Source of the DNA: Squalus acanthias
Lineage: Eukaryota
Reading direction: 5' to 3'
NCBI GenBank assembly: GCA_030390025.1
Contig: CM059448.1
Location: forward strand, 19,654,001 to 19,718,000
DNA length: 64,000 bases
The notes beneath the pieces are model-generated. The model saw only the letters and a program-made list of their open reading frames with translations. It did no database searches and was not told the origin of the DNA. A program made the position numbers and the translations under genes. Position 1 is the first letter of the stretch. Each line of letters starts with the position of its first letter. This document shows, piece by piece, positions 1-64,000 of this stretch.

Positions 1-114
1 CACACCTGATGCTACCTCCTCAGGCTCTTTTATTGAATCCCCCGTGGCGTGAGTAGCCTCGCTGGTGTTGGTAAACGTTTGTGAGAGGAGAGAAAGATGC
101 TGCGAGACTTTCAG
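1..114 (-). other. Possible host coding exon running off the window start
   Basis: Minus-strand acceptor ttttcgatAG followed by 38 stop-free codons (LKVSQHLSLLSQTFTNTSEATHATGDSIKEPEEVASGV); not repeat-like, but not recognised as a known protein. Confidence 0.2.
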
Positions 115-129
115 CTATCGAAAACAAAC

Positions 130-600
130 TCGAACTCAAAACAAACTCGACAACAGCTTGCATTCCTGCAGTACTCCTCATGCATAGAAAGACATCTCAA
201 AATGTTTTACGTTGACAAGGGTTTGGGGTGGTTGGAGGCAGTGGACGTCATAAAGGAGGGAAAAGGATAAATGGAGAGCGTTAGAGTAGGGCAGACAAAG
301 GCTCAGTTGAAGTGAAAAGTTCTGGGGGGGGCGGTTTTGAAAATACGGAAGAATGTGTTAAGATGGAAGGAATTAGAAAGGGTGAACCAAAAGATAGGAG
401 CATATTTGCTGAATGAGTGACCACCAATGGTGGTGCAGGAGAGAAGATAAGGAGTAGCCCAGTGTTGTCGGAGTGGAGGATGCATGTGGAAATGTAAAGC
501 TGGAGGAGGTCACTCCGGTGGGGTTGGGAAATCCCAAGGAGGGATTCAAAGGAAAGATGAGAATTTTGAACTTAGCTTGACTGATTTGAATAATGCTAAT
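130..600 (-). mobile_element. Degenerate L2-like LINE 3' fragment
   Basis: Weak reverse-complement similarity to the L2-like 3' end at 43040-43480. Confidence 0.35.
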
Positions 601-606
601 GTAATA

Positions 607-874
607 CAGGAATCCCGCCCCAACCGCAGTTTGCCATACGCGGATTTCAAGTATACACGGTTTCCTCTCTGCGACAACTTTTGCCAACCGCGGCAGTGAA
701 TTTTGCGTATACGCGGTTTTTAATTTAGGATTAAGGTAAATAACATGGTTTTATTGCTTTTATATTCTTTTTTATTGTGTTAGTTGAACATTTATACTGT
801 ATTTGCCAACTGCGGTTTTACTAACCACGGGGGTTTTCAGGGACGCCTCCCCCACGGTTGGGGCGGGATTACTG
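607..874. mobile_element. Tc1/mariner (Tigger/pogo-like) MITE
   Basis: TIRs caggaatcccgccccaaccg ... cggttggggcgggattactg, TA on both sides. Confidence 0.8.
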
Positions 875-1082
875 TACTGCTATTGTTTTTTTCTTTGAAT
901 TGTAATAATGTAAGCTTTTAGTCTGTGTTTATTAATTAGATTCAATTCTAAAGTAGTGACCATTGAACTTTTGAACTGAGACTGGCCCTATAGCACCAGT
1001 AAGTTTTAGTACAAAGTAACCACCTGCTTAATGAGGAAAGTTAATTAAAGTAATGCCAATACATACTGGTTCCTGCGTTTTA

Positions 1083-2943
1083 GGAAAAAACACTGGCGGG
1101 CAAAATAAAGGAAAATCCCAAGGTGTTTTATAAGTATATTAAGGGCAAGAGGATAACCAGGGAAAGAGTAGGGCCCATTAGGGACCAAAGTGGCAATCTG
1201 TGTGTAGAGCCGGAAGATGTAGGTGAGGTTTCAAATGAATATTTTGCATCTGTGTTCACTATGGAGAAGGACGATGTAGGCATAGAAATCAGGCAGGGGG
1301 ATTGTGATATACTTGAACAAATTAGTATTGAGAGGGAGGAGGTACTAGCGGTTTTAGCAGGCTTAAAAGTGGATAAATCCCCAGGCCCAGACGAGATGTA
1401 TCCCAGGCTGCTGTGTAAGGCAAGTGAGGAGATTGCAGGGGCTCTGACACAAATTTTCAGAACCTCTCTGGCCACAGGGGAGGTGCCAGAGGACTGGAGG
1501 ACAGCCAACATAGTACCATTATTCAAGAAGGGTAGTAGGGATAAACCAGGGAATTACAGGCCAGTGAGCCTAACATCAGTGGTAGGGAAATTATTGGAAA
1601 AAATTCTGAGGGACAGAATTAGTCTCCACTTGGAGAGGCAAGGATTAATCAAGAATAGTCAGCATGGCTTTGTTGGGGGAGATCATGTCTAACCAATTTG
1701 ATTGAATTTTTCGAGGGGGTGACTAGGTGTGCGGATGAGGGTAGTGCAGTTGATGTAGTCTACGTGGACTTCAGTAACGCTTCTGACAAAGTCCCGCATG
1801 GGAGACTGGTCAAGAAGGTAAGAGCCCATGGGATCCAGGGCAATTTGGCACATTGGATCCAAAATTGGCTTAGTGGCAGGAGGCAGAGGGTGATGGTCGA
1901 AGGTTGTTTTTGTGACTGGAAGCCTGTGTCCAGTGGTGTACCGCAGAGATCGGTGCTGGGTCCTTTGCTGTTTGTAGTGTACATTAATGATTTAGCTATG
2001 AATGTTGGAGGTATGATCAGTACATTCGCAGATGACACGAAAATTGGTGGAGTGGTAAATAGCGAGGAGGGAAGCCTCAGGCTACAGGACGATATAGACG
2101 GGTTGGTCAGATGGGCAGAACAGTGGCAAATGGAATTTAACCCTGAAAAGTGTGAGGTGATGCATTTTGGGTGGACTAACAAGGCAAGGGAATACACAAT
2201 GAATGGTAGGACCCTAGGAAGGACAGAGGATCAGAGGGACCTTGATGTGCATGTACATAGATCCCTGAAGGCAGCAGGACAGGTAGATAAGGTGGTTAAG
2301 AAGGCATATGGGATACTTGCCTTCATTAACCGATGCATAGAATATAAGAGCAGGGAGGTTATGATGGAGCTGTACAAAACGCTAGCTAGGCCACAGCTGG
2401 AATACTGTGTGCAGTTCTGGTCGCCACACTATAGGAAGGATGTGATTGCATTGGAGAGGGTGCAGAGGAGATTCACCAGGATGTTACCTGGGCTGGAGCG
2501 CTTCAGCTATGAAGAGAGACTGGACAGGCTGGGGTTGTTTTCCTTAGAGCAGAGAAGGCTGAGGGGGGACCTGATTGAGGTGTACAAAATTATGAGGGGC
2601 ATAGATAGGGTAGATAGAAAGGAACTTTTCCCCTTAGTAGAGGGGTCAATAACCAGGGGGCATAGTTTCAAGGTAAGGGGCAGGAGGTTTAGAGGGGATT
2701 TGAGGAAAAAAATTTCACCCAGAGGGTGGTTGGAATCTGGAACTCACTGCCTGAAAGGGTGGTAGAGGCAGGAACCCTCACAACATTCAAGAAGCATTTA
2801 GATGAGCACTTGAAACGCCATAGCATACAAGGCTACGGACCAAGTGCTGGAAAATGGGATTAGAATAGACAGGGCTTGATGGCCGGCGTGGACACGATGG
2901 GCCGAAGGGCCTCTTTCTATGCTGTAAAACTCTATGACTCTAT
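1083..2943 (+). mobile_element. 5'-truncated CR1 LINE (ORF2 reverse transcriptase, frameshifted)
   Basis: ORFs 1123-1692 (KSPGPDEMYPR, NYRPVSLTS) and 1698-2765 (GVPQRSVLGP, FADDTK); tail of ctctatga repeats. Confidence 0.95.
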
Positions 2944-3695
2944 GGGCTGGATTTTGTCTTGGGGTCGGGTTGGGGTCGTGTAATCTGCATTTCGTGTTTC
3001 CCCCCCGACTCCAGATTAATGTGGGTGCCTGATGCAATTTTCACTTAATTGGGCAATTGAGTTGCAGCATGTGGGAACCCATGACCTAATTAGTGGTTTC
3101 AGTCTGAAACCCGCCTCTGATGATGTCATCATTGCTGACTGCCTGCTCTCAGAGATTGTCTGGCTATTGGTGAGAGAGGACCTGTCTGCATTGCTTCTGA
3201 TGTGAGTGGACCTGAATGCAAATGAGAGAGAGAGAGAGAGAGAGAATCCAAGTCCTCTCACAGCAAAGGCCATGCAGTCTCTGAAGACATTCAATGCAGC
3301 AGCATCAGAGGTGACTTTCACACCTAATAGTACTACTACCTTCATCACATCTCCGTTGTAATAGTGGACTTGCACCCGATAGTCAGCTATCCATAGTGAT
3401 CCCGCCAGGTTTCACTGGAGTGTTTCACACCAGGCGTGCTTCACGTCAGAAAAGGGTTAAACTAGCTGCAACATTTCAAAATGGCATTACAGACCCAATT
3501 TAGGGCTTGTTAAGTGCTTTAATGGCCTCTCCCGCCTCTTGGAGGCGGGACGGAGTCGGGAACCCCGCGACTGATTTTGTCAAAATTGCGTGGAGGCGGG
3601 ATGGAGTCGGAATGGGGTCGGAAACCCCGACCCCGCAAATTTAACCCCCCACACGCCTCCAAACCCGACTCCATGGGTCATTCAAAATCCAGCCT
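2944..3695 (+). mobile_element. Harbinger MITE family A, copy 1
   Basis: TIR gggctggattttg ... caaaatccagcc; colinear with 13546-14305; same TIR as the element at 26659. Confidence 0.85.
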
Positions 3696-5029
3696 GACTC
3701 TAAGCTGTAATCAATGATATGGGTGCAAGGACAAAAGTTAATCTTACAAATGGAAAACATCTGGGTTAATATCTTTTTAATTAAGGTTTCTGTAGAATGG
3801 TACAGAATCAAAGACAAACTCATAATTAAAGCTTCTCGGTGGAATAGCAATATATAGGTAACAACAGAGAAATTTGTAAGATAATTAAATAGAGAGTTAT
3901 AATGATCTCATTAACCCAATGGAAAAATAACTAGTTGGTAAAGAAATCTGCTTGTTATGGTATAGGTCTAATTTGATTCCTCTTATATGGAGTTGTATTT
4001 TAACTTTTGGAACAACATTATTGTACAACTTCAACCATGCCAATCAATAGAAGTATTGTAAAATTACCGATTAGTCACTACTCCGCAGTTTAAGGTATCT
4101 GAGTATATAAAATAGTATCCTGTAAAGTCAAAGTGCAACATGTCACAAGATACATGTTAAGTAAGACCAACACTCGTGTGCATCAAAGTCAGAGAACAAG
4201 TCAAATCCAGCCCAGACTCATGTGATAATGTGTCATCTCCCTCTGTCAACTCATGAAATGAGTTGGCCACTCTCAACCTACACCACAGAAACAGCCCCTA
4301 ACTTGGCAATTGCACAGAGAGAAGATCCAATAACACTAACAGAAGTTTTGAGCTATGCGTAACCTGATTGTGCTTGATGCTGACACTAAGTAGAAAAAGT
4401 AAGAACATTCTTCAATTCTGCATCGTTGCAGTCTCTCTTCTTGATGGGCTCAAAAATTTCAAACAGCATTATCAATAAAAAAATATATCTAAGATCCAAG
4501 AGAAGCTGTCGCTGCGACACCTAACAACAGTTGTCTAGGACAACCACAAGATTCTGTGAAGTGCCATTTACAGAATGTGAAGTGTAATGCCACCTCTAAG
4601 TATATTGTTTACATTGTGAAAAATGCTAACATAACATGAAGAGCACAGCAATGAGAAGGTGCAGAGTTAATACAGAGCTAGCAGTTCTAGTTTGGAGAGG
4701 TTAAAGAAGTGTGACCGGATTTCACCAAAATGTCCCCCCCAGTTTTCCACAAAATTAGAACTGGAAAATTGGGAGGAAAGCGCAAGTAATTTGGTCTACT
4801 GTTGTGCCTTGTATCCCTCAAAGTTTAAATAACTAGCCTGTAGGATGGTTGGATCGCTTTCTTAATGGTGACAGGAACCCTTTCTGGAACAGTTTATTTT
4901 TTAAATTGGGCCACAGTAACACAGCAAGCACATAAAGAGACATATATTGACTCTTGTAAACACTGGATTTAGAACCCTCTACTTCACCTGTGAATTATTT
5001 TCTGACGGGTTATGTAGCAGCAGGCATCT

Positions 5030-5272
5030 GCATTTGTTGTATCAGTTGAGAGAGAAACGTTGGCCAAGGCACTTAGATAACTCGTTGCTCTTCTTTAAAT
5101 AGTGCTGTGGGATTTTTAAAAATCTATTTGAACCACCACAACAGGCAAGCATGACCTCAGCTTGACATCCTATAACAAAGCAGCACTCCCCTCAGTATTG
5201 CACTAGATCACGCACACGAGTCCTGGGACTCAAACCCACAAGTAACAGTGCTACCAAGTGAGTCAGGCTGAC
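5030..5272 (-). mobile_element. Degenerate Deu-domain tRNA SINE
   Basis: Decayed match to 63371-63820 (ggccaagg, cagcactccctcagtattgcact, aacccac, gtgctacca). Confidence 0.6.
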
Positions 5273-7654
5273 ATGATGGTAAATTTGTTACGGGTCTGCT
5301 CCCAGCGCAAAGCGCTGTTGGTGGGGAGTGTGGATGAGATCATTGGACATAGAGGTCAAGGCATTCAATTTGTGGTTCTCCCAGTTTTTCAGTGATTAAG
5401 TTTAATGCTCAAGGCTCACTGTTTGTGATAGATGCAGAACATGGCTAATCATCCTTGCTACTAACTGCAGTCGATTTCTTCAAGTCTGTTCATTTTCTTT
5501 CTCGCATCTCTTCATGTCCTGAGGTTCTGGAAATTTCACTCCCCTTTTTGGCAATTTCTTTCCGAAGCTGCCAAACCAGGAACTTCTGGGAGTGAGTATG
5601 CCCCTCACTGCCACACAAATATTCCCTCTGGTCTCTCATTCCAGTGCCTCCAGAGCCTAGTTACCAAGCACATCATGTGAGCTCTGAAATTGCTGGCCAC
5701 AAGTGATATTTTCCCAAGCATTTTAAAATGTGTTTAAAGCCCTTGAAATGCTGGTTAAACACAGACTTCATGCACAATGCATTTGTTCCTTTGCTTCATT
5801 GCTCAGTTTACTAGTTAGATTCCAAAAGACTGTTAGTAGAAATTACTGGAAGTGATATTAGTCAGCAAACCATTAGCATGTGGATATGACATTCCTCTGT
5901 CCACTAGTGGAGGCATTAACTTACTTACAAATATGGGTTACTGACTGCATTAAATACGAACAAAGAAATGTCAGACATCATGTTAAATTCTCATCCACTA
6001 ATATCATTGACCGTAATCTCACTTTAGGTTCTTTCTTTTTTCTAAGAGATTCTGATTAAGAAGTTCTAGTTTCAATATGGATCTATCCCTATCCAATTTG
6101 TCTGATTCCTGCACTATGGACCTCCGACCTTTGTCCAGGTTTCTCAGTAAAAACGAAGGTGAAAATGGGAACTTGCATTCTATTCGAAGTCTCAGGTTGC
6201 AAACTGACTTCTCTTACCAATTCTTGGCACTACACGTCGATATACCAACATGCTGACCCAACAGATGCCAATAGTCAGATATATTGTAGACACAGTCCGT
6301 AGAGAATTAACCAAAGCGGCATAGTTTAAGAATGATTATTTTATTAACTAAAGAATGTCTTAAGTTAAAAAAAAACTGCTGAAAGAATTTTATTGTGACT
6401 TTGAATCATTTCATGTTTAAAACGACAGACACAGCAATCAATGAAGTACAAAAGCTCCCAAGAGAGCAAGTAAAACTGTGTATTAATAGGGGGAAAACAT
6501 TATGTCTCACTAATGATCTATTAATGAACAATCTGTCAAGTGAAACTGAGTGTTATTTAATATACTTAAATGTACTGTTTAAATAAAGGGAATCAGTATG
6601 TCCTCTTCAGAATAATTTAATAACGTTATGTTTCTTTTTCATCTTCCTCATTTTATATGAATAGTCAAGTCTGCATTGATTCTCCACAATACTTAAAAGG
6701 CTGAATATTTTACAAGTGGAGAAGGACAAATACTTTTTTAATTGCATCTCTTCAAGCCATCCAACACTTTTTGTGAAAAGCTGATGGTTTAAATTCCCGC
6801 TAACAAGGTCCCAGTGCTGTGACCAGAGCAAAGAACACTGAAGTACTCTAAATTTGTCTTAACGACAAAAATACCCCAGGATGTAGCTGGCATTTTACAA
6901 TTTATTCAAATGACATGGCCACCCAGATGTTGCTATGCCAAATATGCTGGAATCAATGCAGAAAGAAAATTAGACATTGCACTGGGCCAAATGTAATGCT
7001 CCAAAACATCTATAAACAAACTTATTTTATGGTGGGCAAAAGGCAGGGTCAGATATAATTTATTATCTAATTCTTTCTACAAACTTCCAGCTTTGTTTTT
7101 GCATTAACAATAGATCTCTCTGACAGTTACAGTAGGTCAACTGGGTAAACACACAATCCTATTGTTGTAAATGATGAGCTAGAATACATAAAACATCTAG
7201 TTCTGGGATATGAGTGAGTGTGAATGACATGGCGATGAATCAGTGTTGTTACACAAATGATTTTCAGTGCTGTAAGAAGTTGAAATATCTTCTCAATCCA
7301 TTAGTATTATGATTTGATAAAGCGACTATGAATGAGACGTCTCCATAGCTCCTTAAGTTCAGGGTTGACATTTTAGAAAACACAGACCATTTTGATGCAG
7401 GAATGCTTTATTTGTCAGAGACTATTTTAAATTCATTATTAATATCAAGGCAAGATATTTTTTATTTCTCCTCAAAATTGTCTTCCTTCTGCTCCTGAAA
7501 GCATCGACTCCATTACGGGTGATTGTCGCCCTCTAGCAACCTGATCATAATTCACGTGTAAACCTTGACAGTGTTGGCAGACTACCTGACTGTGGAGAAA
7601 ATCCCAGCCCTGCCCAATTCTGTCCTCATCTAGAATCGACACATATACACTTCG

Positions 7655-8076
7655 GTGTCAGCTGTGGCTCAGTGGTAGCACTCTCGCCTCTGAGTCAGGA
7701 AGTTGTGGGTTCACGTTCCACTCCACGGGACTTGAGCACACACTCTAGGCTGACACTCCATGCAGTACTGAGGAAGTGCCGCACTGTTGGAAGTGCCATC
7801 TTTCAGATGAGATGTTAAACATGGGCGTAAAAGATCCACTATTTCGATAGAAGAGCAGTGCAGTTCTCCCAGTATCCTAGCCAATATGTATCCCTCAACC
7901 GACAACTAAAAACAGATTATCTGATCATTATCACAGTGCTGTTTGTGGGACCTTGCGGTGCACAAATTGTCTGCTGCGTTTCCTACACTGCAACAGTGAC
8001 TACACTTTAAATAAGTGCTTTGGGACATCCTGAGGTTGTGAAAGGTACTGTATAAATGCAAGTCTTTCTTTCTTTT
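7655..8076 (+). mobile_element. tRNA-derived DeuSINE (SacSINE1-like)
   Basis: A-box tggctcagtgg, B-box-like ggttcacgttcc, Deu-like gctgtttgtgggaccttgcggtgcacaaattg, tail tataaatgcaagtctttcttt. Confidence 0.85.
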
Positions 8077-8315
8077 CAGCAAGGGCTGCTAAACAACTAT
8101 CAGTAGAGGGAATCCAGTGGCACTGCAGTCAACTGTAATACTTTGACTAGTGCCACGGCTGAGGTCAGCTAACTCAGTAGAGAAATGGAAACAAATCTGG
8201 AATCTTTCTTATCTGTATGACTTTAACTTTGCCCTGAAGCAAGAGATCATTCAAAGTTTCATGTATTACTCAGTCCTGTAGTGTATTTTATGAACCCAGC
8301 AGTTAAAGAAACTGA

Positions 8316-8880
8316 GGCCCGTAATTTCCGATAGGAGGTTTCCTGTGTGTGGATGCCTCCTATTGGAAAAAAATCTACAAACTTACCTGAGGGCTCCCGA
8401 GATCCGGACACTTCCGCTCCTGGGCCTCTCCACTGTCGAAATGCACAGGGCCCACATATCCCAGGGGTGCATGTGGTTCACAAGCGTCCCTGGGATCACG
8501 TGGGCCAGGCCAGCCAATAGCAGAAGAGAATCTCCCTTCATACTTTTGACAGATAGACCTGTCAAATATATGAATGGAGATCACCCCAAAAACACACTAA
8601 AACATTAAATAATTTTTTTTGAAATCACGTTTTTAAAATGAGTTAAAATTACAATAGATTAAATATTTTAAACAAAAATTTAATTTTTGAAAAAAATAAT
8701 TTATGTTTTTTACAGGGCTAAAAATAAACTTGCCTTTTTTTTAAAGTATTTTTAAATTATAAATGAGTGAAAAATATTTTTTTTAACTTTTTTTCAACTC
8801 TTATGTTGGTAAAAGCAGGCCTTGCGCCTGCTTTTACCAGGCGTAAGATTTCTAAGGGTTTTCAGCGGGCGGAGGTTCTC
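8316..8880 (+). mobile_element. Harbinger-type MITE family B, truncated and divergent copy
   Basis: ggcccgtaattt start, gggatcacgtgggcc motif, tttgacag..ctgtcaaa hairpin and AT-rich core shared with 23310-24073. Confidence 0.7.
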
Positions 8881-8926
8881 CAGAAAGTGTTGTTGATGCC
8901 AAGGAAATTCTTGAAAGAGAACTGTC

Positions 8927-9022
8927 AGTTTCTCTCCACAGATGCTGTCTGACTCGCTGAGTATTTCCAGCATTTTCTGTTTTTATTTCAGATTGCCAGC
9001 ATCCGCAGTATTTTGCTTTTGC
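8927..9022 (+). mobile_element. Penelope-like element 3' terminal fragment
   Basis: Matches the end of 36387-36945 (ctccacagatgctg...cagcatccgcagtattttgcttttg). Confidence 0.75.
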
Positions 9023-9149
9023 TTTAGAGTGTAATTCATTGCTACTTCTCAGTCCCGTTCACCCATCACCCCTGTGCTCGCTGACCTACACTGGCTCCCG
9101 CTCATTCTCATCCTTGTTTTCAAATCTTTCCATGGCCTCGTCCCTGCCT

Positions 9150-10204
9150 ATCATGTCCAATTGCCTTTTAGAAGTTCCTGTGGAATCTGATTCCACCACC
9201 CTTTCGGGTAGTGTGTTCCAGGTCTTACCAACCCTCTGTGTGAAGAAATTTCTCCTCATTTCCTCTCTTGTTCTTTTGCCAAATATTTTAAATCTATGAC
9301 CTCTGGTTACCGACCCACTTGCCAGAGGAAATTGTTTCTCCCTACTTGCTCTATCAAAACCCTTCATAATTCTAAATACCTCTATTAGGTCTCCCCTTAA
9401 CCTTCTCTGCTCTAAGGCGAGCAATCCCAGCTTCTCCAATCTCTCCACATAACTGAACTCCCTCATCCCTGGTATCATCCTGGTAAACCTCCTCCGTACC
9501 CTCTCCAGGGCCTTGACATTCTTCCTAAAGTGTGCTGCCCAGAATTGTACACAATACTCCAGCTGAGGCCTAACCGAAGATTTGTAAAGGATTAGCATGA
9601 CTTCCTTGTTTTTGTATTCAATGCCCCTATTTATAAACTCAAGTATCCCATACACTCTCTCAACCACCATATCAACTTGCCCTGCACCTTCAAAGATTTG
9701 AGAATATGCCCCCCCAGGTCCCTCTGTTCTTGCAGCCCCCTCAAAATAGCACCATTTAGATTATACTGCCTCTCCATGTTGTTTCTCCCAAAGTGCATCA
9801 CTTCACACTTAACCACATTAAATTGCATCTGCCATGTGTCTGCCCATTTCACCAATCTGTCTATGTCCTCCTGATGTCTGCTGCTACCATGTTCACTGTT
9901 AACTGCATTGTCAAGTTTTGTATTGTTTGCAAACTTTGAAATTGTACTCCCTATACCCAAGTCCAGGTCATGTATATAAAACAAGAAAAGCAATGGTCCT
10001 AATAATGACCCCTGGGGGACCCCACTGCATACTTCTCTCCGGTCAGAAAAACATCTGTTCATCACTACTCTCCGCCTTCTATCCCTTAGTCAATTTCGTA
10101 CCCAAGTTACCACCGTCTCTTTAATACCACGTGCTTCTATTTTCCGAAAAAGTCTGTTATGAGATATTTTATCAAGTCCCTTTTGAAAGTCCATATATAA
10201 AACT
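9150..10204 (-). mobile_element. CR1 LINE RT fragment flanked by L2 fragments (9040-9150, 10205-10400)
   Basis: ORFs 9086-9670 and 9631-10065 (GVPQGSLLGP, KCEVMHFG, RPQLEYCVQFW). Confidence 0.9.
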
Positions 10205-10499
10205 CTCAACCCCTCCACTGTCTCTGATTTGTCACACTGCTTGTCTGACATCCAGTACTGGATGAGCAGAAATGTTCTCCAACTAAATATTGGGAAGACC
10301 AAAGCCGTTGTCTTTGGTGCCCGCCACAAACTCTGCTCCCAAGCCACCGACTCAATTCTCTCCGTGGCAGTGTCTGTCTGATCAAACTGAAACTCTGCAT
10401 GCAGCCACCTCACTAAGCGTAGCCACTGAGGAAGTAGCAGTAAATTTGACAAAAAGGGAAATGCAATGATACACAGCAGTAGAGATACACAAACAAATC

Positions 10500-11353
10500 A
10501 TTTGTAGGGAATAAATATTTGGTAGCACTTAAGTAGTTATGTGTTCAGAGAGTGTTCCTGGCATTGTCTTGGATAATGGTCCTGAACTTGATGGAATCCA
10601 ATCAGTGCAGTCTTGTTGCTGATTGTCTAATGGGGCAGGGATCATTTGGCTGGCTTTTACAAACCATGTATCAGGTGTATTCATGTACGGCCGGCAGACT
10701 AGCAGATGGGGTGATGTTCCCTGTGGGTGCCTGGCAGGATCCTAATACGTGGCTGCAAGCATATCGCACAACTCTGTCCTAAACTCTCTGCTGAAACACA
10801 GCACTGTTCTGTAGGCATATTGAGGTACAATAGTCTCACTCGATATATGCAGCTTGAGGGAGTTAATGGTGCTGCAACTTGACCTGCTGGCCATCCGTCC
10901 GTTGCTCATCCTCTTCTTCCTCCAAGAAACATAAATACACTGGGATTCCCATGGGGAAACCCATGCTCACACTTCCAAAGTCAGAGCATAAAAAGAGGTG
11001 CAAATTAAACAGTAGACCCTTGCAAAGTTTCTGAACAGCAAACGAATGAAAAGCCACTGGCACAAAACCCTTTCCAAATCAGGTTGTTCTGACCTGCCAC
11101 ACTGGGGACTGCAGCTTTAAGAGAAGTCGGCATTACCGTTAAGCTTTTCAAAATGTTGGACGGCTGTTTATTTACAGGCATCACTTACACCCAGCATACT
11201 TCTCGTGAAAAATGCTGAAGTACATTGGCATCAGTTTTCCTAAGGCAGTGCGAAATGGGCACGGAATCGGTGTTACCAATCCTCACCCATATTTCCATTC
11301 CCAGGCTGACTTTATACCGCCCCTGCTATCATAGAGCAGTGGAAGATTGACCC
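10500..11353 (-). pseudogene. Decayed Harbinger 5' end with transposase N-terminal remnant
   Basis: Minus strand encodes IYRVRLLYLNMPTEQC..FSREFRTELCDML, similar to [30 protein letters not shown] at 27390-27500; TIR-like gggtcaatcttcc at 11353. Confidence 0.6.
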
Positions 11354-11488
11354 GAATGATTAACTAAATGCAATCATGGTTTTCTGGATTCGAATTTAAG
11401 TGCGTTTTTAATCTCCCCAGTTGGCAAGAATGGAGCGGCAGTGTAGTTGAAAGGGAATGGCTCCATTTCTCATTCCGTTTTCACCGAC

Positions 11489-12502
11489 CTGCTGGTCTTG
11501 GCGATGGATGAGACTTCTGCTGGTCTGGGCGATGGATGAGGCTTCTGCTGGTCTTGGCGATGGATGAGCTCCTGCTGGTCTTGTCGATGGATGAGGCTTC
11601 TGCTGGTCTGGGCGATGGATGAGGCTTCTGCTGGTCTTGGCGATGGATGAGGTTTCTGCTGGTCTTGGCGATGGATGAGGCTTCTGCTGGTCTTGGCGGT
11701 GGATGAGCCCCTGCTGGTCTTGGCGATGGATGAGGTTTCTGCTGGTCTTGGTGATGGATGAGGCTTCTGCTGGTCTTGGCGATGGATGAGGTTTCTGCTG
11801 GTCTTGGCGATGGATGAGGCTTCTGCTGGTCTTGGCGGTGGATGAGGCTTCTGCTGGTCTTAGCGATGGATGAGGCTTCTGCTGGTCTTGGCGGTGGATG
11901 AGCTCCTTCTGGTCATGGCGATGGATGAGGCTTCTGCTGGTCTTGGCGATGGATGAGGCTTCTGCTGGTCTTGGTGATGGATGAGGCGTCTGCTGGTCTT
12001 GGCAGTAGATGAGCTCCTGCTGGTCTTGGCGATGGATGAGCTCCTGCTGGTCTTGGTGATGGATGAGGCTTCTGCTGGTCTTGGCGGTGGATGAGCTCCT
12101 GCTGGTCTTGGTGATGGATGAGGCTTCTGCTGGTCTTGGCGATGGATGAGGCTTCTGCTGGTCTTGGCGATGGATGAGGCTTCTGCTGGTCTTGGTGATG
12201 GATGAGGCGTCTGCTGGTCTTGGCAGTAGATGAGCTTCTGCTGGTCTTGGCGATGGTTGAGGCTCCTGCTGGTCTTGGCGATGGATGAAGCTTCTGCTGG
12301 TCTTGGTGATGGATGAGGCTCCTGCTGGTCTTGGCGATGGTTGAGGCTCCTGCTGGTCTTGGCGGTGAATGAGCTCCTGCTGGTCTTGGCAATGGATGAG
12401 GCTTCTGCTGGTCTTGGCGATGGATGAGGCTCCTGCTGGTCTTGGCGATAGATGAGGCTTCTGCTGGTCTTGGCGGTGAATGAGCTCCTGCTGGTCTTTG
12501 GC
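11489..12502. repeat. Minisatellite, 27-28 bp unit, about 36 copies
   Basis: Unit ctgctggtcttggcgatggatgaggctt with variant ending gagctc. Confidence 0.97.
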
Positions 12503-13545
12503 GAAGCCTCAATAATAAATGCGATTTGGACACATGGGACCCTGATGGAATTTTAACCGGCTCCTGAGCGGGGCACCTCTGTGGCCGCTCCACCAAGTAA
12601 ACCTGTTGGGAAGCGAGTGAAAGTCCGCTAGGGTAAGCTATTAGTGGTCCTGCTCCCCTGCCTTCCCTGCAAACACCCTCCTCTTGGACTGACTTTACCG
12701 ATGCCGTTCTTCATATGAAGAGACTAGGCTGCCCGATTTTTTACCTTCCCCACCGCCCAGCAGCCGTTTTCCTCCAGCTGACAGGTGGGATTCAAATGAG
12801 GCCCAGCCGTTAAAATCCGACTCATACTCCCACATGGGATTGCCATCCGGTCCTGCCATCTTTGACTCAGGAGTTGAAGTCGGACCTTAAGTTTTCCTTT
12901 GTTTAAAAGGTTAAGGTTTGAGTTAATAATCGATTTGAAAAATGATTCTTACTAGCAATGTGGCATCAGTAGCATGCCAAGTGATACCCCTCCCTCCCCC
13001 ATACACAAACACACACACTTTGACAGCAGCAAGGCAATTAGAGTGCATGGGTCTCTGTTGTCTTAACACTGCCTTGCTCATGTTGTGTCTCAGACAGACT
13101 GTCTCACGTATATCCAGAAACTTTGTCTTTCTCTCTTCAGTCATTCCCATTCTGATTTCTTTTTCCTGCTCATTAGTTTTTAACCTTCACAGCTAGACCT
13201 TTGCTAAAGCTGCTTCTCTGACCTCCCCCTCTGTTGCTCCCTGTAAACACACATTCCTGAAGCAAGGAATGTACGTACAGGACCAGCAGATGCTGCCTCG
13301 GGTTGCTTAATAAGAAAGTGTCAATCATTCTAACAAGTATGGGTAGGGGCGGCTACCATTTCAGCTGAGCCAGTTGCCTCCGTCAGCTCCCTGGTAATTC
13401 AAATAAAGTTTTGCTCATGCAGAGGCATCAAGAAAAAGTTTATTTTCTGGCTACATTTTTGGACTGTTAGCAAAAATGAAAGTGCATAAAATAGGAGGCA
13501 ACCTACTGACATGAGTAGGGAATTGGTTCAGAGGTAAGAGACAAA

Positions 13546-14305
13546 GGGCTGGATTTTGATACTGGGGCGGGTTGGGGTTGTGTCATCCGCATTTCGTGTT
13601 ATCCACCTGCCTGCAATTGGATGTGGGAGATTGATGCAATTTTCACTTAATTGGGCAATTGAGTTCCAGCATGTGGGAACCCATGAACCAATTAGTGGTT
13701 TCAGTCTGAAAGTCACCTCTGATGATGTCATCATTGCAGGTCAGAGACTGCCTGGTCTCAGAGATTGTCTGGCCTTTGCTGTGAGAGGACCTGGATGCAA
13801 AATGAGTAGCATCTCACAGAGAGAGAGAGAGAATTTTTTTTGCAACCAAGTCCTCCCAGGCAGTCTCTGAAGACATTCAATGCAGCAGCATCAGAGGCGA
13901 CTTTCAGACCTAATACTACTACTACCTTCATCACAATACTACTACTACCTTCATCACATCTCCGTTGTAATAGTGGACCTGCAGCTGATAGTCAGCTATC
14001 CACTTGTGCTCCCGCCAGGTTTCACTGGCATGTTTCACATCAGGCGTACTTCACGTTGGAAAAGGGTTAAACTAACTAAAATGTTTCAAAATGGCATTAC
14101 AGAGCCAATTTAGGGCTTGTTAAGGGCTTTAATGGCCTCTCCCGCCTCTTGGAGGTGGGACGGAGTCGGGAACCCCGCGACCGATATTGTCAAAATTGCG
14201 TGGAGGCGGAATGGAGTCGGGATGGGGTCGGGACCCCCGAATCTGCAACTTTAACCCCTCACACGCCTCCAAACCCGACTCCACGGGTCATTGAAAATCC
14301 AGCCC
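13546..14305 (+). mobile_element. Harbinger MITE family A, copy 2
   Basis: TIR gggctggatttt/aaaatccagccc, TSD AAA. Confidence 0.92.
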
Positions 14306-14309
14306 AAAG

Positions 14310-15272
14310 AGTAGGGATAATGGGTATGTTGACAGATTGGTAGGATGTGCCTATTGGAGCCCACACGGATCTGTACTGAGACTTAGCTTTTCATTATATT
14401 TATTAGTGACTTAGATGATGGAATAAAGAGCATGTATATTCAACACTAAGTTAGGTAGCAATGTATATGGGAGCAGAAAGTTACAAAGGGACATTGATAG
14501 ATTAAGTGAGTGGGGAAAAAACTGTTGGAAGATGGAGTTCAGTGTTGGGAAGTGTGAGGTCATTCACTCTGGACCTAAGAAAGATGGATCAGAGTATTTT
14601 CTAAATGGTGAGAAGCTAGGAACTGTGGAGGAGCAGAGAGGTTTAGGGGTCCAAGTACAGAAATCACTAAAAGTTAGTGGACTGGCGCAAAAAATAATTA
14701 AAAAGGCTAATGGAATGTTAGCCTTTATCTCAAGGGGGCTGGAATAAAAGGGGTGGAAGTTATGCTACAGTTGTATGAAGCTCTGGTTAGACTGCATCTG
14801 GAGTACTGTTCAGTCCTGGGCTCCGCACCTCAGGAAGGATTGGTGGGGGTGCAGTGCAGATTCACCAGAATGATACAAGGGCTGAAAGGGTTAAATTATG
14901 AGGACAGGTTGCATAGACAAGGCTTGTATTCCCTTGAGTGTAGACGATTAAGGGATGATCTAATTGAGGAGTTTAAGATGATTGAAGGATGTGATAGGAT
15001 AGATAGAGAGAAACTAATTCCTCTGATGGGGGAAGTCCAGAACAAGGGGGCATAACCTTAAAATTAGAGCTGGGCCGTTCAGGGGTGATGTGAGGAAGCA
15101 CTTCTTCACACAAAGGGTAGTGAAAATCTGGACACTCTCCCTCAAAAAGCTGGTCAATTGAAAAATTCAAAACTGATATTGATAGATTTTTGTTAGGTGA
15201 GGGTATTAAGGGATAAGGAGCGAAGGCGGGTAAATGGAGTTGAGGTACAGATCAGCCTTGATCCAGTTGAAT
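14310..15272 (+). mobile_element. Degenerate CR1 LINE 3' portion
   Basis: ORFs 14532-14747 (KCEVIH, KKANGMLAFI) and 14753-15055. Confidence 0.9.
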
Positions 15273-15600
15273 GGCTTAACAAGCCCTATTGAGGTAAAAT
15301 CACTTGGAGAGTGCGGGCTGGAGCAGGCAGCGGGCTGGGACCGCAACACCGACCCCGGCCGCCCCGGACCCACCTCGGTCGGTAAAATCGCGGCCTTAGG
15401 GTCTGCTCCACCTATCCAGCAGCTTGGCAAGATGGGGGATGGGGGCAGGAAAATCTGCTCCAATGGCCAGAAATGATGGCCGTGATTTCACCGACCGAGG
15501 TGGGTCCGGGCCGGCCGGGGTCGGTGTCGCGGTCCCAGCCCGCTGCCTGCTCCAGCCCGCACTCTCCAAGTGATTTTACCTCAATAAGGCTTGTAAAGCC
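15273..15600. repeat. Inverted repeat, 123-bp arms with 82-bp spacer
   Basis: 15273-15395 is the near-perfect reverse complement of 15478-15600. Confidence 0.95.
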
Positions 15601-17998
15601 CCGCCCTGCGAGGTTCCCGGCCAATTAAAAGGAAGCGGGTCTGATGACGTCATTTGATGACGCGTCATCAGCCGGTTTCCTTAAAGGGGCCATGGCCAAA
15701 TTGATTTTGACAGTTCTGTTGTCAGTGTTCTACAGCATTGAGGTGCTGCAAACACTGACAAGCACTGCACAAAGGTGCACAGCTGCACCCAGGCTCTCCC
15801 ATGACTCCCTCCATATGCTTATGGAGGGAGCCACAGCACGCAGGGAGGTTCTCTTCCCTTCCAATGGGTGGAAGACACCTCCCCAGGAGATCAATGCAGC
15901 CTGGTTGCACATTGCACAGGAGGGCACAAGCAGGGATGTTGTCAGGATGACCTGGCTGCAGTGGCGCAAACCTTTCAATGATCTCAGTAGATCACGAAAT
16001 GTTACTGCAAAGCCACACTCAACCTCATCCTGCTGTGCAGCTCATCACATCCCCATCACTCTGTCTTCCCTACCCTACTCCTGCATATCCTTACTCACAC
16101 CAACTTACCTTGCACCTCCAGCCATCCCTCTCAATCTACATTGGCCCAGAAATTAAACATCGATGGTTGCCGCGGGGGTAAGGATTCCCCGCGATATCGC
16201 ACTTCGGGCCCACACGAACTTCAGTTTGAGGGCCTCTCCCTGTTGCCAGCGTGCAGTGCTTGCGTGTCCCAGAGGCGCAATTAGTTCGTGCGAGCTCTGG
16301 GATCACGTGGGCCAGTTAGAGCCAATGGCAGCACACCATCTTTCATTCATAGTTTTGACAGCAAGGGCTGTCAAAGCTATGAATACAACAAGCCCCCAAA
16401 AGAACAGCTAAACGTCAATTAAATTTTTTTTAAAAGCCATCACATTAATAAAATAACTATAGTTAAATAAATTAACCACTTTAAACAAAAAATTACATTT
16501 TTGAAATTTTTTTAATTCTTTTTAAAAGTTATAAAAATAAACTTACCTTTCTTTAAAGTCTCTAAAAAAGATAAACCTGTTGAAAAAAAATTAAAATAAC
16601 ACTTAATTAACTACTTACCTTGTTAAAAGGGAGTCTTACGCCTGCTTTCTTTATGTGTAAAATCTTCACCACTTACCTGCGCGTTCAAACCTGAAAAAAA
16701 AACTAAGTGCACTGCACGCGGTTCACTTAGGAACCGCCCCCTTCGCCATACACAAAGTGCCGGTTTCCCGCGCATGCGCAGTGCCTGCAGGAAACCGGCA
16801 ATTCGGGACCTAATACGCGAGAGTACACAGTGCGTACTCTCGCGTATTAGGTCTAATTTTCGGGCCATTATCACTTCGCCATTTCACTAGCCACCCCTCA
16901 CACTCACCCTCATCCTACTGCAATCATACCAACTAACAACACACAAGGGTAGGCACTTAGGTGGTTTAGCCAATGTTTATGTGAAGTTTCTGGTAATGTG
17001 CTGTCAATCATTGAAACCTTTATTTTCAGCACTTTGCGTTCTTGGACAGATTTGTGTGCACCTTTGGAAGTGGCTTAGTGAGTTGTAGTGAATGGTGAGA
17101 CATAAGGGTACCCCCCCACCCCGCCCCACCCCGCAATGGTGATGAGTGTGAAAGGAATGGCTTGGGCATTGTAGGGATGCTTTATGGTGTTGGTGTGGGG
17201 TGGTGCCAACCTGGCGCATCATGTGGCATCCAGGGTGTACAGCATCAAGTGAAGTAAATCTGGCCATGATGAGGCCATCCTTGGCCTCCCGGGCAGCAAT
17301 GTGCTGGGGTGCTGATGCCCTGCGTCCTGTGCAGCATCAGTTGATTGCGGAGAAGGCTGGTGTTGTTGTTGTTGCTGCTGGTGTGCCCGGTGATGCTGGT
17401 GTTGGGGCTGATCTTGGTGGGATTCTGAGGACCAAGGTGAGATTTTTTCAAGGGCAATGATGCTGATGGAATAGATGGCAGGCGTGGTTGAGATGACAGA
17501 AGCGATCTGTCAATGGTGAGAGAGGTTGTTCCAATGAGGTGGCACTGGATAGAGAGTTGGCTCCAAACTTGCAAGCTGCAGAAAGCTCAATATGTCTTCC
17601 AAATGCAGTAACCAACAGTTTCTGAGCTTTGAAAGTGAACAGCTGCAACAATGAATCTTTTATACAACTTTGGCAGCTGTCAGGTCATAAGATAATTCAG
17701 TGCTGAATCCACTCATGACATGCTGAGCTGACGTGTTCCCTGAGTAGCGGGTAACCCATGGGGGAGCACGTAAAATTGAAATGTAGGCCTAAAGTAACAG
17801 TTAATTGGATGTTAACAACCCATTTAATGAAGTGAATTGCCTCCCCCGCCGTTTGGTGTCGGGTCTGTTCAGCGCCGACACCTGGGAGACTTGTGGAGAC
17901 GGGTTGACAGCGGATTCCCTACCCGCTGTCAATCTTTGCTATTTTGACAGCGGACCCGCCTCTGAACCTGCCCTCTGAGCGCCAGCAAAATTCAGCCC
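15478..17998 (+). mobile_element. Internally deleted Harbinger retaining Myb exon 1 (+) and transposase ends (-)
   Basis: Myb/SANT motif AAPRLS..RREVLFP..W..IA.E..TWLQWRKPFNDL near 15770-16000; 17245-17310 minus matches the transposase C-terminus at 28380-28433; ends ggccgtgatttc / aaaattcagccc. Confidence 0.85.
16143..16866 (+). mobile_element. Harbinger-type MITE family B nested in the deleted Harbinger
   Basis: TIR ggcccagaaatt / aattttcgggcc, TSD ATT. Confidence 0.9.
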
Positions 17999-20232
17999 AA
18001 TGTGTTTTGACTCTTCCAATACAGGCCCAAGTCTAAAATTCCTACTTTTATGGTAGCATATGTTCTGTACAAGGTCTGTTTTGATTATAATGTGAGTACT
18101 TCCCCAAAATAGCCCCTCTGTTACCCACAGACTGTTAATGTTGCCAAATGTCTGCATCTAATTCCTAAGTTCTTTGACTTTTTGCAATTGTCCGTTCCCT
18201 AAATTAATTTAGAATGGGAGACATTCAGCTCATCTCATTTCAATTAGGCCTTTCAAACTCAATGTTTGTCATGTTCCAAAACTTTTCTATTTCATCCCTA
18301 ACTAGAAATTCATCAACAGGTTTATGGTTTACTACAATTGGCTGTTGTTTATTCTGCAAGAACGCAGTGTAAAGCAATGACTCCTTAGCTTGCATTTAGG
18401 TTGTGATTTCTAAATCTTATAATCATACATTCCAGTTCTTTGCCTTTACATCCTCACATTAGCTTCTCAATTTCTAATGTGGCATTCTCAGGTTTCTACC
18501 CCCTTTTGCTCCCTGTAGCACATGGGAAATTAGCATTCCCCAGAGGTTACAGAGAGGCATATCGGGGCCCACATATGCAGGCTGTGGCCTTCTCCACATC
18601 AGCCATTAGCTGAAAGCACCTAGGCATATTCTTCAACGGTTATAGCAATTATTCAGGTTCCGAAAGCGGCCTTTAAGATCTCTGAGATCTGTATTTATGT
18701 GTTCATCCACTGAGCACGGACAGAACCTGAACGTGCAGGCAGCTGGTTTCTGCTCCTCCTGTTGCCCATTAGTTCGTCATGAATACTCTGGAAAGGATAT
18801 CCACTGAGCAGGTATAATAGAAGAAAGGATTTATCAGGGAGAAAAGCAGTTCAGAATGTCAGGAAAGCAGCTGTTGGTTGGCAGGTGAGATACAGCAGAA
18901 TCTTCTCTTGTGAAGCTTCTAAGACTTGTATGGATGGGCGGGCCCTGGTCATGTCAGTGATGTCGAAGATACTGCATTAAAATAAGGTTTCAATGGGTTC
19001 TCCTTCCTTGGTACACCATTGAGGTCTTTCAGTTTTTGTACTGCAGACAGGAACAATGCTGTTTGCATTGTGTCACCATCTCCCGTCGAGCATCCTCTCC
19101 AGCAGCAGCCACTAACTAGATGCACCGCTGACGGCCAGGAGTGCAGGTCTACAGCTGCGCTCGTGTTTCTCGCAAGGCCCAGCCACCTGGTGAGCCTATG
19201 CCGGGAGCGCACCTGTGCCATACAATTGGTTTAGGACCGGACGATCGTGGGATCCTCTCCTCAGGTACGCTGAGCCATTCGGGCACCCAGCAGGTGCCCA
19301 TTGTGGAAATTTCTTGCAAACTTCTTTCCAAATCCTCTCAGTGAAGATATGAAACCAGCTCCTCCCTACACCTTAGCACCTCCGCCCACGTTGCAACAGC
19401 GTAACTCAATGTGAGTATCATCACGGGAATTGTTTTACCAAATGAGTTGGTGTGTGTAATTCAGTGCTCAAATAGTTAATATGTGTTACACTGCATTAAA
19501 TGTCTCCACTGTAAGCTAATTTTTGAATTCCATTAATTTTTTTAATATCCATGAAAATCACAAAACCTTCAAAGCAAGGAAGCATTTTTCATCTGTGCAT
19601 AATTGTGCTTTACTCCATTTTAGAGGCCTGGAGGGCTACATGGAGCATTAAAAATCTGAACAGCAAAGTGATAATGTTCCTTACAGAAGTGAAGCAGAAA
19701 ATTGCTGAGTAGGTCAAATAATCCACATTTAAATCAATTTAACTGCAAAACAGTGCAGGTGCAATTAGACTATTAAGGAACCATGTAGAATTGCTCTGCA
19801 GGTCTTTGTTAAAGACAGCATGCAATTGGGTAAGCTGATTAGGATATGACTGCAGCATTAGCTGTGTAAAATCAGCAGGCACTGGGCTGTGAGAATAGCG
19901 CCGACTAGTTCTTTGACTTAAAAGTGTTCTCAGTAACAAATTTGATTATGCTCTTGCTATTGCTGTGGTGGTCTCAGTAATCAAGAGGCTGTGTTTTAAA
20001 TGTTTCTCATAGCAACCAGAATGCAGGTACATGCTCATTTAGCGAGGCTCTTTGCTGCTTATGCAAAATAATGAAATACTAAAGCACCATCTGTGTAGGC
20101 AGAAGCGCCATCAAACCACTGGTGCATGGAATGCAAAACTCACTGAAAATATTAAGATAATGGGTACTTGAATTATATAATAAAAGACACACTGTAGTCG
20201 CCTATTTACCAAAACAGCATCCATATCTACAA

Positions 20233-20670
20233 TAGCAAAATACTGCGGATGCTGGAAATCTGAAATAACAACAGAAAGTGCTGGAAACACACAGCAGGTC
20301 AGGCAGTGTTGAGGAGAGGAGAAACAGAGTCAACGTTTCGGGTCGAACCCTTCGTCAGAACTGGAAAAGGTTAGAGAGGAGAGATTTTTAAGCAGGGGCA
20401 GGGAGGAGGGGAGGAAAGAACAAAGGGAAGGTCTGTGATTGGATGGAAGGCAGGAGAGATTGAATGACAAAAGGGATGATGGAGTAAGGCAAAAGGTAAT
20501 GGGACAAGTTAAGAAACAAAAGATGGCTCTAGATGATGTGTGGTTGATGATGGCAGCAACATTAACAGCTACCATGTGAGGAAACCAGAGAAAAAAAAAG
20601 AAAGGGGCCAATTTATTGTCCGAAATTGATGAACTCAGTGTTAAGTCCAGAAGGCTGTAAAGTGCCTAAT
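20233..20670 (-). mobile_element. Penelope-like element 3' fragment
   Basis: Minus strand encodes LGTLQPSGLNTEF (GIY-YIG C-terminus) followed by the terminal repeat. Confidence 0.8.
20328..20362 (-). ncRNA. Minimal type I hammerhead ribozyme motif
   Basis: AGTT-CTGACGA-A-GGGT tcg ACCC-GAAA-CGTT-GACT. Confidence 0.75.
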
Positions 20671-21076
20671 AGCATCCACAACAATCCAGCTACCTATCAT
20701 ATATTAAAAACTATATGTTCATGTGCTTTTCCGATCCAATCTTACTTCCTGTCTCTCACGCTGTCACACTTCAAGCTTCTCATACTGTGTTACACTTGTA
20801 CTTCCGATGCTCAAATTTCATCTTCATAAACCATTAAAAAAATAACACAATTTAAGAAATTTACAATATACCAATCTAAATCTGAATGGAAATAACAAAT
20901 TAGGAACTAATAAGGGCATGGCAGCGTAGTGGTTATTTTACTGGACTAGTAATCCAGATAACATGAGTTCAAATCTAACTATGGTCATCTGAGAATTTTA
21001 GTTCAGTTTAATAAAAAGCTGGTATCAATAAAAAGTGACCATGAAGCTGTCGGATTGTTGTAAAAATCCAACTAGT

Positions 21077-21536
21077 TTACCAGAATGGTTCCGGGGATGG
21101 GGGATCTTAGCTACAAGGACAGGTTGGAGAAGCTGGATTTGTTTTCATCAGAGCAAAGGAGGTTGAGGGGTGATTTGATAGAGGTGTACAAGATTATGAC
21201 GGGTTTGGATAGGCTAGACGGGGAAAGGCTGTTCCCACTAGTTGACGGTACAAGGACTAGGGGACACAAGGTTTTGGGCAAGAGATACAGGGGGGATGTG
21301 AGGAAAAACTTTTTTACGCAGCGAGTGGTGATGACCTGGAATTCGTTGCTGACGGAGGTGGTGGAAGCGGAGACACTCAATGTTTTCAAGGGGAGACTGG
21401 ATAGGCACTTGAGGGAAATAAACTTGCAGGGCTACGGGGATAGAGCGGAGGAATGGGACTGACTGGATTGCTCTACAGAGAGCCGGCAGGGACTCGATGG
21501 GCCGAATGGCCTCCTTCTGTGCCGTTATGACTCAAT
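21077..21536 (+). mobile_element. CR1 LINE 3' fragment
   Basis: ORF 21085-21462 (EQRRLRGDLIEVYK, FFTQRVV); tatgactc tail resumes at 22426. Confidence 0.92.
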
Positions 21537-22425
21537 GGGGGAGAAATTCAGTATCGCCCCATTTGGGGCGCAATTATCGGCCGGGCGCAAAGATTAGCGC
21601 CTGGCGCTAATTATCGCCACCGACTGCAAACTTGACTTTTATCGCCCCTGGAGGTGATTGGCGCGCTAAATCAGGCGCTTCACACCTGTCTTAAGGCGCA
21701 AAGGCCGAGGAGCGAGGCGCTACCTCAGAGCGCTGGCGAAGCTCATGTAATGTCAGTCAACAATGGAACACACACACAATGACACGGGCCAGTTCTTAAA
21801 GGGGATGGTTAATCTTGCTTTCCATCCACATCCTGCTCATTGCAGCCTTGAATCTCGGCCTGGAGAGACCTGCACATCAAATCTGCTGGAAAGATCAATG
21901 GAGAGTACCAGGCAAAGAGCTCAGAGTGCAGCCCCCACAGTCTCTGCTAAATCGATACAAGGAATGGCAAATCAAAATGAACCTGCAAAGTGCTGCTTAG
22001 TACCCAAAACTCCTTCACACAACGTTGAATCTCTCCAGAAGTCTCTCTCTCGCTCAGAATGCGTAGTTCAAAAATGGCACCAACAATAAAAGGCAGGAAG
22101 CGGTCACCTTTAAATAGCGCTCCCCCTTTCCCTTCATGACTGCAGAACGCTCCCCTCAACCTGTCGTTGCTAGCGTCAGGCGGTAAGGCAGGGGGCGCCA
22201 CTCAATATCCGCTCCGGGGCGATACCGGGGCGTTGCACACTCGACTGACGTCACGATCTGCCGGCGCAGGAGATCGTGGCGGTAGTGTTTAGCGCCACCG
22301 CAAAATGTCTAGTTAATTTCGCGAGCGGCGCAAACTTCGCCGCGCCTGGTCGCTAGATGCTTTGCGCCCCATTAGCGCCCTCTTAAGGCGCTAACGGGAG
22401 GCGCAACCAACTGAATTTTTCCCCC
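21537..22425 (+). mobile_element. Harbinger MITE family C, copy 1
   Basis: TIR gggggagaaattcag / ctgaatttttccccc; TSD AAT/TAT; colinear with 34251-35106. Confidence 0.9.
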
Positions 22426-22490
22426 TATGACTCTAATGTCCTTTGGGGAAAGAAAGCTACCATCCTTACACGGTCTGGCCTATATGTAAT

Positions 22491-23085
22491 GAGTACCGGG
22501 GCAACAGGTGGTGCAGGGCTAAGAAGAGTAATGAGAGATATGAGTTCTTACCTTGGCAGCCCTTGTTCGATTAGTAAACTTCGTTCTGCATTGCAGTGAG
22601 GTCCTGGATTGACATACTCTGCCACCTCTGCCCACTGGTGCCGTGAAGCTTTCTTGGAGACCCTTCTGCTGTTGAGTGGAAAGAGGACCTCTCTCCTCCT
22701 GCTGACCACCTCCACCAACACCTCCGGAGCAGCATCGGAAAATAAGGGTGGGTGGGGCGGGGGGGAGGACACTTCCTGCATTATCATTATCTCTGCCAAC
22801 CATTTTGATTGTCCAATTGGAATTCAGTTAAATACAACCAAAGTGGAACTCTCCTTTTAAGAAGTGCGGGTTGCCTTTAAATGGCGTTAGTGACACCCAA
22901 TTTTCCACCACCCCAATTGGTGAGCTGCCAATGAACAGTGTGATTCATGCTGGGAGCTCGCCAATTTTAATCAAACGAGGCACAAGCACCAATATGACTT
23001 GTGCCTCTCGCACGTGGGCGGCCGCGAGGACCAATTGCTTTGCTCATTTCCTGACCAACTACAGGCCTTAACCAATTTCTCCCCC
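22491..23085 (-). pseudogene. Truncated Harbinger end with frameshifted Myb/SANT exon 1
   Basis: FSD..EVLVEVVSRRREVLFP...QWAEVAE / RTSLQCRTKFTN followed by donor AAG|GTAAGA at 22552; TIR gggggagaaattgg at 23085. Confidence 0.8.
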
Positions 23086-23309
23086 TTTGTTTCAACTTAT
23101 CCGGTGGAAACTCACTATAAGAAATGGTTTCCTTACAAACTGCTGATTGGATCAAACATTCGGCATTTCCCCGGTTGAAACGCTGGTACAGTCCGGAGAA
23201 GAATAAAATACTTTGCTATCGACTACCAGTAAAATACCAGTGAGAAGATGAATACCGTTTTAAGCTTTCCCCTCAAGAATTGTCATTCAGTGGCATGAGC
23301 ACACATAAT

Positions 23310-24073
23310 GGCCCTGAAATTCGCCTCTCCGGCTTGCCGCAGGGGTAAGGATCGCGCACGCACTTACCTACCGCGCCTGCCGTTGACCACTGGGCCCACA
23401 GGAACTTCAGCTCCTGGGCCTGCTCCAAGTGCCGGCGCGCAGTGCTTGCGTGTCCCAGGGGCGTAGTTAGTGCGATGCGTCCCCTGGGATCACGTGGGCC
23501 ATGGAGAGCCAATGGCAGCAGACCATCTTTCATTCATAGATTTGACAGGAGACCTGTCAAATCTATGAATTGAAATCGGCCCCAAAAGAACAGCTAAACT
23601 TAAAATAAATTTTTTTAAAACCATCACATTTATAAAATAACTATAAGTTAAATAAATTAACTACTTTAAACAAAAATTTAAATTTTTGAAAAAATTAAAA
23701 TACTTTTTAAGAGTGCTAAAAATAAACTTACCTTTCTTTAAAGTATCTAAAAAAGATAAAGCTGTTGAAAAAATGTTTAAATTATAATTAATTAACCACT
23801 TACCTTGTTGAAAACGGGTCCTGCGCCTCCTTTTTAAAAGCGCAGGTTCTTCAATATTTACCCTCCCGTAGAAACCTGAAAAAAAACCTAAGTTTGCTGC
23901 GTGCGCGCAGCCTCTACCGTGCACACGGTTCACCTCTGAACCCCTCCCTTCACCAGACCGGAAGTTCCAGTTTCCCGCGCATGCGCAGTGCATGCAGGAA
24001 ACCGGCACTTCAGGACGCCTTACGGGTGAGTACACAGTGCGTACTCACCCGGCAAGGGCCGAATTTTTGGCCC
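23310..24073 (+). mobile_element. Harbinger-type MITE family B
   Basis: TIR ggccctgaaattc / gaatttttggccc, TSD AAT. Confidence 0.9.
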
Positions 24074-24104
24074 AATGCTTTTTGGGGGCGATTAATCATT
24101 GTGT

Positions 24105-24255
24105 TTACAACAACAACAACAACAACTTGTATTTATATAGCGCCTTTAATGTAGTAAAACGTCCCACGGCGCTGCACAGGTGTATTTTAAGACAAAACAA
24201 AATTTGACACCGATCCACAGAAAGATAAATTAGGGCAGGTGACCAAAAGCTTACA
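24105..24255 (-). mobile_element. L2-like 3' tail with (CAA)n
   Basis: Reverse complement of the 43350-43480 tail. Confidence 0.7.
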
Positions 24256-25467
24256 AGGAGGACATACCATGAAAGAGATGTAAACAGTATGTGTAACTCT
24301 CTGCTCTTCAAAGGGTTGGTACTGTATGGGACATGTTTTATAATCTGATCATGCCTACAGCAACAGGATAAGTGAACATCTGCTATCGTAATAAGTATCT
24401 CAATAAAGGAAGATAATAAAAGCAAAAATGGGTCAATTATCCGAATGTTACAAAACCCTCCACAGAAGAAAATTGTCAGTCAGACATATATGGTTTGTTC
24501 ACGCCTATGGAGATTTATATTCTCCAATTTTTTAATGTTATATTATGGATTGTTTTTTTGACTGGGGGTAGGTGATGGTCATGAAACTGGGCTCGTGGTG
24601 CTTGATCTAAAATTCAGACTTTGAACATGCTGCGAGACTATAATTTTGGAGCATGGAGGATATTGAAAAGACAATAAATGCAGTGACAGCAGGATGATAA
24701 TTAGCTGAGGAAATTTAGAGAAGTCGTTAAATGGACTAAACTGTCCATTTAGCCAAAAATAAGGAATAGGAATGTAGCTCGAAGTGATGGATTACAGGGT
24801 GTAGAGAATGGATGTGGGCGTAGCGATCAAGGAAAGACTCTGAATATGTGCTTTATTTATTTTCCATTTGTGCGGAAGCTGATTCTCAGTGTGGTTTGCG
24901 TGTTGCTTGGTTTGACACTGTTTATCACAGTTTGAATTATTTAATCAAAATATACCAAATCTATGAAAATGAAAGAATGCTATTTGTGGAGCTGTGAATG
25001 ATATTGCTGGAGTTTATGCTTTTGGCTGTTTCCTAGTGTCACCTGCTGATAAAACCTTAGCAAGTGACATAACAAAAGTGCCCTTAGATACCCTGAACCA
25101 CTGCAACTTGGAAGATTCTCTCAATCAACTGGCAGTTACTGCCGATTCAAATAATAAGACGCCCATGGGCTGACACCTCACTGTGAGATAACAGTAATGG
25201 AGATGTTAACACTTTCATATAAAACCCTTCCACGTACCATGTTAACAAAGGAATTTCATCCCATTGTATTAACGTGTTCATTATTAATATTAGCCACCAT
25301 GGCCCCAGTATTGATGGGGGTTGTGGGGGTGGTGGCATAGAAGCTGGGTGACGCGGGTAAGGCGGAGACCCTGCCAAAGAGTTCACAGGTCGGGGGGGAT
25401 CGCAGGGGGTTTGAAGAGGCACTTTTCTTACTGGTCGGGAAACGATGAAACCCGTGCTGGAGACATT

Positions 25468-26134
25468 GGGCTGGATTTTCATTGACCCGCGGAGGTGGGT
25501 TTGGAGGCGTGTGGGGGGTTAAAATTGCAAAAACTGGCGGGCAGGCACAAGCCCGCCTCCATCCCGCCTCCACGCAATTTTCATTAAATCGTGTCTGCTG
25601 GTCCCGACTCCGTGGCGCCTCTTAGAGGCGGGATAGGCTGTTAAGGCCCTTAACAAGCACTAAATTGCCTCTATAATGCCATTTTGAAAGGCTTTTGTGA
25701 TTTTAACCCTTTTTCTACATGAAGCTAGCCTGTTGTGAACCATGAATGTGAAACCTGGCGGGAGCACATTTGGATAGCTGACGCTGGCTGGCTATTGCGA
25801 TGCATATGTGGATGGATGCATATATGGATGGGGAGGAGACATATCTGGGAGTGGTGGTGTAAAAATATCTGGGAGCAGACTTAGGGCTGCTGCTCATTTT
25901 GCATCCAGGTCCTCTCACAGCAAAGGCCAGGCAGTCTTTGCAGACCTTCAATGCAGCAGCAATGATGACATCATCAGAGGCGACTTTCAGACTTAAAACA
26001 CTAATTGGTTCCTGGGTTCCCACATGCTGGAACTCAATTGCCCAATTAGGTGAAAATTGCATCAATCTCCCACATCCAATTGCAGTCGGGTGGACAACAC
26101 GACCCCAACCCGCCCCAGTATCAAAGTCCAGCCC
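25468..26134 (-). mobile_element. Harbinger MITE family A, copy 3 (no internal fold-back)
   Basis: TIR gggctggatttt / aaagtccagccc, TSD ATT; encodes MSSSPKSAPR from 25897. Confidence 0.9.
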
Positions 26135-27185
26135 ATTAAATCTAAAAGCCTGTTAAAATTTGAAGCACGCAGCCTCATTAGCATATTTAAATAACTGTGC
26201 CGTCCCTTGAGAGCAGGTTAGTCGCTCGGTCCCCACAATCCGCCTCCATTAAAAGCAGAAGTGGGCACGTTTGAAGCAGGTTGGACTCAGGTTTCAGATT
26301 TTTGAAATTTTAGCCTATCCCCTCGACCCTCTCCCGCCCGTTGTGGGGAGTTAAAATTACCCCCGCCCCCCCCACCCATGATTTCAAGCCCCTACTCCTA
26401 TAATATACAAGATAGTCCCAGTGATTATTATAAGTAATACGATGTGGAGAAATACCAGCAGGGATATCAGTCGCATGACATAGAAAAGTGTGAGGTGATA
26501 CATTTTGGTGGGAAGAATGAGGAGAGACAATACATGCTAAATGGTACAATTTTAAAGGGGGTGCAAGAAGAGAGACTCCTGGGGGTGCTTGTGCACAAAT
26601 CTTTAACAAAGCAGTTAATAAACCATATGGGATCCTGGGCTTTATAAATAGAGGCTTTGGGCTGGATTTTGCCAGGCCCAAGGAGGCGGGTTTGAAGGCG
26701 GGTCAGGTGGGAAAGTTGCCAAAAATGGCGTCGGGCTCTGATCCCACCTCCAACCCGCCTCTGCGCAACTTTCCCAAATGCGGGCTTGCAGACCCCGTTT
26801 CGGTCCCGCCTCCAAGAGGCGGGATAGGCCCTTAAGGCACTTAACATCCACTTAAGTACCTTAATAATGCCATTTTGAGAGGCCTTTCAGAGTTTACCAC
26901 ATTTCCCACATGCTGCACGTCTCCCATGGAACAAGCCAGCTAATCCTGTCAGGTTCACAAGTGGATGGCTTAATAACAGCTGCAGCTCCACCATAAAAAC
27001 GGAGTTTTCCACCATGATCATTTGCAGGTGGCAGCACTTTCTTTTCTCAGGTCTTGGAGAACTTTTTGCAGGTCTACTGATTTTGGAAGTGGTGAAGCTG
27101 AGATCCATCTCCACTGTGACCTCCTGGGAAACCCCTCTCCCCACCTTGACTGAGCGCTTCCTCAACTGAGGTATATACCTGCAGC

Positions 27186-28433
27186 ATGGGAACCATTTAT
27201 TTCCTTTCCTCCTGGACCTCAGATTCGAATGAAGACCAGCCGTGGCAGCAGCAGAACCCGGAACAACACTAGCACCAACAGCAGGAGCAACAACAGGAGC
27301 GCCAAGCTGCTGCTCACCCACCTGAAGCTGCACAGGCCAGAAGGCACCAGCGCAGGGAAGGACGTCGCCGCAGGAGATACCCCCAAAACAGGGTTTATAG
27401 ACACAGGGTCAGCTACCTCAACATGACTGAGCAGCAGTGTCAAAGGAGGCTCAGACTTTCGCGAGAGGTAGTGGGTGACATCTGCACAATGCTGCAGCAA
27501 GACCTGGAGCCCAGAGGAGTGGGTGGACACCCCTTACTAGTGGCCGTCAAAGTCACCACCGCACTCAACTTTTTTGCTTCAGGCTCATTCCAGGGATCAA
27601 CAGCAGACATCAGCGGCATCTCCCAGACGGTCGCACACACTTGCATCACACAGGTAACCGATGCCCTCTTTGCCAACGCGCACAATTACATCAACTTCTC
27701 CAGGGATCAAGCAAGTGTAACCGCGCGTGCGGTTGGATTTGCTAATATGGCAGGCTTTCCAAGGGTGCAGGGCATCATTGACTGCACACATGTGGCCCTT
27801 AAGGCATCCCATCACAATCCAGGTATTTTTGTCAACCGCAAGGACTGCCACTCCCTCAACGTGCAGCTGGTGTGTGACCACAAGAAGGAAATTTTGCATG
27901 TTTGCACCAAATACCCTGGCAGTTGCCATGACTCCTTCATCCTGCGCCAGTCTAGTGTGCCTCCGCTTTTCAGTCCGCCAGACCAACTTTGCGAATGGCT
28001 ACTTGGAGACAAGGGCTATCCCCTGAAGACGTGGCTAATGACGCCATTGAGGAGGCCATCCAACGAAGCTGAGGAGCGCTACAACTCCAGCCACATTTCC
28101 ACCAGATCCATTATCGAGCAAACCATCGGCTTGCTGAAGATGCGATTCAGATGCCTTGATAGATCAGGTGGAGCCCTGCAGTACTCAGCAGCCAGGGTCT
28201 CCAGAATCATCGTGGTCTGCTGTGCACTTCACAACATCGTACAGCATCGTGGCTTGCAGCTGCCTGAGGGACAAGTGGGTCAGCGCATAGCCTCCTCAGA
28301 TGAGGAGGAGGAGGAGGAGGAGGAGAGCGAGAACGAAGAGCTTGCGGAGGCGCATCAACCAGCGGCAGCAGCACACAAGAACATTGCTGCCCGGGATGCA
28401 AGGGATGCACTCATCTTGGCCAGATTTGCTTAG
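27186..28433 (+). CDS. Harbinger DDE transposase (HARBI1-like); 415 codons with one TAG at 27270, open from ATG 27423
   Basis: Motifs [45 protein letters not shown]. Confidence 0.93.
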
Positions 28434-28689
28434 GTTGCCCAATCAAACACATTTGGCTCGCACCTTCTTACCACACCATCGACAATGGACAAGAACCTGC
28501 GGCTTCCTATCACTCTGACCACCATCATGACAAATCCAAGTCGCCCTGAGCCCTCAGTGTGGAAGTCCCATTTGCGAAATGACACAGCCCACAACTTCAA
28601 CAGTTTGCCATCAAGTCATTTTATAACATTAATTCACGGATGGCATTTCACAATTAAACACAACAGAACACCCAAGTGACTACCTTTGT

Positions 28690-31593
28690 GACTACTTGTG
28701 CTTTATCTTCCTCTTATGCATGCTCCTACGTGATGCTCCCCTGTGGCTTCAGCAGATGTAGAGGCCCCTTGCTCACTTTCATGCTGCTCCTGCCTCAATA
28801 CCTTTGGCGGGCGTCCTCTGGGGTTGCGAGCCTGTGAGGGCTCGCCGACAGTCTGCTGCTCCTGCGGCTGTGCAGAGGATGAGACACCATCTCAGTTGGG
28901 TGAGGACTCTGGTGGGGCTCTGACCGAGGGCTCCGCAGTGGCATGGAAGTGAGTGCGCTTGGAGAGGAGCCCCCACTTCCTTGTTGTCTGCCACCAACAT
29001 CCCTCTCATGGGTCAGCCCCATTTCAGAGCTAGCAAGTGGCTTGACAGCCCCTTCCTGCACTTCCGGGGGGCCATGAGGACCCGTTTCTGCACTGGCAGT
29101 TGTACTCCAGAGGACTTCCATGAAGCTCTGGTTTCTCTGCTCAATAGCTGCCCATCACTCCTCCAGAGATGTCAGTCTATTCTGAACAATGACCATGTTT
29201 TCAACACTCTGGCAACTTAGCTCCTCCATGGCCATAGCCATCCTCTCCTCTACCATAGCCATCCTTTCCACGGAGGTTGCCATCCTTTCCATGGTGATGT
29301 ATTCATGCGCCAATGCCTCCACAAAGGCTCTGCTCATGTTAGCGATGGACTCCTCCATCCGCTCCACATGCGCAGCGACCCTGGAGACAAAACCTGCCAG
29401 AGACTCCTGCACCTGTTCCTGGAGTTCCAGCACTGCTCTCCTTCTGGATGGACCCGGAGGCACAGGGTCGACATGCAGCTGAGCCGAGCTGGGAGCGTCC
29501 TGCGCCCTCCGACGAGGACTTTCCACTGCTGTTCCTGTCTCCACCATCTGCTGATGCTCACTTGTGAGCTGTGATACACCAGGTGACAACAATACTCTAT
29601 GTCCCGAAGGTCCCACCGAGGTGTGAGTGTCTGCGCTGGTGCTGGGTGCGCTTAATTCTGGTGACGCTGTGCCCTCAGAGGTTGCAGGTTCCTCTGAAGA
29701 GTCTTGTGGCTCAGGCTGTTCCTCCTGGACAGTGGGGAGGGGGGCTGTCGATGGTCCTGTGGGGGAGTAAAGGAAAGAGTTAGACATGTGAGATAAACGT
29801 TGCATGCACATGGAATTGTGCAGCTGATCATAAGTAAATCTGTTAGAGCATCAGAATCAATATCAGTCACTCATGCAATGTCAATGAGAGAGATGAAAAA
29901 CTATTCTGTCACCAGCTTGCTCTGATGCACCCATCTGTCTGTCCCCCACTTGTGCATCCTCCTCAGCTCCCACGATCTCAAGGGACACCTCCTCTGCGTT
30001 GCTGAGCTGGGCTCAAGTTTGCAGATGACACAAAACTGGGTGGGCATGTGTGCTGTGAGGAGGATGCCGAGAAACTCCTGATTTGGACAGGTTGGGTGAG
30101 TGGGCAGAAGCATGGCAGATGCAATAGAATGTGGATAAATGCGAGGTTATCCACTTTGTTGTCAAAAACAGAAAGGCAGACTATTATCTGAATGGCAATA
30201 GATTGGGAGAAGGGGAAGTGCAACGAGACCTGGGTGTCCTTGTGCACCAGTCGCTGAAGGTAAGCATGCAGGTGCAGCAGGCGGTGAAGAAGGCAAATGG
30301 TATGTTGGCCTTCATAGCGAAAGGGTTTGAGTATAGGAACAGGGATGTCCTGCTGCAGTTGTACAGGGCCTTGGTGAGACCACACCTTGAGTATTGTGTG
30401 CAGTTTTGGTCACCTTATCTGAGGAAGGATGTTCTTGCCATGGAAGGAGTTCAGCGAAGATTCACAAGGCTGATACCTGGGATGGCAGGAATGACATATG
30501 AGGAGAGATTGGGTCGATTGGGCTTATACTCGCTGGAGTATAGAAGAATGAGAGGGGATCTCATCGAAACATATAAAATTCTGACAGGTCTGGACAAACT
30601 AGATGCAGGAAGAATGTTCCCGATGGTCGGAGAGTCCAGAACCAGGGGTCATAATCTAAGGATAAGGGGTAAGCCATTTAGGACAGAAATGAGGAGGAAT
30701 TTCTTCACCCAGAGAGTGGTGAACCTGTGGAATTCTCTACCACAGAAGGTAGTTGAGGCCAATTCATTAAATATATTCAAGAATGAGTTAGATATATTTC
30801 TTAAAGCTAAAGGTATCAAGGGATATTGGGAGAAGGCAGGTACAGGGTACTGAGTTTGGATGATCAGCCATGATCTCATCGAATGGCGGAGCAGGCTCGA
30901 GGGGCCGAATGGCCTACTCCTGCTCCTATCTTCTATGTTTCTATGTTTCTATGTGGGCTATTGAGGGTGGCCCTCCTCCTGTCTTTGCCCTTTCCATCTT
31001 ATTGTGGGCTCTCTTTTCCTGCAATGAGGGAGACAAGTGGAGTTTGAGTGAGAATGAAGGAGTGAGTGTAGAGAATCCATAGCATATATGCTTAGAAGGA
31101 CACAAAGATGGAGTGAGGTCCCAAGACCAAGGGCCCTCCCTGTGTGTTGTAAGTTGTTGTCATAGCATAACAGCGATAGGGAGTGAGGGCTGCATAATTG
31201 AATAGTTAAGTGAATGTGTACACACAGAGAGAGGGAATGGTTAAGGGTGCAGGGATGTAAGGGTCAAGTGGGATGTGGAGGAGGAGGTTGACAATGCAGA
31301 GTGCTGGCCATGAGAGGCGATGGGGAACAGATCGAGGATCATGGTGATGTCATACTCACTTTTCCTGTGCGGAGAAGGTCATTAAACCTCTTTCTGCACT
31401 GCAGCCAGGTTCTGCTGCACATTGAGATGGCACTGACCTCCTGTGCCACTTGCAGCCACACAGCTTTGGTCTGCTGGGGAGGTTTCTTCCTCCCAGAGGA
31501 AGGAAACAACACCTCTTTCTGAGCTCTGGCTCCCTCCACTTGGAGGGAGTCCTCATCAAAGCGGGGTGCAGCCTTGGACCTTGAGCTTGACAT
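28690..31593 (-). pseudogene. Harbinger Myb/SANT-like DNA-binding gene: exons 31593-31360, 31018-29913 (split by CR1), 29756 to about 28690
   Basis: MSSSRSKAAPRF..EVLFP..W..VAQEV..RTWLQCRKRFNDL | EKRAHNKMERAKTGGGPP..; GT/AG sites in phase; TGA at 29155 and distal frameshifts. Confidence 0.88.
30014..30953 (+). mobile_element. CR1 LINE 3' part inserted in Myb exon 2
   Basis: ORF 30131-30853; tail (ttctatgt)n; TSD TGGGCT at 30008-30013 and 30954-30959. Confidence 0.95.
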
Positions 31594-32569
31594 CTGTGCA
31601 CCACCAATCCCTCAGAAGTGTCTCAAAAAAAAGTTGTAAGGCAGAAAATGAACTAAGGCTGCTTGCAGGCCTTAAATGCAGCTCCATAAATGACGTCATC
31701 AGAGGTGAGTTTCACGACCAAAAGACTCATTGGGGCAGGGGTTCCCACACGCTGGGAATCAAGTGCTCAATTAGGACAAAATCACCAAATTATCCCGCCT
31801 CACATCGGAGGCGGAGGCGGGACCCACCGACCACCTGACCCGCCCCCAACCTGCCCCCATGACAAAATCCAGCCCATAGAGTGCAAAAGTCAGTTATACT
31901 AAACCTATATAAAACACTAGTTGGGCCCCAGCTGGAGTATTGTGTCCAATTCTGGGCACCGCACTTTAGGAAGGATGTGAAGACATTGGCCGGGTACGGA
32001 AGAGATTTACTAGAATGGTTCCAGGGATGAGGGATTACAGTTACATGGATAGACTGGAGAAGCTGGGGTTGTTCTCCTTGGAGCAGAGAAGGCTAAGAGG
32101 AGATTTGATAGAGGTGTTTAAAATCATGAAGGGTTTAGATAGAGTAAATAAAGAGAAACTGTTCCAATGGCTGAAGGGTCGATACCCAGAGGGCACAGAT
32201 TTAAGGTGATTGGCAAAAGAACCAGAGGCGACATGAGGAAAAACTTTTTTATGCAACGAGTGGTTAGGATTTGGAACGCACTGCCTGATAGGGTGGTGGA
32301 TACAGATTCAATAGTAGCCTTCGAAAGGGAATTGGATAAATACTTGAAGGAGGAAAAATTACAGGGATATGGGGAAAGAGCGGGAGAGTGGGACTAACTG
32401 GATTGGTCTTTGAAAGAGCCGGAGCAGACGCGTTGGGCCGAAAGGCCTCCTTCTGTGCTGTATTATTCTATGATTCTATGACAGTGTGATATCATTATGA
32501 GACTTCTGATGATTTGCTTAGGTTATTAAAGTGACTGGCAAGATTATAAAAATCATGTCATGTCACCTG

Positions 32570-32950
32570 TGGGACTGAGACACAAAGACCGGGAAGTTTC
32601 CAGTTCCTCAGTTTCAGTACCTACTCCGTGCTGTTACCTAATCTCAGCTGGGACAGCAGCGAGAATACTAAAATTAGCGTCAGTGACCCTGCGGTAGAGA
32701 GGGGAAGAAATATCAGGCAAGCTTCCCATTACTGATTGCTATCCAGTCACTCCTACTGGAAAGTGCACATGGTAGACATTGGGTGAGGGCAGAATTAGGC
32801 TTGGCTGTGATACTTCCTACAGCCTATTCGCCTGTTGACACTCGTTGATGAGGCTTAGTTGAAAACGCCACTTGGGTGACATTGCAGAGGACAGTTGCAC
32901 CCAGGAACCATATCCCAGCATGAGTCAGACCTTCATGGGAAAATTAGGAG
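32570..32950 (+). mobile_element. Old SINE-like interspersed repeat
   Basis: Diverged reverse-complement similarity to 7500-7650 plus 8077-8225 and to 4200-4400. Confidence 0.4.
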
Positions 32951-34237
32951 GAGGCGGAAGAATATTATATTATTATGACGTTCGTCGAAGACATATAACA
33001 CGTGTTGTAAATAGAACAAATGTCCGTGGGCAGCAGGGTATAGACGTAATTATCTCTACTTGTGGGGCTGTGTGACTTGAGAGTTATTTGGTCAGCCTTC
33101 GCTTGTGGAGTTATTTATTATACCTTCTACTTTAAAGAGACAGCTCATTTGAAGAGCTGGCACTACCACAGGCTTGATGGGCCAAATGGCCTCCTTGTGT
33201 GCTGTAAATTCTATGATTCTACTTAAAACTGTATTTAAAATTATTGCCAGCTGAAGCTCACCGCTAACTATGAAGAAACCACATGGATGGGAGCTGCAAT
33301 GCATTTGATGTTAAATTGATGTTACAGCAAAGCTCTATTTAATGAACTCTGGACTGTGTGAAAAAAAGGCTCTTTCACTCACAGTTGACTGCTAGATGTT
33401 AATGCTGGTAGACTTTGTTCTTAACTCTACCACATTGCTTTCCTGCTATAATTGTAATACCTGTCAATTTAAGGCAACTCTGAGAAGTAGAAAGCCTGTT
33501 AGACTGATGCAGTGAGTTCCCCCAATCATGGCAAAATGTAACTCAATTCACTCTGCTTTTCTCTCATTTTTCATCTTGTCACCACTTTATTTTATTTCAG
33601 GAAGTGTCTGGTGTATTAGAGTAATGTTCTCTGAAGTACTGGCCCTGACTTTCTCCTTCTTTTGTTCTTAGTGAAGTTACTGCCAAGGGAGTAACATGGA
33701 TTGTGCTGACACTCAAAGCTACAATCTTTCTTCCTGTCACCAAATGAGTGGCAGGTAAATGGAAAGCAAAATCACATGCAAATTAATCAGAGGACTGCCT
33801 GCTTCTGCTGGCTTTGTATGTGGTTGGAATGTACTTTTGTCTTACAGGAGGTAGTGAATTTTAAAACATTACTGCCTTGAAATTATACTGTGCATTATTA
33901 CGAACAAAATGTGTTTTAAATAGATGAATGTCTTTGTGAAAATAGTGAACCAAGGAATTTCATGTCGATTGGCCAACTTGGAACACAGCAAGCTTGTTTG
34001 AAAATGTAAGGGGTTGAGGAGGCTAGAATGTGCTCCGTTTCTCAGATCAGAGCATAAAATGCCCCTGGGGGAAGTAAAAGTGAAAACAGGCCAGCTAGGA
34101 AGAATCAGGGGAGGTGTCCACCAGTGTGAATGCAGTGAGGAACGTCCTGCATACCGAGAGCAATGTCTGCGAAGTTTAATGGCCTTACCAGGTCACACAA
34201 GGTGGGAGAAAGTACCAGGGCCTTCCATCAATACAGT

Positions 34238-35890
34238 TGTAAGAAACATGGGAGGAGAAATTCGGTATCGCCCTGTTTGGGGCACAATTATCGGCCGGGC
34301 ACAAAGTTTAGCGTCTGGCGCTAATTATCGCCTCCGACTGTAAACGTGGCTTCTATCACCTCTCTTAAGGCGCTAACGCCGAGGAGCGAGGCGCTAACTC
34401 AGAGCGCTGGCAAAACTCATGTGATGTCAGTCAGCAATGGAACACAGACACACTGGCACCGGCCAGTTCTTAAAGGGGAGTTTCGATCTTGCTCTCCTCC
34501 CACACCCTGCTCATTGCAGCCTTGAATCTTGGCCTGGAGAGACCTGTACATCAATTCTGCTGGAAAGAACAATGGAGAGTCCCAGGGAAAGAGCTCAGAA
34601 TGCAGCCCCCAAAGTCTCTTCTAAATCGATGCAAGGAAGGTCAAATCAAAATGAACCTGCAAAGTGCTGCTCAGTACCCAAAACTCCTTCACACAGCGTT
34701 GAATCTCTCCAGAAGTCTCTCTCTCTCGCTCTCTCAGAATGTGTGGTGCGAAAATGCCGGCAACAAAAAAAGTCAGGAAGCGGCCGCCTTTAAATAGCGC
34801 TCCCCGAGTCCCTTCCCGGCTTCAAAACGTTCCCCTCAACCTGTCGTTGCTAGTGACAGGCGGTAAGGCAGGGGGCGCCACTCAATATCTGGTCTGGGAC
34901 GCTACCGGGGCGTTGCACGCTCGACTGACGTCACGATCTGCGGGCACAGGAGATTGTGGCGTTAGTGTTTAGCGCCGCCGCAAAATGTCTGGTCAATTTT
35001 GCGAGCAGCGCAAACATCGTCGCGCCCGGGCGCGACTTGCTTTGCGCCCCATTAGCGCCCTCTTAGGGCACTAACAGGAGGCGCAAAGCAACCGAATTTT
35101 TCTCCCATGTAATCCTAAAGAAAGTTGTAAGTTATAAGGTACTTAATGATTCCGTAGGAAATAGATCTGCGAACCCACTGACTTATTGCCCAGAATTAAT
35201 TCCAAACACATCAGATAAGAACAGAGAGAGGCGGCCTCCCAAAGAGACATAGCAAGTTTGATAAGGGAGACAGGGAACCAGTCAGCCGAATAAGCAAAAC
35301 ACTCTTAACCATACTAAAACATCTTAACACAAAAAGATAAGAAATAACTGAACTCCAGCTCGAAGAATAAGATGGTCAGGAAGTACTTTGCCCTGGTAAT
35401 AAAAGTCATGAGATGGACGAAAAATGATAGACATCTGTGATCCCAATCCATCGAAATAAGATATAAAAACAGGGCAGAGAGAGAGAGAAGTTAGCCGTTA
35501 GGAGGAAAGGCTTCCTCGGAGTGGATGAAATACTCGCTTCGGCTTAACTCTCTGATCAGGCTGGACCCCAGAGGTGCTGGCTGACGGCCTAACAGCACAG
35601 ACAGCTCAAGGAGAGACCCAACAGAAGTGACCGGTGTTGCAGACAGAGACATCCATCAACACTCATCGACGTCCGTCCGTCCGACGTCCGTCTGATCATC
35701 TCGTTCTGTTCGTTCCATCGCGGGGCCGTAGGTCGTTCTCATCTGTCACGGGTTGTCTGTCTACTGTATCTATTTCAATTGCATGAAGTAGCATCTGATT
35801 ATGCTTAAACTGTAGCTCTCTAATAAAAAGCCTTACAACTCCTAAGACCCTTTGGGTAATGTGTGTGTGACCTGTGATCCAAATCTTACA
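34238..35890 (+). mobile_element. Solo LTR (about 794 bp without the nested MITE)
   Basis: TGTAAGA...TCTTACA ends, 4-bp TSD CAGT, TATA-like tataaaa at 35462, AATAAA at 35822. Confidence 0.8.
34251..35106 (+). mobile_element. Harbinger MITE family C, copy 2
   Basis: TIR ggaggagaaattcgg / ccgaatttttctccc, TSD ATG. Confidence 0.9.
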
Positions 35891-36386
35891 CAGTGTGCTG
35901 ACAATATACAGCACCTACATCCACCTCAGACTGTTTTTGGAGGTACTTTCAGCCTTACAAATGACGCAGTCTGGTGCACTTTGCACCCCCAGCCTTTCCC
36001 TGAAATCTTCTTTCATTCACATCCTCGCATGCATTCAGCTCCAAAGAATCCTCTGATTTAATGTAGCTGAATGTTCTTAAAAAGAATGCACAGATTCTCG
36101 CCCCCCCCAGGTGCGGCCACTTTCTTTTGAGTGGCCACAAGCCCTTCTAAATTGCTGCTGCACCCTTATCTGGAAACTCCTGTGATTTCCCATCCCCTCC
36201 GCTATGTAGTCGTGCACCCTCCACAAAACACCAGTGGCACAACGAGCATATTTAAATGATGTGCCTCGGGTGGGCTCCCCATATATACAGTGAGCTGGGT
36301 GTGCTGGCATAGGCAATGGTTCAAGTGACGCAATCCCTATGGCAGGGTCGCAATATCTGCTGTACAGAAAAGGAGTAGTAAATAGT

Positions 36387-36945
36387 AAATTCCGGTCGAT
36401 TGCCATTTTAATTCTCCGTCCCACTCCCACTCTGACCTCTCTGTCCTCGGCCTCCTTCACTGTTCCAATGACACTCAACGGAAGCTTAAGGACCAGCACC
36501 TCATCTTTCGATTAGGCACTTTACAGCCTTTCGAACTCAACACTGAGTTCAATCATTTCAGATCATAACCGCCGCTCCCATTTTGTCAGACAGCAGGTGC
36601 TGGTGATGGTTCTGCTGTTTCCATTTACAGCTCCTCTAGACCCATCTTTTGTTTCTTTACTTGTCCCGTTACCACCCCCTTTGTGTCTTGCACCATCATC
36701 CCTTTTGTCATTTAATCACTCCTGTCTTCCACCCTATCACAGACCTTCCCTTTTGTTCTTTCCTCCTCTTCCCCCCTTTCCCTGCCTCTGTACTTGCTAA
36801 AAACCGACTACATCTCTAACTTTGTCCAGTTCTGACGAAAGGTCAGCGACCTGAAACGTTAACTCTGTTTCTCCACAGCTGCTGAGTATTTCCAACATTT
36901 GCTGTTTTTATTTCAGATTTCCAACATCCGCAGTATTTTGCTTTT
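36387..36945 (+). mobile_element. 5'-truncated Penelope-like retroelement
   Basis: HFNSPSHSHSDLSVLGL..QHLIFRLGTLQPFELNTEF (GIY-YIG C-terminus); 12-bp TSD GTAGTAAATAGT. Confidence 0.88.
36828..36864 (+). ncRNA. Minimal type I hammerhead ribozyme motif
   Basis: AGTT-CTGACGA-A-AGGTC agc GACCT-GAAA-CGTT-AACT. Confidence 0.8.
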
Positions 36946-39868
36946 GTAGTAAATAGTGATTCTGTCTAATTGCAGAATACTGCAGGTTGGGCATAGCCAA
37001 TTAGGAAACACACCTGGAAATACCTCGGCCTACTTGCAATCCTCAAATATCATTATTAGTATAAAGATTATACACCGATTGAGTTTTTACCTTATTCCCC
37101 GGACTGAAAGCCAGAGCACATAGGAACGTTCAGATAAATGACTGGCCAAGGGGAAGCTATTTGTACTTCAATTAAATGTTTGCAGCGGACTTGACCAGAC
37201 AGACATAATCCTTCAATTTGATAACATTTAAAGCCTTCTATCGAGTACGAAAAGACTCATCCATTCATTTCAACACCACAGAATCAATACTGCAGACAGC
37301 AACTAAAACAACGCCTTTTTCTAGTGTATGTTTTAGAAAGTGCAAAATCCTAGTAACAGATTAAGGGAGCACCTGAATCTGCCACCACTGCTGTGAGAGT
37401 TTCAACGCGATCGCTCTTGATCATGCATTGAATTTAAAAAAAACAGGGCCACAAAGCGTTTGAAAAGAAACAAAGATTGCTGGATGTACAATACCGTCAT
37501 CTAGCATGCTTAGTTACTGCCAACAAAACTATTGTATTGATGTGCATATAAGCCACAAGCCAAATTTGAGTGTTAACCTGCCTCTAGGCCATACCGCCAA
37601 ACAAACTGACAGCGTTTTTGGTCCATTCAGACCACCAAGTTTCCATTCTATTTGAATTCTACTCCTAACAGGTGGTAAATGATACAATCTTTCTGAATTA
37701 AAAGTAGTTGGTACGGTCTGACCTGTAAGATCCTATCTGTCACTCACAGAATATATAAAATAGAGACTTGTGTTTAAAAAGAATGTACTTGGTTCACTGC
37801 AATATTAATCTTGAAAGACTATGGCACATTGTAAAACATCACCCAGGTTGAACATTCTATAGTCTTAGTCAGCATTTTAGCATCAACCATTAAGTTAAGG
37901 TGCGATGGGTAACCTATAGCCTGAAGGACATTTGCGATACACTAGTGATTACTGGCTACTCGTTACAAACACTATTATTGTAGAAGATTGGATAAAATTG
38001 GATCTTTTCCCACTTCCATTTCCACTGCTTTGAAGTAAATATATCAAATATTTTAACTAACTCATCAAATGGGCAAAGGGTTGAAGCACACCAGATATAG
38101 CGAAACAATTATTTATTCTGAAGAGTCAATAAGTAATTATATGCAGAATATTACTTTGGCAAAGAAAATGGCTTATTGAGGAAGTATGCGGAGCTAAAGA
38201 TCCTTGAACATTGGCCATGGAGAATAAATTATCAAGCAATCGTTTGTTTCTGGATTCAAAGATAAGGAATTATCTTCTTATAGAAACTGCAATGTACAGC
38301 ACATTGATGCATGTCTCTTAGAATATAGCTCCGGCATTGACGTCAGTCTCTCCCCTTTACATCTGGGAATTCGCTTCAAATTCAGTCTTGGGAAAGATGA
38401 CTGTTCTGGGTCATGAGTAAATTAAAGGCTAGCTTAGCATTTCCATTATCTCATGGTGGATTTGAATAAGGAAAATCTCAAGGCACTTTACAGTTGACAT
38501 TTTGCAACGTGGTGCTTGAAGCCAGAATTCAAGAAGGAAGCGGGGCCGATTTTCACATGGGAAAGTCGGTGTTACCACAGCGGGAAGGGCTTAAAAATGG
38601 AGTCGCTAGCCTCGCTGTCCCATTAACTCTGGCGACCATCTTGTTGTAACTAATACAGAGACCTACCTTCTTCTGGGCGTATAAACGCCTGCCTCAAACA
38701 GGCGCTAGGCCTCTTTCCCATCAGGGTCTTAATGACGTAGTTAGGATACCGATTGCAATTTGAATGAGCACCTTGTGATACGAATGACAAGAATTTTTTT
38801 TTTTTTTTAAAGAGATTTTTTTTTGTGGAGCCTGAAGGGGCAGGAATCCTCCTCCTGGCTCCACAAACTGCTGGGAGTCGGCTGCCGGCCCAGTCTCGTT
38901 TCGCTTCAGTATCTTGTCTCTCCCCTCCCTTCGACAACCGAACTGATGGCGTCCCAGCTGGCTGTCATTCCTGGCACCAAAGAGCGAAGAGCCTAGCTAC
39001 AATTTGGACATGGGGGTCGTTTTCAACGGCACCACCTGGCCGATAATCTGGTGGAGCAGATTGCCCGCTCGTTACAGAACTCATCTGATTTTTATCCCAC
39101 TGGTTTCAACGGAACGAAGATCGAACAGGTTCTACAATCAGCAGTAATCGCTCAGCCAGGTTACTGCCCGGGCAGAGACAGTGCAAGTTACCCCTGTAGA
39201 CTCTGCTGAGGGGAGGAGAGCAGACATGCTAACAACAGCATGTAGCACGGCCATCTCCCCTCCCTCTGCCAGACGGTCTCAATCTTCTGGCTATGTGTTC
39301 ATCCATTTAAACCACTGAAGAACACAGCTAGAACAAGGCAGCAGGAAAGCCCCTTGACTCTGCATGCAATTAGTAACACCCTCAACACTGAAAGCTCATT
39401 ATTAGTGATTTTTCCACCTTGGGGAATGATTTTGTGTGATCTTTTCTGGCCCTTGGTGTGCCCTGTGTACATTACTGCCACCTGTCATATCACATTTACA
39501 TGTAATCCAAGGAAAAAAATCAATCATTTGCACTTGTAGTTGACCTGCACTTATAAAATGTTATGTATGTGCAGATTAACTCAGTGATGGACAGCCTTGG
39601 AACCCATAGCCTGTGCCATTATTATTGGGACCACATTAGTGCTCATGAGGTCTGACAGTAAGACAGCATTTTGATAAGCTTGAAAAATGAACTTGCACAA
39701 GCTATGCCATGTCATCACCCCTGTAAAGCATGATCATGCAAACCAAGTGAAAACTGCAGTCTCTGGCTCCAGTAGATCTGCTCAGTTGGGCACAAATGAA
39801 AATCAACTCGAGTACTTTAAGCTGACAGACATACACAAAAAATACACATCATCTCCGCATCATATCAC

Positions 39869-40071
39869 TATTTCTTATACACATAGGGGGTGAAATAGGT
39901 CTTGGGCGATGGGACAAGATGGGCGATAATGCATGGGCAGCTTGTTCTGCCCAAATATCTTTTCCATTGACTTCAAGTCGGGCGGAGTGTAAAACAAGCA
40001 AGAGATTCGCTGTCGTCTGTTTTGCACCATCACCCAAGACCAATTTCACCCCCCAATGTGTATAAGAAATA
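39869..40071. mobile_element. Short fold-back MITE-like element
   Basis: About 45-bp imperfect inverted arms tatttcttatacacataggggtgaaataggtcttggg.. Confidence 0.7.
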
Positions 40072-40091
40072 AAAAACAGAAAATGCTGGAA

Positions 40092-43039
40092 GTTCATTAA
40101 CGTCCTTTAGGGAAGGAAATCTGCCGTCCTTACCTGATCTGGCCGATATGTGACTCCAGACCCACAGCAATGTGCTTGACTCTTAACTGCCCCCTGAAAT
40201 GGCTGGTTAGTTGTAACAAACTGCTATGAAAAACAATAATAAGAATAAAACCGGACGGACCACCCGGCATCGACCTCGGCACCGGCTTCGAACACGACAA
40301 TGGCACACCCAGCCCAGTCGACCTTGCAAAGTCCTCCTCACTAACACCTGGGGACTTGTGCCAAAATTGGTAGAGCTGTCACACAGACTAGTCACGCAAC
40401 AGCCTGACATAGTCATACTTACAGAATCATACCTTTCAACCAATGTCCCAAACTCCTCCATCAATATCCCTGGGTATGTCCTGTCCCACCGGCAGGACAG
40501 ACCCACCAGGGGTGGTGGCACAGTGGTATACAGTTGGGAGGGAGTGGCCCTGGGAGTCCTCAACATTGACTCCGGACCCCATGAAGTCTCATGGCTTCAG
40601 GTCAAGCATGGGCAAGGAAACCTCCTGCTGATTACCAGCTACCGCCCCCCCTCAGCTGATGAATCAGTACTCCTCCATGTTGAACACCACTTGGAAGAAG
40701 CACTGAGAGTAGCAAGGGCACAGAATGTACTCTGGGTGGGGGACTTCAATGTCCATCACCAAGAGTGACTCGGTAGCACCACTACTGGCCAAGCTGGCCG
40801 AGTCCTGAAGGACATAGCTGCCAGACTGGACCTGCGACAGGTGGTGAGAGAACCAACACGAGGGAAAAACCTACTTGACCTCATCCTCACCAATCTACCT
40901 GTCACAGATGCATCTGTCCATGACAGCATTGGTAGCAGTGACCACCGCATAGTCTTTGTGGAGACGAAGTCCTGTCTTAACACTGAGGATATCCTCCATC
41001 GTGTTGTGTGCCACTACCAGCGTGCTAAATGGGATAGATTCAGAACAGATCTAGCAGCTCAAAACTGGGCATCCATGAGGCGCTGTGGGCCATCAGCAGC
41101 AGCAGAATTGTATTCCACCACAATCTGTAACCTCATGGCCCAGCGTATCCCTCACTCTACTATTACCATCAAGCCAGGGGACCAACCCTGGTTCAATGAG
41201 GAGCGTAGAATAGCGTGCCAGGAGAAGCACCAGGCCTGTTGTGAATGGTAGTGGACAACTAAACAACTAACAGGAGGAGGAGGCTCTATGAATATCCCCC
41301 TCCTCAATGATGGCGGACCCCAGAACGCGAGTGCAGAAGACAAGGCTGAAGCATTTGCAACCACCTTCAGCCAGAAGTGCCAAGTGGATGATCCATATCG
41401 GCCTCCACCTGAGGTCCCCACCATCACAGAAGCCAGTCTTCAGCCAATTCGATTCACTCCACATGATATCAAGAAATGGCTTAGCGCACTGGATACAGCA
41501 AAGGCTATAGGTCCTGACAATATCCCAACTGCCGTGCTGAAGGCTTGTGCTCCAGAACTAGCTGCAACTCTAGCCAAGCTGTTCCAGTACAGCTACAACA
41601 CTGGCATCTATCCAGCAATGTGGAAAACTGCCCAGGTATGTCCTGTCCACAAAAAGCAGGTCAAATCCAATCTGGCCAATTACCGCCCCATCAGTCTACT
41701 CTCAATCATCAGCAAAATGATGGAAGGTGTCATCAACAGTGCTATCAAGCAGCACTTACTCATCAATAACCTGCTCACCGATACTCAGTTTGGGTTCTGC
41801 CAGGACCACTCAGCTCCAGACCTCATTGCAGCCTGGGGCAAACATGAACAAAAGAGCTGAATTCCAGAGGTGAGGTGAGAGTGACTGCCCTTGACATCAA
41901 GGCAGCATTTGACCGAGTGTGAAATCAAGGAGCCTTAGTAAAATTGAAGTCAATGGGAATCAGGGGGAAAACTCTCAGTCATACCTAGTACAAAGGAAGA
42001 TGGTTGTGGTTGTGGAGGTCAATCATCTCAACCCCAGGACATCGCTGCAGGAGTTCCTCAGGGCAGTGTCCTCGGCCCAACCATCTTCAGCTGGTTCATC
42101 AATAACCTTCCCTCCATCATAAGGTCAGAAGTGGGGATGTTCGCTGATGACTTCACAGTGTTCAGTTCCATTCGCAACTCCTCAGAAAATGAAGCAGTCC
42201 ATGCCCGCATTCAGCAAGACCTGGACGGCATTCAGGCTTGGGCTGCTAAATGGCAAGTAACATTTGCACCACACAAGTGTCAGGCAATGACTATCTCCAA
42301 CACGCGAGAGTCTAACCGCCTCCCCTTGACATTCAACAGCATTACCATCGCCGAATCCCCCACCATCAACATCCTGGGGGGTCACCATTGACCAGAAACT
42401 TAACTGGACCAGCCATATAAATACTGTGGCAACAAGAGCAGGTCAGAGGCTGGGTATTCTGCAGTGAGTATCTCACCTCCTGACTCCCCAAAGCCTTTCT
42501 ACAAGGCGAAAGTCAGGTGTGTGCCAGAATACTCTCCACTTGCCTGGATGAGTGCAGCTCCAACAACACTCAAAAAGCTCAACACCATCCAGGACAAAGC
42601 AACCCGTTTGATTAGCACCCTAACCACCACCTTAAACATTCACTCCCTCCATCACCGGTGCACCGTGGCTGCAGTGTGTACCATCTACAAGATACACTGC
42701 AGCAACTCGCCAAGACTTCTTCGGCAGCACTTCCCAAACACGCGACCTCTACCACCTAGAAGGACAAGGGCAGCAGGCGTATGGGAAACTCCATCACCTG
42801 CAAGTACCCCTCCAAGTCACATGCCATCCTGACTTGGAAATATATCGCTGTTCCTTCATCGTCGCTGGGTCAAAATCCTGGAACTCCCTCCCTAACAGCA
42901 CTGTGGGAGTACCTTCACCACACGGACTGCAGCGGTTCAAGAAGGCGGCTCACCACCAGCTTCTCAAGGGCAATTAGGGATGGGCAATAAATGCTGGCCT
43001 TGCCAGCGACACCCAGATCCCGGAACGAATGAAAAAAAA
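40092..43039 (+). mobile_element. Near full-length single-ORF non-LTR retrotransposon (APE + RT, CR1/L2 group), decayed
   Basis: APE motifs VILTES, YRPP, GDFNVH, LDLILT, SDH; RT motifs GPDNIP, NYRPISLLS, FADD; A-rich tail. Confidence 0.92.
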
Positions 43040-43482
43040 CTTGCACCAAGTCCCACTCACCCATCATCCCTGGCGCTTGCTGACCGACATTGGTTCCCGG
43101 TCCGGCAATGACTTGATTTTAAAATTCTCATCCTTGTATTGAAATCCCTCCAGGTTCTCGCCCCTCCCTGTCTGTGTAACCTCCTGCAGCCCTAGAACCC
43201 TCCGAGATCCCTGCAGTCCTCCAATTCTGGCCTTGTGCGCATCCCCGAATTCCTTTGCTCCACCATTGGCGGCTGTGCCTTCAGTTGCCTCGGCCCTAAG
43301 CTCTGGAAATCCGTCCCTAAATCGCTCCACTTCTCCCTCTCTCGCTCCTTTGACCAAGCTTTTGGTCATCTGTCCTAATATCTGCTTATGTGTCAAATTT
43401 TGTTTAATGACGCCCTTGTGAAGCACCTTGGGATATTTTACTATGTTAAAGGCGTTATATAAATATATAAGGTGGTTGTTGT
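43040..43482 (+). mobile_element. L2-like LINE 3' end
   Basis: cacccatcatccctggcgcttgctgaccgacattggttcccgg..; tail gttgttgtt. Confidence 0.75.
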
Positions 43483-43540
43483 TCACCTTAATTTTTAACC
43501 TTTCACTTCTTGTCCATCACTCTGTCTTTGCTCAGACCTA

Positions 43541-44307
43541 GGGAGCGAAATTCGGCTTCTTTGCGCCTGTCGTTAACGGCTCCGGGGCGCAAAGGGGTTA
43601 TCGCCCGGAGGAAACACCTCCAGCGAAATTCGGCGGGGTGTTGCTGAGGCACTACCCGATAGCACCGCGCCCCTGCTGGAAGCGCCCCGGGCCGCTGCGC
43701 CACCGGCGATGACGTCCCCTTACCGCCCCGCAGCAGAAATTCGGCTGCGCCCCGCGTGGCTGTCGAGGGGGAGGTCAGCACCCGCCTCGCGGGTCGCAAA
43801 CCAGGCCGACCTCCGCTCATGGGGCGGTAGTTAAAGGGGAGGTGCGGCTGTGACCCGCGCCACCATTTTCTTCTTTTGGCCGACCTCCAGGTCGACCCTC
43901 CGTGGTGGGCCATGGCGTGGTTTGTGGCCGCCATTGCGCAACCCAGCACCGCGTCTCGTTGCTGGGCTGCAGCCATGGCACCACGCTGCCCTGGTGGCCT
44001 AGTGTGGGCCATCGGAGGCCCTGCAGTGGTTGCAGCATCCCTCCCCTTTAACAGAAGGGAAGGGGCAGTGAAACAAGTCAGTGCTATGCGGACTGATCGC
44101 GTAGCGCACAGGCCTTCGAGCGCCTTGCGGGCTTGCGTCCCCGACACCACCCCGAGAGAAAGTGGAGTGCCCAAGATAGTGCTCCACTCCCTCTCCAGGC
44201 GGTAAGCTGAATTTAGCGGCTAGGGCGGTACTTCCGCGCCGGGCGCTAAATGTTCGGCGCTAGTTCGGTTACTGCCCCCAACCGGGGCATAACCGAATTT
44301 CGCGCCC
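43541..44307. mobile_element. GC-rich Harbinger-type MITE related to family C
   Basis: TIR gggagcgaaattcgg / ccgaatttcgcgccc; shares agtggagtgc..agtgctccact with 53659-54385. Confidence 0.8.
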
Positions 44308-45239
44308 GCTAAACTAGCTACAGTACTTTTTACAGCTAAATCTCGTCTTTCAATATTTGCCTCCAACTCTGACTTGCAGTCTGATGAAGGGTGTGCCCAA
44401 AATGCCATAAACTGGTGTAAAGTTTCAACTTACCACTTGGGCATTAATCAGTGGAAATTAAAACAGGGCAATTTCTAGAACTGATAGCCGATCCACAACG
44501 CCAGTTTTTCCACTAGTGGATTTCCACTAACACAGGAATAAAGATTAGATGCAATAGTTTATTTATTAATACTATTTACAGGAGATAATATTCATCAACC
44601 ATAATTATCCTTTTAATTAAAATTCTATCTTAGATTGGATCTGCTCTTTATCTATGATGCAAAAAATAGAAGTCATTGCCTCGATGTGACCTTCACTGGG
44701 AATGTCTGATGTTCAAACCCATGGCTATGGAGAAGCTCATATCAATAAGTACTTATTTGGCCAGCTTGTGTACTTTGCTGTCTTCAATACATTAACTACC
44801 CAATTGTCTTTTTTTAAAAATCCAATATGGAAAGAACCCCACTCGGAAACTTTTAGCCCCTATCAAGAAATATCGAACTCACCAAGGTTCTTTCTTGAAA
44901 GATAGAAACAGCTTATTTGAACATAGCATAAATTAATTCTAACAACTGGCGTTAGATAGGATTTAATTGTCAATACCTCATTTTTAAAACACAATTTATT
45001 GAAAGTCTTGGAACAATATGTTATTATGCAGACGCGTGATGTTACAAATATGACACTGATATACCAGAAAGTAAAATATAAACGTGGAGTACACAATCTG
45101 CCATTAGATAAATATTTCATCTTAACCCAAGACTGAGAAGAGGGAGAGAATTCAGAGATATGACTATGTAGTAGAATTCAGTTCTCGCCATTGATTTGGG
45201 GGAGCCTCCCATTTGACCATTACGTTCAGCTGATTATTA

Positions 45240-46124
45240 GGTGTGAATTTTCACCTTTTTCTGCGCTGGAGCGCTAGACTACTGAAACGGGCGTGATCTT
45301 GCCAGCCCTGGGGAGGCGGGTCTGCCGGGAAAATGGCAGAATCTGGGGGCGGGTGCCCATCCCGCCCCCAACCCGCCTCCGTGTCATCTTCCCAGGAGGC
45401 GGGTGGCCGACCCGCGCCGGGTCCCGTCTCCTCGAGGCGTGAAGGGGATTACAGCCACTTTACTGCCTGTTAACAGGTAGTTAACAGGCAGTTAAGAAGA
45501 TTATCCCTATTTTTCCAACAGAGGCGCGGGCTTCCCGACGTCAGGAAACCCCGCCAGGGTCACAGAGGCGAGCAGTGGGTCTGTGGGAGTCAGAGGGGTG
45601 CAAAGTGCGCTGTGAAGTTAAGTGATGGGTGCAAGTATGGAGAGGTAAGTATGTGAGGTGAGTGGAAAGTGATAGAAAATGTTTACTTACCTTTGTTTCT
45701 TCCTGCAGGCTTCAAGAGTTGGGGATGCGGAGAGTCTCGCATCTCACCGGCAGAGATGACAGATGGCTGCTACATTCTCCAATGCAACAACCATCTAATT
45801 TTTGCTAAAGAAAGAGGTTTGATGAGTCTTGAATACAAGTACTCATCAAACTACAGAGAATGTCGGTGTTTGACAGCTTCCCAGAGCTGTCAAACGATGA
45901 CAATTCATCTGTCAACATTTTTTGACAGATGAAACGTCATACATTGACGTTCTCTGTAACCGGCTTCCCCTTAATTGGCCTGCTAAGCCCACTGGGCGGG
46001 CTTAACAAGGTCAATCAAGGGAAAATAGCGTGGGTTGGCCAGAAGTCGATGGAGGCGGGACTAAAACCCGACAAGCAGCAGTCCCGCCTCCAACGCGCCC
46101 GCCCCCATTGACAAAATCGCCACC
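45240..46124. mobile_element. Harbinger-type MITE
   Basis: Ends ggtgtgaatttt / aaaatcgccacc; right end is the reverse complement of 56680-56745. Confidence 0.7.
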
Positions 46125-46623
46125 TTTGAAGTGGGACTGATTTTATTTGGAGAAAAACACTAATAACGGAAACAACAGAAATACATTAATCAAAAGTATC
46201 TAAAGTATTGGCAGGTCAGAAAAAGTCTATCCTCTGTTGTTCAGCTGATTTGAGAGAAAGCCAGTCAGCTGGCCTTTCCTTTTCATTTGCCCCAATCTCA
46301 TCATTGCACTTGTCACTGCAGTTTCCTGATTTTATTTCATTTATAATGTCTGCGTCCATCAGTTAACTGCAAACTTCAGTATATCCCACAGACTCACCAG
46401 TATGACAAATTCAGCCAGTGTCAAACCGGTTGATGGTGGAGTGTCGCCATCCATTAGAGGTGCAGAAGCACTGTTTTAATCGAGCGCTTGGTCATTTGGA
46501 GTTGTAAACCCACGTTTGCGAAAGCAGCTCATAATGTAGGTCTGTGAGGCTGCAGTCCAAGCAATAACTATCATGTGCACTTCATCAAGTAGGTTAACAC
46601 ACTGGCAGGGGAGTGGAGGTAAT

Positions 46624-47339
46624 GGGCTGGAGCTTTCGCTCGATTGCGATGTTTCTTTCGGCGCAATTCCCCCGATATCGGCGTAACCGGCGCAAAAGTT
46701 TGTGGAATTTTAAGCGCAAATTGGATTCAGCGCAAATCAAGTTTTCGTGATCTGTTGCGCTAGTTTTAAAAACATCGCGCTAGAAGCAGGCCCTGTCCTC
46801 AAAACTGGCCATGCCCCCAGGGTGAATTAATCACAATTGGGAGTTTCTGCTAATTGTGTTTGTTTGTAGGCCTTCGAGGAGGCTCCAGAAATTAGGCTGT
46901 AACTTTTGGGCGTAAGAACACTAACAGGTATGTTTTTAAAACGTTTTGAAAATGTTTTTGTTAATTTTACTAAGGAACTCATTACTGCACCCCAATCTAA
47001 CTAGAAAATAGTTTTGTATATTTTTTTTAAGTTATTTTCAGCAATTTAAAATCAGGTTCTCACAGGTGGTAGATTGAGACTGATTAAAAATGCTTATTTT
47101 TTTCCTGATAATCCATTTTCAGTTGCATTATTCAAGCTACACCTAGTTACCACTCTTAAATAAATCAAGGAATTTTTTTTTAAAAACTCTGCTCAATTGC
47201 GCTGGCACATGGCAGATTTTGCATTTGGCAATATGCAAATGAGCTTGAGTGGAAACTCAGGGGAAATAAAACACATTTCAAAAACAGGTGTAATTGACGC
47301 CGGAATCATCGATTGCGCCCAAAGCAGAAACTCTACCCC
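46624..47339. mobile_element. Harbinger-type MITE, additional family
   Basis: Ends gggctggagcttt / aaactctacccc, CpG-rich subterminal gcgc motifs, AT-rich core. Confidence 0.6.
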
Positions 47340-47687
47340 ACGGTTTCTTGAATGCTTGTATGATTTCTTGGTCCAATGTCTGTGCTAAACTTGTGCTAAT
47401 CACTTGAAAATTGATCCCTACAACTGAATGCCTATTGATCATTATAACAGAGTGAAAACACTTTACTATAAATAGGAAATGGATTGGAAAGTAAGATTTA
47501 ACCTGTAAGCTCGACTGATCACTATACACAGTGATCATTAAAAGCAAATGTATCTGATAGAGTGATAATGCTTCAAAATCCATAGATTTCATTATGCAGA
47601 AACCATGGTTTAGATTGAACCCAATGCTAGCAGATCTCTCAGCTTGAACAACATGTATATTCAAATTGCTATCTTAATTCGCAGTAC

Positions 47688-48010
47688 AAAGAAAGAAAGA
47701 CTTGCATTTCTATAGCGCCTTTCACGACCACCGGACGTCTCAAAGCGCTTTACAGCCAATGAAGTATTTTTGAAGTGGAGTCACCGTTGTACGCGGCAGC
47801 CAATTTGCGCACAGCAAGCTCCCACAAACTGCAATGTGATGATGACCGGATAATCTGTTTTTTTTGTTCTGTTGGTTGAGGGATAAAGATTGGCCAGGAC
47901 ACCGGGGAGAACTCCCCCTGCTCCTCTTCGAAATGGTGCCGCGGGATCTTTTACGGCCACCTGAGAGAGCAGACGGGGGCCTCGGTTTAATGCCTCATCC
48001 GGAAGACGGA
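47688..48010 (-). mobile_element. DeuSINE, 5'-truncated
   Basis: Close match to 63371-63680. Confidence 0.88.
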
Positions 48011-48684
48011 AACTGAATCCAACCAATTTTAAAATCCTTTATAACATGAATACCAAACAGTTGATAACACATAGGTACAAAAGTTCACTTTGTAGTGTAC
48101 GTTGTATGGGCCGCTTGATGCAGAATACCCAACTACTCGGTGTTTGGATTCTAAGGCTGGCACAGTTTGATCATTGGAGGTGAAAAGTAAATGGCCCAAA
48201 GAAACAAATTATTGCCAGCTGAGTTGGAGAAAGCTCTTTGACTTCTTTCACCAATACATTTGTGCAATTCCAAACTCCCAAGTGGCCTGATTCTATTCAA
48301 TCGTTTTAAGTATTGAAAGCACTAAATAAAAAACTAATGCATTTCATATTATCACACAACACTCCAGCTCCATTATCTCACTTTCATTTGTACTGTAAAT
48401 AATGCACAAGTTTTGAGACAACTACACTAAAGATCAATTCTTACGATCAATTCCGATACTCTCAAGTTCTTTGCGTTATGAACCCATTCAGCCAGGATGA
48501 GCAGCATACATTATAAGGCCTCAAGTTCACTTCGGTTTTCTTGCTTCTCCAAAGATATTTCCAGATAAATGCACTGGGATAACTTTAATCTTCAATGCAG
48601 AAGAAGTAATGTCCAAGAGACAGCCTAAGGATCAAGCCCAGCCCGTGAGATCCTTTCTCAAATTAAACACCTACAGGTGTTTCA

Positions 48685-49388
48685 ACCCAGACTTCTCGCC
48701 CCCACCCCAGACTTCTCCCCCCCACCCCAGACTACTCCCCCCCCACCCCAGACTTCTCCCCCTCACCCCAGACTTCTCCCCCCCCACCCCAGACTTCTCC
48801 CCCCACCCAGACTTCTCCCCCCACCCAGACTTCTCCCCCCACCCAGACTTCTCCCCCCCACCCAGACTTCTCCCCCCACCCCAGACTACTCCCCCCCCAC
48901 CCCAGACTACTCCCCCCCCCACCCCAGACTTCTCACCCCCCCACCCCAGACTTCTCCCCCCCCACCCCAGACTTCTCTCCCCCCCACCCCAGACTTCTCC
49001 CCCCCACTCCAGACTTCTCCCCCCCACCCCAGACTTCTCCCCCCCCCCACCCCAGACTTCTCCCCCCCCACCCCAGACTTCTCCCCCCCCACCCCAGACT
49101 TCTCCCCCCCCACCCCAGACTTCTTCCCTCACCCCAGACTTCTCCCCCCCACCCCAGACTTCTCCCCCCCCACCCCAGACTTCTCCCCCCCCACCCCAGA
49201 CTTCTCCCCCCCACCCCAGACTTCTCCCCCTCACCCCAGACTTCTCCCCCCCCCAGACTACTCCCCTCACCCCAGACTTCTCCCCTCACCCCAGACTTCT
49301 CCCCCCCCACCCCAGACTTCTCCCCCACCCCAGACTTCTCCCTCCACCCCAGACTTCTCCCCCCACCCCAGACTTCTCCCCCCACCCC
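48685..49388. repeat. C-rich minisatellite, about 20-22 bp unit
   Basis: (ccccagacttctccccccca)n with variable C runs. Confidence 0.97.
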
Positions 49389-51065
49389 TTATGACCTACC
49401 TTAGTGCCGGCGACCATTCCATCTGGTCCCCGGTGGCAGTCTCCTGCTGCCCAAAATCCTGCTCCTGCTTCGCCAGCCAGGTACTGATTCCTGCCAGTCT
49501 TAAAATAAGACCCTGGAGCTAGCATCTCTCCAAACCTAATGCGATGCAGGCAATGCAAATTTGCCGCCCTACCCCTACCACCAAGCCCTACCCCCACCCC
49601 CCACCCCCTACCACCCCAATACACCAATCCCGCCTCCCATTAAGATCAACCCTGAGTATCCTGCTCCCAGTTGTAAAAGGTGGGGCATTCCTTGAGCGTG
49701 AAACTATATTTAGGATTCTTTTTTCTCTTTTTGAATTACCCAAAATTTGCTTTGCAGAAGGCCAATTGCCCGAACTAATAATTGGTTTGCACGTAAAATA
49801 ACAACTGAATACCTTAACACAATGAAGATTGTTCCAGTATTGGATAAATCCTTGTTACCCAATTGAATGGGCTATCTGTTCAAGTGGCAGGCTTGTTACA
49901 TTTACTAAGCAAACTTCCTGTTACTGTCTGGGTACTTAAAGCACAATTCTCATTGCATTCATAGTTTGGTGAAGCTCATTGGACAATTGGGGAGCAATGT
50001 AGGAATCTGAACATCAACTCGGAGAAGCAAAGGCTGGAGAAGAGTAGGGCAGGCAATAAACAGGAGCATTTTTCAGATGATGAAGCGGAATGTGAAAGTA
50101 AACAGATATGGGCAGAGGAGAGGGGTGCAGTGGGGTGTGGTGGGGTGGGGAGGGGAGATGGGCTGAAGTGACTTGCAGGCCAGAAGCTCGTTACAAGAGA
50201 GTGTGGTTGGTGGTTGAACTGGACAGACAGAGGCAGAGCTTGGAGAAGAGTGGGGCAAGACAACTGGGCAGACAGAGGCAGAGCTGGGTGGGTGACACAC
50301 TCAGAAGCTGAGGTGGAAGACAAGATGGGATGGGATGGGAGGTGGGGGTGGGGGGGGAGCGGGGTTAGGGTGTGGCAAACATTTTATGGGAGTGCTTTTC
50401 AGCGGAAAAGGTGGGGAAATGAGCGGAACAGGGCTGATGCAGCTCTCCCAAAAAGTTAGTTTTACTGGGGTAGGGACAGAAAGGAGTGGGGAAGAGAGCG
50501 TGTTTTAAAAATGGTAAAGCAACTCAGTGGCTTACGTGGTGGATTTGTAACAGTGGGTGCTATGGGGAGAGAGAGAGAAGAGGGGAGAGGGGAGGGCAAA
50601 CCTACTGTACAGAGTCCTGCAAAGACAGCTTTAATGTATGACAGTCGAATGTTGGATAGGGTTTTTCCATTATAAATGGTGACATAAAAAAAATGACTTA
50701 AATCCTGACACAGGAAGTAAGGTTATATGGACTGGAAATGCTTACCATATGCAAGACTGTTAATAGATTATTAATATGTATACCACGGTCAGTTGATGAA
50801 TATAAGTTTCATTATATGCAAGATGATGACTTAGTTGGAAGAGACACTTCAGAAACTCACCCTATAGAGCCACCTAGTGTCCAGAACATTCAGCTACATT
50901 GTGACAGTTGACATAACAAAATTGAATGAAAAACTTTGACATAACAACTTAAAATGATCAACATTGTCAGAAAAATGTGACCAAACTCTGTGACAACAGA
51001 TTTAGCGGACAGGAAATACATGATGTACAGAAATCTTTGTGTATAGATAAAATTTATAGGATTCC

Positions 51066-51437
51066 TGTGTTCAAAATCATGAGGGGTCTAAACAGAGTAG
51101 ATAGAGAGAAACTGTTCCCATTGGCGGAAGGGTGGAGAACCAAAGGACACAGATTTAAGGTGATTGGCAAAAGAACCAAAGGCGACATGAGGAATAACCT
51201 TTTTACGCAGCGAGTGGTTAGGATCTGGAATGCACTGCCTGAAAGGGTGGTGGAGGCAGACTCAATCATGGCTTTCAAAAGGGAATTGGATAAGAGCCTG
51301 AAGGAAATAAAATTGCAGGGTTACGGGGGAAGGGCGGGGGAGTGGGACTAGCTGAAGTGCTCTTGCAGAGAGCCGGCACAGGCTCAACAGGCCGAATGGC
51401 CTCCTTCTGTGCTGTAATCATTCTATGATTCTATGAT
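51066..51437 (+). mobile_element. CR1 LINE 3' fragment
   Basis: VFKIMRG..FTQRVVRIWNALP; tail ttctatgattctatga. Confidence 0.92.
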
Positions 51438-52945
51438 TCCTGATTAATTTTTATCATCGCTTTAAAAAAATTATTATTTACTGTACTGGTAAAAGGTGTT
51501 TATCAGGATTCAGCTATGTTGACTACCATTTAATTTACTTATTATAGCTGAAACATTTGAGTAGTTTGTCAATTTTAAATTAAAACAAATTTGTTCTTTA
51601 TTTTTATCTACACATTTCAACTTAAATATAACTCTCTAGGTTGTTATATTTTTTACCAGAGCACTACAGGTCTCTAGATTATGTGCTTAATGCCCACAGC
51701 AAATGTTTTCTGCTTGGGGCTTTCTCTTGTCACTGTCATTAGTCTATAGGCAACATAACTGAAGCAGATTATTCCCGAGGATAGCAGAGCCTGTAAATTC
51801 ATGGATCAGTGAAGATTGAGTCGCAGGCTATTTTTCCTTGTGCAGTCTGTAAAGCAGATTAGAGGCTCTGAGCAGACATGGCTCCGTGTGGCGAAATGCC
51901 ACCTATTCATTTTATTCCACAAGGGGTTGTGTTCTGCAGCTCTGTGCCTATAATCTTATTTGATGGGACAGATGATGTTCAACCTGGCCACATATCTGAG
52001 CTATTAATTGGACGAATTACTGCTGCACAGAGTAAAAGGGCAACAAACGTGCTCTGCTCTTTATAGGCAGGGACGGGTAATGGAGCAGAAATATGAGGCA
52101 TAAGCAGCTGTGTCACTCAACCTGGCAAAAAAAATATGTATTGCTCAATGACTATCAGGACAACTGGCAGATTGAGTCATTAGGCCATTCAAAACACAAA
52201 TTTGGATTGTGTTCTTTTTCAGTGATTGCTCGACCCTGAGAAGATCTGCCTGCCAGTCCACTGGTGCTGGGCTTATTCTCTGAGAAGCTGGTGATTTGTA
52301 AAATGGCAGACCGAATGGTCTTTATGAGAGCAGTGAATCCCCTATCAGTGCTTCTCTCAAGGCAGGCCCCAAAGACCTCCAGGGCAACAGCACGAGCTGC
52401 CACTAGGGAAGCTGAATTGTTCTCGAGGCCTCATTCATAGGGGTGGGTTCGGCAAGCCTTCATGGAGCTCCCACCTTGTCCCAAGACATGCTGCCGTGAC
52501 GAAAAACCCCACCCTATTGATGCTGCACATGCTGCCAGTGGACTCCTCCAAGTGGCCAGACAGATGCAGCACATTCTGGGAGACAGCCCACAGTACTTGC
52601 CTATGGGTGCAGTGATCCATTGGCATGCCTTTGTTTGAAAGTAGGTCCCACAAGATCTGTTTCCCAAAGCTCTGCAAGCAAAGTGTGATGTCTCTGGACC
52701 CTGCGATCCAATGTAACATCATTATCTTCATCCATCCCCTTCCTCCTGACCAATTGTGCACTTTGTATCACCCGATGCTCTCCCTTCCTGATCACTATCC
52801 TGACGCTCCTAGGTGCTTGTCTCTGGGATCATGCTGTGGGTAGAGTGGCAGCTGGAGTGGGTTAGTTCCTCTTCCTCCAATGCATCAGGCTCATCAATAG
52901 CTATTCCATTCTAAGCTTTGCCAAAAGCAGAGAATATAAGCCAAT

Positions 52946-53585
52946 TGGTCAGAAATTCGGCTCCCTGGCTTCCTGCGGGTGCAAGGATCGCGCGCGCACC
53001 TACCTACCGCGCCTGCCGTTGACCTCTGGGCCCACGGGGACTTCAGCTCCTGGGCCTCCTGCAGGAAGACCTGTCAAATCTATGAATTGAAATCGGCCCC
53101 AAAACAACACCTAAACTTCAAATAAATTTTTTAAAAAATCACATTTTTAAAATAACTATAAGTTAAATAAATTAACTACTTTAAACAAAATTTAAATTTT
53201 TGAAAAAATTAAAATACTTTTTAACAGTGCTAAAAATAAACTTACCTTTCTTTAAAGTATCTAAAAAGATAAACCTGTTGAAAAAAATTTAAAACTGTAA
53301 TTAATTAACCACTTACCTTGTTAAAACGGGTCTTGCGCCTCCTTTTTAAAAGCGCAGCTTCTTCAATACTTACCCTCCCGGAGAAACCTGAAAAAAAACC
53401 TAAGTTCGCTGCGTGCGCGCAGCCTCTACCGCGCACGCGGTTCACCTATGAACCGCTCCCTTCACGAGACCGGAAGTTCCGGTTTCCCGCGCATGCACAG
53501 TGCATGCAGAAAACCGGCACTTCAGGAGGCCTTACGGGTGAGTACACAGCGCGTACTCACCCGGCAAGTGCCGAATTTTTGGCCC
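52946..53585 (+). mobile_element. Harbinger-type MITE family B with internal deletion
   Basis: TSD AAT; near-identical to 23310-24073 except a deletion at about 53060. Confidence 0.9.
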
Positions 53586-53658
53586 AATGTGTCTAAACAG
53601 ATGGTGGTGGGGAGATTTTATTTTACATGGAGCAGGGAGATTCCTCCTGAAATTCTTA

Positions 53659-54385
53659 GGGGGAGAAATTCAGTTGGTTAGCACCTCCCGTTATTGCCTC
53701 CGGGGGGCGATAACGGGGTGCTAACGACTTACTGACCGGGCGCGGCGAGATGAACTAACTTGGCCGAGAGGTTTGCGGTGGTGGTAACACTTTGCGCCAC
53801 GATCTCCTGCACCTGGAGATCGTGACATCATTGCCGAGCGCATCGCCCCGGTAGCACCCCGGACCTGAACTTCGGTTCCGCCCCCTGCAGCATCGCCGGA
53901 CGAAAATACCGGCCGCTGCAAGAGGCGTTGTTCGGGAGGCCGGGAGCTTCAGCAGCGCAAATAAAAGGGGATGTTAGCGCGGGTAGGAGAAAAATGTTAA
54001 CAACGCTTCAAGTGATTTTTTTCCATTGCTCCTGGGCCGCGATCGATCAGCCCGGATACTCTGCTGGAGGGCATGGGGCTGATCGGGCTGGCTCGCGGCT
54101 GCCGTCGGGGACCAGCTCACTGGTCCCAATGCAGAGCCTGCAGCGATGGCCCTTCCCTTTAAAGGAGGGAAGGAGCCTCGGATTGTGCAGCGCTGCACGG
54201 GACACCTGCCTGCGTCCTTTAGCGCTCCAGGAAGCAAGTGGAGTGCTTGACTTAGTGCTCCACTTCCTTCCTGAAGCACAAACACTGAATTTTGAAAAAG
54301 CTGGGAATCATTAGCGCCTGGCGCTAAGTTTCCCAGCTTTCAAAGGTTAGCGCCCCCAAACGGGGCGATACTGAATTTCTCCCCC
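53659..54385 (-). mobile_element. Harbinger MITE with family C termini
   Basis: TIR gggggagaaattcag / ctgaatttctccccc, TSD TTA/CTA. Confidence 0.85.
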
Positions 54386-54897
54386 CTAAGTGTGTTCTTT
54401 ATATTCGTGGTTAGAATTTGGAAAATTTCCCTCTGAGGTGCTTCTTTATTTCCTGTAGCTTAGGTGTCTCTTGTGAGGAGACACATCCATTAATGCAGAA
54501 TAGAACTTGTTAATTAGAATGACGAGGTATTTAACATGGGAGCCCAAGGCAGCTGTTACCTCAGCAACTTTTCTGAAGGAAGCGACGATTCGGGGCAGAG
54601 GAGAGCCAGGTTTACCGATCCGGCAACAGAAGCCCTACTTCTAGATAGAGGAAGGACACACTCTATGAGGGGAATTTTAACTTAACCAACCTGGCAGAAA
54701 ACTGACAGGATCAGGTCGGCCGCCCAATTATATTCTCCGTTGGAGAGTAAAATCGTGTGGGGTGTGTAAGACAAGCGGCCAACTCGATCCTCTCGGTTTC
54801 CCATCAAGTTGGCTAAACTTAGCTCCTATGTGACAGATTGTCACCAGTCCCATAAGTGCCTGGAGCGCCAGATATGGTAGAAAACCGCTGAAGGGAT

Positions 54898-57800
54898 CAT
54901 AAGAACGTAAGAACATAAGAAACAGGAGCAGGAGTCGGCCATTTGGCCCTTCGTGCCTGCTCCACCATTCAGTAAGATCATGGCTGATTTTCTACCTCAT
55001 CTCCACTTTCCTGCACTATCCCCCATATCCCTTGATTACCTTAATAGGTAAAAATCTATCAATCTCTGTCTTGAATATACTCACGACTGAGCCTCCACAG
55101 CCCTCTGGGGTAGAGAATTCCAAAGATTCACCACCCTCTGAGTGAAGAAATTTCTCCTCATCTCAGTCCTAAATGGCCGACCCCTTATTCTGAGACTGTG
55201 ACCCCTGGTTCTAAACTCCCCAGCCAGGGAAAACATCCTCCCTGCATCTACCCTGTCAAGCCCTGTGAGAATTTTGTATGTTTCAATGAGATCACCTCTC
55301 ATTCTTCTAAACTCTAGAGAATATAGGCCTAGTCTACTCAATCTCTCCACATAGGACAATCCCCCCATCCCAGGAATCAGTCTGGTGAACCTTCGTTGCA
55401 CTCCCTCTATGGCAAGTATATCCTTCCTTAGGTAAGGAGACCAAAACTGTACACAATACTCCAGGTGTGGTGTCACCAGGGCCCTATATAATTGCAGTAA
55501 GACATCTTTACCCTTATACTCAAATCTTCTTGTAATAAAGGCCAACATACCATTTGATTTCCTAATTGCTTGCTGTACCTGCATGTTAACTTTCAGTGAT
55601 TCGTGTACAAGGGCACCCAGGTCCCTCTGAACACCAACATTTCCCAATCTCTCACAATTTAAAAAATACTCTGCTTTTCTATTTTTCCTACCAAAGTGGA
55701 TAACTTCACATTTCTCCACATTATATTCCATTTGCCATGATCTTGCCCACTCAGTTAGCCTGTCTATATCCCCTTGAAGACTCCTTGCATCCTCCTCACA
55801 ACTTACATTCCCACCCAGCTTTGTATCATCAGCAAACTTGGATATTACATTTGGTCAAGCACTGATCCTTGCGGTACCCCACTAGTTACAGCCTGCCAAC
55901 CCGAAAATCACCTGTTTATTCCTACTCTCTGTTTTCTGTCCGTTAACCAATCCTCAATCCATGCTAGTATATTACCCTCAATCCCATGAGCCCTAATTTT
56001 GTTTAATAACCTCTTGTGTGGCACCTTATCGAATGCCTTCTGAAAATCCAAATACACCACATCCACTGGTTCCCCCTTATCTATTCTGCTAGTTACAACC
56101 TCAAAAAACTCTAACAGATTCGTCAAACATGATTTCCCTTTCATAAATCCATGTTGACTCTGCCCAATCCTATTATTATTTTCTAAGTGCCCTGTTACCA
56201 CGTCCTTAATAATAGATTCTAGCATTTTCCCGACTACTGATGTCAGGCTAACTGGTCTGTTCCCCGTTTTCTCTCTCCCTCCTTTCTTAAATAGTGGGAT
56301 TACATTTGCTACCTTCCAATCCGCGGGAACCGTTCTAGAATCTATGGAATTTTGGAAAATGACAACCAATGCATCCACTATCTCTATAGCCACCTCTTTC
56401 TACCTCTTTGCACCCTAGATGTAGGACATCAGGTCATGGGGATTTATCGGCTTTCTGTCCCATTTATTTCTCCAGTACTATTTTTTTACTAATCCTAATT
56501 CTTTCAGTTCCTCATTCTCGCTAGACCCTTGGTTCTCCACTATTTCCGTGAAGTTTTTTGCATCTTCTTCCATGAAGACAGTCACAAAGACCACGATTTT
56601 GCGTTCGGTGTCGGGATGGGTGCGGGTCAGCTGGTTTCCGGGTTCCGGTCCCGCCCCCAGCTGCCTCCGCTCCACAGACGTGATTTTCCCTTGATTGATC
56701 TTGGTAAGCTGCGGGCTTACCGGCCAATTAACAGGAAGCGGGTCTGATGACGTCATTTGATGACGCATCATCTGCTGGTTTCCTTAAAGGGACCATGCAC
56801 AATTTTATTTTGATAGTTAATTTCTCAGTGTTTAACAGCATTGAGGTGCTGAAAACACTAACAATCACTGCACAAAGGTGAACTCTTGCACCCAGGCTCT
56901 CAATGACTCCCTCCATCTGCTGGAATAGATGGCATCTGCAGGTGAAATGACAGAAGCGATCTGTCACTGGTGAGAGAGGTTCTCCCAATGAGGTGGCACT
57001 GGACATATAGTTGGATTTAAAAACTTGTAAGCTAAAGAAATCTGTATATGCGTTAAAAATGCAGTAACCAACATTTTCTTTGCTCTGAAACTCACCATCT
57101 ACAACATTGCATCCTTCACACCACTTCTGCAGCTGTCATCTTTTCACAAACATTACACCAGACTCACAACATGCCACACTTACCTGGCGTGGTGTCCGGA
57201 AGTCGTGAAACCCGACACAGAAGCAGGAAAATCGAAAAACAGGCTGAACACTACTGACAAGTACCTATTAATAGGCAGGTAATTGCCATTAATCCATTTT
57301 CCGCCGCTAGGTGTCGGGTCCATTCACAAATCGGGGACCCGACACTTGGAAAGGCTATTTGGAGGCAGGTTGATGGCGGGTTTAGGAAAATCGCGACCAA
57401 AGTATTTGTTTAATTTCTCAGCCATTTCCTTATTCCCCATTATAATTTATCCTGTCTCAGCCTGTAAGGGACCCACATTTATTTTCGCCAATCTTTTCCT
57501 TTTTACATACCTATAGAAGTTTTTACAGTCTTTTTTTATGTCTCTCACTAGTTTACTCTCATATTCTATTTTCCCTTACTTTATCAATTTCTTGGTCCTC
57601 CTTTGCTGAATTCTAAAATCCTCCCAATCCTTAGGCTTACTACTCTTTTGGCAACATTTCCTTTGATCTAATACCATCTTTAACTTCTCTTGTTAGCCAG
57701 GTTAGACCACTTTTCCTGTGGGGTTTTTGTGCCTTAAAGGAATGTATACTTGTTGTAAATTATGTATTAATTCTTTAAATGCTAGCCATCGCTTGTCTAC

Positions 57801-59680
57801 TGTCATACCTGTTAATGTAGTTTCCCAATCTACCTTAGCCAACTCGCCCCTCATACTTACATAGTTTGCTTTGTTTAGATTTAAGACCCTAGTTTCAGAT
57901 TTAACTAAATCACTTTCAAACTCAATGTAAAATTCCATCATATTATGGTCACTCTTCCCGAAAGGCCCCTTTACTACAAGGTTATTAATTAACCCTTTCT
58001 CATTGCACAATACTTGATCCAAAATAGCCTGTTCCCTAGTTGGTTCCTCAACATACTGATCTAGAAAACTATCTTGCATACATTCCATGAATTTATCCTT
58101 CACACTATTACTGAAAATGTGGTTTGCCAAGTCTATATGTAGGTTAAGGTCCCCCATGATTACTTTATTACCCTTGTTACATGCGCCTCTAATTTCCTGA
58201 TTTACACTCTGCCCTACATTAGAACTATTGTTTGGGGGCCTGTAAACAACTCTCAACAATGTTTTCTGCCCCTTGCTGTTTCTTAGCTCCACCCAAACCG
58301 ATTCTACTTCTTCAAAAACAAAATACTGCGGATGCTGGAAATCTACTTCTTGATTTTTGGAGCTAAGATCCTTTCTCTCTACTGTCTTTATCCCATCCTT
58401 TATTATCAGGGCTACCCCTCCTCCTTTTCCATTTTGCCTATCTCTTTTAAAAGTTAAGTATCCTGTTTATTTAGTTCCCAACCTTGGCCACTTTGCAGCC
58501 ACATCTCCGTTATGGCGATTAGATCAAACCTGTTCATTTCTATCTGCACTATTAATTAGTCTACTTTGTTGCGAATGCTTCACACATTCAGATATAGTGC
58601 CTTTAGCTTTGACTTATTTCTATTTTTCCCTGATGTCACCTTAGTCATTGATGCCTTATTACCTTTGTTGCTCTCTCTGTCGCTTCCTGACCCACTCTGC
58701 TTATTTTTACCCAAAACTCTACTCTGCTCTAGAACCTTGACATTTCTCTCGCTGCTTTTAAATTTACTCTTTCCTGAATCCTCCCACCCCTCCCCCCCCA
58801 CCCCTTCATTCGTTTAAAGCCTTGTCTACTGCCCTAGTTATTCGGTTCGCCAGGACACTGGTCCCAGCCCGGTTTAAGTGGAGTCAGTCCCAACGGAACA
58901 GCTCCCTCTTTCCCCAGTACTGGTGCCAGTGCCCCATGAACTGAAACCCCTTCCTCCCACACCACTCTTTGAGCCACGCATTTAAACCTCTAATCTGTTT
59001 GTCCCTATGCCAATTTGCGCGTGGCTCAGGTAACAATCCAGTGATTATTACCTTTGAGGTTCTGCTTTTTAATTTGGATCCTAGCTCCTCAAACTCCCTC
59101 TGCAGAACCTCATTCCTAGTTCTACCTATGTTGTTGGTTCCTACGTGGACCACGACATATGGATCCTCCCCCTCCCACTCCAAGTTCTTCTCCAGCCGCG
59201 AGGAGATGTCTTTAACCCTGGCACTGGGCAGGCAACACAACCTTCAGAACTCTCGGTCGCGGCTGCAGAGAACAGTATCTATCTCCCTGACTATACTGTC
59301 CCCAACACAACTACATTCCCTTTCACTCCCCCCACTTGAATGGCCTCCTGCACCATGGTGCCATGGTCAGCTTGCTTATCCATCCTGCAGGCTTTTCCCT
59401 CATCCACATAGGCAGCAAGAACCTCATACCTGTTGGATAAGGGCAAAGGCTGAGACTCCAACAGCACTGCACCTGGGGTCCCCTTACCTGCCTGAGTTGC
59501 AGTCACACCCTCCTATCCCTGACCACTAATCAGACCTGTACCACTACCTAACCTAAGGGGTGTGACTGCCTCCTGGATCAAAGTGTCCAGGTAACTCTCC
59601 CCATCCCTGATGCCCCGCAATGTCTGCACCTCAGACTCCAGTTCAAAAACTCTGAGCTGAAGTTCCTCAAGATGCAGTGC
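54898..59680 (-). mobile_element. Near full-length CR1 LINE (ORF1 SGNH esterase, ORF2 APE-RT), decayed
   Basis: ORF1 VVVHVGTNN at 58884-59240; APE VYRPP, MGDLN, SDH at 57702-58292; RT 55081-56393; tail (ttcttatg)n. Confidence 0.95.
56589..57398 (+). mobile_element. Harbinger MITE nested in CR1, short relative of 15478-17998
   Basis: TIR gaccacgatttt / aaaatcgcgacc, TSD AAA. Confidence 0.88.
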
Positions 59681-59683
59681 TCA

Positions 59684-59915
59684 ACATAGAAATTTACAGC
59701 ACGGAAGGAGGCCATTCGGCCCATCGTGTCTGCGACAGTCGATAAAGAGCCATCCGGCCTAATCCCACCTGCCAGCTCTTGGTCCGTAGCCTTGTAGGCC
59801 ACGGCACCTCAAGTGCACATCCAAGTTCTTTTTGAATGTGGTGAGAGTTTCTTCCTCTACCACCCTTTCAGGCAATGAGTTCCAGATGCCCACCAACCTC
59901 TGGGTGAAAAAATTG
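59684..59915 (-). mobile_element. CR1 3' end fragment
   Basis: ggaggccattcggccc 3' UTR motif and accaccctttcaggc..ttccag. Confidence 0.8.
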
Positions 59916-60600
59916 CTGTATTCTGAATATCCAGGACATAAAAGGATATCAGGAAGAAAATGTCAGACTCAAAGCAATGTGCTAAGGGATGCTAGCTATA
60001 CTGTTTTGTACAACTAGCACTTGCCACATGTGAGCGTGTAAGAAATTTATCTCTGTCAACATTTGAAATGGCTGCTTCAAGAGAGGTCGACTGAAAAATT
60101 ACACTCTTTATTGCTGGATGGTCCTCTTCTATAATAGGGCCATCTTTCATTGTAGGGCCTCCAATGTCTGATCTATGAATGGGGCCATTCTACTTCAAGC
60201 CATTTTTCCCCCCATTAAAACTCAGGCACAACTTAAATGGTGGCCAGCAACCTTTTAAAATCTGCTGGCCCTGGATGAGCCACCTGGCAGCCTTGGTGCA
60301 CTCCCAGCAGGTCATGTGCTTAGCACCAGGGTGCTGTCAACATATTTAAATTGTGGTGTGAGGTCAGCCTCTTGCCCTCCCACGCATCATCACATTATCC
60401 ATCCCTTTATTTTGAATGCACTGTTCTGAGAATACTTTGATCGTACTTCAGGTAGTATTGTGTCAAGTTTTAAATATCTCCCTTAAATCCTGAAGGCTAT
60501 CCGTTCTTGTGCGCACATCTTGACTAATGTGTTAATGACACTCTAAAGGGTGTTGTCTGACATTGGCAAGGTGGATTGATTAACAAGTATTAACCTAGTA

Positions 60601-60955
60601 CAGGAAACTCTCGTTTAAACGGCACCTAAATATCCGGAACTCTCTAATAACCGGCAGAATTCATACTCCGAAAACTACAGTATACAGTCGTTTATAAGTT
60701 TTGTTTTACTGTTAAGTAATTAAAGAGTTATGGATTACCCTCAACTGGCATTACTGTACTTAATCAAGCATCTTCCACCATCCATTTAACACAACATTCT
60801 GTAGGGGAGTACCCAATTATACTGCACATTTCTTGATTTTTTTATTTTTGTTTGTTAAAAATAGCCTTGTTAGATATACCTCTCCCTTATCCGGAATTTT
60901 TAATCAACCGGCACCATCCCGGTCCCGTCGGTGCCGGATACCAAAGAGTTTCCTG
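60601..60955. mobile_element. Tigger/pogo-like MITE
   Basis: TA|caggaaactct ... agagtttcctg|TA. Confidence 0.85.
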
Positions 60956-61439
60956 TAGTACTGTCTTTGGGGAAATCTCTTACAAACTTAATTCCATATT
61001 CCTTAACAGGAGATGTGCTCCCCACTTCCATAGACCAGCAACATAACCTCTGACTGACCACGAACGGAACCATGGGAGATGTGTTAATAGTATCCACAAA
61101 CGAGTAAGTTTCAGCTGAATTATGCAGAAGTTCATCTATCAGTAAACAGACAAGTGAACAGGCTGCACATGTGATGTGTTAGCCTTGGAGTAGGGTGTAA
61201 TTTCTACTGATCTGTTGTACAACAAGACTAATGACCCTGGCACACAGCTTCATCGTTGTATCGAATAGAAGATAAATGACTAATTCGGTAACGCGAGAAA
61301 CGGGGGTGCAAAGTCTGTGCGATATAGAATCTTGAAATTACTGCTGTGTAGCCTTCCAATAGTGCATTGTTCGGGCGAGCAGTCATGGTCATTTTTAGGC
61401 TTGTGTGTTAAATAAGAAACCTTGTGAAATCTATCTTTA

Positions 61440-61995
61440 AAAAAAAAAGAAATGCTGGGAATACTCAGCAGGCCAGGCAGCATCTGTGGAGAGAGAAACA
61501 AGAGTTGACGATCCTGAAACGTGAACTCTGTTTCTCTCTCCACAGATGCTGCCTGACCTGCTGAGTATTTCCAGCATTTTCTGTTTTTATGTCCTCTTGA
61601 AATTTGTTACTAACCTCCTCATTGTTTACTACATTTATGAGTTTCTCGTCATCTGCAAACTTTCAAATGATGCCCTGTATACCCAAGTCCAGGTCATTGA
61701 TATATATCAAAAAGAGCAGTAGTTGCAACACCAACCCCTGGGGAACACCACTGTATACCTCCCTCCAGCCTGAAAAACAACCGTTCACCACTACTCTCTG
61801 CTTTCTGTCCCTTAAGGTTTCAGGTCAATGACCTTCCGTCAGAACTGGTCAATTCCCCAGTTCTGACGAAGGGTCATTGACCTGAAACGTTAACTCTGTT
61901 TCTCTCTCCACGGATGCTGCCTGACCTGCCGAGTATTTCCAGCATTTTCTGTTTTTATTTCAGATTTCCAGCATCCGCAGTATTTTGCTTTTGTG
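61440..61995. mobile_element. Inverted Penelope-like termini with a CR1 fragment (61600-61812) between them
   Basis: Palindromic terminal repeat at 61445-61590; opposed hammerhead motifs at 61817-61848 and 61859-61895. Confidence 0.8.
61859..61895 (+). ncRNA. Minimal type I hammerhead ribozyme motif
   Basis: AGTT-CTGACGA-A-GGGTC att GACCT-GAAA-CGTT-AACT. Confidence 0.8.
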
Positions 61996-62147
61996 TCATT
62001 TTAAACGGTTACATATGTAAATGTTGGGATTATTGTATTATTTTTTTTTTAAAACTTTCGCCAGATTCATGTTTATGTTTTCTTCAGGGTGGCACCATTA
62101 TAGTTGGATATGTTTAAAAATTCACATTGCCCAAGGTTTCTATTATA

Positions 62148-62571
62148 CAGGAAACTTTTGTTTATCCGGCACCCAAATATCCGGAATTCTCGCTTAACGG
62201 CAAAAATCATCCTCCGAAAACTCCTCTCAAATAACCGGCAATGTTGCCGAGTTGCAGTCAAGTCTCCGCGAACGCCGAGTGCTCCGAAAAATCCTCTCAA
62301 ATAACCGGCAATGTTGCCGATCCAGAGTCCGAGTCCGAGTCCGCGAACGCCGATTTAGTCAGTAGGGGTACTTTTCAAAAGTACCACTACTCGGCCTCCT
62401 GGCGCTGTCGCAAGTCCGAAACATTGCAGTAGCATGAGTAGATTCGCCCGTGCTGCTTGGAGTCTCTTTGTTAAAAATAGCCTCGGTAGATATAACTCTC
62501 TGTTATCCGGTACTTTCGATAAACCGGCACCACGCCGGTCCCGTCGATGCCGGATAAACGAAAGTTTCCTG
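62148..62571. mobile_element. Tigger/pogo-like MITE with the same termini as 60601-60955
   Basis: TA|caggaaacttt ... aaagtttcctg|TA; internal direct repeat cctctcaaataaccggcaatgttgccga. Confidence 0.85.
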
Positions 62572-63370
62572 TACTGAGTGTGACTCTGTGCCATTATACT
62601 TGTGGATGCCAGGAAGTGACAGCAGCCTGTTGTGATATTCATGAAGTGATGTGAAAGGCAAGGACTACTTTGTGAAGCAGAAAATAGCTCAACACCATTC
62701 ATCAGACGTCATCCTTAACATATAGTTTATTATTGAACACTCTCACAAATACGTAAAATTAATGCTCATTTTCTGAGGTTTTTCTGTTTCCATATCAAAT
62801 CATAAGGAGTGATCTTGGCTATCTTGGGAGAGTACAAAGCAGAGAAGAACTGCAGTCTTGCTTGTCACATGGAAGTAACATCATAATGTTTGTCCGGTTT
62901 GCATTGTTTTTGTTGAGCAAAGTGAAAGCTGTCAGTACTGGAAAATGGGTAATTTTTCCACTTTTGGCACCCAATGTCAGCATCGAGCACTCAAAGAGCA
63001 GGTACAGTAAAGCTGATGCAGAATGAAGCTTTGCTCAATAATTCCAACTTTAGTACCTCACTTCACCAATATGGATTTTCTATTTTCCATATGGTCATGG
63101 AGAGTGAGATCTCCAGTTATCGCTAATTTGTGCTTAATTTGGACAAGACTCAGCAGGAACTGGGATTCAGACTGTTCAAACTCATTTTTCATAAAAAACC
63201 TTCCAGCCAGCGCAAAAGAGGCCAGGCTAAATGGGAATGTAACATTCCTCATGAATTTAGGGGCAGATAGTGCAGTGGATCTTGGGCAGAAATGCACTGG
63301 CCACTGGTGACACTTGTGCTTTGAGAAGCTGACACTGCCCGATAATGTGAGATCAGTAAAGTCACAAATA

Positions 63371-63820
63371 AAGAAAGACTTGCATTTATATAGCACCTTT
63401 CACGACCACCGGACGTCTCAAAGCACTTTACAGCCAATGGAGTAACTGTTGTAATGTGGGAAACGTGGCAGCCAATTTGCACTCAGCAAGCTCCCACAAA
63501 CAGCAATGTGATAATGACCAGATAATCTGTTTTTGTTATGTTGATTGAGGGATAAATATTGGCCAGGACACGGGGGATAACTCCCCTGCTCTTCTTCGAA
63601 ATAGTGCCATGGGATCTTTTACGTCCACCTGAGAGAGCAGACGGGGCCTCGGTTTAACGTCTCATCTGAAAGACGGCACCTCCGACAGTGCAGCACTCCC
63701 TCAGCACTGCACTGGAGTGTCAGCCTAGCTTTATGTGCTCAAGTCTCTGGAGTGGGACTTGAACCCACTACCTTCATGACTCAGAGGCGAGTGTGCTACC
63801 AACTGAGCCACAGCTGACGC
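63371..63820 (-). mobile_element. Full-length DeuSINE (SacSINE1-like)
   Basis: tRNA head tggctcagttgg / ggttcaagtccc, Deu-like core and tail as in 7655-8076. Confidence 0.9.
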
Positions 63821-64000
63821 TGCATCATGTATATTGGGGTAAAGCCCAATATTGCAGCTTGAGCAGGGATTTACCCTTATTTGTGGCTTACAAACATCAT
63901 GGCATGTATCTAAATGGTCCACAAAGACAAAAAGCTTGGCCACTTCTGCACTGAGCCATGAAATGGGCTCCTCAATGTATTTTTATATAATGTTAATAGC

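Follow-up and report, generated by a model that had tools for sequence, protein, structure and literature searches.

An internal inverted duplication in a Harbinger MITE family of Squalus acanthias: likely snap-back origin and decay

Family-A copies and a sister Harbinger element in the window

Our analysis covered 64,000 nucleotides of Squalus acanthias DNA (assembly GCA_030390025.1, contig CM059448.1, forward-strand positions 19,654,001 to 19,718,000), hereafter the window, which contain three copies of a transposon family, family A, and what is likely one full-length Harbinger of a sister family, family B (Table 1). PIF/Harbinger elements are described as having short TIRs, a 3-bp TSD and, in vertebrates, a preference for a 15-bp palindromic target (PMC2836001). 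Family A is a non-coding, high-copy PIF/Harbinger MITE, with short TIRs, Harbinger-derived ends, a 3-bp TSD, perfectly repeated in 99 of the 153 distinct flanks (shuffled mean 10.4, maximum 19/165), and an extended palindromic target site (A at −5 and T at +5, each 0.88; C at −2, 0.65, and G at +2, 0.73). It is like the mPing and Harbinger3N_DR MITEs, as these are described in PMC2836001, in its TIRs, TSD, palindromic target, Myb/DDE-derived ends and thousands of copies, but mPing-type MITEs are quoted there at 100-500 bp, whereas family A measures ~750 bp and has a hypervariable interior and an internal fold-back of ~97 bp. Internal palindromic repeats are described too for Harbinger-N12A_XT of Xenopus tropicalis, another Harbinger MITE of a vertebrate (PMC12676858).

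Table 1. Positions of family-A and family-B features in the window.
Feature	Position	Strand	Remarks
Copy 1, more eroded hairpin subfamily	2944..3695	+	Arms ~3102-3222 / 3246-3323; no exact TSD
Copy 2, family-A hairpin MITE, 760 bp	13546..14305	+	12-bp TIRs GGGCTGGATTTT at both ends; TSD AAA
Copy 2 left end	13546..13703	+	Homologous to Myb-side end of Myb-coding Harbingers; CCAAT 13688-13692
Copy 2 left arm	13704..13803	+	CRE-like TGATGTCA 13723-13730; TATA-like box deleted
Copy 2 loop	13804..13832	+	First Myb codons (remnant) and (GA)n filler
Copy 2 right (inverted) arm	13833..13909	-	Begins at inherited T-run; mutated TATA-like box 13882-13874 retained
Copy 2 junction filler, 23-bp tandem duplication	13912..13958	+	
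Copy 2 right end	13960..14305	-	Homologous to transposase-side end of full-length elements; ends well short of transposase start
Copy 3, non-hairpin sister	25468..26134	-	One arm only (25991-25895), then ATG-MSSSPKSAPR; patchwork junction; TSD 3 bp, exact
Family-B Harbinger, likely one full-length element	26659..31875	-	LINE-like insert near 30080-30950; flanks without exact TSD
Family-B DDE_Tnp_4 transposase frame, 386 aa	27273-28433	+	
Family-B Myb exon 1	31593-31360	-	Frame from 31593 reads MSSSRSKAAPRF; Pfam PF13873, E 2.3e-08

The three copies belong to three different subfamilies, each multi-copy in the genome: all 40 scored matches of copy 1, of copy 2 and of the copy 3 left end showed 90-100%, 93-100% and 95-100% identity, respectively, and copies 1 and 2 are 81% identical to each other. 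Over its first 190 nt, the left end of copy 2 is ~72% identical to family B and 80-81% to a Myb-coding family, family D, while its right end is ~70% identical to family B and 77% to the family-D element L341 across 330 nt. The left arm of copy 2 contains a 13-nt direct duplication, a shortened Myb leader and a remnant ATG (13802-13804); its right arm lacks 12 nt that include the CRE, and another 13 nt. The S-P-K codon remnant is retained in 4 of 46 hairpin copies.

Folding against 200 shuffles confirmed the imperfect internal inverted duplication around (GA)n that the initial annotation had described in copies 1 and 2. The copy 2 segment 13704-13909, with arms around the (GA)n and a T8 run, has an MFE of −100.2 kcal/mol (z −7.45) and the copy 1 segment 3102-3323 one of −84.1 kcal/mol (z −3.31), and no shuffle was as stable in either case. 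Copy 3 indeed has a single arm, on the minus strand, that runs into ATG-MSSSPKSAPR. Genome-wide, an inverted-arm 21-mer has at least 5,905 exact matches and a family left-end 21-mer at least 12,674, both counts being lower bounds that include exact 21-mer matches only; the former bears out the earlier proposal that the hairpin transposed after it had formed. Among 30 position-sampled family-A left ends, 13 belonged to hairpin copies, one to a remnant and 16 to copies without an inverted arm, and none continued into a Myb domain. The longest unbroken helix is 14 bp in copy 2 and 10 bp in copy 1; it reaches 39-45 bp in 3 of 28 sampled copies and at least 25 bp in 7 of 28, and an outer stem of 20-21 bp is intact in most.

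Parentage and content of the duplicated segment

Full-length family-B elements of ~4.3 kb carry a Myb gene (PF13873) reading inward from the left and a DDE_Tnp_4 transposase gene (PF13359) reading inward from the right, on opposite strands. The Myb gene at 31593 had been taken as the source of the arm. The Myb frame at this position is real (PF13873), but it belongs to family B and was rejected as the parent, because the family-B leader and the arm do not match; the left ends of families A and B are 72-78% alike. The closest Myb-coding parent that we found is family D (L341 and L342). L341, a 3,303-bp element with an exact TSD, reads the Myb start MSSSRPKSAPRFD downstream of a leader homologous to the arm, which upholds the derivation of the duplicated segment from the 5' end of a Myb gene; it is 88-90% identical to the ends of A0, a progenitor MITE of ~740 bp with an intact TATA-like box and longer leaders, and 75-81% identical to hairpin ends. 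L341 lacks a long transposase frame, and none of the family-D elements found is intact. Two genome pattern searches for an element that combines a Myb gene with the family-A leader returned only five MITEs and no matches, respectively, and those of 41 transposase-side loci that have a left end belong to families with the common promoter core and a different leader. Shortened Myb-coding derivatives recur in family C, at ~1.75 kb and ~3.2 kb, with Myb exon 1 kept and the interior reduced (L301-L340).

The arm had been described as the Myb 5' UTR. It does come from the Myb 5' region, but about two thirds of its 97 bp correspond to a predicted core promoter with CRE-like and TATA-like elements. 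The arm begins between the CCAAT and the CRE, ~67 nt upstream of the predicted start. In a sample of 97 Myb-bearing left ends from the genome, CCAAT is present in 91 and the CRE or a CpG-decayed form of it in 86. Most have a TATA-like ATTTAAG followed ~29 nt on by a pyrimidine-rich, initiator-like stretch, a count for the TATA-like box that is partly circular because these left ends were chosen with a fuzzy motif that includes it. The promoter and its start sites are predictions from motif knowledge and not mapped starts.

The predicted initiator was lost before the fold-back formed, since A0 and its descendants lack 19 nt that contain it, and the TATA-like box was lost from the left arms. In 30 position-sampled hairpins, the left-arm TATA-like box is deleted in 17, further changed in 11, present in a mutated form in two and in its parental form in none; copies 1 and 2 both lack it. 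In both arms, the TATA-like element traces to the later, mutated form, and the fold-back is therefore younger than the decay of the promoter.

Origin and decay of the fold-back

The inverted duplication of this Harbinger MITE probably arose once, by snap-back synthesis, and is probably now a decaying passenger with no function. The starting element would have been a MITE that postdates A0, with a changed TATA-like box and, as in many such copies, a quasi-palindrome TGCAAAAT...ATTTTTGCA around the Myb start. During repair of an excision gap or at a replication stall, the new strand may have folded back on this quasi-palindrome, copied ~97 nt in reverse and rejoined the right end. Transposase supplied in trans would then have amplified the fold-back MITE to thousands of copies, while indels would erode its arms and rare template switches would re-copy one arm from the other.

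Several features of the junction point to this route. Of 41 non-hairpin sisters, 19 have a T-run followed by GCA opposite TGCAAAAT across the Myb start. Two of these form a small hairpin when folded as DNA (−8.3 kcal/mol). The inverted arm begins exactly at the T-run of the quasi-palindrome and has retained the longer T-run: 46 hairpin copies were examined, and of the 31 that were measurable, 24 have a right-arm T-run 7-9 long, whereas the A-run of the left (template) arm is 4 in 32 of 37. A right-arm T-run longer than the template A-run is what snap-back priming predicts, as described for snap-back SD-MMEJ, which provides a precedent for such priming (PMC5728401). The process may have been gap repair or a replication template switch. 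A copy of ~97 nt may be long for SD-MMEJ, and replication template switching may fit better. A single origin is suggested because the return junction and the 12-nt deletion are common to the hairpins; one hairpin subclade nests among non-hairpin ends, in a part of the tree that is poorly resolved.

The interiors of the non-hairpin sisters differ from copy to copy and their ends are 95-98% alike. Two of them (L181 and L183) have the arm segment duplicated in direct orientation next to the (GA)n. In the sisters L061-L090, whose left ends are 95-98% identical, the interiors are near copy-unique and consist of short templated repeats, which suggests repeated rebuilding of the centre. A different MITE family in the window (21683-22341 and 34357-35021) has inward-facing promoter-like motifs and a central (TC)n, and simple-repeat fillers therefore recur at MITE junctions. 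The window also contains a 123-nt, 95% inverted repeat of the left end of another Harbinger family, placed back to back 82 nt apart (15273-15395 / 15478-15600), ahead of a CCAAT-CRE-TATA-like promoter and a broken Myb exon at ~15770-15990; it may be a product of local re-insertion or of alternative transposition.

A precedent for such a duplication is the Goblin MITE of Aedes aegypti, whose inversely duplicated subterminal sequence is attributed to abortive gap repair, template switching and microhomology (PMC3814204). Goblin is like family A as a MITE with an inverted duplication and offers a precedent for template switching in gap repair, but it is a Tc1/mariner element that descends directly from the autonomous element and whose duplication lengthens the TIRs (PMC3814204), whereas the duplication of family A is internal and arose in a MITE that had already decayed.

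We followed the decay of the arms on a tree built from the ends only, with the arms left out, and rooted on A0 (a mis-extracted row, L095, was excluded from the copy-1 distance summary). Stems are longest near the base of the tree and shortest in the clades of copies 2 and 1, and the longest helix falls with tree depth (rho −0.62, n=30, p 0.0003, a value that overstates the trend because the tips of a tree are non-independent). Indels affect the left arm of 28 of 30 hairpin copies, compared to 4 of 11 non-hairpin copies. The subfamily-level arm changes in copies 1 and 2, read by eye, are uncompensated. An RNA structure under selection was rejected as an explanation, since no compensatory subfamily change was seen and the three copies compared to Rfam (L208, L001 and L091) gave no match at the gathering score.

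Some stems have nevertheless been restored. A targeted pattern search found 18 copies in which the 12-nt deletion is partly or wholly restored, and 6 of the 16 examined have near-perfect stems of 80-95 pairs with the deletion fully restored. These near-perfect hairpins were rejected as pure ancestors, because L201, L207 and L208 keep a derived right-arm base despite the restored deletion (L207 and L208 may be a single duplicated locus) and because L196 and L206 reproduce, in mirror image, a deletion that is derived in the left arm; L201 also mirrors a private substitution, as judged by eye. Arm-to-arm copying in family A thus consists of rare events and is not a lineage-wide compensation. Two further rearrangements were seen: in L203 an in-place inversion affects the hairpin region and reversed left-end sequence comes after it, likely a flip mediated by the inverted repeat, and L162, which is the L132 locus, contains a minisatellite of ~600 bp that grew from a 17-nt left-arm unit within a hairpin MITE. 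Other minisatellites lie in the window at 11489-12504 (28-bp period) and 48686-49388 (21-bp period).

Parent, progenitor MITE, snap-back primer, near-perfect hairpins, eroded descendants and arm-to-arm conversions are all found in one genome, and family A is a well-resolved natural record of the rebuilding of a MITE interior and a useful dataset for template-switch mutation.

Possible effects of the fold-back

It is conceivable, if unlikely, that the fold-back is an incidental source of dsRNA, with long-stem copies in introns or UTRs being read through from the host or from a bottom-strand, transposase-side promoter to give small RNAs or ADAR substrates, mainly against family-A MITEs and weakly against Myb promoter cores. 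Template-switch hairpins in introns are reported to feed miRNA birth (bioRxiv 2023.04.19.537475), and the minority of copies with unbroken helices (at least 39 bp in 3/28, at least 25 bp in 7/28) would be suitable substrates; the copies in the window, however, reach only 14 and 10 bp. The right end retains the transposase-side upstream region, oriented toward the hairpin, but its leader is truncated right after the TATA-like motif. Promoter-half 21-mers of the arm lie 1-2 mismatches from Myb-coding elements. The copies compared to Rfam had no match. Contigs of four sequencing runs, not recorded as RNA, cover copy 2 and a family-B element from many repeat copies; depth is zero over the unique left flank and none of the joints shown is a clean intron, a pattern that speaks neither for nor against transcription. 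No host gene was identified among the 18 of 75 long ORFs of the window that were scanned. Such dsRNA would in any case be compatible with a snap-back origin, to which it adds only a side effect.

We consider it quite improbable that the fold-back acts as a mobile dsRNA template against the Myb core promoter shared by several Harbinger families. Read-through of several hundred long-stem copies from host genes would then feed small-RNA silencing of the helpers on which the MITE depends. Element-level selection would favour subfamilies with a broken stem, which would explain the stepwise erosion, and family A would be a self-limiting killer MITE on its way out of its own silencing. Should small RNAs from the long-stem copies prove real, they would make family A a testable case of a mobile element that seeds the silencing of its own helpers.

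The initial annotation had proposed a mobile silencer like maize Mu killer, in which transcription of the hairpin from the Myb promoter would yield small RNAs that silence the parent via the Myb 5' UTR. Mu killer is described as a single locus with mudrA sequence of ~1.3 kb in inverted form, a pair of like termini, transcripts and dominant silencing, and the hairpin read-through model of Mu killer itself has been questioned (PMC3440606). Like family A, both Mu killer and the composite insertions that silence Ac/Ds (bioRxiv 2020.01.07.897926) carry the 5' portion of a DNA-transposon gene as an inverted duplication. The family-A arm is homologous to the promoter, leader and ATG of its parent. 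Position-sampled family-B copies appear older (nearest-neighbour distance 5.3% against 3.2% for position-sampled hairpins, from pools that differ in size), and the failure to find a Myb-coding element with the family-A leader (no matches, and 0/30 left ends) would be expected if the direct parent were extinct. Against this, a Myb-promoter transcript would start ~67 nt into the 97-nt arm, judging from a start 29 nt after the TATA-like box, and would leave ~30 nt for pairing; the segment with the initiator is missing and the TATA-like box lost; and the continued appearance of new subfamilies in the lineage would have required helpers that were not silenced.

We compared the arms of copies 1, 2 and 3 and of the near-perfect hairpin L208 to the sample of 97 Myb-bearing left ends, which includes the closest parent (~80% identical). 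In the sequence 3' of the predicted start, no arm 21-mer matched within 3 mismatches, the minimum being 4-5, and the close matches to Myb-coding elements (1-2 mismatches) all lay within the promoter. In its leader half, the arm differs from all left ends of the sample by at least 4-5 mismatches per 21-mer, which falls short of the identity to an autonomous Myb leader that the earlier proposal needed. Slicing of Myb mRNA is implausible for the sampled families because the arm 21-mers miss the predicted transcribed part, and promoter-directed silencing would require nascent read-through RNA. Family A has an inverted duplication of transposon sequence, but where a silencer of the Mu killer type would have a long, transcribed duplication near-identical to its target and two termini of the same kind with the other absent, family A has 97 bp that are mostly predicted promoter, ~20% diverged from the parent, and both a left and a right end. 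Family A resembles Mu killer in shape only and gives no evidence of a Mu killer in vertebrates; as an explanation of the sampled families, a Mu-killer-like silencer is largely refuted and we regard it as very unlikely. The literature searched, with subscription papers and Repbase outside its coverage, held no description that we could find of family A or of a vertebrate killer MITE.

Finally, the preferred reading of a functionless passenger has to accommodate the abundance of the fold-back lineage (13 of 30 left ends), and an advantage to the element may exist. It is, on the other hand, highly improbable that the DNA fold-back itself helps the element, through restoration in gap repair or by bringing the ends together, and is maintained by element-level selection: high copy number and the retained outer stem would fit such a role, but non-hairpin sisters are at least as common (16/30) and of similar age (nearest-neighbour distance 2.8% against 3.2% for hairpins in position-sampled copies, a weak form of dating in which pools are of unequal size and top-match sets are biased young), and the later subfamilies have the weakest stems.
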